64,000 nucleotides of DNA from Candidatus Pelearchaeum maunauluense (GTDB lineage: Archaea > Thermoproteota > Nitrososphaeria_A > Caldarchaeales > Caldarchaeaceae). Below are positions 1 through 64,000 of this stretch, one piece after another; positions within the stretch are counted from its first letter, which is position 1, and each line of letters starts with the position of its first letter. The stretch lies in the NCBI GenBank assembly GCA_030059675.1, contig JANVYQ010000001.1, positions 1-64,000 on the forward strand, given 5' to 3'. Below the pieces are notes generated by a model. It had not been told where the DNA came from. It worked only from the letters and a program-made list of their open reading frames with translations, and ran no database searches. The position numbers and the translations under genes are program-made.

Positions 1-8
1 TCGCTTAC

Positions 9-485
9 TTGGCGTGGCTCTTGGCTGGTATTGATGTGCGCAGAAAGCTCTTCATAACTCTAGGCATCCTAGGGATGGCCTCAATACTGGCTGGCGGAGC
101 AACAGTCGTGTTGATGCAACAGATGACCGTGCCGCCGACAGCTAGGCCTATGGAGAAACTCATACCGATAATAATCTTCTCCCTGGTAATGGGGGGACTT
201 TCTCTCGCGGTCAAGATTCTTGAGCTCATCTCATTCTTCTCTGCTGCGCGTCAATTTGGCGCTAGTATATTCAAGTACGCTGGGATAGCTGGAATCATAG
301 CGCTGGTCGTGGCTATCCTGCTTCCCACGTCTGCTGCCGTTATATTACTGGCCGCTGGGCGTCCAGCTATAAATGGCTTCCTAAGCCTCGTCCTGCCAAC
401 AATATTTGTAGTAGTCTCAGCAGCATATTCTGTGTTCTATATGCTGGCTGCGTATGCTTTCATAGGTCTCCGTAGGGTGGTGTGA
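9..485 (+). CDS. Membrane protein of unknown function (may extend upstream of the window)
   Basis: 158-aa ORF with about four hydrophobic segments; stop is 3 nt before sppA. Confidence 0.6.
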   Translation: MAWLLAGIDVRRKLFITLGILGMASILAGGATVVLMQQMTVPPTARPMEKLIPIIIFSLVMGGLSLAVKILELISFFSAARQFGASIFKYAGIAGIIALVVAILLPTSAAVILLAAGRPAINGFLSLVLPTIFVVVSAAYSVFYMLAAYAFIGLRRVV

Positions 486-488
486 ATT

Positions 489-1436
489 ATGCAGACCAAG
501 TGGATTATTGTTATAGTTGTCGCCGCCGTTGTTGCGGCCTCTCTAATACCGTTCCTATTCATAGCTGGTAATACCCCGCTACCCGTCGGGGGAGACTACG
601 TGGCGTTGCTGGAGCTTAGCGGAACAATCTCCTACGATGGCTCGCCAATATCCCTGTTCGGCAGAACACTAACCCCAGCAGACGTGGAGGAGATGGTTGA
701 GCAGGTTGAGAGCAACCCCTTCGCGAAGGCCGTCGTGCTGGTCATAAACAGCCCTGGAGGCAGCGCGGCGGCGTCTGAGGAGATATACCAGATGTTTAGG
801 AAGCTGGCTGAGAAGAAGCCTGTTGTTGCGTATATTGCTGAGTATGGCGCTTCTGGCGGCTATTATATAGCCCTGCCCGCTAGCAGGATAGTTGCCTCAC
901 CCTCGGCTCTCACAGGCTCCGTAGGCGCTGTTGCGCTGGTCATAAACTATGCGGAGCTGGCTGATAGGCTGGGCATTAGGGCTTACGTCTTCAAGAGCGG
1001 CGGTATGAAGGATGTGGGCAACCCGTTCAGGGAGCTGAGCAGCGAGGAGCAGAAACTCCTCCAGTCGCTCATAGACTCAACAGCCGAGACCTTTGCCTCG
1101 CGGGTGAGGGAGGCGCGCGAGGGAAAGATAAAGGCCTGGGACGAAGTGCTGACGGCCAGGCCATACACAGGGGAGCAGGCTCTCAGGATTGGGCTGGTGG
1201 ACATGGTGGGCAGCATAGGCGATGCCGTAAACGTGGCTAGAGAGCTCGCGGGAGTCCCAGAGGATACCCCAACCCGCTGGATAAGGCCCAGAACCCCGAG
1301 CCTCCTAGAGATGCTACTCGGCGGCGGGCTTGAGATACCAGGCGAGAGAATGAAACTAAGCTACGAGATACTACTAATGTGGCCGCTACCAGAAGCAATA
1401 CCAATAGAAAGCATCACATACCTATCAGCAAACTGA
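489..1436 (+). CDS. sppA: Signal peptide peptidase SppA (S49 family)
   Basis: N-terminal TM anchor; motifs INSPGGS, GASGGYYIA, TGSVG, KSGGMKD. Confidence 0.92.
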   Translation: MQTKWIIVIVVAAVVAASLIPFLFIAGNTPLPVGGDYVALLELSGTISYDGSPISLFGRTLTPADVEEMVEQVESNPFAKAVVLVINSPGGSAAASEEIYQMFRKLAEKKPVVAYIAEYGASGGYYIALPASRIVASPSALTGSVGAVALVINYAELADRLGIRAYVFKSGGMKDVGNPFRELSSEEQKLLQSLIDSTAETFASRVREAREGKIKAWDEVLTARPYTGEQALRIGLVDMVGSIGDAVNVARELAGVPEDTPTRWIRPRTPSLLEMLLGGGLEIPGERMKLSYEILLMWPLPEAIPIESITYLSAN

Positions 1437-1572
1437 CCACACCATAAAGAATTTTGTTGAGGAGCCTTTCAAGCCCGCTTCCTGCTAGAGCTTGGAATTC
1501 GCTGTTGTATATTTTCCTAAAAGCTTTAATAGGCCTGCGTCTCCGAGCATCGGCGAGGCTGTATGAGTAGAG

Positions 1573-2349
1573 GTGGCCCTGTTTGGTAGGGCTTTGCAGA
1601 ACCTACGACTACTGCGTGAGCCGCGTATATATAGACTAGGCCCTGTGGAAAATCCCTACGAGATATACCGAAGCATAGCTCTCGGCGAGGAGTACTCGTT
1701 TCTACTGGAGTCGGTCAGCGGTCCTAGGAAGCTGCGCGAATACTCGTTCATAGGGTTTGACCCCTACTTGGTCATCCGTCTCCATGATGGCATTCTGCTA
1801 GTGAAGGATATTGCTGGCGGCAGCGTGGCTGAGGTGGAGGTAGCTGACCCAGTGGAGCCTCTTAGGTGGCTTGTCCTATCAAACCCCATAGGCTCTGGGT
1901 TTAGGTTCCTGGGCGGCGCGGTAGGATACCTATCTTACGACGCCATACGATACTGGGAGAAGCTACCAGAGCTGGCAAAGCGTGTGGGAGACTTCCCAGA
2001 TATGGAGTTCGCCGTATACGACAGGGGATTTGTGATAGACCATAGGATGGGCGAGGCATACTACTACACCATGCGGAAGGGGGATGATGCACCGCCCAAA
2101 ATAGAACGCGTCAAGAACACAGCCAATCTACGTGTAAGCGGCGTCAAGTGCAACGTCAAGCAGAACGAGTTTGAGGACATGCTTATAAGAGCCAAGGAAT
2201 ACATAGCCGCTGGCGACATCTTCCAAGTAGTTCTATCAAAACGCTACGACATGCAGCTCTCAGGGGACGTTTGTAGATTCTATGAGCAGCTAAGGGAGCT
2301 GAACCCCTCGCCCTACATGTATCTCCTCAAGATGGGTGAGCGGGCATAA
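1573..2349 (+). pseudogene. trpE: Anthranilate synthase component I, 3'-truncated
   Basis: FLLES, GGAVGYLSYD, AKEYIAAGDIFQVVLS, LNPSPYM; stops at 258 aa just before the expected SPE motif, so most of the chorismate-binding domain is missing. Confidence 0.85.
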
Positions 2350-2378
2350 ATCGCCCAAAAACTTGGGAAGTAGATTCT

Positions 2379-2402
2379 GGACACTCGAAAGAGGATTGAA
2401 AG
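2379..2402 (+). CRISPR. Single degenerate CRISPR repeat
   Basis: GGACACTCGAAAGAGGATTGAAAG ends in the archaeal ATTGAAAG handle and resembles the reverse complement of the 38668-38691 repeat (GAATCTCAAAAAGAGAATTGAAAG). Confidence 0.6.
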
Positions 2403-2674
2403 TTCTAAATTCAACTACCTGATAATGAACGAATACGAATTAGTTGTGTAGTATTGCTATTGCAGTCACAGCTTCTTCCAAAGTCTTTAACTCCCTTTAT
2501 CTCTCTGCATGAGAATTTTGGGGAGCATCTCAGGCATACAACGCAGGTTAAGGTCAGCTACGAAAGAAGTCCTAATCAAATACATGTATAAAAAATCGAG
2601 GCTAACCCTAATAACAAAAGCTTAAAGCGAAACTTAACAATGCCCGCTCTGTGAAATTAGCAACGAACTTGTTT

Positions 2675-2690
2675 AATAAAGCCTTATAAG
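2675..2690 (+). promoter_or_regulatory. Putative BRE/TATA promoter of the cas operon
   Basis: AATAAAGCCTTATAAG about 40 nt upstream of the first cas start codon. Confidence 0.45.
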
Positions 2691-2726
2691 TCAGTAATTA
2701 ACGGGAGTTTCTGTGGGTGCGCACGT

Positions 2727-3125
2727 GTGTCCGCGCCTGGTAGTGAATTATTAAATAAAGTGTTATTAAACTATGCAGCAAGAATAGGAGTCGCTGCGAA
2801 GCTTGAGAGAGTTGATAGATCGCAGTTAGAAAAACTGATTACGTCATTAGATTATGTGGGAGGCCAGGAGGAGTCGCTACTCGTAACGTCTGCCTTCGCA
2901 ATGAGGCAGGCGGCTAGAAATGAGCTAGGAAGGACAACGGCGCAGCTAGTAGGCGAAGCTTTGGAGAAGTGTAATGGAAAGGCGCAGGCTAGGGCCGTAT
3001 TGGGACTAGCTAAATGGGTATTTGAAAGCATCGAGAGGATACCCATACAGATTCGTTTGGAGGAGGTAGCTACGCTGAGCTTCCAGCACTACCTGAAGGC
3101 AGTAAGGGAGAGGCAACTTGCCTAA
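2727..3125 (+). CDS. cas11: Type III CRISPR small subunit (Cas11/Csm2-like)
   Basis: 132-aa alpha-helical protein heading a RAMP/Cas10 operon; AFAMRQAAR and LGLAKWVFE segments. Confidence 0.7.
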   Translation: MSAPGSELLNKVLLNYAARIGVAAKLERVDRSQLEKLITSLDYVGGQEESLLVTSAFAMRQAARNELGRTTAQLVGEALEKCNGKAQARAVLGLAKWVFESIERIPIQIRLEEVATLSFQHYLKAVRERQLA

Positions 3126-3834
3126 CTACAAGGACTTCAACTCTGATAAAACACAGATAATTAGGATAGAAGGCATACTCATCAATGAGACCCCACTGAG
3201 GGTCGGAGCTGGCAAGGAATCCTCCTTAGAAGCCAGCGTGGACGTCGCAGTTTACAGGGTCAGGGGTAACCCGTGCATACCTGGTTCTAGCTTAAAGGGA
3301 GTGCTCAGGACTAGATTTGAGCAGTTAGCCAGAAGCGCTGGGCTTAGGGTCCACGGGATATTCGGCGAGGAGGGCGAGAGAATAACAAGGCAAGAGGACG
3401 AGAGTAATGACTTTTGCGAGGTCTGCGGGACGTTCGGTAATACTAGGTTAGCTAGCCACGTGATCGTCAGATACGCTTATCCAATTAATGGAGGAAGGAC
3501 GTTCCTGAAGACGAGCGTAGGTATAGATAGGGTCTTTGAGGGCGCTAGGCCTGGAGTACTGTTCACGGAGGAGCTCGTTGAGCCGTTTACCGAGTGGAGC
3601 TTCGGAATGGATATAATAAATATAGATGTCCTGCCAGAACCGAGAGAGGACGACAACAGGGCTAAACTTCTGAAGTCGCTCCTAGACGAGCTCTCCTCTT
3701 TAGGCGTGTACGTGGGAGCTAGGAGGAGTGTAGGCCACGGGCTCATTAAACTCAGGAAGTGGAGCTGGTCGAAGTACAGCTACGAGAAAGGCAAATTGGT
3801 AAAGGTCGACGGAAGTGAAGTAAAGATTGTCTAG
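3118..3834 (+). CDS. csm3: Cas7-family RAMP (Csm3-like)
   Basis: TPLRVGAG, IPGSSLKGVLR, CEVCGTFG, GIDR, G-rich loop VGARRSVGHG; candidate catalytic Asp in ASVD. Confidence 0.9.
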   Translation: MPNYKDFNSDKTQIIRIEGILINETPLRVGAGKESSLEASVDVAVYRVRGNPCIPGSSLKGVLRTRFEQLARSAGLRVHGIFGEEGERITRQEDESNDFCEVCGTFGNTRLASHVIVRYAYPINGGRTFLKTSVGIDRVFEGARPGVLFTEELVEPFTEWSFGMDIINIDVLPEPREDDNRAKLLKSLLDELSSLGVYVGARRSVGHGLIKLRKWSWSKYSYEKGKLVKVDGSEVKIV

Positions 3835-4738
3835 TAGGGAAGATTGGATAGCGTCGAATAATTATTTGAGAGATGTTTTAATACAGGGAGATATAATAAA
3901 TTTATCGCCTTTAAGGATAGGTGCCGGAAAAGAGACAGTATTGGTTTCCCCGATAGATTTGTCAGTTATACGAGTAAACCTCAATGGTATCCCGACACCG
4001 TACATCCCCGGCTCTAGCTTAAAAGGGATCTTCAGAAGCCAGGCTACCGCGCTGTCTAGGAGCAAGGGACTGAACGTCTGCAGCGGCCTATCTAAGGAGA
4101 CCTGTATGGATACGAAGGTTATAGGAGGTGTTCCATTGAGGCAGTTCGTGGATTGGAACTTAAGGGCAGGTAACGTAGCTAACGCTCTAAGGGCATTCGC
4201 TAGTGACGCCTGTCTGCTCTGTCACGTCTTCGGAGCACCGTCTTACGCCTCAAAGGTCAATTTCTCTGACGCGTACCCAATAGAGCGCGAGGGTGTGAGA
4301 CTAGGCTCTAGGACTGGGATCGCTATAGACAGGAAGACTGGCGCGGTGTTCCACCAAGCGCTTTACACAGTTGAGTACGTCGAGCCCGGCGCTAGGTTCT
4401 CGCTCTCGATACATTGCAGGAACATACCGAACTACGCGCTGGGGCTCATTTCTTCCATCATCAAGTTGGTAAACGATGGCAGCGTTAGGGTCGGAGGATT
4501 GAAGAGCAGAGGCTTCGGCCTAGTAAAGATAGAGAACCTCTCGTTCTCGATAAAGGATGCGCAAGGAAGCGAAGCTGTTCTAAGGGCTCTAGACGAGTGC
4601 GACTCCGAGGTCGACATAAGCGGTTTGCGGAAGGAGAGGAGGGATGGCTACGTAGTTATTAGGGGTGGCGAGTGCGAGCGGTTGATGGACGCCCTGCAGG
4701 AAGTCTGGAGAGGGTTTAAGGGTTATGAGCAGCGTTGA
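3827..4738 (+). CDS. cas7: Cas7-family RAMP (Csm3/Csx7-like)
   Basis: SPLRIGAG, PYIPGSSLKGIFR, CLLCHVFG, GIAIDRKTG, VGGLKSRGFG. Confidence 0.9.
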   Translation: MSSREDWIASNNYLRDVLIQGDIINLSPLRIGAGKETVLVSPIDLSVIRVNLNGIPTPYIPGSSLKGIFRSQATALSRSKGLNVCSGLSKETCMDTKVIGGVPLRQFVDWNLRAGNVANALRAFASDACLLCHVFGAPSYASKVNFSDAYPIEREGVRLGSRTGIAIDRKTGAVFHQALYTVEYVEPGARFSLSIHCRNIPNYALGLISSIIKLVNDGSVRVGGLKSRGFGLVKIENLSFSIKDAQGSEAVLRALDECDSEVDISGLRKERRDGYVVIRGGECERLMDALQEVWRGFKGYEQR

Positions 4739-5699
4739 GGTCATAAAGAACCCGCCTAGGAGGAGGGACGTTTACGAAGGCTTAACCGGGACTATACGAG
4801 CCTCAATAATAGCAGAGAGTTTCCTTTTCGTCGGCTCTGGCAGGAGATCGATCGGGATCAGCGAAGAAAATGTAAGGAGGGTACTGAGCGGCAAGAGGAA
4901 TTTCAGGCAGGCGGCCGTCGAGCTATCTCAGAGGATAAAGCTCGAGCACGACGAGTTCTCGGTCAGCGGAGGAAGGGCTGTAGTTCCTGGCTCAAGCGTT
5001 AAGGGGAACGTGAGGTCTAGGATAGAGTTAAGCATCGTTCCGAGCGCGGGAAAGGTAATCTCATGCTTAGTAAGGGCCTCGAGAGTATCTAGCGAGCCCG
5101 GCAGGGGCACGCAGGGGTGGAGGCACTGGAGGATATGGAGGGAAGGCATCGAGGCACAAAGGGGCCCTCCATGCGATATGACTAGGGGCCAGACGGTCTG
5201 CAAAGTGTGCGACCTCTTCGGGAGCGCTGGGCTCATTAGCTTGATTCACTTCAGCGACTTCCAGATGGGTGACGGAGGTCTAGAACCGCTATCATTGGAT
5301 CACGGGATCAAACTCATGTCGGCCCGCCCTGGCTCTGTCTTCAACGGTTCCATCGCGTTCATGAACCTCTCTCCTGACGAGCTCGGCCTGCTCTTGTTCG
5401 GAATGGGCATAAGGAATTCCGCTGAAGGCTTAACCATATTGTTCGGCAAGCTTAAGTACAGGAAAGAGTTCTCTGGGAGGCAGTTCGGGAGGGGTAAATT
5501 CAAGGTAGAACGGATAGAGTTAAGCGACGTCTCCAAACCTTTGGTGACAGACGGCGGTGAACTCATCGCTCCAGGTAGGTCGGTATCAGGGCCAGAGCTT
5601 AACGGCGTACTAAGGGCACTACGCAAGGCGATGCTAGACTCGTTCTCTAATTATCTCGTCGAGATAATGGAGGTCGAGAGGTTACATGGCATTAGTTAA
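4725..5699 (+). CDS. cas7: Cas7-family RAMP (Csm5-like, type III-D)
   Basis: LFVGSG, VPGSSVKGNVRS, CKVCDLFG, ELGLLL, FGKLKY...FGRG. Confidence 0.8.
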   Translation: MSSVEVIKNPPRRRDVYEGLTGTIRASIIAESFLFVGSGRRSIGISEENVRRVLSGKRNFRQAAVELSQRIKLEHDEFSVSGGRAVVPGSSVKGNVRSRIELSIVPSAGKVISCLVRASRVSSEPGRGTQGWRHWRIWREGIEAQRGPPCDMTRGQTVCKVCDLFGSAGLISLIHFSDFQMGDGGLEPLSLDHGIKLMSARPGSVFNGSIAFMNLSPDELGLLLFGMGIRNSAEGLTILFGKLKYRKEFSGRQFGRGKFKVERIELSDVSKPLVTDGGELIAPGRSVSGPELNGVLRALRKAMLDSFSNYLVEIMEVERLHGIS

Positions 5700-8442
5700 C
5701 ATACCTTACACACCTCTGGGATACCCCGTCTACAAGTCCTTCATAATACCGTATAGGGATGGAGACGGGGTAGTTACCTGTAGGCGTCTAGAGAAGAGCG
5801 ACGTCGATAACTGGAGGGAGACGCTAGCGCAGCTCAGGGAGTTCTTAGAGCTAGTCGAAGGTACGGCCGCCGATGAGGAGGTAAAGGTTGAGTTAATTGC
5901 AGATATGGTCGCCGCCTTCTTCAAGGCTCCTCTTATAGCCGACCCGTTACCGTCACTCTTCATAAGCCCCTCGAAGCTTTACGTCATGCTCAGGTCCTTC
6001 GGCAGCAAACGGCTTAGCGACTTAATAATGCTAGATAAACGTCAGGAGAGCTTCTTGGACGTCTTTCGGACGGTTATGAACGAAGACATTATAAGGAAAA
6101 TCAAAAGCTCGAAGTTGTACGGTTATCTCTCTAGTAGGAGGTTATACGAGGTTCTGGAGAACAGCTGGTTCGTTATCCCTGCAGATACTAGGCCTGGCTA
6201 CAACGTCTCGAGTTTAGTACCACACCTGTTGCTCAGCTCAGCCGCTGCGTGGTGCATAGCTGTAAACAACGGAGGTGTTGAGAGGGAGGAGGCCGCATTG
6301 ATAAGAATTGCAGCGATGTTTCACGACGCGGGGAAGCCGTTTAATTACCAGCGGCACGTTGAACCCTCTTTACAGGTCGCTAGGTCCGTCTTAGGTAACG
6401 TCATACACCCGAGTTATATAGATAAGATAGTTGAGATAATAGAGAGGCACCACGAGGAGACTTCACCACTACATAAAGCTGACAGGGCAGTAGCGTCGAT
6501 CGACAGGCTGAACTACTTGGTAAGCGCGTTGATAGGCAACGAGATAAGGGACGCGGCTAAGGAGATAGGTGAGGTCGACGAAGTAAAGGATGAGCTTTAC
6601 CAGACGGGATGGAGCTTCTGGAGGAGATTATACGAGCATTATTCTTCTTCAGGAGCTGATAAGGTTAGGGAGCTGTCGGAGAAGTTCGTTAACAGACTAG
6701 CAGAGCACTCAGATAGTTACAAGTCGGTAATAGACAAGGAGAAGGCAGACGGTGAGGAGGTAAAGGACATAGATGTGCTGCTAATTGACATTGGAGGAAT
6801 ACAGAACTTCATATACAAGGGCGAGGACCTCCGCTCGCTATCGGCCGCTAGTCTCTCGGTAGACTTCCTCACGATGGCATACATACCCCTTTTCCTCCAG
6901 AGCTTCCTGCTCAGCCGATACGGCATCTGGCCCCCATACGAGGCGTTCGTCTACTCGGCTGGAGGTGTAGTCGAGGTGCTCCTGCCCTCGCGCATCGCTG
7001 AGAAGGTCAGCGGAGAGTTGGAGGAGGAGCTGAACAGGCGCGTGAAGGGAAGGTCGTCGATGAATGAGCTCTCGGTCAGGCTGATCAGAGGGAGACTCTA
7101 CACTAAGTACTCTACGACCACCGTCAAGTTAAGCCAAGGGATGGCTATCAAGAAGAACACCTCGAGGATGGACGTCACCCAAGAAGTAGAGGGCGAACTA
7201 GGAAAAGAAGTGAAGAGGTTATGCGAGAACTGTAGGTCTAGAAGGCCGGCGCGCGGCGAGCGCGTATGCGAGGTCTGCAGGGCTCTTAGAGAGATAGGCA
7301 GCGCGATCCACTTCAAGGAGAAGTACACAACGGAGGTCGAGCTACCGCAAGGGATATCACGGGATAGGATTTTGACGTGCGAAAAGGCGTTTGGGATTGA
7401 TTGGAATAGTGCATCTAACTTCCTGACCGAGCTAATAGCTGGCAACGATCCTAGGAAGTTGCCAGAAGAGAAGATAAGGTCTCTGGCAGTTGTAGCGTGT
7501 GACGGGAATTTAATGGGCCCGTTCATAGCTTCTAGCGTTTCTTTGACCGATAAACTAGAGAGGAGCACTAGAATAGATATCGCGATGAAGAAGGCTTTGC
7601 GGAGAGCTGTCGAGGAGATATCTAAGGCTATCGGTAGCGAGGACGGGGAGGAGGCCGTAAGGACGTATCTAAGGGTATACCTCGGGACCGTCTACGCTGG
7701 CGGAGACGACGCGCTCATACTGAGCCCCGCATGGGCCTCGCCTATATTAGCTACTAGGCTATCTGAAGAGTTCGCGAGGGAGCTAGGAGGGGCTAGAGGG
7801 CTTTCCGTCGGGTTGGTAGCCGTCAACGCCAGGGCTAACATATGGGGCGCTATCGACGCCGCCAAAAGCCTGCTCAAGTTCGCTAAAGATAAGGGAAGGG
7901 ACAGGCTAGGCGAGGGGTTAGGATATATCGCATTTGACGCTATCGACGCAGGGATGTTCTCCGGGAGCACCTCAAAGTCGAGGTTGGGACAACTCGAAGC
8001 CGCTATTCTTTCACATCAACCGTACGTTATAGGCCGCGATTCAGATAACTCGATCAACGCGCTGTTGTCTATAATCCTCTCGGGGAGCTGGTCATCAGGC
8101 GATCCTAAAGGCGCTGAGGACGCTGTTAGGAAAGCCTTTAAGATCTACATAGGTGGAGAGGAGCAGAACGAGGTTAAAAGGTTAAGGAACGTGATCCGGA
8201 GGGCCCTCTCGTCCTGCTTGGAGATGGCAGCCGCACTAGGGATCTCTAAGGACTCTGAGAGCTACGTAGGAGGCCTAATACCGACGTATATCGCTAGGCA
8301 AATAGCTAGAGTTAAGGAGGGCACTGGTGGGAGGGCTTACGAGATTACCTTCAAGCTAATTCCCGGCTTCGTTGGTAGCAATTATTCTGCGCTAGGAGAC
8401 GCTTTCATCATGATAAAGATACTCGGAGGCGGATTGTTATGA
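5686..8442 (+). CDS. cas10: Cas10 large subunit with HD nuclease and cyclase Palm domain
   Basis: PADTRPG..SL..H, MFHDAGK, HH, ADR; IDIGGIQNFI; YSAGG; Zn finger CENC...CEVC; DGNLMG; YAGGDD. Confidence 0.95.
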   Translation: MALVNIPYTPLGYPVYKSFIIPYRDGDGVVTCRRLEKSDVDNWRETLAQLREFLELVEGTAADEEVKVELIADMVAAFFKAPLIADPLPSLFISPSKLYVMLRSFGSKRLSDLIMLDKRQESFLDVFRTVMNEDIIRKIKSSKLYGYLSSRRLYEVLENSWFVIPADTRPGYNVSSLVPHLLLSSAAAWCIAVNNGGVEREEAALIRIAAMFHDAGKPFNYQRHVEPSLQVARSVLGNVIHPSYIDKIVEIIERHHEETSPLHKADRAVASIDRLNYLVSALIGNEIRDAAKEIGEVDEVKDELYQTGWSFWRRLYEHYSSSGADKVRELSEKFVNRLAEHSDSYKSVIDKEKADGEEVKDIDVLLIDIGGIQNFIYKGEDLRSLSAASLSVDFLTMAYIPLFLQSFLLSRYGIWPPYEAFVYSAGGVVEVLLPSRIAEKVSGELEEELNRRVKGRSSMNELSVRLIRGRLYTKYSTTTVKLSQGMAIKKNTSRMDVTQEVEGELGKEVKRLCENCRSRRPARGERVCEVCRALREIGSAIHFKEKYTTEVELPQGISRDRILTCEKAFGIDWNSASNFLTELIAGNDPRKLPEEKIRSLAVVACDGNLMGPFIASSVSLTDKLERSTRIDIAMKKALRRAVEEISKAIGSEDGEEAVRTYLRVYLGTVYAGGDDALILSPAWASPILATRLSEEFARELGGARGLSVGLVAVNARANIWGAIDAAKSLLKFAKDKGRDRLGEGLGYIAFDAIDAGMFSGSTSKSRLGQLEAAILSHQPYVIGRDSDNSINALLSIILSGSWSSGDPKGAEDAVRKAFKIYIGGEEQNEVKRLRNVIRRALSSCLEMAAALGISKDSESYVGGLIPTYIARQIARVKEGTGGRAYEITFKLIPGFVGSNYSALGDAFIMIKILGGGLL

Positions 8443-9119
8443 AGGAGATAAAGGTCTACCTGAAACCGGTCACACTCCTGAGTATAGGTTCCGGCGTAGA
8501 GGAGGCTGTAGGTTCTGACATAGTGCAGATCAGGACTAGGACCGAGAGGGGACTCGTTCCTTACATACCCGGCTCTTCAGTCAAGGGAGCGCTCAGGTCG
8601 GCAGTCAGCAGGGTAGCTAGGAACTACGGCTTCGAGAGCTGCGGCGAGACTCTGCCTGAATATGTGAAGGCTAGACACGTAGAGATGCTTAAAGAGGGAA
8701 AGGAGTGCGACGTCTGCTACGTCTTCGGCCAACCGGGCCCGTCAGTATCTAATATGGGAAAGGCAGTCTTCTCGCCTTTCTACCCGGACGGTGAAGTAAC
8801 TGTTACCTCGATAACTAGGGTTAGGTTAGAAGACTCCAGCTTAAGGGCCCACGAGGGAGCGCTATATACGGCCGAGTGCATAGTGCCGGGCCAGACCTTC
8901 AGCGGCTCGATTAGAATAATAGCTAGGAGAAACGGAGACGTCAGGAAAACGCTACAACTGCTGCTGCTCTCGCTAGCGTCCCTAAGGACCGATAGAATAG
9001 GAAGGTCAGGGATAACCGATGTTAGGATAGAATTAGCTGATGATTTGAAGGCACTGTTAGACAGTAAGTGGAGGTCCCTCGCCTCAGATTTGGAGGGGTG
9101 GTTCTGGGTTGATATGTAA
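8439..9119 (+). CDS. cas7: Cas7-family RAMP (Csm3-like)
   Basis: LSIGSG, GSD, PYIPGSSVKGALR, CDVCYVFG, IGRSG. Confidence 0.88.
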   Translation: MKEIKVYLKPVTLLSIGSGVEEAVGSDIVQIRTRTERGLVPYIPGSSVKGALRSAVSRVARNYGFESCGETLPEYVKARHVEMLKEGKECDVCYVFGQPGPSVSNMGKAVFSPFYPDGEVTVTSITRVRLEDSSLRAHEGALYTAECIVPGQTFSGSIRIIARRNGDVRKTLQLLLLSLASLRTDRIGRSGITDVRIELADDLKALLDSKWRSLASDLEGWFWVDM

Positions 9120-10185
9120 AGAGGTAGAGATCGAGTTCGTAACCCCTGCGATAGTGAGCACACGCGTATCCGATAGAGGTTACGTTGCGCCGAGCAGCTA
9201 CATAGCCGCTACTACCGTTAGAGGGGCCCTGTTATCATCGCTGCTCTATCACGGGTACGTCGACGAGGAGCTAGTAGCCAAAGAGGCCGAGAGGCCCTCG
9301 GTAATAGCTAGCCCTGCCTATCCGTTGAGCGGTGAAGGCAAGAGGGCCCTTCCAGCCACTCTTCTACACATCAGGTGCAAGGTCTGCAAGGAAGTACGCA
9401 TTCCGCAAGACTTCAGGATAACCGCAGAAGGGATCGAGGGAGCGGAGACGCTTTGTAGAAATGGTCACCCAGCTGTGGAGAGTCCACATCCTAAACCGGT
9501 ATACCTTAGCGGAGAAAAAGGTATGGAGGATGCAAATGTCAGCTGCGAGAGCCCGATAAACGTAGGGATGAGCAGGTACAGGGCCTCGGCAGCTGGAAAG
9601 ATGCTCTACATATACGAGGCCATCTCGCCAAAGAGCAGGTTCTGGTTCAGGGTCGTTAGCTTAGAGGACGTAGAGGTCCCATCGCAACAAACCCTGTGGC
9701 TCGGGAGAGGGATAACTAGAGGCTTCGGCGAGGCTAGGATGAGGGTCAGGAGCGAGATAAGCTTCGAGGGGCTTGCTGAGCGGATGAGGGACGCTAGCAG
9801 GGAGGGTAGGGAGCTGCTATTCTACTCGTTATCGCCCATAGCTAGGGTTGACGGCGATAAGTACTGTGGCTACCCATCGAGGGTAGATCTTTACAGGTTA
9901 TCTGCTAAGAGGAGGGGAGGGGAGCTCAGGATACGAAACATTTACGGCCGGCCGATCGACGTGAGTCTAGGCTGGAGCATTACTAGGGAGAGGGAGGGCG
10001 AGAGGCCAAATCTCTTCTCAGTAGCTCCGATGGGCTCACTCGTGGTAGCTAGCCCGCATGAGACGAGCCCGGAGGACCTAGCCATGCTGTTCCTAGCTGG
10101 TACCGTAGAGGACGTCCTGGGTTCTCCGATAACGGGGCTTAACATGTTAGGCCCTGCCGAGCTAGCTCTGGGCGAGAATCTGTGA
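9109..10185 (+). CDS. cas5: Cas5-group RAMP (Csx10/Csm4-like)
   Basis: YIAATTVRGAL, SPAYP, LGRGITRGFG, second degenerate RRM; position after Cas10. Confidence 0.75.
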   Translation: MICKEVEIEFVTPAIVSTRVSDRGYVAPSSYIAATTVRGALLSSLLYHGYVDEELVAKEAERPSVIASPAYPLSGEGKRALPATLLHIRCKVCKEVRIPQDFRITAEGIEGAETLCRNGHPAVESPHPKPVYLSGEKGMEDANVSCESPINVGMSRYRASAAGKMLYIYEAISPKSRFWFRVVSLEDVEVPSQQTLWLGRGITRGFGEARMRVRSEISFEGLAERMRDASREGRELLFYSLSPIARVDGDKYCGYPSRVDLYRLSAKRRGGELRIRNIYGRPIDVSLGWSITREREGERPNLFSVAPMGSLVVASPHETSPEDLAMLFLAGTVEDVLGSPITGLNMLGPAELALGENL

Positions 10186-11120
10186 GGGCTAGCCACATAG
10201 GGAACGTTACCGTTAGGAGCCTGGCCATACTCTACCTAGAGCCGGAGACGCCTATATATGTAGGTGCTGGAGGAGAGGAGGTCGTTAGATACTTCCTCAG
10301 ATTACCGGGAAGGGGCCTGCTAATACCTGCGACGAGCTGGAAGGGAGCCTTCAGGGCTGTGACCGAGGCGATAGCTAGGAGTTTAACTAGGGAGGACGTA
10401 AAGGACGAGCTAGAGTGGATAGCCCTAAGGACTTACTCCGAGGCCGACGACGGGATAAGGTACAAGGCTGATAGTGAAGAGCTTGAGAGGGTAGGGAAGG
10501 AAGTGAAGGTTATACTCAACGGAGGCAAGAGCGAGCTCTTAGACGTGAGCAAGGAGGAGCTACTTTATTTCCTAGAGGAGGCGGGCTCCGAGAGGGAGAA
10601 GCTGGAGCGTAACGACGAGCACGAGTTAAGAAGTGCAGCTGAGAAGCTGGTCGCACTCAACTGCCCTATCTCCAAGCTCTACGGGAATAAGGTCATAGCT
10701 AGCAAGCTCAAGTTCCTAGACACGATAATCGACGCACCTACCTCGATTAGGCCCGGTATAGCCATAGACAGGGCTAGCATGAGGGTTAGGGAGGGACACC
10801 TCTTCTTCACCGAGGTCTTAGACAGGAAGGATACAATACAGCTTAAGTTAATAATTGATAACGTAAAGCCCGGAGAGACTGATTCGCTACTTTTAGCATC
10901 AACCTTACGACATATAGAGACGCTAGGGCTGAGGATAGGGGGGAGGAGGTCAACGGGTTTGGGGAACCTAAGACTTAGAGAAGCGAAGATATACACGATA
11001 AATCTAGAAGAGGACGTAAAAAGGGAAAGGATGAAAATAGCGAGGATAACTGAAGGAGATCAGCGTAGCATAACAGAATTCATAGAATGGTTGATGGCAC
11101 AGAGAGATGAGCGTTCATAA
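10182..11120 (+). CDS. cas7: Cas7-family RAMP with helical insertion
   Basis: TPIYVGAG, IPATSWKGAFR, CPISKLYG, GIAIDR, IGGRRSTGLG. Confidence 0.88.
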   Translation: MRASHIGNVTVRSLAILYLEPETPIYVGAGGEEVVRYFLRLPGRGLLIPATSWKGAFRAVTEAIARSLTREDVKDELEWIALRTYSEADDGIRYKADSEELERVGKEVKVILNGGKSELLDVSKEELLYFLEEAGSEREKLERNDEHELRSAAEKLVALNCPISKLYGNKVIASKLKFLDTIIDAPTSIRPGIAIDRASMRVREGHLFFTEVLDRKDTIQLKLIIDNVKPGETDSLLLASTLRHIETLGLRIGGRRSTGLGNLRLREAKIYTINLEEDVKRERMKIARITEGDQRSITEFIEWLMAQRDERS

Positions 11121-12372
11121 ACAGATAATTATGCGACAATTTGATGAGGCGTTTAGTAAAATAAGCATATTATCTTACTTTCTTAGCAACCTTGATATAA
11201 GGTTGCATGAGATCAATATTAATAAAATATTAGAGGAATGGTTACTCGATAATGCAATTAAAAAGTTAAATGATGAAAAATGGGATAATATATTAAGTAA
11301 ACTTGTAATAAGCACCCTAGAAACTAAATCAAGAGAACTATTTCATGAGATAATATCTTACACAGAAAATAAAATTAACGAATATAAAAACTATATAAAA
11401 GAATTAACACATGCCAAACACCCCCCTCCTGATGAAGCTCTCTCTGTCTTTATAAATTGTAGTAAAGTTTTACATGATTTCGTTATATTTGAAAAAGAGA
11501 AAATAAAGGAATTAAGAGAGATTATAAATAAGAGTTTAAATGAGGGCCTATGGTATTTATGCAGTATAAATTCTATGCTCTTTACACTTAGTGAATATAA
11601 AATTATAGAGGTACTTAGGCCACCTAGAAACGGGCAAATACTCCTAACATATGGGTCAGTTTTTCAACAACCTATATCGTTTAAGGTAAATCTTGATTTA
11701 ATCAATGATTTAACAATTTTATTTGAAAATTATACGAGTTTAAACCTAAATGACAGTCGTCTTGTAGAACGGTTAGCTACATGGAGGGCAGAGAACAAAG
11801 AAAATGAGATTATCGAACTATTAACAAATAAAATATGCAGTCTTAACCAGTTACAAAATAAAGGCGATAAAATTAGAGATCTCATAAAAATGATTACGTA
11901 TATACTGATAAGAAATAAGCAGGTTTGTTTATTAGACTTATTTAATTATCTACTTTCTAAATCAAGTCGCGGAACTGTTAACCTGTTGGTTTCACTCGAA
12001 ATATATAAGAACACACATGTATGCGTAATACCTCATTGTGAGGTTAAATTTGATGAAGATTTACTCAAAGAAGTTGACTTAGTAATTCCCTATGTCAATG
12101 CAAAATTTCCAAACCTTATAATAATTGAAATAACTACTAGCAAAAGTGATAAAGAAATAGATAGAAAACTATGTGAGTTTGAGAAGAAATTACTCATCTT
12201 AAGGAATTACTGTGATGTACTAGGAATACTCGTTCATAATAACAACGAAAAAATTTACGAAGAACGTTCCGAACAATTAATTATAGCACCTTTTTCAGAG
12301 TTTCAAAAAATCCTAGAGAAAATAAGATCTGAAGTGTCTTCGAATAGTAGCCTCATTTTGGAGAACGTATAA
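11107..12372 (+). CDS. Uncharacterised cas-linked protein with C-terminal PD-(D/E)XK-like nuclease domain
   Basis: 421 aa; overlaps the last RAMP gene by 14 nt; markedly AT-rich; EVDLVI-x11-IIEITTS...K near the C terminus. Confidence 0.65.
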   Translation: MSVHKQIIMRQFDEAFSKISILSYFLSNLDIRLHEININKILEEWLLDNAIKKLNDEKWDNILSKLVISTLETKSRELFHEIISYTENKINEYKNYIKELTHAKHPPPDEALSVFINCSKVLHDFVIFEKEKIKELREIINKSLNEGLWYLCSINSMLFTLSEYKIIEVLRPPRNGQILLTYGSVFQQPISFKVNLDLINDLTILFENYTSLNLNDSRLVERLATWRAENKENEIIELLTNKICSLNQLQNKGDKIRDLIKMITYILIRNKQVCLLDLFNYLLSKSSRGTVNLLVSLEIYKNTHVCVIPHCEVKFDEDLLKEVDLVIPYVNAKFPNLIIIEITTSKSDKEIDRKLCEFEKKLLILRNYCDVLGILVHNNNEKIYEERSEQLIIAPFSEFQKILEKIRSEVSSNSSLILENV

Positions 12373-12769
12373 TTTTTAACCCCATATATGGTTATAAATC
12401 TCCAGGCGATGAATGTGTCCCCTAAGGAATAATTATATTATAATTATATCAATAGACACAACTCTCAACTACGAGATTTATCATCGAAATGCGTTTACTT
12501 GCTTTTAAGGAGTAGGGGTAGGGGGCCTAGCAGAGACGTTAGACTATACATAACTATCGTAGTTGTTAATGAGAGGTCTAAAGGCTCTCTGAGATATGTT
12601 GAGGACAACTATAGGTATAGGTTTAGGTGAAGTTCAGCGACATGATGAAACTAGGAGAAGGAATAAACTGAAACTAAGATATTAGCAAGATTGATAGCAC
12701 GTGCAGCGAAGATATGGACGAGGATAGTAAGGGCAATAAATGAAATTATTAGACACGCTCACAGGATTG

Positions 12770-12955
12770 TTTTAAATTCCTTCTAGGATTCAAGTTACAC
12801 GACGGTCTCGAGGATAGACATCGACTCCATGTTCATCTTTCAATTCCTTCTAGGCTTCAAGGCGACAGGCTGATGTGGTACAACATGGGCGAGTTCGACC
12901 ACACTTTCAATTCCTTCTAGGATTCAAGAGCGCAGGCATGATAGTCCAAGGCCGT
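12770..12955 (-). CRISPR. Truncated CRISPR array: 3 repeats, 2 full spacers, 1 partial spacer
   Basis: 25-bp repeat CTTTCAATTCCTTCTAGGATTCAAG at 12770-12794 (2 mismatches, trailer copy), 12837-12861 (1 mismatch) and 12904-12928; two 42-bp spacers; minus-strand form ends ATTGAAAG; no leader, runs into trpB fragment. Confidence 0.93.
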
Positions 12956-13702
12956 TTAGCCCTCTTCCTCCATCTGCCGCACAGCTTCAAGACCAATAAC
13001 CGACTGGTGGATTAGCGTGAAGTTCATCACACTCCCTACAGCGTATCTATAGCCATCTCCCTGGAGCACGGTCTCTACGGCCTCAGAGATCGCTATACCC
13101 AGGGAGCCTGGGTGTTCTGGGTTTTCTCCAAGCAGTATGGAGCCGAGCCGCGTCCGCCTACTTGGGCTGGGAACAACCTCAGCACCATACATGCGCATCA
13201 AGTACCGCCTATAGGGTTTCTGGCGATAGCTACTCCGCGTCATGAAGACTAGGCAACGGAGGCCGAAGCGTGATGCAGCGAGAGCAACAGCAGAGCCCCA
13301 CTGGCCAGCACCAGTCTCGGTAACCAAATACGCGGAGTTCTCTCTATGCGCATAATACGCCTGAGGCAGGGCCGTGTTGGACTTATGACTACCAATCGGG
13401 TTGATGTCCTCGCGTTTGTAGAGGATATGTGCAGGCGTGTCAAGTAGCTTCTCAAGCCGCCTAGCCCTTACCAGCGGCGTCGGTCTGCCCAGAGCTCTGT
13501 AAGCTTCAAGAACCGCGTCTAGAATATCTATGTAGCGCTGCGGTGATATCTCTTGGTCTAGAAGCTCCGCTGGGAAGAGCTTGGGCAAATTCTCAATCCG
13601 CGAATGCTCGTCAAAGCTTTTAGGGTCTCGTGGTGGTAATGGTTTGGGGAGGTCTGGCAGAATATTATACCATCTATTGCTGAGTATAGCCATGCCTCTC
13701 AA
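12956..13702 (-). pseudogene. trpB: Tryptophan synthase beta chain (TrpB2 type), 3'-truncated
   Basis: WYNILPDLP, GSHKSNT (PLP Lys), TETGAGQWG, PGSLGIAISEA, GSVMN; only 248 aa, C-terminal part absent. Confidence 0.88.
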
Positions 13703-14444
13703 CCGCCCTCTTTAATTCAGCGACAAAACCGCATACGCGGCTTATCTTTTCATCCTCACCCGCTTCCTCTAAAATTCGCAGTAGAGCGCTCCCCACCACG
13801 ACGCCATCCGCGCCTGCCTGCATGTATTGCTCCACCTGCTCAGGGCTTCGGACAGCAAAGCCAACAATAAGCGGCACACTCCCTACCAGCTCGCGGAAGA
13901 GGCGTATGTTCCTCCCAGCCGAGATGGGCAGTAGAACCCCAGTAGATACCATCAAGCCCAGGTAGATGAAAGCTGGCTCCAAGGAGGAGAGCCGCTTAAC
14001 CAACTTATGCGGAAAGCCCGTAGTTATGAAGAAAGCCTGCGCAACACCATACTTCTCACAGAGCCTAGAGTATCTCTCCAATTCCCCCAAGTGGTCTATC
14101 AACAAATCTGGAAATAACACACTACCGAACCCACTACTAACCCTGGAGAAGAAATCTTCAACCCCATACTTGAGAGCCTCGTCATAGTAGGTGAATAGAA
14201 TCTTGTTATCTCCAGGTAATTTGACAGCAGAATCCAGAGCATCGTCAAGCCCAGACAGGCTGGCGAGCGCGCGGCGCATAGAGCGTCTGATAACAGGACC
14301 ATCATACTTGGGCCTAGCTACGGGAAGCCCCACCTCAAGAATATCCATACCCGACTGATAGAGAGCAGAGACTAGCTTCGTGTTGATGAGCGGGTCTCCC
14401 GCGGTTATGTACAGGATGAGCGCGCGTCTTAGTTTTGGCAGCAT
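13674..14444 (-). CDS. trpA: Tryptophan synthase alpha chain
   Basis: YITAGDP, LEVGLP...PKYDGPVI, VGFAV, GADGVVVGSA. Confidence 0.9.
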   Translation of the reverse strand: MLPKLRRALILYITAGDPLINTKLVSALYQSGMDILEVGLPVARPKYDGPVIRRSMRRALASLSGLDDALDSAVKLPGDNKILFTYYDEALKYGVEDFFSRVSSGFGSVLFPDLLIDHLGELERYSRLCEKYGVAQAFFITTGFPHKLVKRLSSLEPAFIYLGLMVSTGVLLPISAGRNIRLFRELVGSVPLIVGFAVRSPEQVEQYMQAGADGVVVGSALLRILEEAGEDEKISRVCGFVAELKRAVERHGYTQQ

Positions 14445-14617
14445 AGCCCTGCTGTCGCTTTTCCCGTGTTGAAGGACGCGACAATAAAAGTGTAATCTAA
14501 GTGAGCTTCATGGAACTTGGACTTCGGCAACGTAGGCGTCGCCTAGTTTTACAATACACTTTGACCTACCAGGGCTAAGCACAGCCAACGGGGCGATAAC
14601 GGTGCTTATAGCTTTTC
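14435..14617 (-). promoter_or_regulatory. BRE/TATA plus structured 5' leader of trpA-trpB
   Basis: Minus-strand GAAAAGCTATAAG at 14617-14605; four nested or adjacent stems, the outermost pairing over the trpA start codon. Confidence 0.5.
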
Positions 14618-14751
14618 TTAAAGTCAGAGCAGAAAAATCTCCTTTATAGTAATATGCGGCGAAAATCAGCTATAGCGGTTGTTGCTTAATGATTAAACAG
14701 TTCTGGGCAAGATTATTAAGTGATGGTTTGCACCGCTATTAGGCTGAAATC

Positions 14752-14910
14752 ATGGCAGGACTAGTTTGCCATAGTTGTGGAAAAGAGATGGAAACGCCGA
14801 CTTGCTGCGGCTCGCCTATGAAGCAAGAGGGGGATAAGCTGATTTGTCCCTCCTGCGGCGGCTCAAAGCCAACTCCAACCTGCTGCGGCGCACCGATGCA
14901 CGCGCATTAG
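14752..14910 (+). CDS. 52-aa Cys-rich protein, tandem desulforedoxin-like/metallothionein-like repeat
   Basis: Manual translation MAGLVCHSCGKEMETPTCCGSPMKQEGDKLICPSCGGSKPTPTCCGAPMHAH; two CxxC-x8-CCGxPM units; below the ORF-track cutoff. Confidence 0.8.
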   Translation: MAGLVCHSCGKEMETPTCCGSPMKQEGDKLICPSCGGSKPTPTCCGAPMHAH

Positions 14911-15083
14911 CGCTACACCCAAAAATATCCCTCCAAATATTTTTCATCTTTAATAAGATGCACAACAAGCTAGTGGTAGAGAAGCTTAGGGGAAGTTCTC
15001 CACTGAGAAAATAGCTCCTCCAACCCTCATCTAGGGCGTTAGTTAGGCTTCTCCCTACGTACTACTGGAGGTGAGTTGGTTAA

Positions 15084-16259
15084 TTGAGGATAAGGCTAAC
15101 AGCCAGAACTAACATAACCGTATCAGGCTTCATACTAACCACCTCAATCCAGATACTCAACCCGATACTGGCTATCTACGTCTATCGTGAGCTCTCCGCC
15201 ACGCCTGCCGAGGTTGGTGTTATATTCGCTGTCTTCGCGCTGGCTGGCCTTCTTCTCCGCGTGGGCCTGGCTTTTCTCGTGAGCGAAGACCGTCTGGGAG
15301 CGCTACTACTGCTGGGGCTGGTGGTCAACACACTCAGCATAGCAGGCTACTACCTAGTGGATACAATAGAAGGAATGCTGGTCATGCGCATAATACACGG
15401 CGCAGCCATAGCACTTGACAACACAACCATGCTAACCCTAATCGGCCTCGTAGTAGCCAACGAGGGAGAGATAGCGCGCTCACTCTCCAGGTATACAGCA
15501 GCAATAGCCATGGGACTCATGACAGGCCCCGCCATAGCCACAGTAGTGGTAGCAGTATTAGGGACCAGGGAAGCCATACTCGCTTCAGCCCTCATAAGCG
15601 CACCAACAATCATACTCGGCTACCTATTCATACGAGAATCACGTGGAATATGGCTGGGTCCAATCCACCATCATACGACTGTTAAGGAGTTTATCACGAT
15701 AATACGCGGCGTCGGCATAAGGCTTGCCAGCTCCATCTTCTTCCTCTTCTCCGTCGTCTATGGCGTGTTTCTAGCTTACGCGCCCCTCATCGCTGGTCCC
15801 AGGCTGGGGCTCGCCGACGAGATAATCACAATCCTCTTCCTAGGATACTTCGGAATCTCATTCATAACCCGCGTGATGCTGTCGCGTCTCCTAAGCCTAC
15901 TGGGAGCACAGCACCTCCTAATACTCGCGCTAACAATCTCAGCAGCAGGCCTAGTAATCACAGGGCTCAGCAACTCACCGCAGCTCTTCATACTGGGATT
16001 TGAGCTGATAGGAGTTGGGCATGGAATCACGTTCCCAGTAACCGCGATAATCGCCGCAAGAACTGTGGCGCCACAGTTTAGGGTTTTGGGGAACGCTATA
16101 TATCTAGGAGCGTGGGACGTTGGCACGCTCCTGGGACCGTTGGTAGGCGCCCTGCTGGCACCCTACCTAGCCATAGGGCAGCTAATAGCGCTGGCAGCGA
16201 TAGCGCCTATAGCAGCGGCGCTCCTCGCGCTTAACCTAAAGAAGACAGGCATACACTAA
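15084..16259 (+). CDS. MFS transporter
   Basis: About 12 TM segments, MRIIHG motif, GGAGGTGA ribosome-binding site upstream. Confidence 0.85.
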   Translation: MRIRLTARTNITVSGFILTTSIQILNPILAIYVYRELSATPAEVGVIFAVFALAGLLLRVGLAFLVSEDRLGALLLLGLVVNTLSIAGYYLVDTIEGMLVMRIIHGAAIALDNTTMLTLIGLVVANEGEIARSLSRYTAAIAMGLMTGPAIATVVVAVLGTREAILASALISAPTIILGYLFIRESRGIWLGPIHHHTTVKEFITIIRGVGIRLASSIFFLFSVVYGVFLAYAPLIAGPRLGLADEIITILFLGYFGISFITRVMLSRLLSLLGAQHLLILALTISAAGLVITGLSNSPQLFILGFELIGVGHGITFPVTAIIAARTVAPQFRVLGNAIYLGAWDVGTLLGPLVGALLAPYLAIGQLIALAAIAPIAAALLALNLKKTGIH

Positions 16260-16317
16260 GCCCCTTGAGAGACAGTTTAATAGAACTTAAAATACACTGC
16301 CCCTACAGTGCTGCTTC

Positions 16318-16797
16318 ATGCTCTTGACGTGGATAATCATAATCAAGCTGATACACATTATCGCTGCCACCATCTGGATTGGCGGGATAATCTTCACAAC
16401 GCTTATGAGCCGTGGGCTTAGGAGGGAGATGCCCCAGCGCGAGGTTACCGCGCTTGTTCAGAGGGTAGGCCGTATAATAGCGTCGCCCATGCGCATATCC
16501 CTCTACATAGCCATAGGCACTGGGCCTTTCCTACTGCTGAGCAGGGGGATAAACCCAATAACGCTACTACTGGAGGTGGATACATTCGTGGAAGCCCTAG
16601 CAGCAAGCAAAACAATACTCGCAGCAATAATCGTGGTTCTGGCTATTTATCATACGCGGATAGGAAGCAGGCTCTCAGGCCTTGAGGATGATAAGGAATA
16701 TAGCAGGACTAGAATGAAGCTGATAGTTGTTGGCTGGCTGTCGTTGATACTCACTCTAGCTTTGCCAGTTCTTGGGACGATAATGCGATACTCATAG
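16318..16797 (+). CDS. CopD-like/DUF4149-like four-helix membrane protein
   Basis: IHIIAATIWIGG motif, K and H in later TM helices. Confidence 0.6.
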   Translation: MLLTWIIIIKLIHIIAATIWIGGIIFTTLMSRGLRREMPQREVTALVQRVGRIIASPMRISLYIAIGTGPFLLLSRGINPITLLLEVDTFVEALAASKTILAAIIVVLAIYHTRIGSRLSGLEDDKEYSRTRMKLIVVGWLSLILTLALPVLGTIMRYS

Positions 16798-17637
16798 ACC
16801 TTTTCTCAGTAGCTCCACAACTCCCTGGAGCTCGCTGGGCTTCACATCCTCACCACGTATATTCTTAAAAGCCTCCACAACAACAAAATCAGAAGCCACA
16901 TCGTACTTCTGCCGATTGTCTATGACAGCCCTCAAAAACTCGGAATCAACGCCAGGGAGTATATGCTCCTTCAAACAGCCGTTTATGGCTAGACAATCGT
17001 ATATATGAAGACCACTAATCCACCTGCCCAGCCCGCTGAACCAACGCTCCACAACACTACCCACGGAAACATTCTCCTCACGTCTCACCTCATACATCCA
17101 TGCATGCCCGACATCAAAACATAGCCTAGCATTACCAACCTCTAGGAAAACCGCCTCAGCGTCATGCGGGTCTGCTAGAAATTGAGATGGGACGTTTTCA
17201 AAGACCAGCCTAATATCAAGCTCCTCTGCACGCATTACGAGTGTATTCATAGAATTGACAGCAGCATCTTTCACGGCCTTAGTGTATTCGTCCATCTCCT
17301 TGACAGCCTGCTCCGTAGCCATGTGAAAGAGCATATAGAGCGGCTCCATCCTCTTAGCCTCTTCCACCGTCTTCAACACATATTTTAACGAGGCTTCGCG
17401 AACCTCATTTATCGGCGACGCCAGCTTTACGTCGCGCCAACCGCCATGAACAGCTAGAAGCAAACCATTTTCGCAGATTTCCTCGCCAATCTTCCTTAGC
17501 AGCCCGTTATCTTGCAGAGGCCATGGAAAATCAAAGCTAACCTCCACATAGTCAAAGCCAGTTTCGCGTATCTCTCTTATCTTCCCGCTATACGCGTTCC
17601 TATCACCTCTCCAGAGTGAGAAGCCTAAAAACACCAT
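16792..17637 (-). CDS. Xylose isomerase-like/AP endonuclease family 2 TIM-barrel protein
   Basis: GFDYVE, VH, FH, FENV, CFDVGHA, HIYD, EH; likely ATG at 17637, 10 nt after the upstream gene. Confidence 0.8.
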   Translation of the reverse strand: MVFLGFSLWRGDRNAYSGKIREIRETGFDYVEVSFDFPWPLQDNGLLRKIGEEICENGLLLAVHGGWRDVKLASPINEVREASLKYVLKTVEEAKRMEPLYMLFHMATEQAVKEMDEYTKAVKDAAVNSMNTLVMRAEELDIRLVFENVPSQFLADPHDAEAVFLEVGNARLCFDVGHAWMYEVRREENVSVGSVVERWFSGLGRWISGLHIYDCLAINGCLKEHILPGVDSEFLRAVIDNRQKYDVASDFVVVEAFKNIRGEDVKPSELQGVVELLRKGL

Positions 17638-17647
17638 GCTGGGGCTG

Positions 17648-18991
17648 TCATGCTTCTCTGAGGAATTTATCCCTAACGGGCTGGTAGACCTTTTCGTAGA
17701 AGTCGCGCTGGCTCTCCAGAACCTTCCTGTCAAAACTCCTGACATACTCTACTGCCTTTGCCCAAGCCTCTTCGTAGGGGATGAAGCGCTCTATCCTACT
17801 CACTATCTCCCTATCATAGTCTCTTGGTGTCTGTACATCCCCGCCTATCGTGAACCAGCCCTCGCTTGATAGGTATGCTTGCTCATCACCAACACTTGCT
17901 ACAAGCTTTTCGCGCGTCTCATAGGCAGGGCGCGTGGCTTCGCGTCTCCTTGTGGTAGCTGTTCCACGCTTCTTAGCCCACGCATAGAATATAGCCCTAT
18001 TCAAGCCAAAAGACTTTGCCTTATCCAAGTCGCCGAAGAGGATATAGTAGCGGGCAGCCTGTAATAACGCCATAATCTGGAATCTCCCAATCGCAGCCAC
18101 CCGCGGAGATTCGCGTGCTGCTCCAGTCTTTTCTTCTCCAACAACAAGCCTAACCTCAGACGCCGCCGCGAAGTATCCTGGGATTTCTGTAAGCGCTATT
18201 TGGGCGGCGTTGTCTGCTTCCCCCTCGCTGAAGTCGCGCCAGGCTGGGTTATGTCTTGGCGACTCTAGGCTGGCCCAGCTAATGTCAAAGTCGTTAATCT
18301 CATTGGGTTTTAGGCAGACCGCCGCTAGGTCTAGCCTGCGGTGCAGGCTTAGGGGAGCCGTGAAAACCCTCTTGATGTCCATTAGGTTCTCCACCTTAAG
18401 CGAGACTCCACGCTCCTTGGAGAGCTGCTCAACATTCTTAGCAATCCTCTTGAGAACATACGCCACTATAGCGTAGGCCGCGTCTAGGGGGTTGTGTCTC
18501 TGCAATAAGCCGCGCGAGAAAGCGCCCTCATGTATCCTTACATGCGCACCATTACCAGACCACAAGATATACACGGAGCGACTAATACCCAGCTTGGCAA
18601 GCTCATCAACAACCAGCCCAACAACACTCATCACATCCTTAAAACCGCCTCTCTCACAATCAACGTCAAACGTCGGCGTAGATGCGGCTATGTTATCTGG
18701 AGCCTCAAGAGCCTGGGGATTAGCTAGGGATTTGTATATGCCGGCAGAGGCGTAGAACGTTCTGGGCTTAAGCCAGAAGAACCTTTTGAATATCTCATCA
18801 ATATCATGCTCCGTGTTGATTGTCAGGGGTTTTGAGCGCCCTCTGTGCCAGTATCTTATGAATGTGCGTTTTTCCGCTTCCTCCCCCTCTAGAGCAGCCC
18901 ACCTACCGCGGCAGAAGTCTATAATCTCCTGCCTCACGTCGCGCCTGGCGTAATAGTCTTTCACAGATAGCACGACAGCATAAGCTAGCAA
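17648..18991 (-). CDS. Archaeo-eukaryotic primase (AEP) superfamily protein fused to a conserved C-terminal domain
   Basis: AEP motifs FDVD, WSGNGAH, MDIKRVFTAPLSLH; C-terminal GRFQIMALLQAAR...GLNRAIFYAWAK. Confidence 0.75.
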   Translation of the reverse strand: MLAYAVVLSVKDYYARRDVRQEIIDFCRGRWAALEGEEAEKRTFIRYWHRGRSKPLTINTEHDIDEIFKRFFWLKPRTFYASAGIYKSLANPQALEAPDNIAASTPTFDVDCERGGFKDVMSVVGLVVDELAKLGISRSVYILWSGNGAHVRIHEGAFSRGLLQRHNPLDAAYAIVAYVLKRIAKNVEQLSKERGVSLKVENLMDIKRVFTAPLSLHRRLDLAAVCLKPNEINDFDISWASLESPRHNPAWRDFSEGEADNAAQIALTEIPGYFAAASEVRLVVGEEKTGAARESPRVAAIGRFQIMALLQAARYYILFGDLDKAKSFGLNRAIFYAWAKKRGTATTRRREATRPAYETREKLVASVGDEQAYLSSEGWFTIGGDVQTPRDYDREIVSRIERFIPYEEAWAKAVEYVRSFDRKVLESQRDFYEKVYQPVRDKFLREA

Positions 18992-19066
18992 TCACCGCCT
19001 TAATTATTCTAGCCAAGCCATACGGGCATAGTATATTTCCCAGACTACCGCAGGTATCTAGCTGGT

Positions 19067-19963
19067 ATGGAGCGGATAGGCTTCATCGGCCTAGGGCAGA
19101 TGGGGAAGCCCATGGCGCGTAATCTTCTAAACGCTGGCTACAGCTTGACGGTCTATAATAGAAGCAAGCAACCTATGGAGGAGCTGGCTTCATACGGAGC
19201 TAAGACAGCAGGCTCACCACGCGAGGTAGGCTCCAACTCTGATGTGGTCATCCTCTCGCTACCTTATCCAGAGACCGTTAAGCAAGTGGTTCTAGGAGTG
19301 GGCGGCGTGGCTGAGGGAATACGCGCAGGCGGCGTGGTGATAGACACCAGCACGACAGACCCACTAACAGCGCGAGAACTGCATGAAGAGCTGCGTAGAC
19401 GTGGAGTAGGTTTTCTAGACGCTCCAGTAAGCGGCGGCCCCGAAGGGGCTGAAGCGGCGGCGCTAACCTTCATGGTGGGTGGAGAAGAGAGAGACTTAGA
19501 GAGATGTATGCCGATACTACGCGCCATGGGTAAGCACATCTTCCACGTAGGCGGACCAGGAGCTGGGCAGGGCGTGAAGCTGGTAAACCAGATACTCGTA
19601 GCGTTACACACCCTAGCCGCTGCCGAGGCGATGCTCTTCGCATCCCGTCTCGGTCTAGACCTTGGAATGGTCTTGGAGGTCATTCAGAGAAGTGCTGGCG
19701 ATTCGTTCATATTCAGGAGGGTGGCGCCGCAGTTTATCGCGCGTAAATTCGGCAGGGGCTGGCAGACGTATCTAATACACAAAGACCTGGGCCTGGTTCT
19801 TAAGACTGCGGAGAAGCTTAAGCTCCCCATGCTCCTCTCAAGCCTGGCACGCGAGAAATACGGCGCGGCCATGGCGCAGGGGTTGGAGAAAATAGACTCG
19901 GCAGCGGTAATCAAAGTCCTTGAACAGCTAGCAGGTCCGAATACGCGGCCGGGACATTCTTAA
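19067..19963 (+). CDS. 3-hydroxyisobutyrate dehydrogenase/tartronate semialdehyde reductase family
   Basis: IGFIGLGQMG, FLDAPVSGG, KLVNQ, KDL. Confidence 0.9.
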   Translation: MERIGFIGLGQMGKPMARNLLNAGYSLTVYNRSKQPMEELASYGAKTAGSPREVGSNSDVVILSLPYPETVKQVVLGVGGVAEGIRAGGVVIDTSTTDPLTARELHEELRRRGVGFLDAPVSGGPEGAEAAALTFMVGGEERDLERCMPILRAMGKHIFHVGGPGAGQGVKLVNQILVALHTLAAAEAMLFASRLGLDLGMVLEVIQRSAGDSFIFRRVAPQFIARKFGRGWQTYLIHKDLGLVLKTAEKLKLPMLLSSLAREKYGAAMAQGLEKIDSAAVIKVLEQLAGPNTRPGHS

Positions 19964-19992
19964 AACCTGGCTCTCCACAGTAAATATTCTGG

Positions 19993-20964
19993 GTGCGTGG
20001 TTTGTCGTCTTTCCTAATAACTGGCGGTTGTGGGTTTATTGGTTCTTGGCTCGCGCGTCGCCTAGTGAGCGAGGGGCATGAGGTCGTTCTCTACGATGTG
20101 AATACCGAAAGCCGTTTAGTGGATGACCTCCGCGACAAAACTCGGATACTACGCGGAAGCATAACAGACTACGAAACGTTACGCCAGGCGGTTAGGGAGA
20201 GCAGGCCTGATGTCATAATCCACTACGCTGCGCTCTTATCATCGGCAGCGGAGCGCGAGCCTAGAAGGGGTTATGAGGTGAACATAGCCTCAACATGGCC
20301 GCTCTTTGAAATAGCGAGAGAATCCGACGTAGATGCGGTGCTCTTCGCCAGCAGCACAGCAGCATACGGCCCTACGAAGGCGCAGAACTACAGCGAAGAC
20401 CTCTACGCACCGCCAGCAACAATCTACGGAATCTCAAAGATTGTAGGAGAGCTCATAGGCCTGTGGTTCTACAGGACGTATGGGATACAGTTCGCCGCGT
20501 TTAGATACGGCTCGGTTATAGGGCCTGGGAGGAAGGATGGCGGAGCATCAAGCTACACGACTCTAATAATACAGAAACCAGCGCAGGGCGAGAGCTACAC
20601 CGCGAGCGTGGACGAGGAAACAAGAATGCCCATCGTCTACGTTAAAGACGCGGTGGATGCTACGTTATTCGTGTATGGGAAAATCGGAACACTAGGCGAT
20701 GAGCGTATCTTTAACGTGACTAGTCTTACACCTAGTCCCACGGCTGGTATGATGGCTCAGGCCGTAAAGAAATACATACCAGAAGCCCAGATAGGCTTCA
20801 ACCCGCTGGACGACATTATGAGGATAGTCAAATCATGGCCACGCGACATAGACGTCACGAGGCTACTCTCGCTGGGATGGAAACCCAGATACACAGACCT
20901 GAACAGCCTAGTGGAGGACTTCATAAACGAGGTCAAGCAGAAGCCGCAAATCTTCAGGATTTAG
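19993..20964 (+). CDS. Extended SDR NAD-dependent epimerase/dehydrogenase (L-threonine dehydrogenase-like)
   Basis: TGGCGFIG, AALLS, YGISK. Confidence 0.85.
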   Translation: MRGLSSFLITGGCGFIGSWLARRLVSEGHEVVLYDVNTESRLVDDLRDKTRILRGSITDYETLRQAVRESRPDVIIHYAALLSSAAEREPRRGYEVNIASTWPLFEIARESDVDAVLFASSTAAYGPTKAQNYSEDLYAPPATIYGISKIVGELIGLWFYRTYGIQFAAFRYGSVIGPGRKDGGASSYTTLIIQKPAQGESYTASVDEETRMPIVYVKDAVDATLFVYGKIGTLGDERIFNVTSLTPSPTAGMMAQAVKKYIPEAQIGFNPLDDIMRIVKSWPRDIDVTRLLSLGWKPRYTDLNSLVEDFINEVKQKPQIFRI

Positions 20965-21001
20965 TAAATGTCTTAAAGCAGCGTGTTAGTGGAGTAGGGA
21001 G

Positions 21002-22527
21002 ATGAGGAGATGGGAGGATTGTTGGCCTAGCTATCTTCCTAGAGACATCGAGTCTAGGAGTGTTGGTTTTCATGAAATCTTATCTGATCTGGCGCGGAAG
21101 AGCCCCAACGCTACAGCGCTCATAAGCGATGAGGCTGGTAGTATAAGTTATCAGGAGCTTGATGAGCGTAGCAGCTTATTTGCAGACTCTCTCTCAATAA
21201 ACTGGACATAGGTAGGGGGGATAAGGCCGTTTTTATGGCGTCCAACAGTGTGGAGGCCATAGAAGCCCTCTATGGCCTGTTCAAGAGCGGGCTTACGACG
21301 GTGATGATAGACCCTACAACGATGTCTGAAGACCTGCTCTATCAGCTAAGTGATGCGCAGCCTAAGGTTATGGTGGTTGGTGGTGATGTGTATGAACGGG
21401 AGCGCGAGACTATATCCAAAGCTGGTGTTGGCCGCGTGGTGGTTTTAGACGTTGGGGGTGAGCGCCCAGATTCCTACCGAAACCTCATGAAGAGGGGCGG
21501 GGATAGACGTTTTGCGGCGGAGACAAAGCCTGAGAAGGATGCTGCGTTAGTGTTCTACTATGCTGGCATAGCTGGGAGGACAGAGCAGGTTCTCCACAGA
21601 CATTACGGCGTAGCCTCCTGCGCAGCCGCATACGGAGCGATGTACACCACGCCAGGTCTTGATAGATACACAGGCCTGCTGGCGTCGCCCATAACCCATG
21701 TTCTAGGGCTTTTCCACATGCTGGCGATTCACCACTATGGAGGCGCTATCGTTGTGATGCGGGGGTTTAACGCCGAGCGCGCCTATGAGCTGGTTAAGAG
21801 GTACGGGATAACGCATATAGCTGCCGCACCTATGTTCTTTGACGCCTTAACCAAGATAACCAACGTGGGGAGAGGCGAGCATAAGCTTAGGCTCTGCCTC
21901 TCTGGTGGTGCTCCCCTGCCCAGGGAGGTTTATGACAGGTTTAGAGAGACTTTCGGCGTTCCGCTGCTCCAGACCTACGGCCTGACCGAAGCACTACTTG
22001 TGAGCATGCAGACGGAGAATATGGCGCATGTGTATGGCACAGTTGGCTCGCCCATCGTTGGTGTTGATGTTAAGATTGTGGACGAGTCGGGGCGCGAGCA
22101 GGGGGTTGGGGAGGTCGGCGAGCTTGCGGTAAAGTCTCCCTGGATTATGATGGGGTATTCAGACCCCGCTGACACGGCGCGCGCAGTACGCGACGGCTGG
22201 CTCTACACAGGAGACCTAATGAGCATGGATGAAAACGGGCTACTGTTCTTCAAAGGCGTCAAGAAACGGATAATAAAATATAAGGCATATCCCGTCTTCC
22301 CCCGCGACCTTGAGGACATACTCCTACGGCACCCAGCTGTGAGGGAAGCCCTAGTCGTGGGCGAGCCAGACCCAGAGACAGGCCAGAAGCCAGTAGCGTA
22401 TGTGGTTCTCCACGACGACATGCGGGGCAGCGTATCATCCGAGGAGCTGATGAACTTCGTCAACCAGCGTGTGGCAGCGTATAAGAAGATAAGAGCCTGC
22501 AATATAGTTGATAGTCTTCCCAGCTAG
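21002..22527 (+). pseudogene. Acyl-CoA synthetase (AMP-forming), frameshifted
   Basis: YGLTE, WLYTGD, AAYKK; removing 2 nt from the CTCTCTCTC tract at 21187-21195 fuses ORFs 21002-21211 and 21235-22527. Confidence 0.8.
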
Positions 22528-22560
22528 CTCACACAGCCAGAGCGGGAGGTGCTAGGGGTG

Positions 22561-22689
22561 ATGGTCTGCCTAGAATGCGGACACGAATTCACCCCAAACC
22601 TCTTCGAATACATACCCACGCGGCTAGCCCCATGCCCCCGCTGCAAGAGCTATAAGACAATATCCAAGAAGAATATGAGACGCGGCTAG
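22561..22689 (+). CDS. 42-aa zinc-ribbon microprotein (possibly truncated)
   Basis: MVCLECGHEF...CPRCKSYKT; GGAGGTG upstream. Confidence 0.5.
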   Translation: MVCLECGHEFTPNLFEYIPTRLAPCPRCKSYKTISKKNMRRG

Positions 22690-23735
22690 TAGGAGAAGGG
22701 CCACAGGTCAAAGAATCTCTTAAATTTTCTCAGCAGGCTCGCTAAGCCGCGCGGCTCCGCTATTAGTATAGCCGCGATTATGGCGCCGAATATTATTATC
22801 TTGAACCCGAAAGCTGTTGGGCCTAGCCAGGGCATCGCTGTAGCTAATGTGCTCACCATGAAGGTTAATCCATGCGAGACCGCTATCATCAGCGTCGCTC
22901 CCAGTGTTGAGCCCCAGACATAGCTTCCCGGACCTCCCACTATAACGCCCACACTCAGCATCTCCCAAGCTAGGTCAAAGGATACGTGCTCTATTGTTAT
23001 CAGGCCCAGCATATAGCTCCAGAGAGCGCCGCCGACTCCTGCGTAGAAGCCTGAGATGGCGAATGCGAGGGCCTTATACTTCAGCAGGCTCAGCCCATGC
23101 ACTTGCGCGGCGTAGTCCTTCTCACCTATCATGACAAGCGCCTTACCCAGAGGCGTCCTACCTATATGCGCTATAGCAAGCCCCATCAGTATCGTTATTA
23201 TCAGGAACGTGTAATACTGCTCAAGCGGTGAGAACTTATACCCCAACAAGCCCATAGGCTGTGTATATACCACAGTCTCAGGGACATCCTTTACTATGAA
23301 GCTGAGAATCCATACTATTATGAAGTGCGCCGCCATGGTTGAGAATAGTAGGTAGAATGCTTTTATCCGTAGTGAGGGGAGGCCGAAGAAGACCGATGTG
23401 GCTGCCGCTATTATTCCTGCTAGGGGTATTGTGGCGATGAATGGTAGTGAGTAAGGTGGTTGGGAGAGTATGACTGTGGCGAAAGCGCCGACACCCATGA
23501 GAGCCTAGTGCATTACGGAGAAGAGCTGCGCGTGTGTAAGGAGGTTAAGCCCCATGATTGGTATGGCGAAAACGATTATCAGCATGATGAAGCTAGGCAG
23601 GAACGATATGCCTGTTAGCGGCAAGAGAAAGAAAACCGCGAGAAAAATGAACAGACTGACATAATGGAATTTCTTCTGCAGGAAGCCCATATCCTGCATG
23701 TATGTCTCTTTAACTACGCCGCATGGCCGCGACAC
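22686..23735 (-). pseudogene. livM: Branched-chain amino acid ABC permease LivM-like, in-frame TAG
   Basis: SVMH*ALMGVGAF (stop at 23505-23507), GLPSLRIK, AFAISGFYAGVGG, EPRGL. Confidence 0.85.
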
Positions 23736-23740
23736 TGTAG

Positions 23741-24667
23741 CTACACCCTCTCTATTCTAACGGTGCCGAATAGCCCATACGGCCTGAATACCAGCACTAT
23801 CAGGAGTATGATGAACGGCATTATCTCCCTTATCCCTGGGATGAATGGGTTTAGATACGTCCCTACGGAGTGCTCTATCAATCCCAGAAGTATGCCGCCC
23901 AGTATTGCTCCACCTGGGCTATCTATGCCGCCTATCAACGCCGCTGGGAGGGCGCGCGTCAGGCCTATTACTGAGATATTTACGGTTAGCCCGTTTATCA
24001 CGCCCATGATGAGGCCGCCTAGAACAGCGGCCATGTTAGCGATAATCCAACTATACTTGTATATCTTTCTGATGCTTATCCCATGCGTCGCCGCCGCTTC
24101 AGGCTCAAGCGACACAGCCCTCATAGCAAAGCCGAAGAGGGTTCTCCTGAATATGTAGAGGAAGAAGCCGAATACGACAGCCGCCCCAGCTATGCTCCAG
24201 ACCATAACTAGGGGGAGCTTAATGAAGCCTATCTCTAGAGGGACTGGCGGGGAGACCTCATGCTGGCCTGGGAAAATCTTCAACGCGGTACCCCAGCGGA
24301 CTATGGTAACTCCCCGCAGTATGAGCGCCAGGGCTACCGTCATCTTGATGAGCGAGAGTATTGACTGCCCGTAGAGCGGTCTGATTAGGAATCTCTCGGT
24401 GAGAAGCGCCAATATGATTGTTGCAATAAGCGCCAGGCCCAGGCCGACGAGCAAGTTAATAAACGGGTCTGCAACAAGCCCCAGCTCCGAGAAGAAGAGG
24501 ATTAGGTAAGCGCCTATAAGAACCATGTCGCCCACAGCTATATTGACTATCTTCCCCACCCTGTAGAGGAGGACGAAGCCCAGCGCTATTACGCCGTATA
24601 TGGTGCCTGAGGCTAGGCCTAGAATCGCTGAATTGAGCAGCAGCCCCAGCGTCTCCTCTATAGCCAC
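23741..24667 (-). CDS. livH: Branched-chain amino acid ABC permease LivH-like
   Basis: GTIYGVIALGFVL, VNIAVG, GFAMRAVS, RPYGLFG; likely GTG start at 24667. Confidence 0.88.
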   Translation of the reverse strand: MAIEETLGLLLNSAILGLASGTIYGVIALGFVLLYRVGKIVNIAVGDMVLIGAYLILFFSELGLVADPFINLLVGLGLALIATIILALLTERFLIRPLYGQSILSLIKMTVALALILRGVTIVRWGTALKIFPGQHEVSPPVPLEIGFIKLPLVMVWSIAGAAVVFGFFLYIFRRTLFGFAMRAVSLEPEAAATHGISIRKIYKYSWIIANMAAVLGGLIMGVINGLTVNISVIGLTRALPAALIGGIDSPGGAILGGILLGLIEHSVGTYLNPFIPGIREIMPFIILLIVLVFRPYGLFGTVRIERV

Positions 24668-24675
24668 TGGACACC

Positions 24676-25953
24676 GTGGAGACAACAACAGTCTTCCAAA
24701 CAAAGACGGTGACAGCAGGCGACCCAGGTGCGCAGACGGTAACAGTAACAAAGACCGAGACGGTCACCAAGGCGGCTCCTGCGGGCAAGAGGGGGAAGAT
24801 TACAATACCCACACTCTTTGACCTAACAGGCCCCACATCGGAAGTCGGTGTAGAGTACGCTGAGGGCGTCAATAATGCTGTGAAGTGGATTAATGAGCGG
24901 GTGGGCGGAATACCAGGCGTCGGCGAGATAGAGCTCGTCTTTACCGATTATGGCTACAAGCCCCCAGAGGCGATAAGCACGTATGACAGGTATAAGACGC
25001 AGTTCAACCTACCGCTCATAATAGGGTGGGGTACACCCGACACTGAAGCACTCGCGCCCAAGGTGGCGGAGGATAAGATAGCATACATCTCGGCGAGCTA
25101 CTCAGCCCACCTAGACGACCCGAGTAAGACGCCGTATAACTTCTATCCATGCGCCAGCTACTCAGAGCAGGCTAGGGCCGCTATGGTCTGGATTAGGAAG
25201 TTCTGGGACGAGCAGGGAGAGAATAGGCCACCTAGGCTTGCCTTGGCATACCAGTTCGGCCATCCCTACACGACAGCGCCAAACAAGGCGATTAAAGCAA
25301 TAGCACAAGAGCTGGGTATAGAGATAGTTACGGAGCAGGATGTATCGCTTAGAGCGACTGATACATCCTCACAAGTCCTAGCCATCAAGGGCGCTAAGGC
25401 TGACTTTGTATGGTTCGGGAATACTGTGGGAAGCGCGTCTGTTTTCGCAAGAGACCTGAAGAAGCAGGATGTTGTCGCTATCATGATAAGCAACCAGTGG
25501 GGGCATGACGAGAACCTAGTAGCGCTGGCTGGAGAGGCCGCTGAGGGAGTCCACGGCGCGTCTGGCCACTACTACTTCGGAATGGAGGAAAACGCCCCAG
25601 CACTCTTAAACCCGATAAAGAAGTCAGTAGAACTATTCGGCCGCACATTCGGCCCAGAAGACAAGTTCCCAACATCAACCTACATAAGAGGATGGCTAAA
25701 TCTCAGGATGGCCGCGCTGGCGATAGCGCATGCCAACGCTAAATTCGGCGAGGTAACTGACGAGAACATAAAGAAGGCTATAGAGATGTGGAGGCAGCAG
25801 ACCATAGAGGGTAATGTGGTGTCTCCAGTAACATCCACGCCAAAAGACCATAGACCAAGTACAACCTCATACATAATGAAGATTGAGAACGGGAAGTATA
25901 AGTTGGTGGATGTCATAACTGTTGAGAGACGACCCGACTGGCTTGGGTGGTGA
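24676..25953 (+). CDS. ABC substrate-binding protein (LivK-like), N-terminal anchor missing
   Basis: DLTGPTS, DYGYK, IIGWGTPDT; begins within the Thr-rich linker with no signal or TM segment. Confidence 0.85.
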   Translation: METTTVFQTKTVTAGDPGAQTVTVTKTETVTKAAPAGKRGKITIPTLFDLTGPTSEVGVEYAEGVNNAVKWINERVGGIPGVGEIELVFTDYGYKPPEAISTYDRYKTQFNLPLIIGWGTPDTEALAPKVAEDKIAYISASYSAHLDDPSKTPYNFYPCASYSEQARAAMVWIRKFWDEQGENRPPRLALAYQFGHPYTTAPNKAIKAIAQELGIEIVTEQDVSLRATDTSSQVLAIKGAKADFVWFGNTVGSASVFARDLKKQDVVAIMISNQWGHDENLVALAGEAAEGVHGASGHYYFGMEENAPALLNPIKKSVELFGRTFGPEDKFPTSTYIRGWLNLRMAALAIAHANAKFGEVTDENIKKAIEMWRQQTIEGNVVSPVTSTPKDHRPSTTSYIMKIENGKYKLVDVITVERRPDWLGW

Positions 25954-26030
25954 GAGCCCGCAAATAATCCCCTATTACTATCATTTTTATCCAACCCCAT
26001 GAAAATAGACGCGTAGAGAGGAGGTCATCC

Positions 26031-26843
26031 TTGTCTGGTAATGGTGGCAACAGACTGATAGAGCTAAACAATGTTGAGGTTACGTTTGACCCCTTTATCC
26101 TCGTTGTTAAGGGCGTGTCCCTGAAGGTTCCGCGTGGTAATATTGTTGCTCTTCTGGGAGCTAACAGCGCTGGCAAGAGCACGATACTCAAGAGCATATC
26201 AGGAGTCATTAGGCTGGAGCGCGGCTGGGTAACGCGAGGCTGGATAACCCTAGACGGCAGGAGGATAGAGAATATGCTCCCAGAAGACGTTGCTAAGTTG
26301 GGCATAACATATGTTCATGAAGGTAGGAAGGTGTTTGAAGAGCTCACGGTTGAGGAAGACCTCCTCTCAGGCCTCTATGGTAGGCGGGCAAAGAACCCGC
26401 ATGACGCGCTTGAGATGGTGTATAACTTCTTCCCAAGACTTAGGGAGAGGCGGAGAGTACGGAGCGGGCTACTAAGCGGAGGCGAGCAGCAAATGCTCGT
26501 CATAGGACGGGCGCTAATCTCAAGACCAAAGGTCCTACTCCTAGACGAGCCCTCACTAGGTTTATCACCCAAGATAGTCTCGGAGCTTTTTAAGAGTGTG
26601 AAGGAGATAAATGAGCAGGAGGAAATCTCAATACCCTTGGCAGAGCAGAACGTCAAGAAGGCTTTAGAAATTGCAGACTACGGGTATGTCATGGAGAATG
26701 GCCGCGTGGTGATGGAAGGGCCGTCTGAGAAGCTAATCAACAACCCAGACGTCCAGAACTACTATCTCGGAATAGGCGAGACGGGACGGATAAGCTATCG
26801 TGAAGTGAAGTCATACAAGCGTAGAAAGAGATGGATAAGCTAA
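26031..26843 (+). CDS. livF: ABC ATP-binding protein LivF-like
   Basis: GANSAGKS, LSGGEQQML, LLDEPSLGL. Confidence 0.9.
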   Translation: MSGNGGNRLIELNNVEVTFDPFILVVKGVSLKVPRGNIVALLGANSAGKSTILKSISGVIRLERGWVTRGWITLDGRRIENMLPEDVAKLGITYVHEGRKVFEELTVEEDLLSGLYGRRAKNPHDALEMVYNFFPRLRERRRVRSGLLSGGEQQMLVIGRALISRPKVLLLDEPSLGLSPKIVSELFKSVKEINEQEEISIPLAEQNVKKALEIADYGYVMENGRVVMEGPSEKLINNPDVQNYYLGIGETGRISYREVKSYKRRKRWIS

Positions 26844-26896
26844 GTCACACAGTAGAAAGTTAATTATGGTATCCTTCTGGGATTATTCTGACTGTT

Positions 26897-27292
26897 TTGA
26901 GGAGAACGGAAGACTGGATGAGGATGGCTGAAGCAGCGCTGAAACAAGCAAGAGATTCAATAGAGGATGGAAACTATTGGGCGTCTTGCTTCTTCTCTCA
27001 CCAAGCAGCAGAATTCTCAGTAAAGGGCTTCCTAGCCTCAAAAGGAGTTGAAGCCAGAGGTCATAGCATATACGACCTAATAGTAAAGGCTGAAGAGCTT
27101 AGTCATAAGATTGCTGAGGAGCTTAAATCGTATGCTAGAAACTTGGATAGACATTATCTACAGTCAAGGTATGTAAATACTTATCACGTGGGCGCACCTG
27201 TTGACTATTACAGATATGAGGATGCTGAGAAGGCTCTAAGAGAGGCTGGTGAAGTTGTCAGATATTTTAAGGGAGAAGTTACGAAGGGTTGA
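26897..27292 (+). CDS. HEPN domain protein (HEPN-MNT module)
   Basis: CFFSHQAAEFSVK, GHSI, LDRHYLQSRY. Confidence 0.9.
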   Translation: MRRTEDWMRMAEAALKQARDSIEDGNYWASCFFSHQAAEFSVKGFLASKGVEARGHSIYDLIVKAEELSHKIAEELKSYARNLDRHYLQSRYVNTYHVGAPVDYYRYEDAEKALREAGEVVRYFKGEVTKG

Positions 27293-27668
27293 GGATTATT
27301 CTAGATGGGTAAGGGAGAAGCTTACAGTCAGGCTTCTTATACTCTTCGGCTCGCTGGCCAGAGAAGACTGGACAGAGAGCAGCGATATTGATATTCTAGT
27401 TGTTGCGGATGAACTATCAAGCGATGTAGGAGAAAACTACATACAGCTTAAACAATACATGATAGAGCCAATAGGCTATAATTCGGATATTTTTGTTGAA
27501 GAGATAAAGAAGCCCAACATGCTTATACTTGACGCCCTAAGATACGGGAGAATACTGTACTTTGATGAAGAATACTTGAATAGGATAGAAGCGGCTGTTA
27601 TGAGGGTGTTGAAGGAGAAGAAGATTGTGTATGAGAGGGGAGTATGGGTTTTCAAACGTAGGGTATAG
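27249..27668 (+). CDS. Minimal nucleotidyltransferase (MNT)
   Basis: LFGSLARED...SDIDILVV. Confidence 0.9.
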   Translation: MKLSDILREKLRRVEDYSRWVREKLTVRLLILFGSLAREDWTESSDIDILVVADELSSDVGENYIQLKQYMIEPIGYNSDIFVEEIKKPNMLILDALRYGRILYFDEEYLNRIEAAVMRVLKEKKIVYERGVWVFKRRV

Positions 27669-27727
27669 CCTTAGCATGTGTGTTTAATCTTTTTATCCCT
27701 GTTATTGCTGGATGTGGTTTGGTATAT

Positions 27728-28464
27728 ATGCCGTTGCTGGAGGCGCGCGACATACACCTTACCTTCGGCGGTGTGGTTGCTCTTAGGGGCGTTGATTTCG
27801 CCGTTGAGCGCGGACAGCTCGTAGCCCTAGTAGGCCCCAACGGCTCTGGGAAGACGAGCCTCCTAAACTGCATATGCGGCTTCTACAAACCTCAGAAAGG
27901 AAGAATCTACTTTAACGGCATGGATATAACGCATAAGCCGCCCCATAAACGAGCAGCACTGGGAATAGGGAGAACATTCCAAACACCATACATCTTTCAC
28001 GGAACAGTCCTTGACAACATAATAGTAGGCTACATGACGCGGCATGGCGGGATAATAAACTCGCTTAGATACAAGGCCATGCGTGAAGCGCGCGAGCGGC
28101 TGAGGTACTCATAGACTTCGTGGAGTTGGAGCAGTATCGTGAAGCCCACGCCGAGGGGCTTCCGATGGGGATAAGAAAGAAGATAGAACTGGCTAGAATA
28201 CTCATGTGGAACCCAGAGGCTATACTTCTGGAAGAGCCAAGCTCAGGTCTGAGCATAGACGAGAAGCGCGACATGACGCGGTTTATACAAGAACTCCACG
28301 AGGTTCTGGGAAAGACGATAGTGCTGGTTGAGCATGATATGTCGCTTGTCTATGACCTCTCTGAGAAGACCGTAGTCCTAGACGCTGGGCAGAAGATAGC
28401 CGAGGGAAAGCCTGAGGTTGTGATTCAGGAGGCAAGCGTCATAAAGGCTTACTTGGGAGAGTAG
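27728..28464 (+). pseudogene. livG: ABC ATP-binding protein LivG-like, frameshifted
   Basis: FGGVVAL, GPNGSGKT, RTFQ; 1-nt deletion near 28098; then LLEEP, VEHDM, AYLG. Confidence 0.85.
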
Positions 28465-28529
28465 CGTATTCCTGTTGTGTGGGGTAAAGAATATTTAGGG
28501 GATGTGGGTTTAGGTTTTCCGAAGACCAC

Positions 28530-30550
28530 ATGGCGCAAGTTGAGGTAACCGAGGCGCGGCTGGTTGAGGAGCAGCTCCCTGAGTGGGTTAGGGAAGTGAT
28601 AAGGACCGCGCCAGAAGAGCTTGTTGGAGTATGTTATGGAGAGTATCCTGACGTAGAACTGCCTAAGGAGGAGACGTTTCCAAAGCTATTGGCTAAGATG
28701 GCGGAGGGGCGGGGAAACTATACAGCCCTCAGGGAGAAGGAGCACGGGATATGGAAGAGGATAACATGGAGAGAGCTCTTAACCATGTTAGAAACATATC
28801 ACTGGGGCTCCACGCACTAGGCTTTAAGCAGGGAGAAAAGATAACCCTGATAGGGGACAACAGGCCAGAGTGGATGTACACGTTCCTCGGAGCAGAAGCT
28901 GCTGGCGGCATTCCATTCGGGGTATATCAAGACAACCTAGCTGAACAACTACTACCACTCATAAGAAACAGCGACTCAACATGGATATACTGCGAGGACC
29001 AAGAGCAGACTGATAAGGTTCTCTCAATACTGGACGAGCTTCCACAGGTTGAGAAGATAATAGTTGAGGATTGGACAGGGATGTGGCGCTACAGAGACAA
29101 CCCAAAGCTCGTCAGCCTAAGGGAGATTGAGGACATAGGCGCCAGGGTTGCAGAGAAAGAGCCAGGGTTATTCGGCGACATGATAGGCAGGCAGTCTAAA
29201 GATGGTGTGGCATGCTTCGTAACCTCCTCAGGGACTACAGGCGTGCCCAAGTGCGTCATCCTAACCTACGAGAACCTCCTCTTCATGGGGAGCGCCATGA
29301 GGAAGATAGTCCCCATGGGGCCGCGTGATGATTACTTCTCATTCCTCCCCTTCGCCTGGATTGGTGAGATTATGATGGTCTTCTCATGCGGCTTAACAGC
29401 TGGCTTCAGGGTAAACTTCTACGAGGAGCCTGAAACCGTGTGGCGGGACTTCCGCGAGGTAGGGCCGACGATAATGTTCGGCCCACCTAGGATATGGAGG
29501 GACATAGTATCCCAGATACAGGTGAAGATAGCAAACTCAGGGAGAATTCGTAGAACTCTATTTGAGAAAGCCCTCCAGCTGGCGTATAAGCGCGTTGACA
29601 TGGAGTTTAAGCGTGAGCCTGTTCCAACGTTCCTCAAGCTCTCCAACTTATTGGCTTACTGGTTCGTCTTTAGACCAATCCTGGATAAGGTTGGGCTGAA
29701 ACGGATAAGACACGCATACACAGGCGGAGCGCAGGTCTCGGTGGATGACTACAAGTTCCTAAGGGCTATAGGCGTGAATATTAAGCAGATTTACGGCCAG
29801 ACGGAGATCTCTGGAATATCATGCCTGCATAGAGACGGGGACGTTGACCCCTGGACGGCTGGCAAGCCCCTACCGGGCACGGTTATAGCAATAACGCGAA
29901 ACGGAGAGATTATCTCTAAGAGCAGAGCGGTTATGCGCGGCTACTACGACAGGCCAGACTCGCAGGACGTTAGAAACGGCTGGCTATACTCGGCAGACTC
30001 GGGAATGGTTGACAGTAAGGGACATTTGGTCGTCGTTGACAGGATGTCGGATATCATAGTGCTGCAAGACGGGACGCGCGTTCCTCCACAACATATAGAG
30101 AATAGACTCAAGTTCAGCCCATACATACGCGAGGCCTGCATACTAGATCATGGAAGGCCATACGTAACGGCTATACTCAACATACATCCTGAGAATGTGG
30201 GGCAGTGGGCTGAGAATAATAACATACCATATACGGGCTATGTTGACCTTTCTTAGAAGCCGCAGGTATACGAGCTATTAGCGGATGTTGTTAGGCGCGT
30301 GAATAAAGACCTGCCCAGCAATATGAGGATTCGGAAATTCACGATACTATACAAGGAGTTCCACCCAGATGATGACGAGATTACGCGAACTAGGAAGCTG
30401 CGGCGCGGCCTGATACGCGAGAGGTATAAGCCTGTTATAGACGCTCTCTATAGCGACGCGGGCGAGGTCTCATTCCTGGGTGAAGTGAGATATGAAGACG
30501 GTCGCCGCGACACGATAAACGTAACGATGAAAATCGTGAAGGTAGAGTAG
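28530..30550 (+). pseudogene. Long-chain fatty-acid-CoA ligase, frameshift plus in-frame TAG
   Basis: TSSGTTGVPK, YGQTE, ITRTRKLRR; 1-nt deletion near 28775 and DLS*KPQV at 30254-30256. Confidence 0.85.
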
Positions 30551-30611
30551 GGAGATTATATCTGGCTAGTTACGAAGAGCTTATAAGAAAATCAGTAGTA
30601 TATTGTGGTGC

Positions 30612-32378
30612 ATGCTGAGGGCTGAGCAGGCTATAGAGACTTATTGGGCTAGGAAGCTTGAGGAGCTTAGGTCCAAGCGCGGGAAATGCTCCGAGATGTA
30701 TAATTCGGCTTACATGGAGAAGATACGTGAGGCTCTCAGGAGCTGGGAGGACAAGACCCTAAAGCCCTGGCTTGAGGGCTCTTGTGAGAGGAGGAAACGC
30801 TTTGTTAATAGGAGTCAGATGGAGATAAAAACGATATACACGCCGCTTGATGTTGTTCACCAAGATTATCTGGACGAGCTTGGTTTTCCAGGCTCCCCAC
30901 CCATGACGCGCGGCGTGTATCCAAACATGTATCGCGGCAAGGTCTGGACCATGCGTCTCTTCTCAGGCTACGCCACGCCTGAGGAGACGAATAGACGCTT
31001 CAAGTATCTGCTGGAGCATGGCGAGACTGGCCTGAGTATAGCTTTTGACATGCCCACCCTCTATGGCTATGACGCAGACCATCCAAGAGCCAAGGGTGAG
31101 GTGGGTAAGTGTGGCGTTAATGTATCATCACTGGAAGATATGGAGGTTCTCCTAAGCGGCATACCCTTGGATAAGGTGAGCACATCCATGACGATTAACG
31201 CCCCAGCGGCGGTTATCCTAGCGATGTACATAGCTGTGGCTGAGAAGCAGGGGGTGCCGATAAACGTCTTGCGCGGAACGACGCAGACGGATATTTTGAA
31301 GGAGTTTATAGCGCAGAAGGAGTGGGCGTTCCCGCCAGAGGCTCACCTGAGGATAATTAGGGATATGATGGTCTTCTGCACACGTAACATGCCTTACTGG
31401 CATTATATCAGCATAAGCGGCTACCATATACGCGAGGCTGGCGCTACGCCGCTTCAGGAGCTGGCATTCACGCTTGCCGATGGTTTTGCCTATGTTGAGC
31501 TGGGGCTTGAGGCTGGTCTGAAGGTTGACGAGTTCGTCCCGCGCTTCTCATTCTTCTTTGACTGTGGTATAGAGTTCTTTGAGGAGATAGCGAAGTTTAG
31601 GGCTGCGCGGCGCATATGGGCTAAGGTCTTGAAGGAGAAGTATGGCGCTAGAAATCCGCGCTCCCTCATGCTACGCTTCCATACACAGACCTCTGGAGCC
31701 TCGCTAACATGGCAGCAGCCCCTCAATAACATAATACGTACAGCCATAGAAGCGCTGGCAGCGGTGTTGGGTGGAACGCAATCGCTGCACACAAACGCGT
31801 ATGATGAGGCGTGGGCGCTCCCAACGGAGGAAGCGGCGCTCATAGCCCTGAGAACCCAGCAGATAATCGCCGAAGAGACGGGGATAACAGACACAGTAGA
31901 CCCGCTGGCTGGCTCTTACTATATTGAGTGGCTTACCGAGCAGATGGAGGAGGGCGTATATAGGTATCTGGACCAGATTGAGAGGATGGGCGGGATTCTT
32001 GAGGCGATAAAGAGCGGCTGGATACAGCGCGAGATACATGAGAGCGCCTACGCGCATAATATGGCTATGAACAGCGGCGAGATGGTTATCGTTGGTGTGA
32101 ATAAATACGTGCATGAGGGCGAGAAGCCGATTAACATACTCAGGATTGACGAGAAGGTGGAGCTTCACCAGCGCGAGCGCCTCAAACGTCTTCGCGAGAG
32201 ACGGGATACAGCAGCAGTAAAGAATGCCCTTGAAAATCTACGTAAAGTCTTTGAAGACCCCGATGCAAACTGTATGCCAGCGATAATAGATGCTGTAAAG
32301 AAGTATGCTACGCTGGGCGAGATAATGGACGTGGGGCGCGAGGTCTTTGGGACATGGCCGGAGCCCAGAATACTATGA
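30612..32378 (+). CDS. Methylmalonyl-CoA mutase, substrate-binding large subunit
   Basis: [39 protein letters not shown]. Confidence 0.93.
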
Positions 32379-32385
32379 TGCGCCC

Positions 32386-33201
32386 ATGTACGTTGAGATT
32401 AGCGCTGGGAGGATAAACACAGTAACAACAGGCGGAGAAGGGCCTGTTGTTGTTTTTCTTCACGGAATACCAACCCATTCCTACCTATGGCGCAACATAA
32501 CAAGCCTACTTCCTAGTTTTAAGACGGTATTGATAGACCTGCTCGGCTATGGTTATTCAGATAAGCCTAGCGATAAGAGCCTCTCGCTGACCTCGCAGGC
32601 TGGCTATGTAGCTGAGGTCTTGTCAAAGCTCGGCGTGGGGTCTGCGCATATAGTTGGGCATGACATAGGCGGCGGAGTAGCCCAGATACTCGCGGTGAGC
32701 AGGCCAGAGCTAGTTAAGTCCCTCATCTTGATAGACTCTGCTGGTCTTGACTACTGGCCCATACCAGAGATAGCGCGGCTGAAAGACCCTGCGTGGGATA
32801 GGATTGTGGAGAGGATAGACCTGCGTGAGGGCTTTATGCGGGGTTTCATGAAGGGGATGGTTAGGAAAGAGAGGGTTAACGACGAGCTGGTGGGCGAGTA
32901 TGTTAGACCCTTCGCAGACTTGGAGGGGAGGCGCGCATACCTGAGGGTTGCACGCGCCCTAGATTTCCGCGACACGATGAAGATAGCCGATGACCTAAAG
33001 AAGCTGGAGAAGCCAGCCCTACTCATCTGGGGAAGCGAAGACGATTACATACCGCCGCGCAGAGGTGAGCAGCTTAAACAAGCAATCAAAGATGCCAAGC
33101 TTATTCTACTCAGCGACGCTGGGCATTTCTCACCAGAAGACCAGCCCGAAGCTATAGCCGCGATAATACGCGGCTACGTAGAGATACTGGAAAGACGATA
33201 A
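32386..33201 (+). CDS. Alpha/beta hydrolase
   Basis: HGIP, GHDIGG (Asp nucleophile), AGHF. Confidence 0.88.
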   Translation: MYVEISAGRINTVTTGGEGPVVVFLHGIPTHSYLWRNITSLLPSFKTVLIDLLGYGYSDKPSDKSLSLTSQAGYVAEVLSKLGVGSAHIVGHDIGGGVAQILAVSRPELVKSLILIDSAGLDYWPIPEIARLKDPAWDRIVERIDLREGFMRGFMKGMVRKERVNDELVGEYVRPFADLEGRRAYLRVARALDFRDTMKIADDLKKLEKPALLIWGSEDDYIPPRRGEQLKQAIKDAKLILLSDAGHFSPEDQPEAIAAIIRGYVEILERR

Positions 33202-33216
33202 CAGCCCTTCCCTCCT

Positions 33217-33828
33217 TTACGCGATGCTGCTTCTCTTCCGCAGCTTCTGCTTAAAAGCCTCTAGACATTCAGGGCTTGAGAAATAGTAGCGGCCACCATC
33301 AATATACTCGACCAAGGGCTTCTCCACAATAAGGGCTTTACAGAAGTCGCACCTCACGTTTAGCGCCATATCCTCGTTGAGCAACGGGCTAGTCTCCTCC
33401 TTGTGCGTGTCCATGACAACTAGACACTCTATATCGTCCAGCCCATCTATATGTGAGAGTTTGTTGGATATGAATGACGTAACCTCATGCAGGCCGTTTA
33501 CCTCTATCACCGCCATCAAGCTGTATTTTCCGCTTACAGCATGTAGTTCGCGCACCTCCTCTATCGCTGCCAGTTTCTCAGCTGTTGATGCTAGAGCCTG
33601 TGGCGCGGCCTTGATAAGAGGCACGGCCCTAGTCTTCTCCAGAAGCTTTGTCCTATCTATGACGGCGGTAAACCTCTTTATCACTCCAAGCTCCTGCAGC
33701 CTTTCCAGACGGGATTTAACGGTTGGAATGCTTACATGAAGTTTCTCCGCTATATCCTTATACTGCGCTCTTCCATCCTCAAGAACAATCTTCAATATCT
33801 CCACGTCAAGCCTATCAAGTTTAACCAT
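33217..33828 (-). CDS. Lrp/AsnC regulator with C-terminal TRASH metal-binding domain
   Basis: HTH-AsnC N terminus; CDFC...YYFSSPEC. Confidence 0.88.
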   Translation of the reverse strand: MVKLDRLDVEILKIVLEDGRAQYKDIAEKLHVSIPTVKSRLERLQELGVIKRFTAVIDRTKLLEKTRAVPLIKAAPQALASTAEKLAAIEEVRELHAVSGKYSLMAVIEVNGLHEVTSFISNKLSHIDGLDDIECLVVMDTHKEETSPLLNEDMALNVRCDFCKALIVEKPLVEYIDGGRYYFSSPECLEAFKQKLRKRSSIA

Positions 33829-33895
33829 GATGCCGAATCCACTAAATCTTTACAATATTCCCAGTAAGATAAAAACATGCACCATGGAAGAAATG

Positions 33896-34609
33896 CTAGC
33901 TCGCGGCTTTCTGCAAGGCGTATCTAAGGAGGGTAGAAGATACTGGGCCATCGCTCCTAAGTATTATTCTCCCATCAGACCCTATCACGAACGTTGTATC
34001 TACGTAGCGGAGTTGATAGAGCTTAGTAAGCCCATAGTTATCCAATACTAGTAGCCATGAGTCAGAGCCGTAGGAATCTATAAAGCGTGTAAGGTCTTTT
34101 CCCGTCTCTGGCGGAGGAGCGCCAGGCTTGTTTAGAAGCCCTAAATCCTTTAGGATGGGCTCCGTCCACATATCCACCACTATCACAACCGTATCCTGGT
34201 CTTGGTTGTCTCTAATTATTGGTCCCACCACAGCGCATGAAGGGCACCAAACAGCCATAAACCACAACACCACTTTCCTCCCTCTAAACTCCGAAAGGGA
34301 AAACTCCTCCCCATCTAATGTGCGAACGGTAAAATCTGGCGCTATCATCCCCTCTTGGGGTCCTTCACCACTTTGTGTCGTGTAGCTCGTTAAGACGGTG
34401 AAAGCATTTGTAGAGCTGCTGGATGTCTGGTTTTGAAATACTACTAACGTCGTGATTATTGCTATTACTACTAGAGCTATTACCGTTCCTGGCACTATTT
34501 TACGGGTTATATAATATTGATAGTGCTTGTTCTTTATGTGCTGTTTTAACGCGCTCTCAGAGTGGAAGGCGCTTCCACATTTTTTACAACGTATTTTCCC
34601 TTTCGTCAT
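33896..34609 (-). CDS. C2H2 zinc finger + TM + thioredoxin-fold redoxin
   Basis: CKKC...HIKNKH, one TM helix, APDFT, WCPSC. Confidence 0.82.
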   Translation of the reverse strand: MTKGKIRCKKCGSAFHSESALKQHIKNKHYQYYITRKIVPGTVIALVVIAIITTLVVFQNQTSSSSTNAFTVLTSYTTQSGEGPQEGMIAPDFTVRTLDGEEFSLSEFRGRKVVLWFMAVWCPSCAVVGPIIRDNQDQDTVVIVVDMWTEPILKDLGLLNKPGAPPPETGKDLTRFIDSYGSDSWLLVLDNYGLTKLYQLRYVDTTFVIGSDGRIILRSDGPVSSTLLRYALQKAAS

Positions 34610-35195
34610 GAATCCTCACGACGTCTCTATAGCTTAGGAAGAGGTTTAAGGCGAGTATAGCCGCGGCCAATATTGTCAGCAACCTGCCGTAGGGGAGGAA
34701 GATACCTGACCATAACCCCCCAGCTCCCACCGCAAACAATAGAGTGAATACCAATCCGCTTCCGCAGCATGAGAAGACGGAGAAGAATGAAGGGATGACT
34801 GCTAGAAATGGTGCTTTATTGTTGGCTCTTCTGCATGTAGCGTGGCGTAATCTATAGGTCATGGCCGCTATGTTCATGCTGAACAACAAAGTAAGGGCAA
34901 CTACAGCCAGACTCGCTTCTAAGTTTATGGAAAACATCCAGTACTTGTCTATATAGATAATTAGCCAGGGAACCTGGCCTATCGGGCCTTCAAGTATAAC
35001 CTCGTAGCTTGGTGTCGGGAAGTCTTCTGGGAGCGGGTTTGGGGATGCGGCTAATATCCCAATACCGAATGCATAGGCTATGAAGAATGCGATAGCCGAC
35101 AGGGCTGCATATACCCTGCATCGCCTAAAACTCATGACAAGCCTTATGAATGATAGGAAGCGAGTAGCGGCGGCCATAGCGTCTGGATGTATCAT
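34584..35195 (-). CDS. Membrane protein with intramembrane Cys-Cys pair (MerT/MerC-like)
   Basis: About four TM segments, FSCCGSG; divergent from merA. Confidence 0.55.
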   Translation of the reverse strand: MIHPDAMAAATRFLSFIRLVMSFRRCRVYAALSAIAFFIAYAFGIGILAASPNPLPEDFPTPSYEVILEGPIGQVPWLIIYIDKYWMFSINLEASLAVVALTLLFSMNIAAMTYRLRHATCRRANNKAPFLAVIPSFFSVFSCCGSGLVFTLLFAVGAGGLWSGIFLPYGRLLTILAAAILALNLFLSYRDVVRIHDERENTL

Positions 35196-35432
35196 AAATA
35201 GATATGCTAGATTAAAATTTCGGCTTAACGACCTAAAGACCTGAAACGTATTTTATTGCGCTCTATTCCTAGAATTAATAAAGCTTGCAGATTAGGAATT
35301 TACTTAATTTAACTGGATTGGCGAGATATTTTGTTGGGTTAATGTTCAGGGTCGGTTATCTTTCTGTTGTTTAACGGTTTTTGTCAAATAGCAGGATAGC
35401 CAGATTATACGTGTTAAGAGTGGTGTGATGTT

Positions 35433-36851
35433 ATGAAGCGTTATGATTATACGATAGTTGGTGGTGGTGCGGCTGGCTTCTCAGCCGCTATCAAGCTCTC
35501 AGAGCTAACTGAGGGTAAGGCGTCAATAGCGTTGGTTAATTATGGGAAGCTCGGCGGCACATGCGTTAACGTTGGCTGCGTCCCCTCAAAATACTTGATA
35601 GAGGCTGCCAAACTTTATCATGAGGGTAGAGAGAGCCGTTTCCCAGGTATAGGGGTATCCACTAGGCTTGATTTCAAGGCCTTGATGAATGACCTTAGAC
35701 GTTTTGTAGCCCAGTTACGTTCAGAGAAGTATGAGCAGGTTTTACAGCATTATGGTAATGTTGAGGTTTTCCACGGTAAGGCCAGCTTCACAAGTAGTGG
35801 AGCGCTCCAAATAGCGGCTGACGGCCAGCAGCTTGAAGTGGGCGCTGAGAAGTATCTAATAGCAACTGGCTCGCGGCCTGTGCCCCCACCCATAGAGGGA
35901 ATAAACAAGGCAGGCTACTTAGATTCTGATAGGATATGGTCTCTTGAGGAGCAGCCAGAGTCTATGCTCGTCATAGGCGCTGGCGCTATAGGGCTTGAAA
36001 TAGGGCAGGCCATGCTGAGGCTTGGAACTAAGATACACCTCGTAGAGGTTATGGACAGAATACTACCAGGCGCCGAGCCTGAAATATCAGATACCTTATA
36101 CAGGGTTCTAAAGCAGGAGGGTATGGATATTCATCTTAAGACGCGGATAGCGCGTATAGCCACTGATAATGGGAGGAAGAGGGTTAGCATACTAACGCAT
36201 GAGGGGGAGAAGTCCATCATTGTTGATGAGGTTTTGGCCGCTGCGGGTAGAAGAGCCAACACAGAGTATCTGAATTTGGATAAAGTCGGCGTAGAGCTTG
36301 ATGGTAGAGGGTTCGTGAAGGTTGATGATGGCATGAGGACATCAAACCCGCGGATATATGCCGCTGGTGATGTAATCTCTAAGAAGCTTATGCTTGAGAC
36401 GCTCTCAGCCCGCGAGGGTGTTGTGGCAGCGATAAACATGACAGGTGGGCACGCCGCTATTGACTACTCAGCGGTACCAGTAGTAACATTCACAGAACCA
36501 CAGGCGGCGTTTGTGGGTATGAGCGAGCAGGAAGTCTCGGAGAAATACGGCGCGTGCTCATGTAGGGTTCTCAAGATGGAGGACGTCCCAAAAGCTAGGA
36601 TAACGCGCAATACTGAGGGGCTCATCAAGATAGTGATACACCCATACACGGGGAAGATAGCTGGGGTACACGCCCTTTCGGCAAACGCGGCAGAGTACAT
36701 AATCGCCGCCGCATATATGCTGAAGACAGGCCAAAGGGTGGAGGATGTCATAGATACGATTCATGTCTTCCCGTCATTCGCCGAGGCCATGAAGCTGGCC
36801 GCGACAGCATTCACAAGGCCAGTTGAGTTCATGCCATGTTGCATGGAATAA
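35433..36851 (+). CDS. merA: Mercuric reductase (no NmerA domain)
   Basis: GGTCVNVGCVPSK, HVFPS, C-terminal MPCC. Confidence 0.9.
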   Translation: MKRYDYTIVGGGAAGFSAAIKLSELTEGKASIALVNYGKLGGTCVNVGCVPSKYLIEAAKLYHEGRESRFPGIGVSTRLDFKALMNDLRRFVAQLRSEKYEQVLQHYGNVEVFHGKASFTSSGALQIAADGQQLEVGAEKYLIATGSRPVPPPIEGINKAGYLDSDRIWSLEEQPESMLVIGAGAIGLEIGQAMLRLGTKIHLVEVMDRILPGAEPEISDTLYRVLKQEGMDIHLKTRIARIATDNGRKRVSILTHEGEKSIIVDEVLAAAGRRANTEYLNLDKVGVELDGRGFVKVDDGMRTSNPRIYAAGDVISKKLMLETLSAREGVVAAINMTGGHAAIDYSAVPVVTFTEPQAAFVGMSEQEVSEKYGACSCRVLKMEDVPKARITRNTEGLIKIVIHPYTGKIAGVHALSANAAEYIIAAAYMLKTGQRVEDVIDTIHVFPSFAEAMKLAATAFTRPVEFMPCCME

Positions 36852-36857
36852 ATAATC

Positions 36858-37013
36858 CTAACTCTCAATACTTTCTTGGGAAAACCTCTCCAGCCTACGA
36901 ATCTCAGCGTATCCAATCTCCGTGTCTCGTTTCTTATAACAGTCAAGATCAGCCGTATGGTCTTGCGACGTCATTAAACGCTCACCCATCGGGAAGAACA
37001 TTAGCTCTTCCTG
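36858..37013 (-). pseudogene. C-terminal half of split hemerythrin-domain gene
   Basis: Manual translation QEELMFFPMGERLMTSQDH...CYKKRD...; completes the HxxxE motif when joined to 39982. Confidence 0.65.
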
Positions 37014-37104
37014 GTCGAAATAATCTGTTAAGTGGAGACTCTAACCATGTTTGTTATGAGTGGTGTTAATGTTTATATAAGTGATTGTATATTAGATTGA
37101 TTGC

Positions 37105-37368
37105 TTGGCTTCTAAGATTCCTTCTTGGATTCAGAAGTTTCTTCTGCCCGAGCTTGAGTCTGTAAAGGGCGAGCTTAAAGCGATTAACACTCGTATAGAG
37201 GAACTTGACAAGAGGATTGAAAGACTTCGTAATGAGATGATAGCCCGGTTCGAAGCTGTAAATAGTCGGATAGACTCTCTTGATAAGAGATTGGATGTTG
37301 CGGAAAGACTTGCAGTAATCGAGGCTAAGCTGAGAGAACATGATGAGATCCTGGAAAAGATAGCATAA
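37105..37368 (+). CDS. Small coiled-coil protein
   Basis: 87 aa with heptad pattern (INTRIEELDKRIERLR...IDSLDKRL). Confidence 0.7.
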   Translation: MASKIPSWIQKFLLPELESVKGELKAINTRIEELDKRIERLRNEMIARFEAVNSRIDSLDKRLDVAERLAVIEAKLREHDEILEKIA

Positions 37369-37506
37369 AACCTAAAACAAGTTATTACTAATTTTCACAT
37401 TATAGATCAATTAAAACCCGCTCTACCAAGTTTCTTATGTTTGGCGTTTATCTGCTTCATTTCTTATGCATGTGGGGTTCCGTTAACTTATTGTTGGTAT
37501 AAGTAT

Positions 37507-37640
37507 AAATTACGTTTTGGGGATATGTGAAGTTTGCGATAGCAAATTTGGGCGAGCGCAGCGAAGCCACATATCCTCCTGCTAAGTGACCCTGATAGGG
37601 GCAAGGTGCGAAGCACCGCAGAGTGCCCGCCGTCGCCACA
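37507..37640. repeat. Palindromic attC-like element with adjacent hairpins
   Basis: GGATATGTG (37521-37529)/CACATATCC (37568-37576), inner TTTGC-GATA-GCAAA, flanking AAATTAC and GCTAAGT, then GGTGC-GAA-GCACC. Confidence 0.5.
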
Positions 37641-37674
37641 TTCACTCATTTCTACCATCTCCTATGAGTTTTAC

Positions 37675-38590
37675 TTGATAATCTTTTCAAGAAAGATGAC
37701 TTTAACAAACAGGAACCGAAATTATAAAACATCTTTATTTTGAAATTTTAACAAAAATAAAAATCTGTGATAATGTTTGCGGTTCAGGGAGTTTTCTGAT
37801 TGCTGCTGGAGATGTTTTACTCAGATTATATAGCAGAGTTCTTAAAATATTAGAAGATAATCTTAGCGATGACAAAGAGGTCAAAGAAGTTTTAAAAGAC
37901 ACCAGGAAATCCCCAACTAGAACCTACTACATTGTTAGGCAAATAATTGTAAACAATCTTTACGGCGTTGACATAATGGAAGGCGCTGTTGAAATTGCTA
38001 AACTAGGATTTTGGCTCTGGTTAATTTCTCAGGTTAATCCAAAAAAAGTTGAGGATAAAAAATTGAAACATTACCAAACTTAGACTTCAACTTAATGGTT
38101 GGTAACACCTTGATAGGATTTGTTAATATCGAAGATGTAGAATCTGATCTTATACCAGTAAGACCTAAGAAAAAGCGGGAAAATCTTAAAACCAAACAAT
38201 ATTTAATAACCACATGGACTGATAAAGAGAAAACAAAATGGTTGAAAGAGCTGGCTAAATAAAAACAAAAATTCAAAACATTGCCTGCACAAGAAGCAGT
38301 TAAATTAAAAGAGGAGCTAAATAAAGATCTAGAAAAAGCAAGAGAAATTTTCAATGAAAAGTTCTACAATATGTTAAAGTCTAAAGGAATTAAGATTTCT
38401 AGGGAAGAATTTTTGAAATTAAAACCTTTCCACTGGGGATTTCGAGTTCTATGAAGTTTTCGCTTTAGAGAAAACAAAAGAAAGAGGGTTTGATATAATG
38501 ATTGGGAATCCTCCATATGGAAATACTTTGAATGAAATTGAAAAAATAACTACAAGGAATATATATAAATTCGAAAGTACTTTCCCGAAC
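37675..38590 (+). pseudogene. Type IIG (Eco57I-like) N6-adenine methyltransferase fragment
   Basis: CDNVCGSGSFL, NNLYGVDI, LPNLDFNLMVGNTL, PFHW, FDIMIGNPPY (38504-38518); interrupted by frameshifts and a stop; AT-rich; boundaries approximate. Confidence 0.82.
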
Positions 38591-38605
38591 AAGGAATCGG
38601 TGCTA

Positions 38606-38691
38606 CCTTCAATTCTCTTTTTGAGGTTCTAGTTAAAACAGTGATTGTCCCGACGAGCGTTATCGTTCTTTCAATTCTCTTTTTGAGATTC
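38606..38691 (-). CRISPR. Mini CRISPR array: 2 repeats, 1 spacer
   Basis: 24-bp CCTTCAATTCTCTTTTTGAGGTTC (38606-38629) and CTTTCAATTCTCTTTTTGAGATTC (38668-38691), 38-bp spacer. Confidence 0.85.
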
Positions 38692-39185
38692 ATGAAGATG
38701 TAAATCCATGTTCGCATGCTGAATTTATTATAACTGAGGAGATCCTTCCTGAGCTTATTGGGGGTTTAAGAAGAGGTGGAGAAGGAGCTTACCTCAAAGT
38801 CGTTAATGAATATTATGAAGAGTTATTGCCTGAGGTCGAAGATAAGGTGAAGAAAACGCAAAACTGTACAGAGAAAGCATTAGATAACCATGAATTCTTT
38901 TACCGCGTTAAAACATACTCTCCTGAAAAAATACTAGGCAGAGAGCTAAGTTGTTTAGCTATCCCTAAATGTTATGCCGATAAAGTGATGCAGCTTAGGG
39001 AGAAAATGAAACGCGAAGATTGTAGAAGAAAGAGAGAGTTATTGGCACGTTTGAAAGGTTACCTCATCTCTGTTCCTCATTATATAATCGAAAATGATGG
39101 AAGATGGGATGAGGAGCTCGGTCTTCCTATCGTCGGCCTTAAACGTTACACATATTCACCGCAAACAGGGCTTGTTAAGGGTTGA
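38692..39185 (+). pseudogene. Probable C-terminal fragment of Cas3 helicase
   Basis: Frame is open from the repeat edge; ends YLISVP...YSPQTGL, typical of Cas3 C termini; cas6 follows. Confidence 0.5.
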
Positions 39186-39421
39186 AGTGATTTTCCCCAC
39201 TATATATTTTGGATGATGTCATAGACTGCTTTCGTAAGGTGAGCGACAGCGTGAATTACGATATTGTAAAGCCATATATGCCCTCTTCCAGTTATTTTTA
39301 TAAGCTCTGTATGCACTTTCACGCCGATGGCTTAAAAGCATATTCTGGATCGCTTATTTAAGGAATTTTTTATTGAAATATCTATGATTCACAGGTAGCT
39401 CTTCAATTCGGGTTTGAGGTC

Positions 39422-39980
39422 TTGCCAATCGATGTTCTGGGAATCCTGCTCGAATGCAGCTCTAATCTAAATCCCATTTACTTTTCAGGATTTCATCTTA
39501 GGGGGCTTTTCTATAAGGTTTTGAGGTCTTTTGACCCGGGTTTCGCTGGATGGCTTCATGGTTTTAGGGGTTTGGCTCCATTCTCTATCTCTCCTCTAAT
39601 GAAGATCGATTCAGGCACGTATATCTTCAGGATAACATCGTATTTGACCAAGCTTAGCGATGCCTTGATCAAGGCATTCTCCAAGACTGATGATGTTGAG
39701 CTATTGAATAGGAGATTTAGGGTTGTTGAGATCTCTTATAAGAGGTTGGATCTTGAGAGGTTTATGAGGGATTCCGTGCCTTATACGAGGTATGAGCTCG
39801 ACTTCCTATCCCCTACATGCTTTAGGAGACCATGCCCATATATCCCCCTCCACCTCATGGGATTCCTGGCAAGGATTATGAAGTTTATCGGTAGACCGAG
39901 ATCCCATTATAGGTTCCTGCCCCTGCCGGAGCCTATCCTAATGTTGAGAAATCTTAGGAGGCAGTGGCAGCAGTATGCTG
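39422..39980 (+). pseudogene. cas6: Cas6 endoribonuclease, 3'-truncated
   Basis: GFHLRGLFY, WLH...PFSISPL, LDFLSPTCFRR, PLPEP..MLRNL; C-terminal Gly-rich loop absent. Confidence 0.85.
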
Positions 39981-39981
39981 G

Positions 39982-40377
39982 GTTTATGTGCTACCGTAGC
40001 AGCTCAATATACTCCCTGCATAGCTCTAGAACTTTATGAGCATCAACCCTACCTTCCTCATACTCTCTTATGGTGCTCTCTATCTGCCTAATGAGCGCCC
40101 TACCAGCCTCATGCTCCCTCAATATCACCTCAATAGGACCACCTGCGCGACGCATACCCCGCGTCTCAAAACAGGGCAACAAACAACCCTCCTCCTTCCC
40201 ATGATGGTATCTATCAACATAAACACTGCTGAACTCTAAGACCCTAACTATAAAACTAACCTCAATAGCTCTAGGAGAATTTTTCCAGAAGTTGATTCTT
40301 TCCTCTAAAGCATTTAGTATGCGCAAGATAAATGTATGCTCTCGCCTCAATTGTGTAGAGGGAGAGTCTTTACTCAT
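39982..40377 (-). pseudogene. N-terminal half of split hemerythrin (HHE) gene
   Basis: LRREH, HHGKEEGCLLP, GPIEVILREH, then LLR*HIN running into cas6 DNA. Confidence 0.85.
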
Positions 40378-40438
40378 ATAGGGATAAATGCATAAAGGGG
40401 AGAGAGTTAAGTTTTCATGACGGAATCATTAATGATTT

Positions 40439-41566
40439 TTATATCTGTGAAGCAAACTTGGCCGTCACGTCCCAAGGCGTTATTATTAGCTGTTTATCAT
40501 GCGTTACTATGCAGTGGGCTTCGCTTGTTAGGAGCGCGCGTAAAACCGTTTTGATGTCTGTTTCTTGGTTTATTATCGCTGGTCTCCGCATGTAGCGCGT
40601 CATGTTGCTTATTGGTCTTGCGAGAACCTGTTGTGGGTTTTCTCTGAACTCGTCAACGGTAGGTCTTGGAAGCAGGTAGCGCGCTATGTCGCGGTCTGTG
40701 ATTATCATATCCATATCGCTCACCAACACGCGCCTAACCCCATTATACAACATGGCCTCAATTGCCTGTGTTACGCTAGCCTTGGAGTCAACCGATACTA
40801 TGCCCTTGGTCTCGACGTCTGATGCTCTTATCCTAGGGAGGCGGTCTATTACGTGGGGCTGGGCTAGTAGTTTTGCTATGTCTATCACGCCGATGACTGT
40901 TTTGACATCATCATTCTCCAGCACGAGGGCATAGCCCCAGCGCCTCTTGTGCATCCTATGGAGAAGTGATTCCAGCGATTCCGTTGGTGTTGTAAGAAAT
41001 GCTTTCCATCCCGTTAGGTAGCTGTCTGTAGTGTATATCGTTTTCCATACACTACCTATGTCGCCGCTTATTAGTAGTGAGATGAAGTTGTAGCCTGTGA
41101 ATACGCCGTGCGCGTGTTTACCCTGGCCTAGAACCGCCAAAGCCTGAGCGTCCAGCATGGCTAAATACATAGCAGCCATTATCACTGGATCTTCACACCT
41201 AACAAAATACAACTGCTCACCAGAGACTTTCAATACATCCGATACGAAGAGGTCTGAAAATATTGACGATTTACCTGTTGAAGCTTGTCGTGTGTTGGTT
41301 CTTTGTTCATGATTTGATATATTGCGAATGTCTATTCCCATTTTCTCAGCTAGTGTGCGTGCTTTTTCCGTGAAGCTCGGCGCTCTTATCTCGGCGTGGA
41401 TAGCACCAACATCCAGGGCTTTCACTCTAATCTTGAGTATGTCAATCTCGTTGCATTCATGGTCTATAACATCAACAACACGCTCAACCTCACCATCACC
41501 TATTACTTCAGAAAACTCGTGTATAACGCCAGACCTGCCCAGCAGTCGCCGTTCGTGGATTGACAT
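40439..41566 (-). CDS. Mrr/restriction-endonuclease-like N-terminal domain fused to CBS domains
   Basis: GRSGVIHEFS...KALDVG...ARTLAEKMGI, then CBS motifs (AIEAMLYNGVRRVLV, IITDRDI, IITPWDV). Confidence 0.65.
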   Translation of the reverse strand: MSIHERRLLGRSGVIHEFSEVIGDGEVERVVDVIDHECNEIDILKIRVKALDVGAIHAEIRAPSFTEKARTLAEKMGIDIRNISNHEQRTNTRQASTGKSSIFSDLFVSDVLKVSGEQLYFVRCEDPVIMAAMYLAMLDAQALAVLGQGKHAHGVFTGYNFISLLISGDIGSVWKTIYTTDSYLTGWKAFLTTPTESLESLLHRMHKRRWGYALVLENDDVKTVIGVIDIAKLLAQPHVIDRLPRIRASDVETKGIVSVDSKASVTQAIEAMLYNGVRRVLVSDMDMIITDRDIARYLLPRPTVDEFRENPQQVLARPISNMTRYMRRPAIINQETDIKTVLRALLTSEAHCIVTHDKQLIITPWDVTAKFASQI

Positions 41567-41709
41567 ATAGTTATTACCTTAAGAAAGCCGACGAAACTTT
41601 AGCTATAAATGTATTTGCTAAATAAGAATGGAAACTTCTCTTTTTGTGTTGATTTCTCCGATATTTAAACGCATTAAAATAAATGCAGTATAATTATGGG
41701 ATTATTGTG

Positions 41710-43113
41710 TTATGATGGTTTCCGTCTGTAGTGCTTCTGTATGTGTTCCGCCTTTATCTTCGTCAGCTCCGATTCTGGGAGCGCCGATAATATATCCCAA
41801 GCTATGTCTAGGGTTTGGTCTAGTGTACGGTTCTCGTCATATCCCTGTCTGAGGAAACGCTGCTCAAAGAGGTCTCCGAACTCCAGGTATCGTAGGTCTA
41901 TCTCCGAGAGCCCCGACCTGCCTACTATCTCGGCGAGAGCCCTTAGCTGCACAGCCCTGGCGTAGGCAGCGTAGAGCTGGTTGCTCACATCGCCGTGGTC
42001 TGCCCTTGTGCGCTTCTCCGCTATGATTCCAGGCCCCATGAGCCTGCTCAGCGACATTAGCACGTTAATCGGCGGGTAGATGCCCTTCCTGAAGAGGTCG
42101 CGGCTCAGGACTATCTGCCCCTCCGTTATGTAGCCCGTGAGGTCTGGAATCGGGTGGGTGATGTCGTCGCTGGGCATGCTGAGTATGGGCATCTGCGTCA
42201 AGCTCCCCTTCAAGCCCTTAATCCTGCCAGCACGCTCATACAGCGAGGCCAGGTCGGTGTACATGTATCCTGGATAGCCCTTCCTGCCAGGCACCTCCTC
42301 GCGCGCGGCGCTTATCTCGCGGAGCGCCTCGCAGTAGTTTGTGATGTCCGTCGTGATTACTAGGACGTGGTAGCCCTGCTTGAATGCCAGGTATTCCGCT
42401 AGGGTGAGCGCTATTCTGGGCGTAATTATACGCTCTATCGCTGGGTCGTCTGCCAGGTTTAGGAAGAGTGTGCTCCTGCTTATCGCTCCGCTCTCCTCTA
42501 GGCTCTCGCGGAAGAAGCGCGCCTCGTCGTTCTGAACTCCGACGGCAGCAAATATAACGGCGAACTCCTCCTCCTTCCCAGGGACTGTTGCCTGCCTAGC
42601 TATCTGCGCAGCGAGCCTGTTATGCGGCAGGCCTGCGCCTGAGAATATGGGGAGCTTCTGCCCCCTAACCAGGCTATTCATACCATCTATCGCCGAGATC
42701 CCCGTCTGGATGAAGTCCGACGGATACTCGCGGCGCGCTGGGTTTATCGGGTCTCCGTTTATGTCGCGGAACTCGTCAGCCAGAGGCTCTGGCAAGCCAT
42801 CCAGAGGCCTTCCCAGACCATCAAAGATTCTGCCCAGCATGTCTGTTGAGACGCCTATCTCCATAGTCCTGCCCAGGAAACGGGCCTTTGTGCCAGCTAT
42901 CCCGAGGCCCTGCGTCCCCTCAAAGACCTGTACTAAGGCTCTGCCCTCGCCTACTTCTAGAACCCTGCCCAGCCTGCGCTCTCCGTCGGCCGTCTCTATC
43001 TCCACAAGCTCATCATACGACGCGCCGCTTACACCCTGGACAACCATCAGCGGGCCCTTAACCTCCGCGATGGAGGTATACTCAACACCCGCAGCCTGTC
43101 TAGCGCGCGACAA
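41710..43113 (-). CDS. atpB: A/V-type ATP synthase subunit B
   Basis: [41 protein letters not shown]. Confidence 0.97.
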
Positions 43114-43158
43114 CCCTTAAGCACCTTACCTCATGAGTGGTATGTGGCTATTTCTAGC

Positions 43159-44943
43159 TTATGCGGAGACGGGTGTCTCCGTCGCGAGTTTCCTGAAGCT
43201 CTCCTCCACGCTCCTCTCCAGCTCGTCAATCTCATGCAAGGCATCGTTCCTAACCTCGTACTTCGCTCTTATCATCCTAGCTATTATCGGCAGCGCCCTT
43301 ATGCTGCTCAGCTGAACCCCCCGCCTGAGAGCCTCCTCAGCCAGCTTGTGGAACTTCACAAAGAGTCTTAGGAGCTTGACCTGCTTGGGCGGTGGGCAGT
43401 ACGCGTCAACCTCATCGTAGGCGCTCTGCTGTAGGTAGCCCTCGCGTATCATCCTAGCAACGTCAAGTATCAGCTTCTCCTCGTCGGGGAGAGCCTCTGG
43501 GCCTAGCAGCCTAACTATCTCCAGAAGCTCCTCCTCGCGCTGGAGAAGCCTATAAGCCTCGTGGCGAAGCTCCAGCCACTCCTGGCTCACGTCAGAATGC
43601 CACCACTTGCTGACAGTCTCCACATAAGCCGAATATGATGTTATCCAGTTTATCGCTGGATAGTGCCGCGTGTAAGCGAGGTTAGCGTCAAGCGCCCAGA
43701 ATGTCCTGATGAAGCGCATCGTGTGGGTTGTCACTGGCTCTGTGAAGTCTCCTCCTGGCGGGCTCACCGCACCAACGAGTGTTACGCTCCCCACGCGCGG
43801 CGGTTTGCCCAACGTATTCACCCTCCCAGCCCTCTCGTAGAACTCAGCCAGCCTACTCGCGAGGTAGCTGGGATAACCCTCCTCAGCAGGCATCTCCTCA
43901 AGCCTCCCACTAATCTCGCGGAGCGCCTCAGCCCACCTACTAGTAGAGTCTGCAACCAGCAGGACATCATAGCCCATGTCGCGGTAGAACTCAGCCATGG
44001 TTACACCCGTGTATATACTTGCCTCGCGAGCCGCTACCGGCATGTTGCTGGTGTTAGCTATAAGCACGGTCCTCTCCATAAGCGGCCTACCCGTAGCTGG
44101 GTCGGTAAGCTCAGGGAACTTGGTCAGAACCTCAGACTCCTCATTACCCCGCTCACCACAGCCAATGTGGAAGATTACCTTGGCATCACTCCACTTAGCC
44201 AGCTGGTGGAGCGTAACCGTCTTACCCGTTCCGAATGCTCCTGGTATGCAGCCTGTTCCTCCTTTGGCCATTGGGAAGAATGTGTCTATGACGCGCTGGC
44301 CTGTTATGAGTGGTACTTCTGGGTTTAGGCGGCTCTTGAATGGCCTTGCGCGCCTGACTGGCCATCTATGGTATAGCTTCAGCTCGTTCTTGCCCTCCTT
44401 GGTCTCCACCGTCGCTATAACATCCTCTATCGTGTATTCACCTTCTCCAGCTATGTCGGTAATCTTCCCAGGCTTGGCGTCAGGTGGGACCATTATCCTA
44501 GTCTCTATCAGTGGCGTCTCCTTAACCGTCCCTATGATGTCGTTGGGCCCTACCTCGTCGCCCTTCTTTACCGTTGGTGTGAAGTGCCACTTCTTGTCGC
44601 GGGGGAGTGGGTCTACCTGTATCCCCCTCCGTATGAAGCCACTCTTGCTCACTTCGGCTATCCTGTCCAAGGGGCGTTGAACGCCGTCGTAGACGCTTCC
44701 TATCATACCAGGGCCTAGGGCTACCGAGAGGGGGAGGCCAGTCGCTATAACAGGCTCCCCTGGCTTGAGGCCGCTGGTGTTCTCATATACCTGGATGAAG
44801 GCTATGTCTCCTGTTAGCTTGATTATCTCCCCTATGAGACGCTCCTCACCAACGTAAACGGTCTCATACATCTTAGCCCCCATCATCCCGTCTGCGCGCA
44901 CAGCAGGCCCAGCTACCCAGATTATCCTACCCTTCGGAGGCAA
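43159..44943 (-). CDS. atpA: A/V-type ATP synthase subunit A
   Basis: [35 protein letters not shown]. Confidence 0.97.
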
Positions 44944-45050
44944 ACCATCACCTCACCACGTCGTCGGTTGATTTGCCATATTCAACTTTTAAGTCATTCC
45001 CCGCCTAGGGATGCGATTATAGGGGCCTAGACGTATCCCTGTAATTTCGT

Positions 45051-46418
45051 TTACTTCAATTTTAGCGGTTCAACGGCTTCTGGTGGTGAGGCGCCTAGCC
45101 TCTCCCATAGACGCTCAACAGCCCCCAGAACCTCCTTCTCGGCCTCTTCCTGCGCAACCTTCAGCAGGCGTTGATTCTCCGCTATAAGCTCGCCATCCAC
45201 GAAGACATGCGTTACGTCCCCGCCTTTTATCCCGTTGACTATGTAGTTGTATGGTGAGCCTGTGAGTGGTGTGGCCAGGATTTTGGGCCGTATTATGATG
45301 ATGTCTGCTTTCTTCCCTGGCTCTAGGGAGCCCAGCTCTCTAAGGCCATAGGCGCGGGCTGCATCCACCGTGGCCATCTCCACCATCTTCTGCGCCGAGA
45401 CAACACCAGGGTCGCGGCGCGCTACTCTGTGAAGTAGGAAGCAGGAGCGCATGTTCTCAAACATGTCAAAGACGTACCCGTCGTTCCCAAGGCTTACGTT
45501 AACACCGTTAGCCAGCATCTCTGGCAACGGCTGCACACCAACGGCGTTGAGCATGTTGCTCATAGGGTTGTGCGCGACGTTGGTCTTCGTCTCGCTGAGC
45601 AGTTTTATCTCCTCAACGCTTAGATGGACGCAGTGAGCCAACACCGCGCGCTCAGAGAGGAGACCAACATCACGCAGCCGCTCAACCGTCCTCTTACCAT
45701 ATCTCTCTATGTTGTGGTAAACGTCGTTGGGGCCTTCCGAGACGTGTATGGTTAGTGGGGCGTTGTATTTCTCGGCCGCCTCAACTCCAGACCTTATGAG
45801 GTCGTCGCTAATCGTGAATGATGCGTGTAGGCTTATCATGCCTATTGCTCTTCCTTTGTCGCCGCGTTTGAGGAACCGTATATTCTCCCCAAGGCCGCGG
45901 CGTCCCTCTTCCTCGCTTCTTCTCTCGGTTGCCTCAAATGAGATTACCCCGCGTATTCCTACCCTATTCACCGCCTCCGCTATCCTGTCCAGCGAGCCTT
46001 CTATTCCGTTGGGTGCTGAGTATGTGTCGGCGAAGGTTGTTGTTCCGCTTAGGGCGAACTCCATGCACGCCGCGAGCGCTGTTGCGTATGCGTCGTCATT
46101 ATTCAGCTTCTCGTCAAGCGGCCACCATACGCGCTGGAGTATCTGGAGGAAGTCGCTGGGCTGCTTTATGTTGAGCGCAGCCCCTCTAAGGGCTATTCCG
46201 TATAGATGCGTATGTGCGCATATCAGTCCAGGCATCACTATGCTATTACGTGCTTCAATAATCCTGTCAGGCTTTCCATAGCGTAGAACCTCATCCACTC
46301 CCCCTACTGCAGCTATCCTATCGCCCTCAATCATCACAGCGCCTCCACCCACCACGCGGCGGCCAGCATCCATGGTAACAACTAGCCCATCCCTGATGAG
46401 CGTCCTCTCGCTAGGCAT
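45051..46418 (-). CDS. Amidohydrolase (nucleobase/nucleoside deaminase, SsnA/MtaD-like)
   Basis: AHTH, HVSE, HC, LGND. Confidence 0.85.
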   Translation of the reverse strand: MPSERTLIRDGLVVTMDAGRRVVGGGAVMIEGDRIAAVGGVDEVLRYGKPDRIIEARNSIVMPGLICAHTHLYGIALRGAALNIKQPSDFLQILQRVWWPLDEKLNNDDAYATALAACMEFALSGTTTFADTYSAPNGIEGSLDRIAEAVNRVGIRGVISFEATERRSEEEGRRGLGENIRFLKRGDKGRAIGMISLHASFTISDDLIRSGVEAAEKYNAPLTIHVSEGPNDVYHNIERYGKRTVERLRDVGLLSERAVLAHCVHLSVEEIKLLSETKTNVAHNPMSNMLNAVGVQPLPEMLANGVNVSLGNDGYVFDMFENMRSCFLLHRVARRDPGVVSAQKMVEMATVDAARAYGLRELGSLEPGKKADIIIIRPKILATPLTGSPYNYIVNGIKGGDVTHVFVDGELIAENQRLLKVAQEEAEKEVLGAVERLWERLGASPPEAVEPLKLK

Positions 46419-46433
46419 CCAGCTACACCAACA

Positions 46434-47441
46434 CTATACTGATGCTATCTTCTTGATTACGTACTCGGCGTTTCCGCTCAGCGGGAGTAGTAGCGGCGAC
46501 GTGCAGCCGTGTTGCATGTATTCCTCGACCTTGGCCTTCACATCCTCAACTGTTCCTGAAGCGGTTATCAGCCTTACAACATCATCGGGAACTATCTCGC
46601 TGGCCTTCTCAATACCTCCAGGCTTAGCTGGCCAGCCCCCCATCACTTCCTGAACCTCCCTAATCAAATCCTCACTAACGCCACTGGCTTTCATGATATG
46701 CGGCTGCTGGCCCAGCGTCATGGTAACATGCTTCTTCGCCAGCTTTATCGCCTTGTCAGCATCCTCCTCCATGGAGCAGGCTATAAGCTGCGGCCTGTCT
46801 ATCTCTTCCAGCTTTCTGCCAGCCTTTGCTGCTCCCTCCCTGATGCGCTCAAGAGCCTTGTCGTTATACTGTGGTGAGACTAGGTAGTTTAGGAGCACTC
46901 CATCAGCTATCTCGCCTGCTAGGCGCATCATCTCAAAGCCTGTAGCGCCGATGTATATCGGAATATTGCGCGGCTTCTCCCCAGCTCCGTGAAGCACATC
47001 TAGGCGAACTCCACGCATCTTGACAAACTCGCCCTCGTAATCTACGGTCTCCATCCTGAAGAGCCGCCGTATAACCTCTACATACTCCCGCATACACTTC
47101 AACGGCTTCTTCCTCTCAATCCCAACCTTCCACGCCAGCGGATCCCACCAGGCGCCGAGGCCCAGCATCACGCGCCCGTCAGAGAGCTCGTCAAGCGTGG
47201 CGAAGGTCTGGGCTATGAGGGCGGCGTTCCTAGTCCATGTGTTTACCACACCAGCCCCTATCTTGATTCTCTTGGTATCGGTAGCTATCGCGGCCATCGG
47301 TATTAGGGCATCCCTAGCAAGCCTTGACTCGGCAATCCATACAGACTCAAACCCATTCTCCTCGGCAATCTGAGAATACCTAACCATCTCCCGCACATGC
47401 ATATCCTGCAAATAGAGGCCTAAGCGTGGAATTGAAGCCAT
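46434..47441 (-). CDS. LLM-class flavin/F420-dependent oxidoreductase (Mer-like)
   Basis: GFESVWIAE, LDELSDGRVMLGLG, PIYIGATG, AGEIADGV. Confidence 0.85.
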   Translation of the reverse strand: MASIPRLGLYLQDMHVREMVRYSQIAEENGFESVWIAESRLARDALIPMAAIATDTKRIKIGAGVVNTWTRNAALIAQTFATLDELSDGRVMLGLGAWWDPLAWKVGIERKKPLKCMREYVEVIRRLFRMETVDYEGEFVKMRGVRLDVLHGAGEKPRNIPIYIGATGFEMMRLAGEIADGVLLNYLVSPQYNDKALERIREGAAKAGRKLEEIDRPQLIACSMEEDADKAIKLAKKHVTMTLGQQPHIMKASGVSEDLIREVQEVMGGWPAKPGGIEKASEIVPDDVVRLITASGTVEDVKAKVEEYMQHGCTSPLLLPLSGNAEYVIKKIASV

Positions 47442-47530
47442 AACACCAAAAACCAAACACTACGTAATAATCATTACCCACGAATCCTATCAAGCTTTAT
47501 CCGCGCAATCTTGGATAAGTTCCACTTACC

Positions 47531-47920
47531 TTATTTATTCACCAATACATAATTCTCATCCACAAGTCTCTGAAAGAGCTTCTCAACGTATCCCTTAAAA
47601 CCTATCCTATCGTAGAGAACCCTATAACCCAGCACCAAGCCGGAGAGAAACGTACCAGGCTTTAGATTATCTTGAAACTGCCTAACATCCATTACATGGA
47701 CATCAAAGGCTCTACTTCCTCCGCTGGCTCTTAGTAGCTTTATGCTTAGCTCCGTCTCCTTAGACAGCTTCTTCTCAAAACTTAGCTCCTCATCAACAAC
47801 TACTAAAACATCAATATCGCCAGACCGTATATCATAATATACACTACTCCCAAACACAGCGACAACCAATAACCTACCCCCGAACAACTCCCTAGCGCTA
47901 CTCACTACACTGTTAAACAT
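47531..47920 (-). CDS. Minimal nucleotidyltransferase (possibly prematurely stopped)
   Basis: VFGS...GDIDVLVV. Confidence 0.8.
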   Translation of the reverse strand: MFNSVVSSARELFGGRLLVVAVFGSSVYYDIRSGDIDVLVVVDEELSFEKKLSKETELSIKLLRASGGSRAFDVHVMDVRQFQDNLKPGTFLSGLVLGYRVLYDRIGFKGYVEKLFQRLVDENYVLVNK

Positions 47921-48347
47921 CTATGCCGTTTCTCCTCAGGTATGTTAGAACAGCCTCAACAACCTTCCCAGCCATTTCAATAGCGTTAGAAGATTTCTCT
48001 GCATTAACGTATTCTGACGGAGATACTACATCCTCATTCAAGATGAATGGATACCTGCTCCTAGTATAGTATTCCTGCAACTTTTCCAACGCTTCCAGAA
48101 TAATGTTGAAATTCTCCTCTCATTCATCTTGGAATATCTTCAGAAACTCGTTGGCAAGGCGTGGGCCATAATTATAGATATACTCACCCCGCGATTCAAT
48201 CATAGCCTTAACCGCCTTCTCTACCGATTGCTGAGCGAAGAAGACGGCGGATGGAAAATCACCCATACCATGCACCTTCTTAGCCCTCTCCAAGTCTTTG
48301 ATGGCCTAGCGCATATATTCGCGGGCGAATTTTCTGAATAGACTCAT
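47913..48347 (-). pseudogene. HEPN domain pseudogene
   Basis: Manual translation ...AVFFAQQSVEKAVKA...YTRSRYP; in-frame TAG at 48306-48308 and TGA at 48120-48122. Confidence 0.85.
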
Positions 48348-48367
48348 AATTCTGATGGATAAGTTAT

Positions 48368-50140
48368 CTACTCAGCCAGCCAGGGTACGAATTTCTGCTG
48401 ATTCACGTCGAATATTCCTTTGTCGGTTATTCTTGCGTGTGGGATTACTGAAAGGGTTAGTAGGTTGGGGAGAGGCATGTATGGGTGGTCTAGCACGCCC
48501 ATCTCCTTGAATGCCCTTCTCAGGTTCTTCATCTTCTCCGCTATCGTCTCGAAATTCTCCTCCGACATCAGTCCTGCTACTGGTAGCTCAATCTTTGCCA
48601 ACACCTTGGAGTTCTTTACGGCGGCTATTCCTCCTCGGCTCTCAATCACCAGCGAGGCTGCTCTATGCATGTCGCGCGTATCTGTTCCCACTACTATGAG
48701 ATTATGCGCATCGTGAGCGACTGTTGAGGCTATCGCTCCCTGTTTGATTAGGTTGCGTGCAAATCCCACCCCCCTGCCACCTGTCTTCCCATGCCTCTCA
48801 AAGACCAGCACCAACGCTATATTGTCCAGAACAAACCTGCCGTCCCTAACCTCGATCTCAACACGTCCAATTCTGGTGAGAATCATCTCTAGGAAAGCTG
48901 CGGCGGGGTTCTCAAGCTCACCAGAGTAGGAGGCGAAGTCTATCGCGTTGACGGCTACCTTACCGTTCTGTATGGGTGGCTTCACTTCAAAGTCCCTCTC
49001 GCTTAGGGCGAGGAGCTTCACCGTGTCCAGAGCTCTACGGTCAAACCTCCTCTCTGGAATCTCCACAACCAGCCGCCCATCCTTGGCCACGACCCTACCA
49101 TCTGCTATGACCATGCTAACGCTGAACTTCTCCAAGCTCCTTAGAAGAACAATGTCAGCAACCTTCCCAGGAGCTATAGCGCCTAAGTTAAACATACGCA
49201 TATGCAGCGCAGGCCTGAGCGTAGCGCTCCTAACAGCCTCTACAGGGTCCATACCAGCCTCAATAACAGCCCTGATGACGTGGTCAAGATGCCCAGTCTC
49301 GCGCAGGTTATCAGGCATAACGTCGTCTGTTACCAGGATAATGTTCCAGGGGTTTGGAAGCTTCTTAAGCTCTGCTATGAATTTCTTGACGTCTAGTATG
49401 TAGGGGCCGCGTAGTTTTAGGTACATCCCAGCCCTAAGCTTCTCTAAAGCGGTCTCTACGGTGAAGTTTTCGTGGTCTGCCTCTGGGCCTGCAGCAGCGT
49501 AGGCGTTTAGCCTAGCTCCTGAGAGGAGGACGCAGTGGCCGTCTATCACAGCCCCGCGCCTATGCCCTATCTCAATCATGCGTATCATCTTCGGGCTGTT
49601 GGAAAGAACCCCCTCATAGTCCATCACCTCTCCCAGGCCAACGATTCCATCCCAACCAAGCATCTCCTCAACATCTTCAGGCGTTATCTCGGCACCAGCG
49701 GTTACCGCCTGCGACTCCGGAACACAGGTGGGCGCGAAGAAGTATATCTTGAGCGGAAGGCCGCGGCCGTTCTCCAGCATCATGCGCACACCCTCCTTGC
49801 CAAGCACATTCGCTATCTCATGCGGGTCCGCGCATACTGTGGTGGTTCCGCGTGGGAGCACAGCCTCCGCGAACCTTGCTGGCGTTATCATGCTACTCTC
49901 TATATGGAGGTGCGTGTCTATCAGGCCTGGAACCGCTATAGCCCCGTCCCCATCTATAACCTCATCAGCATCCCGCACCTCATCACCAACATAAACAATC
50001 CTATCACGGTAAACACCAATACCAGACCTCAGTATCTCGCCTGAAAAGACGTTAAGCACATCCACATTCTTTATGAAGAGCGTCAGCCTCCTCTTCCCAA
50101 GCGCTGCCTCAATAATCTCAGAAACACTCGGCTGCGACAT
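48368..50140 (-). CDS. ade: Adenine deaminase
   Basis: DTHLHIESS, DPHEIANV, DGH, DHE, TDD, AHDAHN. Confidence 0.93.
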   Translation of the reverse strand: MSQPSVSEIIEAALGKRRLTLFIKNVDVLNVFSGEILRSGIGVYRDRIVYVGDEVRDADEVIDGDGAIAVPGLIDTHLHIESSMITPARFAEAVLPRGTTTVCADPHEIANVLGKEGVRMMLENGRGLPLKIYFFAPTCVPESQAVTAGAEITPEDVEEMLGWDGIVGLGEVMDYEGVLSNSPKMIRMIEIGHRRGAVIDGHCVLLSGARLNAYAAAGPEADHENFTVETALEKLRAGMYLKLRGPYILDVKKFIAELKKLPNPWNIILVTDDVMPDNLRETGHLDHVIRAVIEAGMDPVEAVRSATLRPALHMRMFNLGAIAPGKVADIVLLRSLEKFSVSMVIADGRVVAKDGRLVVEIPERRFDRRALDTVKLLALSERDFEVKPPIQNGKVAVNAIDFASYSGELENPAAAFLEMILTRIGRVEIEVRDGRFVLDNIALVLVFERHGKTGGRGVGFARNLIKQGAIASTVAHDAHNLIVVGTDTRDMHRAASLVIESRGGIAAVKNSKVLAKIELPVAGLMSEENFETIAEKMKNLRRAFKEMGVLDHPYMPLPNLLTLSVIPHARITDKGIFDVNQQKFVPWLAE

Positions 50141-50211
50141 TTTCCGACTTTCCAGTAGATGTTCTTATAAAGATTTAGGGGTCGTCTTTTTAACGCTTTT
50201 AAGTTATGTAC

Positions 50212-50636
50212 TCACTTGCGAATATCTAACCGTGTATTAAATGGTCTTTTCTGTAATTCTATCTCTATCTCTTTTTCACGGCGTGCAAACATTACATCAA
50301 CATTCATTAGCTCTCCTGCGGCGATTGTGAGGCAATCAATAAAGGATATAGCCCGCTGACATTTTAATAACACGGCTCTCTCTAAATTTCTTGCACACCA
50401 ATAACTCTTACATAACCAGAGAGGATTAATTTATCTACGATTTCCAAAGCCTTTACCCAACCTACCTTCCTGCATATAAGATATTTTAGTTCTGCCATGT
50501 TAAACTCCGTAGTTAATGCTTTAACATTATGCTCTCTTGGAAGATGCTACAATCTCCTTCCTAGCTCTGTTCCCGCGACAAGTTCAACTAAGACGCTAGT
50601 ATCAAATATTATATCGCCTCGCAATACGTTCTTCAT
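50212..50636 (-). pseudogene. vapC: VapC PIN toxin pseudogene
   Basis: IIFDTSVLVE, MAELKY, ISFIDCLTIA; in-frame TAG at 50547-50549 and a later frameshift. Confidence 0.8.
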
Positions 50637-50856
50637 CTTTTCTCCTCTCTTCATACAGTTCTTCAACACTTAATCCTGACACTGAACCCACTACAGAACT
50701 AAGCAGTTCAGGCCTCCGCTCTTCAAGGCTCATAAGATATTGTATAACTTTAGGTTAAACTTACGGCCGTACCTTTCTTGCAGTTTAACAGCTAAGCGGG
50801 TAAGCATTTCTTTTGTTGTTTTGGATATTTTTATGCTTATGGACAGCCTTATTCAC
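50602..50856 (-). pseudogene. VapB-like antitoxin pseudogene
   Basis: SIKISKTTKEML...EELYEERRKDE, frameshifted, overlapping the vapC start; 5' end approximate. Confidence 0.6.
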
Positions 50857-50922
50857 CTACTATATCGTAGTTGTGTGATGCTTCATATATTTTAAAATAT
50901 GCATTTGGTATGTGAATGTTGT

Positions 50923-52320
50923 ATGCTTGATTTGGTTATTAGGGGCGGTAATGTTGCGACGGAGTTTGGTATTTTCCAAGCTGATATAGGGGTTGAGGAG
51001 GGTAGGATTTCTAAGGTTGCGCGTCTGGTTGAGGAGCCTGCTGAGAGGATAATCAACGCGGGTGGGAAGCTGGTAATCCCAGGGGGTATTGATGGCCATG
51101 TCCATTTCGCCATGCATTATAGCGATGGTGTCTATACTGCGGATGACTTCTATAGCGGCACCGTCGCGGCTGCGTGTGGAGGAATAACCACTGTGATAGA
51201 CTTTGCAACACCAGAACGTGGTCAGTCGTTTATTGATGCTTTTGTCAGTAGGCGGCGCCAGGCTGATGGTGAGGTGGCTGTAGATTATGGGCTGCATTTA
51301 TCGGTAGTGAGCGCAGATGCGCGGCGTTTGGCCGAGTTGGAAGAGCTGTATAACAAGCATGGGGTTGCGAGCATTAAGGTCTTCACCGCCTACCGTAGGC
51401 GTGGCCTCATGCTGGATGATGGAGCTATACTGGATGTTCTCCGCGAGGCTTCCAGGCTGGGAACACTAGTTCTCGCCCACTGCGAGAATGAGGACATCAT
51501 AAACCGTAATGTTGAGCGGTTCCTATCTAAGGGGAAGACGGGTGTAGAGTATCATGGGTTGAGCAGGCCTGACTATGTTGAGGCCGAGGCTATTCGCCGT
51601 CTCTCGTTCTTCACGGGCTTGACAGGCGCTATGCTACTGGTTGTCCACCTCTCCTCTGGTATGGGTCTTGAGGCTGTGAGAGAAGCGCGGCGCGGTGGTG
51701 CTAGGGTTTATGCCGAGACATGCCCCCATTACCTAATGTTTGACGACTCGGTCTATCGGAGTAAAGACGCGGCGCTCTATCTAATGTCCCCGCCTCTCAA
51801 GAGTCCGCGTGATAGGGAGGCTCTCTGGGATGGTGTGGTTAAGGGTGGGATAACGGTAATGGGGAGCGACCACGCCTGCTTTACGGCCAAGGTTAAGAGA
51901 CGTTCAGAAATCTTCACAGAGATTCCAGGCGGCGTTCAGGGAACAGAGAACATAATACCCATACTCTACTCCGAGGGCGTTGCTAAGGGACGTTTATCTA
52001 TTGAGCGCTTCGTCGCGCTAGTCTCAGCAAATCCAGCAAAGCTGTACGGACTATACCCGTGTAAGGGCGCGATACTCCCAGGCTCCGACGCCGACTTAAC
52101 GATAATAGACCCGAACATGAAGGTTAAGCTAGGCAGGGACGCGATGCACAGTAGGCTTGACCACTCCATCTATGAAGGTATTGAGGTTAGGGGCTATCCT
52201 ACGGAAGTCGTATCACGGGGCCGTGTTATAGTTGAGAACCGTGAGTTCGTAGGGCAGAGGGGGTGGGGGCGATACCTAGCTAGGAGAGGAAACCCGAAAA
52301 CAGTAGAGGGTTTACAGTGA
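50923..52320 (+). CDS. hydA: Dihydropyrimidinase/hydantoinase
   Basis: PGGIDGHVH, HCEN, ETCPHYL, MSPPL, GSDHA. Confidence 0.88.
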   Translation: MLDLVIRGGNVATEFGIFQADIGVEEGRISKVARLVEEPAERIINAGGKLVIPGGIDGHVHFAMHYSDGVYTADDFYSGTVAAACGGITTVIDFATPERGQSFIDAFVSRRRQADGEVAVDYGLHLSVVSADARRLAELEELYNKHGVASIKVFTAYRRRGLMLDDGAILDVLREASRLGTLVLAHCENEDIINRNVERFLSKGKTGVEYHGLSRPDYVEAEAIRRLSFFTGLTGAMLLVVHLSSGMGLEAVREARRGGARVYAETCPHYLMFDDSVYRSKDAALYLMSPPLKSPRDREALWDGVVKGGITVMGSDHACFTAKVKRRSEIFTEIPGGVQGTENIIPILYSEGVAKGRLSIERFVALVSANPAKLYGLYPCKGAILPGSDADLTIIDPNMKVKLGRDAMHSRLDHSIYEGIEVRGYPTEVVSRGRVIVENREFVGQRGWGRYLARRGNPKTVEGLQ

Positions 52321-52365
52321 ATATGCTACAATATACTTAAATACAATCTGTGTAAGTAAGTTGAT

Positions 52366-53709
52366 ATGACGCTTGAAAAACGCCTGACGAGGCGGAAGTT
52401 TCTAGGCGTCTCCACAGGAGCAGCGGCGGGAGCCGTCGCTGCTGGCGCAATTATTGGCGGAATAGCAGGCTACTTCGCGGGCCAGTCCACCGCACCAACA
52501 AGAGAAGTAACAAGAACGGTGACAACCACCGTCGCTGGACCAGCCCAGACCGTTACGAAAACCGTTGAGAAGCCTGTTACCGAGAAGGTGAAAGCGGGCT
52601 ATGTGTATGTCGGGCCAGTAGGTGACTTCGGCTGGACATACGCTCATGACCAGGGTAGGAAATGGGCTGACGCTAGGCAAGCTAATGTTGAATCCACGTA
52701 TATAGAGAGCGTACCTGAGGCTGAGGCTGCTGGCGCTATTGAGACGCTATTAGCCGAGGGTTATGAGCTCATAATCACGACGAGCTTCGGCTACATGGAT
52801 GCTACGGCTGAGATGGCTGAGAAGAATCCAGAAAAGTATTTTGTCCATATATCAGGCTACCGCAGCGGCGCTGCTGGAAACGCGCCTGAAAACATGAGCG
52901 CAGCATTCGCAGAGTTCTACCAGCTATACTATCTCAACGGACTGGCAGCAGGGGCGGTAACAAAGACTGGAGTAGTCGGCTACGTGGCTGCTCACCCAAT
53001 CCCAGAGGTAATTAGACACATTAACGCTTTCGTACTGGGCGCTAACTACGCTTATAAGAAGAGAACAGGAAAGAACATCAAGGCATATGTTAATTGGCTC
53101 TTTAGCTGGTTTGACCCTGGAAAGACCCGTACTGCTGCTGTCTCGCTAATAGAGGAGAAGAACGCTGATGTGCTTGCTTTTACCGAGGACTCGCCAACAA
53201 CACTACAGGTAGCTGAGGAATATACGACGCAGAAGGGTAAGCAGGTCTGGAGCTTCAGCCACTATAGTGATATGACGCAGTATGGGCCCAACTCGCATCT
53301 TACGGGCCAGATAGTTAATTGGGGGCCGCTCTATCTGGAGTTCTACCGCATGGTCGCTACAGGGACTTGGCAGAGCGTAGACATATGGACTAGGATAGGC
53401 GACTACCTTCCTTGGAGATGGCGGCTACCTGTTGAGAAGAGCACCGCTGGCAAGCCTGAGGGGACCGTCTATCTAGCCCCGCTCAATCCTGCTATACCAT
53501 CTGAGTGGCAGCTTGAGATTAAGCGGCGCTACGAGGAGATGAAGGAGCTTCTCTTTGAGCCGTTCTCGCCTGAGGGTAATCTTGACCAGCCGATAAGAGA
53601 CCAGGCTGGCGAGGTAAGAATAGGCCCTGGCGAGAGAGCAGACCACGACATGCTCTGGACTATGGACTGGTTCGTTGAGTATATTGAGAGCGAGCTGCCG
53701 AAGGTCTAA
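52366..53709 (+). CDS. BMP-family nucleoside ABC substrate-binding protein with Tat signal
   Basis: TRRKFL twin-arginine motif, GPVGDFGWTYAHDQG, TSFGYMD, PEVIRHINAF. Confidence 0.9.
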   Translation: MTLEKRLTRRKFLGVSTGAAAGAVAAGAIIGGIAGYFAGQSTAPTREVTRTVTTTVAGPAQTVTKTVEKPVTEKVKAGYVYVGPVGDFGWTYAHDQGRKWADARQANVESTYIESVPEAEAAGAIETLLAEGYELIITTSFGYMDATAEMAEKNPEKYFVHISGYRSGAAGNAPENMSAAFAEFYQLYYLNGLAAGAVTKTGVVGYVAAHPIPEVIRHINAFVLGANYAYKKRTGKNIKAYVNWLFSWFDPGKTRTAAVSLIEEKNADVLAFTEDSPTTLQVAEEYTTQKGKQVWSFSHYSDMTQYGPNSHLTGQIVNWGPLYLEFYRMVATGTWQSVDIWTRIGDYLPWRWRLPVEKSTAGKPEGTVYLAPLNPAIPSEWQLEIKRRYEEMKELLFEPFSPEGNLDQPIRDQAGEVRIGPGERADHDMLWTMDWFVEYIESELPKV

Positions 53710-53763
53710 ACAGCCCCCTCTTTAACTCTCATATATTTTTAGAAGCCTAGCCCTTAACGCTGG

Positions 53764-55332
53764 TTGGTGCGCCAAGGGAAGCGTATGCGCGGTGGTGATA
53801 GTCCAGAGATACTGGTTGAGATGCGCGGCATAACCAAGAGATTCCCTAATGTCTTGGCTAATGACCATGTTGATTTTACTCTCATGCGCGGCGAGGTTCA
53901 TGCTCTCTTGGGTGAGAATGGAGCTGGCAAAACCACGCTCATGAATATCCTATACGGGTTGTATCGTCTTGATGAGGGGGAGATATGGATTAAGGGTAGG
54001 CGCGTGAATATACGCTCACCGCGCGATGCGATAAAGAATGGTATCGGGATGGTTCATCAGCAGTTCAGGCTCATACCAACGCATACAGTAGCGGAGAATG
54101 TCATACTAGGATTGAAGGAGGCAGGATTTTATCTCAATTATCGCGATATTAATGAGAAGCTTAGTGAGATAATCTCGTTCTACGGCTGGAATATATCGCC
54201 GTCAGCCCGCGTGTGGCAGCTCTCCGTGGGTGAGAAGCAGCAGGTAGAGCTTTTAAAGGCGCTCTACCGCAAGGCGGATATACTCATACTTGACGAACCA
54301 ACCTCGGTACTAACCTCGCAGGAGACTACGCAGCTCTTCGCAACCCTCAGAAAGATGGCTGGCGAGGGCTTGGGAATAATTCTAATCAGCCATAAGCTGG
54401 ACGAGGTCATGCAGGTGAGCGATAGAGTAACTGTGATGCGGCGCGGAAGGGTTGTGGCCACAAAGCCGACACGCGAGACAAACCCCAACGAGCTGGCCAA
54501 CCTAATGGTAGGCAGACCGCTGATAACAAGCTTTGAACGCCTAAACAAAACAAGCGAAAAACCAATACTCCGCGTAGAGAATCTACGCGTGCTTGATGAT
54601 AAGGGACTCCCAGCAGTCCGCGGCGTCTCCTTCACAGTAAAGGGGGGCGAGATTCTGGGGATAGCTGGGGTTGCTGGGAACGGCCAGCAGGAGCTGGCGG
54701 AGACCATAGCTGGAATAAGGAAGGCCGTCGCTGGGAAAATAATACTAGACGGCGTGGATGTGACGAATAAGGGCTCGCTGTTTATGATTAGGCAGGGTGT
54801 GGCGTACATACCAGCCGAGAGCTCTAAGTGCGTCGCCTACCAGATGAGCGTCGCGGAGAACTTGGTGATGAAGTCTTTTAGGTATGAGCCTTTCTCCAAG
54901 TCTATCGTAATGGACTGGGATAGCATTAAGCAGCACGCTGAGCGTTTGATTGATGCTTTCAGTATAGTTACCCCGTCTCCCAGCACTAGGGCGGGTAATC
55001 TCTCTGGTGGGAATATCCAGCGCCTCATCCTAGCGCGCGAGCTTACTGGCCTCCCTGGGAGCTCGGCTCCAAAGCTGATTATAGCAACATACCCAACACG
55101 CGACCTTGACGTTGCTGCTACAGAGTTTGTTAGGAGGACACTCATACAGAACCGAGACCAGGGAGCGGCTATCCTCCTAGTGTCGGAAGACCTTGAGGAG
55201 ATAATGATGTTGAGCGACAGGATAGCTGTTATGTACCGTGGCGAGATAGTTGGGATTCTTGAGCAGCAGGAGTTTGATGTTGAGGTTATCGGTATGATGA
55301 TGACTGGCGCGAGGCGCGGGGAGGCTGCTTGA
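53764..55332 (+). CDS. Nucleoside/sugar ABC ATP-binding protein (two domains)
   Basis: GENGAGKT, MVHQ, LSVGEKQ, LSGGNIQ. Confidence 0.92.
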   Translation: MVRQGKRMRGGDSPEILVEMRGITKRFPNVLANDHVDFTLMRGEVHALLGENGAGKTTLMNILYGLYRLDEGEIWIKGRRVNIRSPRDAIKNGIGMVHQQFRLIPTHTVAENVILGLKEAGFYLNYRDINEKLSEIISFYGWNISPSARVWQLSVGEKQQVELLKALYRKADILILDEPTSVLTSQETTQLFATLRKMAGEGLGIILISHKLDEVMQVSDRVTVMRRGRVVATKPTRETNPNELANLMVGRPLITSFERLNKTSEKPILRVENLRVLDDKGLPAVRGVSFTVKGGEILGIAGVAGNGQQELAETIAGIRKAVAGKIILDGVDVTNKGSLFMIRQGVAYIPAESSKCVAYQMSVAENLVMKSFRYEPFSKSIVMDWDSIKQHAERLIDAFSIVTPSPSTRAGNLSGGNIQRLILARELTGLPGSSAPKLIIATYPTRDLDVAATEFVRRTLIQNRDQGAAILLVSEDLEEIMMLSDRIAVMYRGEIVGILEQQEFDVEVIGMMMTGARRGEAA

Positions 55333-56408
55333 GGTCTGCCATACCCCTGATTAGGGTTCAGCGTAGGCTTGAGGTGCCGCGTAGGGTATCTGCGGCGGTA
55401 AGCGCGTTCTTCATACTCCTATCATTCGCAGCAGCAGCACTCATCTTCGAGCTGATGGGCGTTAGCTCCGTCGCCACCTTCGGCGTGATAGCATCGGTCT
55501 TCACAAACCCCAACCTACTCCTACAAGCAATCCTACGCGGACTCCCAATAGGCTTAGCAGCCCTAGGCCTCTCAATAGCGTTCCGCATGAACTTCTGGAA
55601 CATAGGGGCGGAGGGCCAGCTATACATGGGCATGTTCGCCGCTACTGGTGTTGTTCTTCTCCACGAGTATCAGGGGCTGATAGCCGAGCCGCTGGTCATA
55701 GTATTCATGGTTCTCGCGTCCTTCGTGGCGGGCGGGCTATACTGCGCGCTGAGCGCGGCGCTCAAAGCCAAGATGGGCGTGAACGAGGTCTTGACAACCC
55801 TCATGCTCAACTACATCGCCATACTCTTCGTGGATTTCCTAGTCTACGGCCCCTGGCGCGACCCCAAGGGCTTCAACTTCCCCCTCTCAATACAGTTCCC
55901 AGACTATGCGCGGCTTGGGTTTGTGTTGGGCAGTCCTAGCTATGAGGGGCTTGCCATGCTTTTGGTGGTGGCGTTCTTGGTTTATGGCTTGATGCGCCAT
56001 ACTACGCTGGGCTTTGAGATGCGTGTTGTCGGTGAGAGCCCTGAGGTGGCTAAGCATGCGGGGATAAGCTACGCCAAGGCGCTCATAATAGGCGGGTTCA
56101 TCTCAGGCGGGCTTGCTGGGATAGCGGGCTTCAGCGTCGTGAGCGGAATCATAGGCAGACTCAGGCCGCGCGCATCACCAGGCTACGGCTACACAGCAAT
56201 AATAGTGGCGTTCCTAGCCCTACTAAACCCCTGGCTCATAATACCAGCCAGCATCTTCTTCGGCGGCCTGATAGTGGCTGGAGACCTAATACAGGCATCT
56301 CTCAAGCTTCCATTCGCGGCGGTCCAGATATTCCAGTCAATAATCTTCCTCTTCATAATTGCTGGGGAGTTCATGAAGCGTTATAGGATAATAGTTAGCT
56401 GGAGGTGA
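55329..56408 (+). CDS. Nucleoside ABC permease
   Basis: NIGAEGQ, NEVLTTLMLNY, GYGYTAIIVA. Confidence 0.9.
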   Translation: MRSAIPLIRVQRRLEVPRRVSAAVSAFFILLSFAAAALIFELMGVSSVATFGVIASVFTNPNLLLQAILRGLPIGLAALGLSIAFRMNFWNIGAEGQLYMGMFAATGVVLLHEYQGLIAEPLVIVFMVLASFVAGGLYCALSAALKAKMGVNEVLTTLMLNYIAILFVDFLVYGPWRDPKGFNFPLSIQFPDYARLGFVLGSPSYEGLAMLLVVAFLVYGLMRHTTLGFEMRVVGESPEVAKHAGISYAKALIIGGFISGGLAGIAGFSVVSGIIGRLRPRASPGYGYTAIIVAFLALLNPWLIIPASIFFGGLIVAGDLIQASLKLPFAAVQIFQSIIFLFIIAGEFMKRYRIIVSWR

Positions 56409-56414
56409 GTTTGG

Positions 56415-57395
56415 ATGGCTGACGTAGCCTGGATTGAGTCCGTGCTAAGCGGCGCGGTTCAGGCTGGGACTGTGTATCTCCTTGCCTCACTGGGGGAGGT
56501 CTATGCTGAGCGCTCAGGGATACTCAACCTTGGGCTTGAGGGGATGATGATACTAGGCGTGGCGGTGTCCTTTATCTTTACAAACGCACTAGGCCACGGG
56601 GCTGCCCTCTTGGTTACCATGCTCGTCGGTGGCCTTATTGCGTTGATTCTAGCCTTCATGGCCGTGAGTCTGAGGCTCAACCAGATTGTAGTCGGCCTAG
56701 CTTTGACGCTCTTTGGCTTGGGGTTAAGCGGCTTCATAACATCAGCGGAGATAAGGAAGGGAATCCTGCTATCCCTGAACCCCAACCTAAGCGAGGCGGC
56801 GCTGGTAACACAGCAGGCTCCGAAGCTACCTAACATAGCAATACCAGTCCTATCCGACATACCGCTCATAGGCGAGCCGCTCTTCAACCAGAACATCCTA
56901 GTCTACCTCTCCTACATCCTCGCTATTGTCATGTGGTTTGTGCTGTTCAGGACTAGGTTTGGGCTTAGCCTCCGTTCCGTGGGTGAGAACCCAGCGATGG
57001 CGGATGCTATGGGCGTGAATGTCTATCTCATGCGCTACATAGCTACCGTGATAGGTGGGATGCTCGGAGCCCTGGCTGGTGCTTATCTCTTCATAGGATA
57101 CCAGCCCTTCTGGCAGGAGGGGATGACGCAGGGTAGGGGATTCATATCACTAGCTCTAGTAATCCTAGCTACGTGGAGCCCGCTCCGCGCCATTCTTGGT
57201 GCGTACCTCTTCGGCGGTGTTGAGGTGCTCCAGTTCAGGCTTCAGCTCCTCGGCGTAGGTGCGCAGACACCCCAGTTCCTACTAATGCTACCATACCTCG
57301 TAACGATAGCTACCCTCACCCTCCTCTCGTTTGAGGGTGTGAAGAAGAGGATAGGCGTTCCCGCAGCGCTCGCAACACCATACTCAAGGGAATAG
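56415..57395 (+). CDS. Nucleoside ABC permease
   Basis: ERSGILNLGLEG, GENP, GRGFISLA, MLPY. Confidence 0.9.
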   Translation: MADVAWIESVLSGAVQAGTVYLLASLGEVYAERSGILNLGLEGMMILGVAVSFIFTNALGHGAALLVTMLVGGLIALILAFMAVSLRLNQIVVGLALTLFGLGLSGFITSAEIRKGILLSLNPNLSEAALVTQQAPKLPNIAIPVLSDIPLIGEPLFNQNILVYLSYILAIVMWFVLFRTRFGLSLRSVGENPAMADAMGVNVYLMRYIATVIGGMLGALAGAYLFIGYQPFWQEGMTQGRGFISLALVILATWSPLRAILGAYLFGGVEVLQFRLQLLGVGAQTPQFLLMLPYLVTIATLTLLSFEGVKKRIGVPAALATPYSRE

Positions 57396-57428
57396 CATTT
57401 ATCGCGGCGTTATAAAACTCTAGGGGAT

Positions 57429-57632
57429 ATGGATAGGGTGTTTGCGCGTTGTAAGACCTGCCACCTATGGTTTAACACTGGCATTAGCGTTGAGGGCTTT
57501 AAGGAGAGCGCGTCGGTGGAGGTTAGCTGCCCAGTTGGACATCTTAACACTTACTCGCGTGAGGAGCTTAGGCCTGAGAGTAGTTTTGAGAGACGTTACC
57601 GCAGGGTGGCCGGGAGACTTGTAAACCTCTAG
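57429..57632 (+). CDS. Small zinc-finger protein
   Basis: 67 aa, CKTC...CPVGH. Confidence 0.55.
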   Translation: MDRVFARCKTCHLWFNTGISVEGFKESASVEVSCPVGHLNTYSREELRPESSFERRYRRVAGRLVNL

Positions 57633-58426
57633 ACCTGAAGCAGCTCCAGCATCTTTCTATGCTTGTTGCATAGCTCGTGGCCTGCTAGCTGGGCTTCTAG
57701 AACCTCTTCCTGCCAGTGGGAATTATAGAGGCGGCAGTGCTTATTGTCGCAGAAGGCTTCGCCGAGGGCTTGGTAGAACACTGCTTGGAGGACGTAGCCC
57801 TTCATCACTTCGGTTAGCCGCTCATCATCATACTCTATGAACCTGCCACGCATTTGTTGCTTCATCTCCTCCCATATGAGCGGCGTTAGCTGCGCTGCGG
57901 TGTGCGTAGTTGCTATGTAGAATTCGCGGGGCTTGGCTGGGCCTTCCACTATTCCAGTTGTTGAGATTAGGCTTGGGTAGCCGCATATGATTACTCTGAT
58001 GTGGTATCTGTCTTCTCCGTATGTTGCGAGTAGGCGGCCTGTGAAGATTATGTGTGCCTCGCTTAGGTTGTTTTCTTCCCTCTTCAGTAGGCTATGGCAT
58101 ATTGCTTGAATCATGAAGCCGTCGTAGAGTATTCCCAGCGGTCTCTTGCTTGGATTTTTGAGTAGTGATTTTTCATACTCCACCTCGCCGTAGAGTGGCT
58201 GACGATTGTCTAGGCGTTTTAGTGGATTCCGTATCCGCGCCGCTGCGAGGAGCGGGGCTACGTGCTCAAAATCAGCAGCATGGTAGGTGAAGAACTCCTG
58301 CCTGACATCCACCTCTAGTGCTGGGAGCTTTTCTCTTAGGTATTCGGCTATCTCTTCTGGGTTTAGGGTTTTGCTGGATGGGTCAGCGTATAGGTGGAGC
58401 TTCCTCAATCTCGCGTAGCTTCTCAT
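57629..58426 (-). CDS. Putative archaeal metallopeptidase-like protein (DUF6775-like)
   Basis: [25 protein letters not shown]...[11 protein letters not shown]...LC..H; overlaps the thi4 3' end. Confidence 0.7.
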
Positions 58427-59189
58427 ACGCCACCTGCGCCGCCTTACGGCCTGAGAGGAGCATGGCCCCAAACGTCGGCCCCATGCGCGGCAGGCCATAG
58501 ACCTCCGCGACCGCCATACCAGCGACTATAATCCCTGGATAGGCTTCTCCAGTATGCTCCACCACCGCGTCCTCGGACATCTCAACCCACATGGCGCCCA
58601 TTCCCGGTATCTTAATTATCCCACGCTCCTCAAGCCTCCTCATTACCACGGCGTCGTGCCCGGATGCGTCTATTATCAGCCTGGCCTCAAGGGCTATTGG
58701 GTCTACGCATGTTACTTGGCGCGGGAGTGCGTTTACTGGTGTCCAGTTGACCACCACCCCTGCTGCCCTGTTGTCGCGCATAATTATGTCATCCAGCTGT
58801 GTCATGTTGAGTATCTTCACGCCCGCCTCGCAGGCTGCTGCTATGAGCTTGGAGCATGCGTATGGTGCTGGCGCTACGTAGAGGCCGTCGCTGTATCGCT
58901 CGTATTTTATTCCCAGCTCGTCCAGTATTTCCTGGGCTGGGTGCCTGAATGTTGCTGGGTTCATCAGGTAGCCGCCTATCCAGAAGCCTCCGCCTAGGTA
59001 GTTGTTCTGCTCTATGATGAGCGTCTTAACGCCCTTGAGGGCTAGGTCTCTGCCAGCCATGAGTCCAGAGGGGCCGCCGCCCACGATTATCACGTCGCTC
59101 TCGGCATACTCCAGAAATTGCTCGGTGAAGGTCTTGACTATCGCCCGCGTGATGTCCTTCTCCCCTATACCAGTGCTGAAGGTTGGCAT
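58383..59189 (-). CDS. thi4: Thiazole synthase Thi4
   Basis: [38 protein letters not shown]; ATG at 59189. Confidence 0.93.
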
Positions 59190-59304
59190 GGTCTCTGCCG
59201 CTTTTTTCTCATTATTTAAGCGAGTTAATAACCCGCTTATACGGTAGATGCGTGTATAAGGTATGTAGGTATAAATATAGTCTGAACGTATTACATTTTC
59301 CTCC

Positions 59305-61626
59305 ATGAAATTAATAGGCGCATCCATCAAGCGTGTTGAGGATTTCCGCCTCATAACTGGGAAGGGGCTGTATGTTGATGATGTTAAGCTCCCCAACATG
59401 CTTTACGGCGCAGTCCTCAGGAGCACATTCGCACACGCTCTTATACGTTCAATAGACAAATCACAAGCCCTAAGCCTCAGGGGCGTTAGGGCAGTATATA
59501 CTGCGGAAGACCTGGGAAGCATAAATGGGCCATTACCCCAATCCGTCTCCCCACTACCCCAATACCCAATACCACACCAAAAAACACACTACACACTAGC
59601 TCCTGGGAAGGTCAGATACGTGGGCGAGCCAGTAGCATTCGTCGTTGCAGAGGATAGATACACAGCACGCGACGCGCTGGAGCTCATAGAAGTGGAATAC
59701 GAGCCTCTGCCACCAGTTGTTGATATTGAAAAGGCAATAGAGCCAGACGCCCCGCTAGTCCATGATGACGTCCCAAGAAACATAGTAGCCCAGCACACGA
59801 TAAGCGTCGGAGACATCAACCAAGCATTCAGCAAGGCAGACCTAGTAGTTAGGGAGAGGATGGTGTTCAACCGAGGAGCTGGCCATTCAATAGAAACACG
59901 CGGCGTGGTGGCAAGCTATGATGAACGCTCAGGCTACCTAACGATATGGGACTCCACACAAGCGCCTATACCGGTAAGGAACGGCCTGGCGAAAATCCTC
60001 AGCCTACCAGAGAACAAGATACGCGTAATAGCCCCAGACGTGGGCGGGGGCTTCGGCCCAAAGATAATGCTCTTCTACCCAGAAGAGGTGCTAGTAACAT
60101 ACGCGGCTCTCAAGCTGGGCAGACCAGTAAAGTGGATTGAAGACAGACGCGAATACTCCATAGCAGCCAACCAGCAGAGAATACAGATACACTACGTAGA
60201 GGCAGCGTTCAGCAACGACGGAAAGTTGCTGGGAATCAAGGATAGATTCCTTGTGGACATGGGGGCATACACCCCATACGGGATAATGGTCCCGATAATC
60301 ACGACGGGCACGATGCCAGGCCCATACAAGATAGGCGCCTTCCACGTGGATTTCACAGCCGTCTATACCAACAAGACCGTTGTAAGCCCCGTCAGGGGAG
60401 CTGGCAGGCCAGAGGCGGTATACGTGATGGAGAGGGTCATGGACATAGCGGCAGCTAGACTCGGAATACCGCGCGACGAGATTAGGCGGAGAAATCTCAT
60501 ACAGCCAGAGGAATTCCCATACGACACTGGAATAATCTACCAAGACGGCGGCCCCGTAAAGTATGACAGCGGCAACTACCCCCGAATGCTTGAGAAACTG
60601 CTTGAAGCCCTAGACTATGCTAGCTGGCCTGAGCGGAAGCGCAGGTACCGCGAAGAAGGCCGTTATGTTGGCCTCGGCTTTGCGCTATACGTTGAGGGAG
60701 CTGGTGTAGGGCCTTACGAGATGGCGCGCGTCCGCGTAGAGCCATCAGGGAGGGTGAGCGTAGCTACTGGCGTAGGGACACAGGGCCAGGGGCACTTTAC
60801 AACCCTCGCACAAGTCGCCGCGGAGGTGTTGGGCGTTAATGTTGAGGATGTGGATGTAGTGACAGGCGACACGGCACAGATGTCATGGGGCATAGGAACA
60901 TTCGCCAGCAGGGCTGCCACGATAGCGGGGAGCGCCGTCTACCTAGCAGCGCAGGAAGTTAGGAACAAAGCTGCCGAGCTAGCGGCGAAGAAGCTGGAAG
61001 CAAACCCAGCAGACCTAGAGTTCGCCGATGGGAAAGTCTTCGTACGCGGAGCGCCGGAAAGAGCCATAACGCTGGGCGAGCTCGCGGTGCTAGCTCACCC
61101 GATACGCGGCTTGATAGAGCGCGAGCCTGGCCTTGAGGCCACAAAATTCTTCAGCCCCCGACAGTCTGTCTTCAGCAGCGGCGCTCACGGCGCCGAAGTG
61201 GAGATAGACCCTGAGACAGGCGAGATTAAGATACTCCGCTACGTAATCATACACGACTGCGGTACTGTGATTAACCCGATGATAGTTGAGGGCCAGATAG
61301 TCGGCGGCCTCTCCAACGGCATAGGCTCGGCGCTCTACGAGGAGATACTGCACGACGAGAATGGCCAGCCCCTCGCTACGACGTTCATGGACTACTTGAT
61401 ACCGAGTAGTATGGAGATGCCACTTGAGGTTGAGGTGCATCACCTTGAGACGCGGTCTCCGCTCAACCCGCTGGGCGCCAAGGGTGTGGGCGAGGCGGGC
61501 GTTATACCCGTAGCAGCGGTGGTGGCGTCAGCAGTCCAAGACGCGTTTGACGGGAAGGTAGTACCCCTGGAGAGCCCCCTCACACCACCTAGGCTAAAAG
61601 CCCTCCTAGAGGTTCAGAGAGGCTAA
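59305..61626 (+). CDS. Xanthine dehydrogenase family molybdopterin-binding large subunit (CoxL-like, not form I)
   Basis: VGGGFG, PVRGAGR, QGQGH, GAKGVGE. Confidence 0.9.
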
Positions 61627-61721
61627 AAATCCGTTCCACTTTTTAGAAAAACATACCCAGCAATCCCACCCAGCAAGGCTAGGGATTAGGTTATAGCGTG
61701 GCTATTCTCGCATAGGCGGTA

Positions 61722-62621
61722 ATGGTCTGGAGAGTAGGAGTCATAGGTGCTGGAACAATCGGCAGAGAGCTTGGGAGGACTTTCCACACAGTAGGCTACG
61801 ACGTAACGTTCTACGACGTCAGCGAGGAAGTGAGCAACAAGCTTCAGAACAACGGCTTCAACGTGGCGCGAAGCCTAGACGAGCTCGTAGCAAGGACAGA
61901 CATCTCATTCATCTGCGTACCCACACCAACAAACGGAGGGAGATTTGACCAACGCCACGTGGAGGAAGCACTAGGTAGCATGATAGAAGTCTTCCGCCGA
62001 AACCCAACAGAACACTACCACGTAACAGTCGTCAAGAGCACAGTCCTCCCAGGCGTCGTTGATGAAATACTCAGGAGAAACCACTACTGGGAAGTGAGCA
62101 ACAAGCTTGGGATATGCATAAGCACTGAATTCGTACGCGGCAAGATAGCGTTCATAGACTTTTTCAGGCTCCCCTTCTTCGTCGTCTCAGGATACGACCC
62201 AGAAGCGGCATCAACCCTCCGCCGCTTCTATGAGGATTTCAAGGGCAGAAGCTTCGCCAACTTTGAGATATTTGAAACCACGCCAAACACAGCCTGCTTG
62301 GCGAAGTATGTCTCCAACTGCTTACTGAGCTGTAAGATTTCCTTCTTCAACGAGGTTGCCAAGCTATGCGAGGTCTTGGGAGTAAGCCCCTACGACATAG
62401 TAAAGCTGGCGCTGAGCGACAGGTATCCGATACATCACTGGTATTTGGAGGACTTTCTCAAAGGCGGATTCACGGATGAGTGCCTCCCAAAGGATTTGGA
62501 CGCTCTCCTATCGTTTGCGCGGGAGCTGGGGCTGGAGCTAAGTCTGCTGGAGAACGTGAAACGCATAAACGACTATAAAGTAGCCGCGACATGCCAGGAA
62601 GATGTTGAGGAAGCTGTATAA
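61722..62621 (+). CDS. UDP-glucose/GDP-mannose dehydrogenase-like protein lacking the C-terminal domain
   Basis: GAGTIG, ICVPTP, KSTVLPG, KYVSN, KISFFNE, ECLPKD. Confidence 0.78.
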   Translation: MVWRVGVIGAGTIGRELGRTFHTVGYDVTFYDVSEEVSNKLQNNGFNVARSLDELVARTDISFICVPTPTNGGRFDQRHVEEALGSMIEVFRRNPTEHYHVTVVKSTVLPGVVDEILRRNHYWEVSNKLGICISTEFVRGKIAFIDFFRLPFFVVSGYDPEAASTLRRFYEDFKGRSFANFEIFETTPNTACLAKYVSNCLLSCKISFFNEVAKLCEVLGVSPYDIVKLALSDRYPIHHWYLEDFLKGGFTDECLPKDLDALLSFARELGLELSLLENVKRINDYKVAATCQEDVEEAV

Positions 62622-62668
62622 AGAGCCAAACAAAATAAATATATTTATTATTTTACATTAATTCAAGC

Positions 62669-63235
62669 TTACCTACTAGCTAGAGCCACACGCTCCTGCT
62701 CCATCTTCTTCCTAACAGCAAAGCTCTTCGCATCATTCTCAGCAGCGAGGACTATCTCATCAGCGAGGCATTCATCGACAGTTTTCCTATTTCTGAATGA
62801 AGCCTCCCTAGCTGACAGCGCTATGTAGCGCAGCGCCAAATCAACCCTCCGCTGTGGGCTTATGTCAACGGCCTTGAAATACACTATACCACCATAGCTT
62901 AGGCGCGTAACATCCTCGCGGGGTGCTGCATTCTCAATAGCCCTAACTAGAACCTCAACAGGGTTCTTGCCAGTCCTCAGATGGACTATCTCAAGAGCGT
63001 TCTTAACTATCTTGAGAGCCTTGGTCTTCTTCCCACCGTTCTTTCCTGGCCGCATGAACATATTCGCAAGCCGCTCAACTATGTTTACCTCTGACTTCCC
63101 GAACCTGCGGTGCTCGTGCCTACCCCCTGAGTGGGGTATGAGCATGGGCTTCAAGCTGATGTAACGCTTAAGCCCCTCATCACGCACCTCTATATCCTCA
63201 ACACTCCACTTGCCGAATAGCTTGAAGTCCACCAT
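62669..63235 (-). CDS. rps7: 30S ribosomal protein S7 (archaeal)
   Basis: [31 protein letters not shown]. Confidence 0.97.
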
Positions 63236-63405
63236 GATTCTCCTCTAGCATCCACAGGCTGGAACAGCGACATAATAACCTTAGCTCACTCCCTTCACCA
63301 CATCAACTTCAATCTAACCCACCGAATCTTATGCCGAATCCGGCGAATGTCAATAATTTTTTGTTGAAAAGCGTAAATTATAAGTATAGGAGTATAGTTT
63401 AGCCG

Positions 63406-64000
63406 CTTGCCGATATAAGTAGTGAAGTAGGCAAGGAAAAGGAGTCTGACTATTTTGGTGATTTTGCCGTCGTAAGCGTGCCTTTACACGAGCGGCGAAC
63501 CCTAGTAAACCAGCTTATGGTATTCTTGGGAGTGCTTGCAGTTTGGGCTGCTGTATTTGCCGGCGCAGGCTTAGCTACATGGTTCGGCGCAATCGACATA
63601 ATAGTCGTATCAGTTATAGGCTGCATAATACTCGGCGTATTAGCATTCCTCACAGGGCTTATAGGAGGTAGAACACATGCATCAACCTACGTAATTCTAA
63701 GACACGCTATGGGGAGATTTGGCTCAATAGCAGGAGGCATAATAATCTCAGGCATCAGTGCGACACTATGGTTTGCTTTTGAAACATGGCTCTTCGGCGT
63801 CATAATGTCAGGAGCGTTTCCAGGCTTCCCGCTAACCGAGGTCGGGATAGCGGCAATATGGGGAGGAATACTGATGATGATTACTGCGGCCATAGGATAT
63901 AGAGGCATATCCGTACTGAGCTACTTCATCGTCCCAGCATGGTTCGTAATAATAACACTTGGACTAGCCGCAGCGATAGATGTTAACGGCGGTATGGACG
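63406..64000 (+). CDS. Cytosine/purine permease (NCS1, CodB-like), runs off the window
   Basis: Manual translation DFAVVSVPLHERR...IGGRTHASTYVILRHAMGRFGS; start codon uncertain. Confidence 0.8.

Follow-up and report, generated by a model that had tools for sequence, protein, structure and literature searches.

Gene X of Candidatus Pelearchaeum maunauluense encodes a CARF-less Can2-like protein, and the best reading of its distribution is that it serves a single archaeal type III-D CRISPR clade as a dedicated accessory. We tentatively favor, with a little less than even confidence, the interpretation that this accessory belongs to the Can2 family and is a metal-dependent nuclease governed by contact with the effector complex through its helical N-terminus. 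The gene (11107..12372, + strand, stop codon included) was defined by its ORF and translation in the window, by which we mean the whole 64,000-nt stretch of DNA analyzed here; it starts with ATG and yields a 421-aa protein, P0001.

Genomic context and distribution of gene X

The effector operon (2727..11120, + strand) was mapped using Pfam and NCBIfam matches, with GGDD and HD motifs taken from the translation. It contains, all on the + strand, a cas11-like gene (2727-3125), two Csx7 genes (3118-3834 and 3827-4738), a RAMP gene (4725-5699), a Cas10 gene with both HD and GGDD (5686-8442; Pfam palm2 1.9e-13, HD 3.8e-7), another RAMP gene (8439-9119), a Csx10-like gene (9109-10185), and a Csx7-like gene (10182-11120). 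Two of these genes exceed the NCBIfam cut-off for Csx7 (TIGR02581); the Csx10-like gene matches TIGR02674 at only 4.2e-5, which is under the family cut-off, and the Csx10-like genes of sibling operons are 27-35% identical. The combination of Cas10, a Csx10-type Cas5, and several Csx7/Csm3-type Cas7 genes places gene X in a type III-D context. As the initial annotation had described, the 421-aa ORF overlaps the last RAMP gene: the Csx7-type RAMP has its stop at 11120 and gene X starts at 11107, giving an overlap of 14 nt. The same annotation put gene X in a slot between the operon and a CRISPR array; the "array" has only 3 repeats of 25 nt with 2 spacers and a 67-nt period (12770..12928, + strand), the repeat having 3 matches against 0 expected from 100 shuffles.

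Searches with the single P0001 sequence gave no significant match in Pfam, NCBIfam, PADLOC, PHROGs, or PDB sequences, and a word-index protein search returned no new relatives beyond the query and sequences already in the query alignment. Gene X is nevertheless more than a chance ORF, because its relatives keep both its motif and its operon position. We count 19 intact members, from 19 genomes or contigs, with pairwise identities of 11-30%, except for one close pair at 86%; gene X is no orphan and belongs to an unnamed, fast-evolving family. Several other candidates were rejected as relatives, including P0003, an internally repeated protein that matches residues 127-192 only, and weak matches in G339 and G109, which are false positives (RqcH and ornithine cyclodeaminase). 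ORFs found in the slot of other loci were also rejected at an hhalign probability of <=0.4% (L066, 416 aa; L052, 581 aa; L061, 515/191/147 aa; L064, 165 aa; L053, 144 aa; L044, 127 aa), and scans of genome, metagenome, and viral contigs for related loci confirmed no locus.

All members with readable neighborhoods (18/18; 17 intact and 1 fragmented) adjoin the same type III-D-like cas10 operon, and none of them lies apart from it. The initial annotation had proposed examining whether homologues co-occur with cas10, and the linkage is strong. We found 14 members directly after the last RAMP gene at the 3′ end of the operon, 8 of which overlap that gene by 8-22 nt and 3 of which follow it after gaps of 3-17 nt, so that gene X usually closes the effector operon, often under translational coupling. 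Three intact members and the fragmented copy are instead divergent, upstream of cas11; translational coupling with the RAMP gene is therefore not obligatory. The slot could be read in 33 sibling operons, of which 18 and probably 1 more have gene X; its absence from the other 14 indicates that it is no core subunit. The slot is held by a Csx1/CARF gene in 5 of these 33 operons, and a Csx1 or ring-nuclease gene adjoins gene X in 6/18 loci. Decayed copies of gene X occur in G181 and G002, and no conserved antitoxin-like ORF was found beside gene X among the loci compared.

C-terminal nuclease-like module

We built an AlphaFold model of gene X from an alignment of 13 sequences. In this model residues ~183-421 (11653..12369, + strand; pLDDT 62-91) are predicted to form a Can2/Card1-family nuclease module, with a helical accessory part and a PD-(D/E)XK core from ~aa 285. 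Using VIA-align, we found that Can2, Cdn1, VC1899, Card1, and Can1 filled the top 12 matches (Z 10.0-11.1), and the same proteins made up all top 6 matches of a further search (Z 9.9-10.3). These alignments span 177-208 residues, pairing model residues from ~151/183 to 414 with the post-CARF part of Can2-family chains at sequence identities of 9-15%, whereas most other PD-(D/E)XK proteins aligned over merely 100-127 residues (Z<=9.9). The first 9 Foldseek matches are also of the Can2/Card1 group, with Card1 and Can2 on top (E 3.5e-4 to 1e-3), and SthCan2 was the best PDB match of a C-terminal profile (E 0.014). Sub-threshold Pfam matches all fall in the PD-(D/E)XK group (NERD and Card1_endonuc 2/13 members each; Cas4, Hjc, and PDDEXK_10 1/13 each). 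The gathering score of Pfam Card1_endonuc (PF09002) was reached by 0/13 members, with a best E of 0.05 and no match for P0001, and a viral fold library returned generic small PD-(D/E)XK proteins alone.

The model strands at residues 308-315, 318-330, 335-343, and 370-377 carry E322/D324 and E341. Compared with solved structures, the model has the alpha-beta-beta-beta-alpha-beta core of the PD-(D/E)XK superfamily, whose strands 2 and 3 bear the acidic metal ligands, as well as the combination of PD-ExK core and accessory helices typical of a Can2-type module. The initial annotation had recognized a PD-(D/E)XK pattern at the C-terminus, which the Foldseek, VIA-align, and profile matches bear out and specify as a Can2/Card1-type nuclease module; its domain boundary at ~290 has to be moved, with the nuclease-like module beginning near residue 183.

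The Can2/Card1 family (DUF1887: SthCan2 7bdv, TbrCan2 8q3y-8q44, Card1 6wxw, VC1899 1xmx, Cdn1 8z4i/9u49) is the closest known to gene X. The two share the whole nuclease module of helical accessory part and PD-ExK core, a motif E-x-D ... E-x-[K/T]-x-R in register with the catalytic residues, and a place in type III CRISPR loci. Unlike this family, which is spread across subtypes, gene X keeps to a single III-D effector operon, has ~180 helical residues in place of a CARF domain, and has Thr for the ExK Lys. The nuclease domain of Can1 (6sce) shares in the tie for best structural match, with a Z of 10.0 over 178 residues; a passage of PMC7969007 describes Can1 as a monomer with two CARF and two nuclease-like domains, unlike gene X with its one nuclease module and zero CARF. 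More generic proteins, namely NucS/EndoMS, YraN/UPF0102, NERD, Hjc, McrC, and Bax1, share the PD-(D/E)XK core fold and acidic motif with gene X; however, only a ~100-127-residue core aligns, and they come without the Can2-type accessory part or CRISPR linkage.

N-terminal helical region

The N-terminal region, aa 1-~182 (11107..11652, + strand), is predicted to consist of long helices, is poorly conserved, and belongs to no known family. The 13-sequence model shows helices only, at a pLDDT of 35-59 that leaves room for a cryptic fold; the N-terminus was all-helical in two AF2 runs, the single-sequence run having a pLDDT of 37.6. CARF or SAVED matches were found in 0/13 members in Pfam at E<=1 and in none in NCBIfam, and the structural alignments to Can2/Card1 begin after the CARF part of those chains. 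A mainly helical N-terminus without CARF had been proposed from the initial reading and agrees with these results, whereas a winged helix at 150-200 finds no support, residues 164-190 being poorly modeled (pLDDT <50). CARF/HEPN profiles (TIGR01897, Csx1_HEPN, and others) likewise matched neither P0001 nor any of the 13 members, and P0001 does not have the CARF domain plus HEPN R-x4-6-H motif of Csx1/Csm6. Structural matches of the N-terminus were coiled coils only, and querying the Atlas with residues 1-185 yielded no usable feature match and, by structure, just an EzrA-like coiled coil. Column conservation is the lowest in the protein (0.18-0.30). Among the 13 members no residue before P309 is invariant; the lack of any fixed position across the first ~290 residues speaks against a conserved ligand pocket in that part. 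In the model, this helical, fast-evolving region takes the position of the cA4-sensing CARF domain of Can2.

These features bear on the alternative that gene X encodes a free ancillary nuclease activated by a messenger, with the helical N-terminus serving as a new, non-CARF/SAVED sensor for a Cas10 product (cA4 or other); we propose that, in that case, ligand binding would close the nuclease dimer in the manner of Can2 and Cdn1. The characterized top structural matches of gene X are all activated by cyclic oligoadenylates, according to passages in PMC7969007 and PMC12825302, the slot of gene X is held by Csx1/CARF effectors in sibling operons, and the Cas10 of the window keeps its GGDD. We also searched the organism's own genome (94% complete), which encodes one ring-nuclease-like CARF protein, and found no match for Csx1 (TIGR01897), Csx1_HEPN, Cas02710, or Card1_endonuc (the last at E<=0.1), which would leave the signal without another recognized nuclease target within the families searched. 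However, these families are few, ligand pockets are usually conserved and the N-terminal region has no invariant position, and the Csx1 or ring-nuclease genes beside gene X show that it is no simple substitute for them. We consider a sensor of this kind unlikely.

Active-site motif

The motif that the initial annotation had read as EVD...EITTS...K is present as E322-V-D324 (12070..12078, + strand) and E341-I-T343-T-S-K346 (12127..12144, + strand). The first element is invariant in 18/18 members and lines up with the catalytic pair E276/D278 in SthCan2; the second aligns with E-C-K-T-R of SthCan2 and has ExT at the ExK position. The third acidic site is E or D in 18/18 members. At the position of the ExK lysine, 16 members have T, including T343 of the window, 1 has S, and 1, the G261 copy, keeps E-V-K; two or three residues further on there is usually a basic residue (R in most members, K346 in gene X). 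The full E-x-D ... E-x-K signature of Can2/Card1 is thus incomplete, with the lysine replaced and the acidic residues kept; on sequence grounds, the predicted module would retain the metal-binding acidic triad E322, D324, and E341 with Thr in place of the ExK lysine.

Such a replacement raises the question of whether gene X is catalytically impaired and, instead of working as a nuclease, assists the III-D complex by binding nucleic acids or in a structural/regulatory role. As described in parts of PMC7969007, the SthCan2 E276A/D278A variant is inactive, and the inactive control of TsuCan2 is a double mutant that includes the lysine (E302A/K304A). The near-universal T or S at this position (17/18 members) and a dN/dS of 0.77 (see below) point in the same direction. 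However, the acidic sites are kept in all 18 members, the Thr is itself conserved rather than random, and a basic residue is usually available nearby. Some PD-(D/E)XK enzymes, such as BamHI and BglII, are active with E or Q in place of this lysine. Loss of catalysis is in our view about as improbable as a new messenger sensor.

Evolution and composition

Pairwise identities of gene X follow those of Cas10 (Spearman 0.76) and Csx10 (0.69), with 0.76 between Csx10 and Cas10; in Mantel tests the observed value was reached in 0/2000 permutations, although this ignores the kinship of the genomes and thus overstates the support. Gene X has diversified together with Cas10 and Csx10, about twice as fast. 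Its GC content is 5-23 points under that of its own operon in 17/17 loci, with low GC3, and this is unusual in a gene that yet co-evolves with the operon. We rejected independent horizontal transfer as the general cause of the low GC, because gene X co-diversifies with Cas10 and Csx10 and the deficit is found in 17/17 loci. In the sole close pair, dN/dS is 0.77 for gene X vs 0.16-0.32 for three cas genes, a value compatible with relaxed constraint. A selfish or hitch-hiking gene, such as a toxin-like cassette-stabilizing nuclease without a direct role in interference, would fit the low GC and GC3, near-neutral dN/dS, decayed copies, and patchy presence across sibling operons, but is very unlikely given the deep co-diversification, the fixed position that often overlaps the last cas7 gene, the lack of a conserved antitoxin-like neighbor, and the location of every copy with readable context at a III-D operon.

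Proposed control by the effector complex

The reading that we favor, a CARF-less Can2-family accessory controlled through the complex, starts from the observed fold, motif conservation, operon linkage, co-diversification, and lack of CARF/SAVED profile matches; from these we infer that the protein is catalytically active, dimerizes, and docks on the complex, and which way control would run. Gene X would act as a metal-dependent nuclease, probably dimeric like Can2, and would contribute cleavage of nucleic acids, collateral or of the target, to type III-D immunity. The helical N-terminus would mediate its control by binding to proteins of the crRNA effector complex, and no CARF-bound cyclic oligoadenylate would be needed. 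Docking on the complex and a new messenger sensor are the two mechanisms that the initial annotation had put forward. The Csx1/CARF effectors that occupy the gene X slot in 5 sibling operons fit a free ancillary protein as well as a docked one. A more specific version, which we regard as doubtful, is that a Can2-type nuclease was captured as a built-in arm of an archaeal type III-D effector, its CARF domain swapped for a helical docking domain, and that the complex, once bound to target RNA, would switch it on by touching it directly.

Two kinds of known systems offer a comparison. Csx1, a metal-independent RNase of CARF-HEPN architecture, is like gene X ancillary rather than core and, in the 5 sibling operons, follows the last RAMP gene just as gene X does elsewhere; unlike gene X, it has a recognizable sensor, and its fold is unrelated. 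The Csx29 protease docks on the type III-E gRAMP. Effector-docked enzymes such as Csx29 and NucC-Cas10 (a fusion mentioned in a passage of PMC11229360) would work like gene X, through a physical link to the complex that senses RNA, if gene X docks as we propose, although the folds differ.

We found no description of the gene X family in the titles or abstracts from a literature search, nor in passages of Shah 2018 (PMC6546367), Hoikkala 2024 (PMC11229360), Zink 2020 (PMC7694759), and the Shmakov 2018 preprint (10.1101/270033); the family may be listed in the supplementary tables or online clusters of these studies, for instance among the unnamed "C3a" clusters of Shah 2018. Where the initial annotation had seen a candidate for a new system, gene X is rather a new accessory family of a known one.

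The family keeps the nuclease module, has dropped the CARF domain, and is locked into the effector operon; it also provides a PD-ExK site with a naturally occurring Lys-to-Thr change. To our knowledge, the characterized Can2/Card1-family nucleases are all under a CARF domain that reads cyclic oligoadenylates. Gene X therefore poses the question of how a type III ancillary nuclease is controlled without a known messenger sensor, by docking or by a new sensor fold. If the more specific version, that of a captured nuclease, is true, this class 1 effector would have a PD-(D/E)XK nuclease of its own, physically coupled to it and in need of no diffusible cyclic oligoadenylate, and the rapid evolution and persistent AT-richness of gene X may reflect an arms race or the need to keep a toxic enzyme low.

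Gene X follows a type III-D-like effector operon

Gene X is an ATG-initiated ORF at 11107-12372 (+) that encodes 421 aa (P0001), and its start overlaps the last RAMP gene, which ends at 11120, by 14 nt, as the initial annotation had stated. Directly 5′ of it, using Pfam and NCBIfam, we identify a co-directional type III-D-like operon at 2727-11120. All of its genes lie on the + strand: Cas10 at 5686-8442 (HD match at residues 191-276, palm2 at 600-741, HD and GGDD visible in the translation), a cas11-like gene, two Csx7 genes that both exceed their NCBIfam threshold, three other RAMP genes and a Csx10-like gene (TIGR02674, 4.2e-5, under its cut-off). The HD domain of this Cas10 begins at about residue 191, and the N-terminal extension ahead of it has no family match. 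The slot had been described as lying between effector operon and array; the operon half of that description stands, but the "array" amounts to only three repeats at 12770-12928.

The genome of Ca. Pelearchaeum maunauluense (94% complete) has one cas10 and no match to Csx1, Csx1_HEPN, Cas02710 or Card1_endonuc. Its one ring-nuclease-like CARF protein (266 aa, Cas_APE2256) adjoins a truncated Cmr4 (200 aa) on another contig, in a remnant type III-B island (L037 5299-11967, contig C12) flanked by truncated (234 aa) and full (393 aa) copies of a class V fructose-1,6-bisphosphatase gene. The type III-D cassette is flanked by truncated trpE (258 aa; 1573-2349, +) and trpB (248 aa), with ORFs on the latter side at 12956-13702 (−) and 13674-14444 (−). 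A second genome of the genus, G001, has no Csx10-like match. Since its trpE is full-length (461 aa; the window copy ends at 258 aa) and its nucleotide homology to the window stops at position 2342, the ~10.6-kb cassette at ~2.35-12.95 kb, including X, looks like a lineage insertion or rearrangement that broke the tryptophan genes. A second ORF-poor, low-GC (33-38%) patch at 36900-40039 contains a mini-array of two copies of a different repeat (38608-38691) and a partial cas6-like ORF (205 aa, 39422-40039).

X belongs to a divergent family

Searched by itself, P0001 matched no Pfam, NCBIfam, PADLOC or PHROGs family and nothing among PDB sequences, and a word-index protein search returned only the query. 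An exhaustive phmmer search of 1.84 billion representatives yielded a single true relative, P0002 (409 aa, E 7e-5), which a pairwise BLASTP aligns across 251 columns at 24% identity, the motifs coinciding; the second match, P0003, was rejected as an internally repeated protein. Profile searches added one genome (G067) among 76 of the class, matched 15 of 401 genomes of a phylum sample at E≤1e-3, own genome included, and found X in three of the 41 genomes from the order that includes G261, one of the X-bearing genomes. Two of the 15 matches (G339 and G109) were false, being RqcH and ornithine cyclodeaminase. Decayed copies were observed in G181 (L030 1662-1922, in-frame stops) and G002 (L051 11951-12530, two overlapping fragments).

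The C-terminal half resembles the Can2/Card1 nuclease module

An AlphaFold2 model built from 13 sequences has a mean pLDDT of 63 and a pTM of 0.58, with pLDDT of 62-91 at residues ~190-415 and <50 at 1-72 and 164-190. Foldseek against the PDB placed Card1, Can2 and VC1899 in positions 1-9 (E 3.5e-4 to 1.3e-3; whole-chain TM only ~0.2). VIA-align against 48,161 representative chains placed VC1899, two Can2 proteins, Can1, Card1 and Cdn1 in positions 1-6 (Z 9.9-10.3, 177-200 residues aligned), matching model residues ~151/183-414 to the post-CARF part of each chain. Among the 1000 best Foldseek chains, the same group filled rows 1-12 (Z 10.0-11.1, 178-208 aligned). Other PD-(D/E)XK proteins (McrC, AF1548, Bax1, NucS, restriction enzymes) reached Z≤9.9, and those nearest in Z aligned only 100-127 residues, with a few lower rows longer. 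Because rows within one Z unit are tied, we base the Can2 assignment on how many residues align and on the top rows all coming from one group, and do not rely on Z by itself.

Independent sequence profiles agree. A profile built from the C-terminal 155 residues of 18 members had SthCan2, a solved Can2 protein, as its best PDB match (E 0.014, by itself not significant), with the invariant E-x-D of X over E276-L-D278 and its E-V-T-x-R over I-E-C-K-T-R. An E276A/D278A variant of SthCan2 is inactive (PMC7969007). Pfam matches across 13 members were all sub-threshold, the recurring ones all PD-(D/E)XK families: NERD in 2 (best 0.0011), Card1_endonuc in 2 (0.05), and Cas4, Hjc and PDDEXK_10 in one each. 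An ESM Atlas structure search, which uses a model of the Atlas's own, also brought up clusters of Card1-like, Mrr, NERD and YraN proteins, none of which reached the naming bar. The PD-(D/E)XK-like C terminus proposed at the outset is thus upheld, its pattern running from E322-V-D324 (nt 12070-12078) to E341-I-T343-T-S-K346 (nt 12127-12144).

Sixteen of the 18 members carry T in place of the ExK lysine, one carries S and one keeps K, and X could be a catalytically impaired accessory. We consider this unlikely; all 18 retain both E322 and D324, and their third acidic site is always E or D.

A predicted helical region in place of the CARF domain

Residues 1 to ~180 are predicted, at low confidence, to form long helices, and match only coiled coils structurally. 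This is the least conserved part of the protein (column conservation 0.18-0.30; core 0.35-0.39), with no invariant position across members. None of 13 members has a CARF or SAVED Pfam family at E≤1, bearing out the claim that X lacks a recognisable sensor of these kinds. In the layout described for the Can2 family, a CARF of ~150 residues is followed by a short linker and the nuclease domain (PMC12825302), so the helical region of X, of similar length, stands where the CARF would be. The region might instead be a new messenger sensor governing the nuclease, which we regard as rather improbable.

X is linked to type III-D-like operons

In a converse search of the same 401 genomes, 49 matched a Csx10-like profile at E≤1e-10. 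Operons were fetched for the stronger matches, leaving out eleven genomes weaker than 1e-30 and two small fragments, and scanned with hhalign, NCBIfam and an HMM built on 13 X sequences. Excluding L038, L040, L054, L057, L060 and L063, which end too near the slot, left 33 readable loci of 39 with a match at E≤1e-43; L066 and L067 (weaker matches) and L068 (from the order-level search) fall outside the 39. X lies immediately after the last RAMP gene in 14 of the 33, is intact but divergent upstream of cas11 in three (G261, G437, G236), and divergent and fragmented in one (G002). A probable X in G043 (35% by hhalign) is cut by the end of its contig, the C-terminal part lying on a different one. 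In five others the slot has Csx1 or another CARF protein without X, in one it has Cas4/Csa1, and in eight nothing comparable. P0002, G300, G440 and the broken G181 copy lack readable context; every member with such context sits at a type III-D-like operon, so the suspected co-occurrence with cas10 was found. Using longest-ORF starts, eight of the 14 co-directional copies begin 8-22 nt inside the RAMP gene, three begin 3-17 nt beyond its end and three 42-252 nt beyond it. A Csx1 or ring-nuclease-like gene adjoins X in 6 of 18 loci (G067, G040, G021, G188, G125, G126).

ORFs without an NCBIfam match also lie beside sibling operons at L066 10508-11758 (G370, 416 aa), L052 3058-4803 (G006, 581 aa), L061 11519-13066 (G209, 515 aa) and L021 11285-13417 (G145, 710 aa). 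The hhalign comparison covered the first three and ruled them out as X relatives.

X diverges rapidly but with its operon

Pairwise identities over 16 loci average 18.3% (X), 33.9% (Csx10-like) and 35.2% (Cas10), and the X values correlate with the Cas10 values (Spearman 0.76) and the Csx10 values (0.69). The observed values were reached in 0 of 2000 Mantel permutations, which overstates independence because the genomes are related. In the sole close pair (G040/G021, dS ~0.06-0.09), X has a dN/dS of 0.77; the values for Csx10, Cas10 and the last RAMP are 0.31, 0.32 and 0.16.

In the window, GC is 29.2% for X and 52.0% for the operon, the fall beginning at ~11000-11100 and being over by ~12500. 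The GC of X is below that of its own operon in all 17 loci compared (e.g. window 11107-12372, L024 9316-10596, L049 10548-11786), by 4.9 to 23.4 points (X 22-41%, operons 28-62%), and GC3 is also low. For a gene that co-diversifies with its operon, repeated independent transfer accounts poorly for this pattern in general. The persistent AT-richness may reflect relaxed constraint while mutation is AT-biased, or selection that keeps a harmful enzyme weakly expressed. That X is a hitch-hiking, toxin-like gene is the least probable reading.

A possible mode of control

The data establish the fold, the motif, the operon linkage and the lack of a CARF profile match, whereas activity and control are inferred. 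X may be a nuclease that is controlled through contacts between its helical N-terminus and the III-D complex. Four features make us tentatively favour this reading: X is tied to a single operon type, its translation is often coupled to that of the operon, it co-evolves with core subunits, and its N-terminus has no conserved pocket. We found no description of the family in the titles and abstracts searched or in passages of PMC6546367, PMC11229360, PMC7694759 and 10.1101/270033. We read X as a nuclease module of the Can2 family that lacks CARF and serves one clade of type III-D systems as an accessory.
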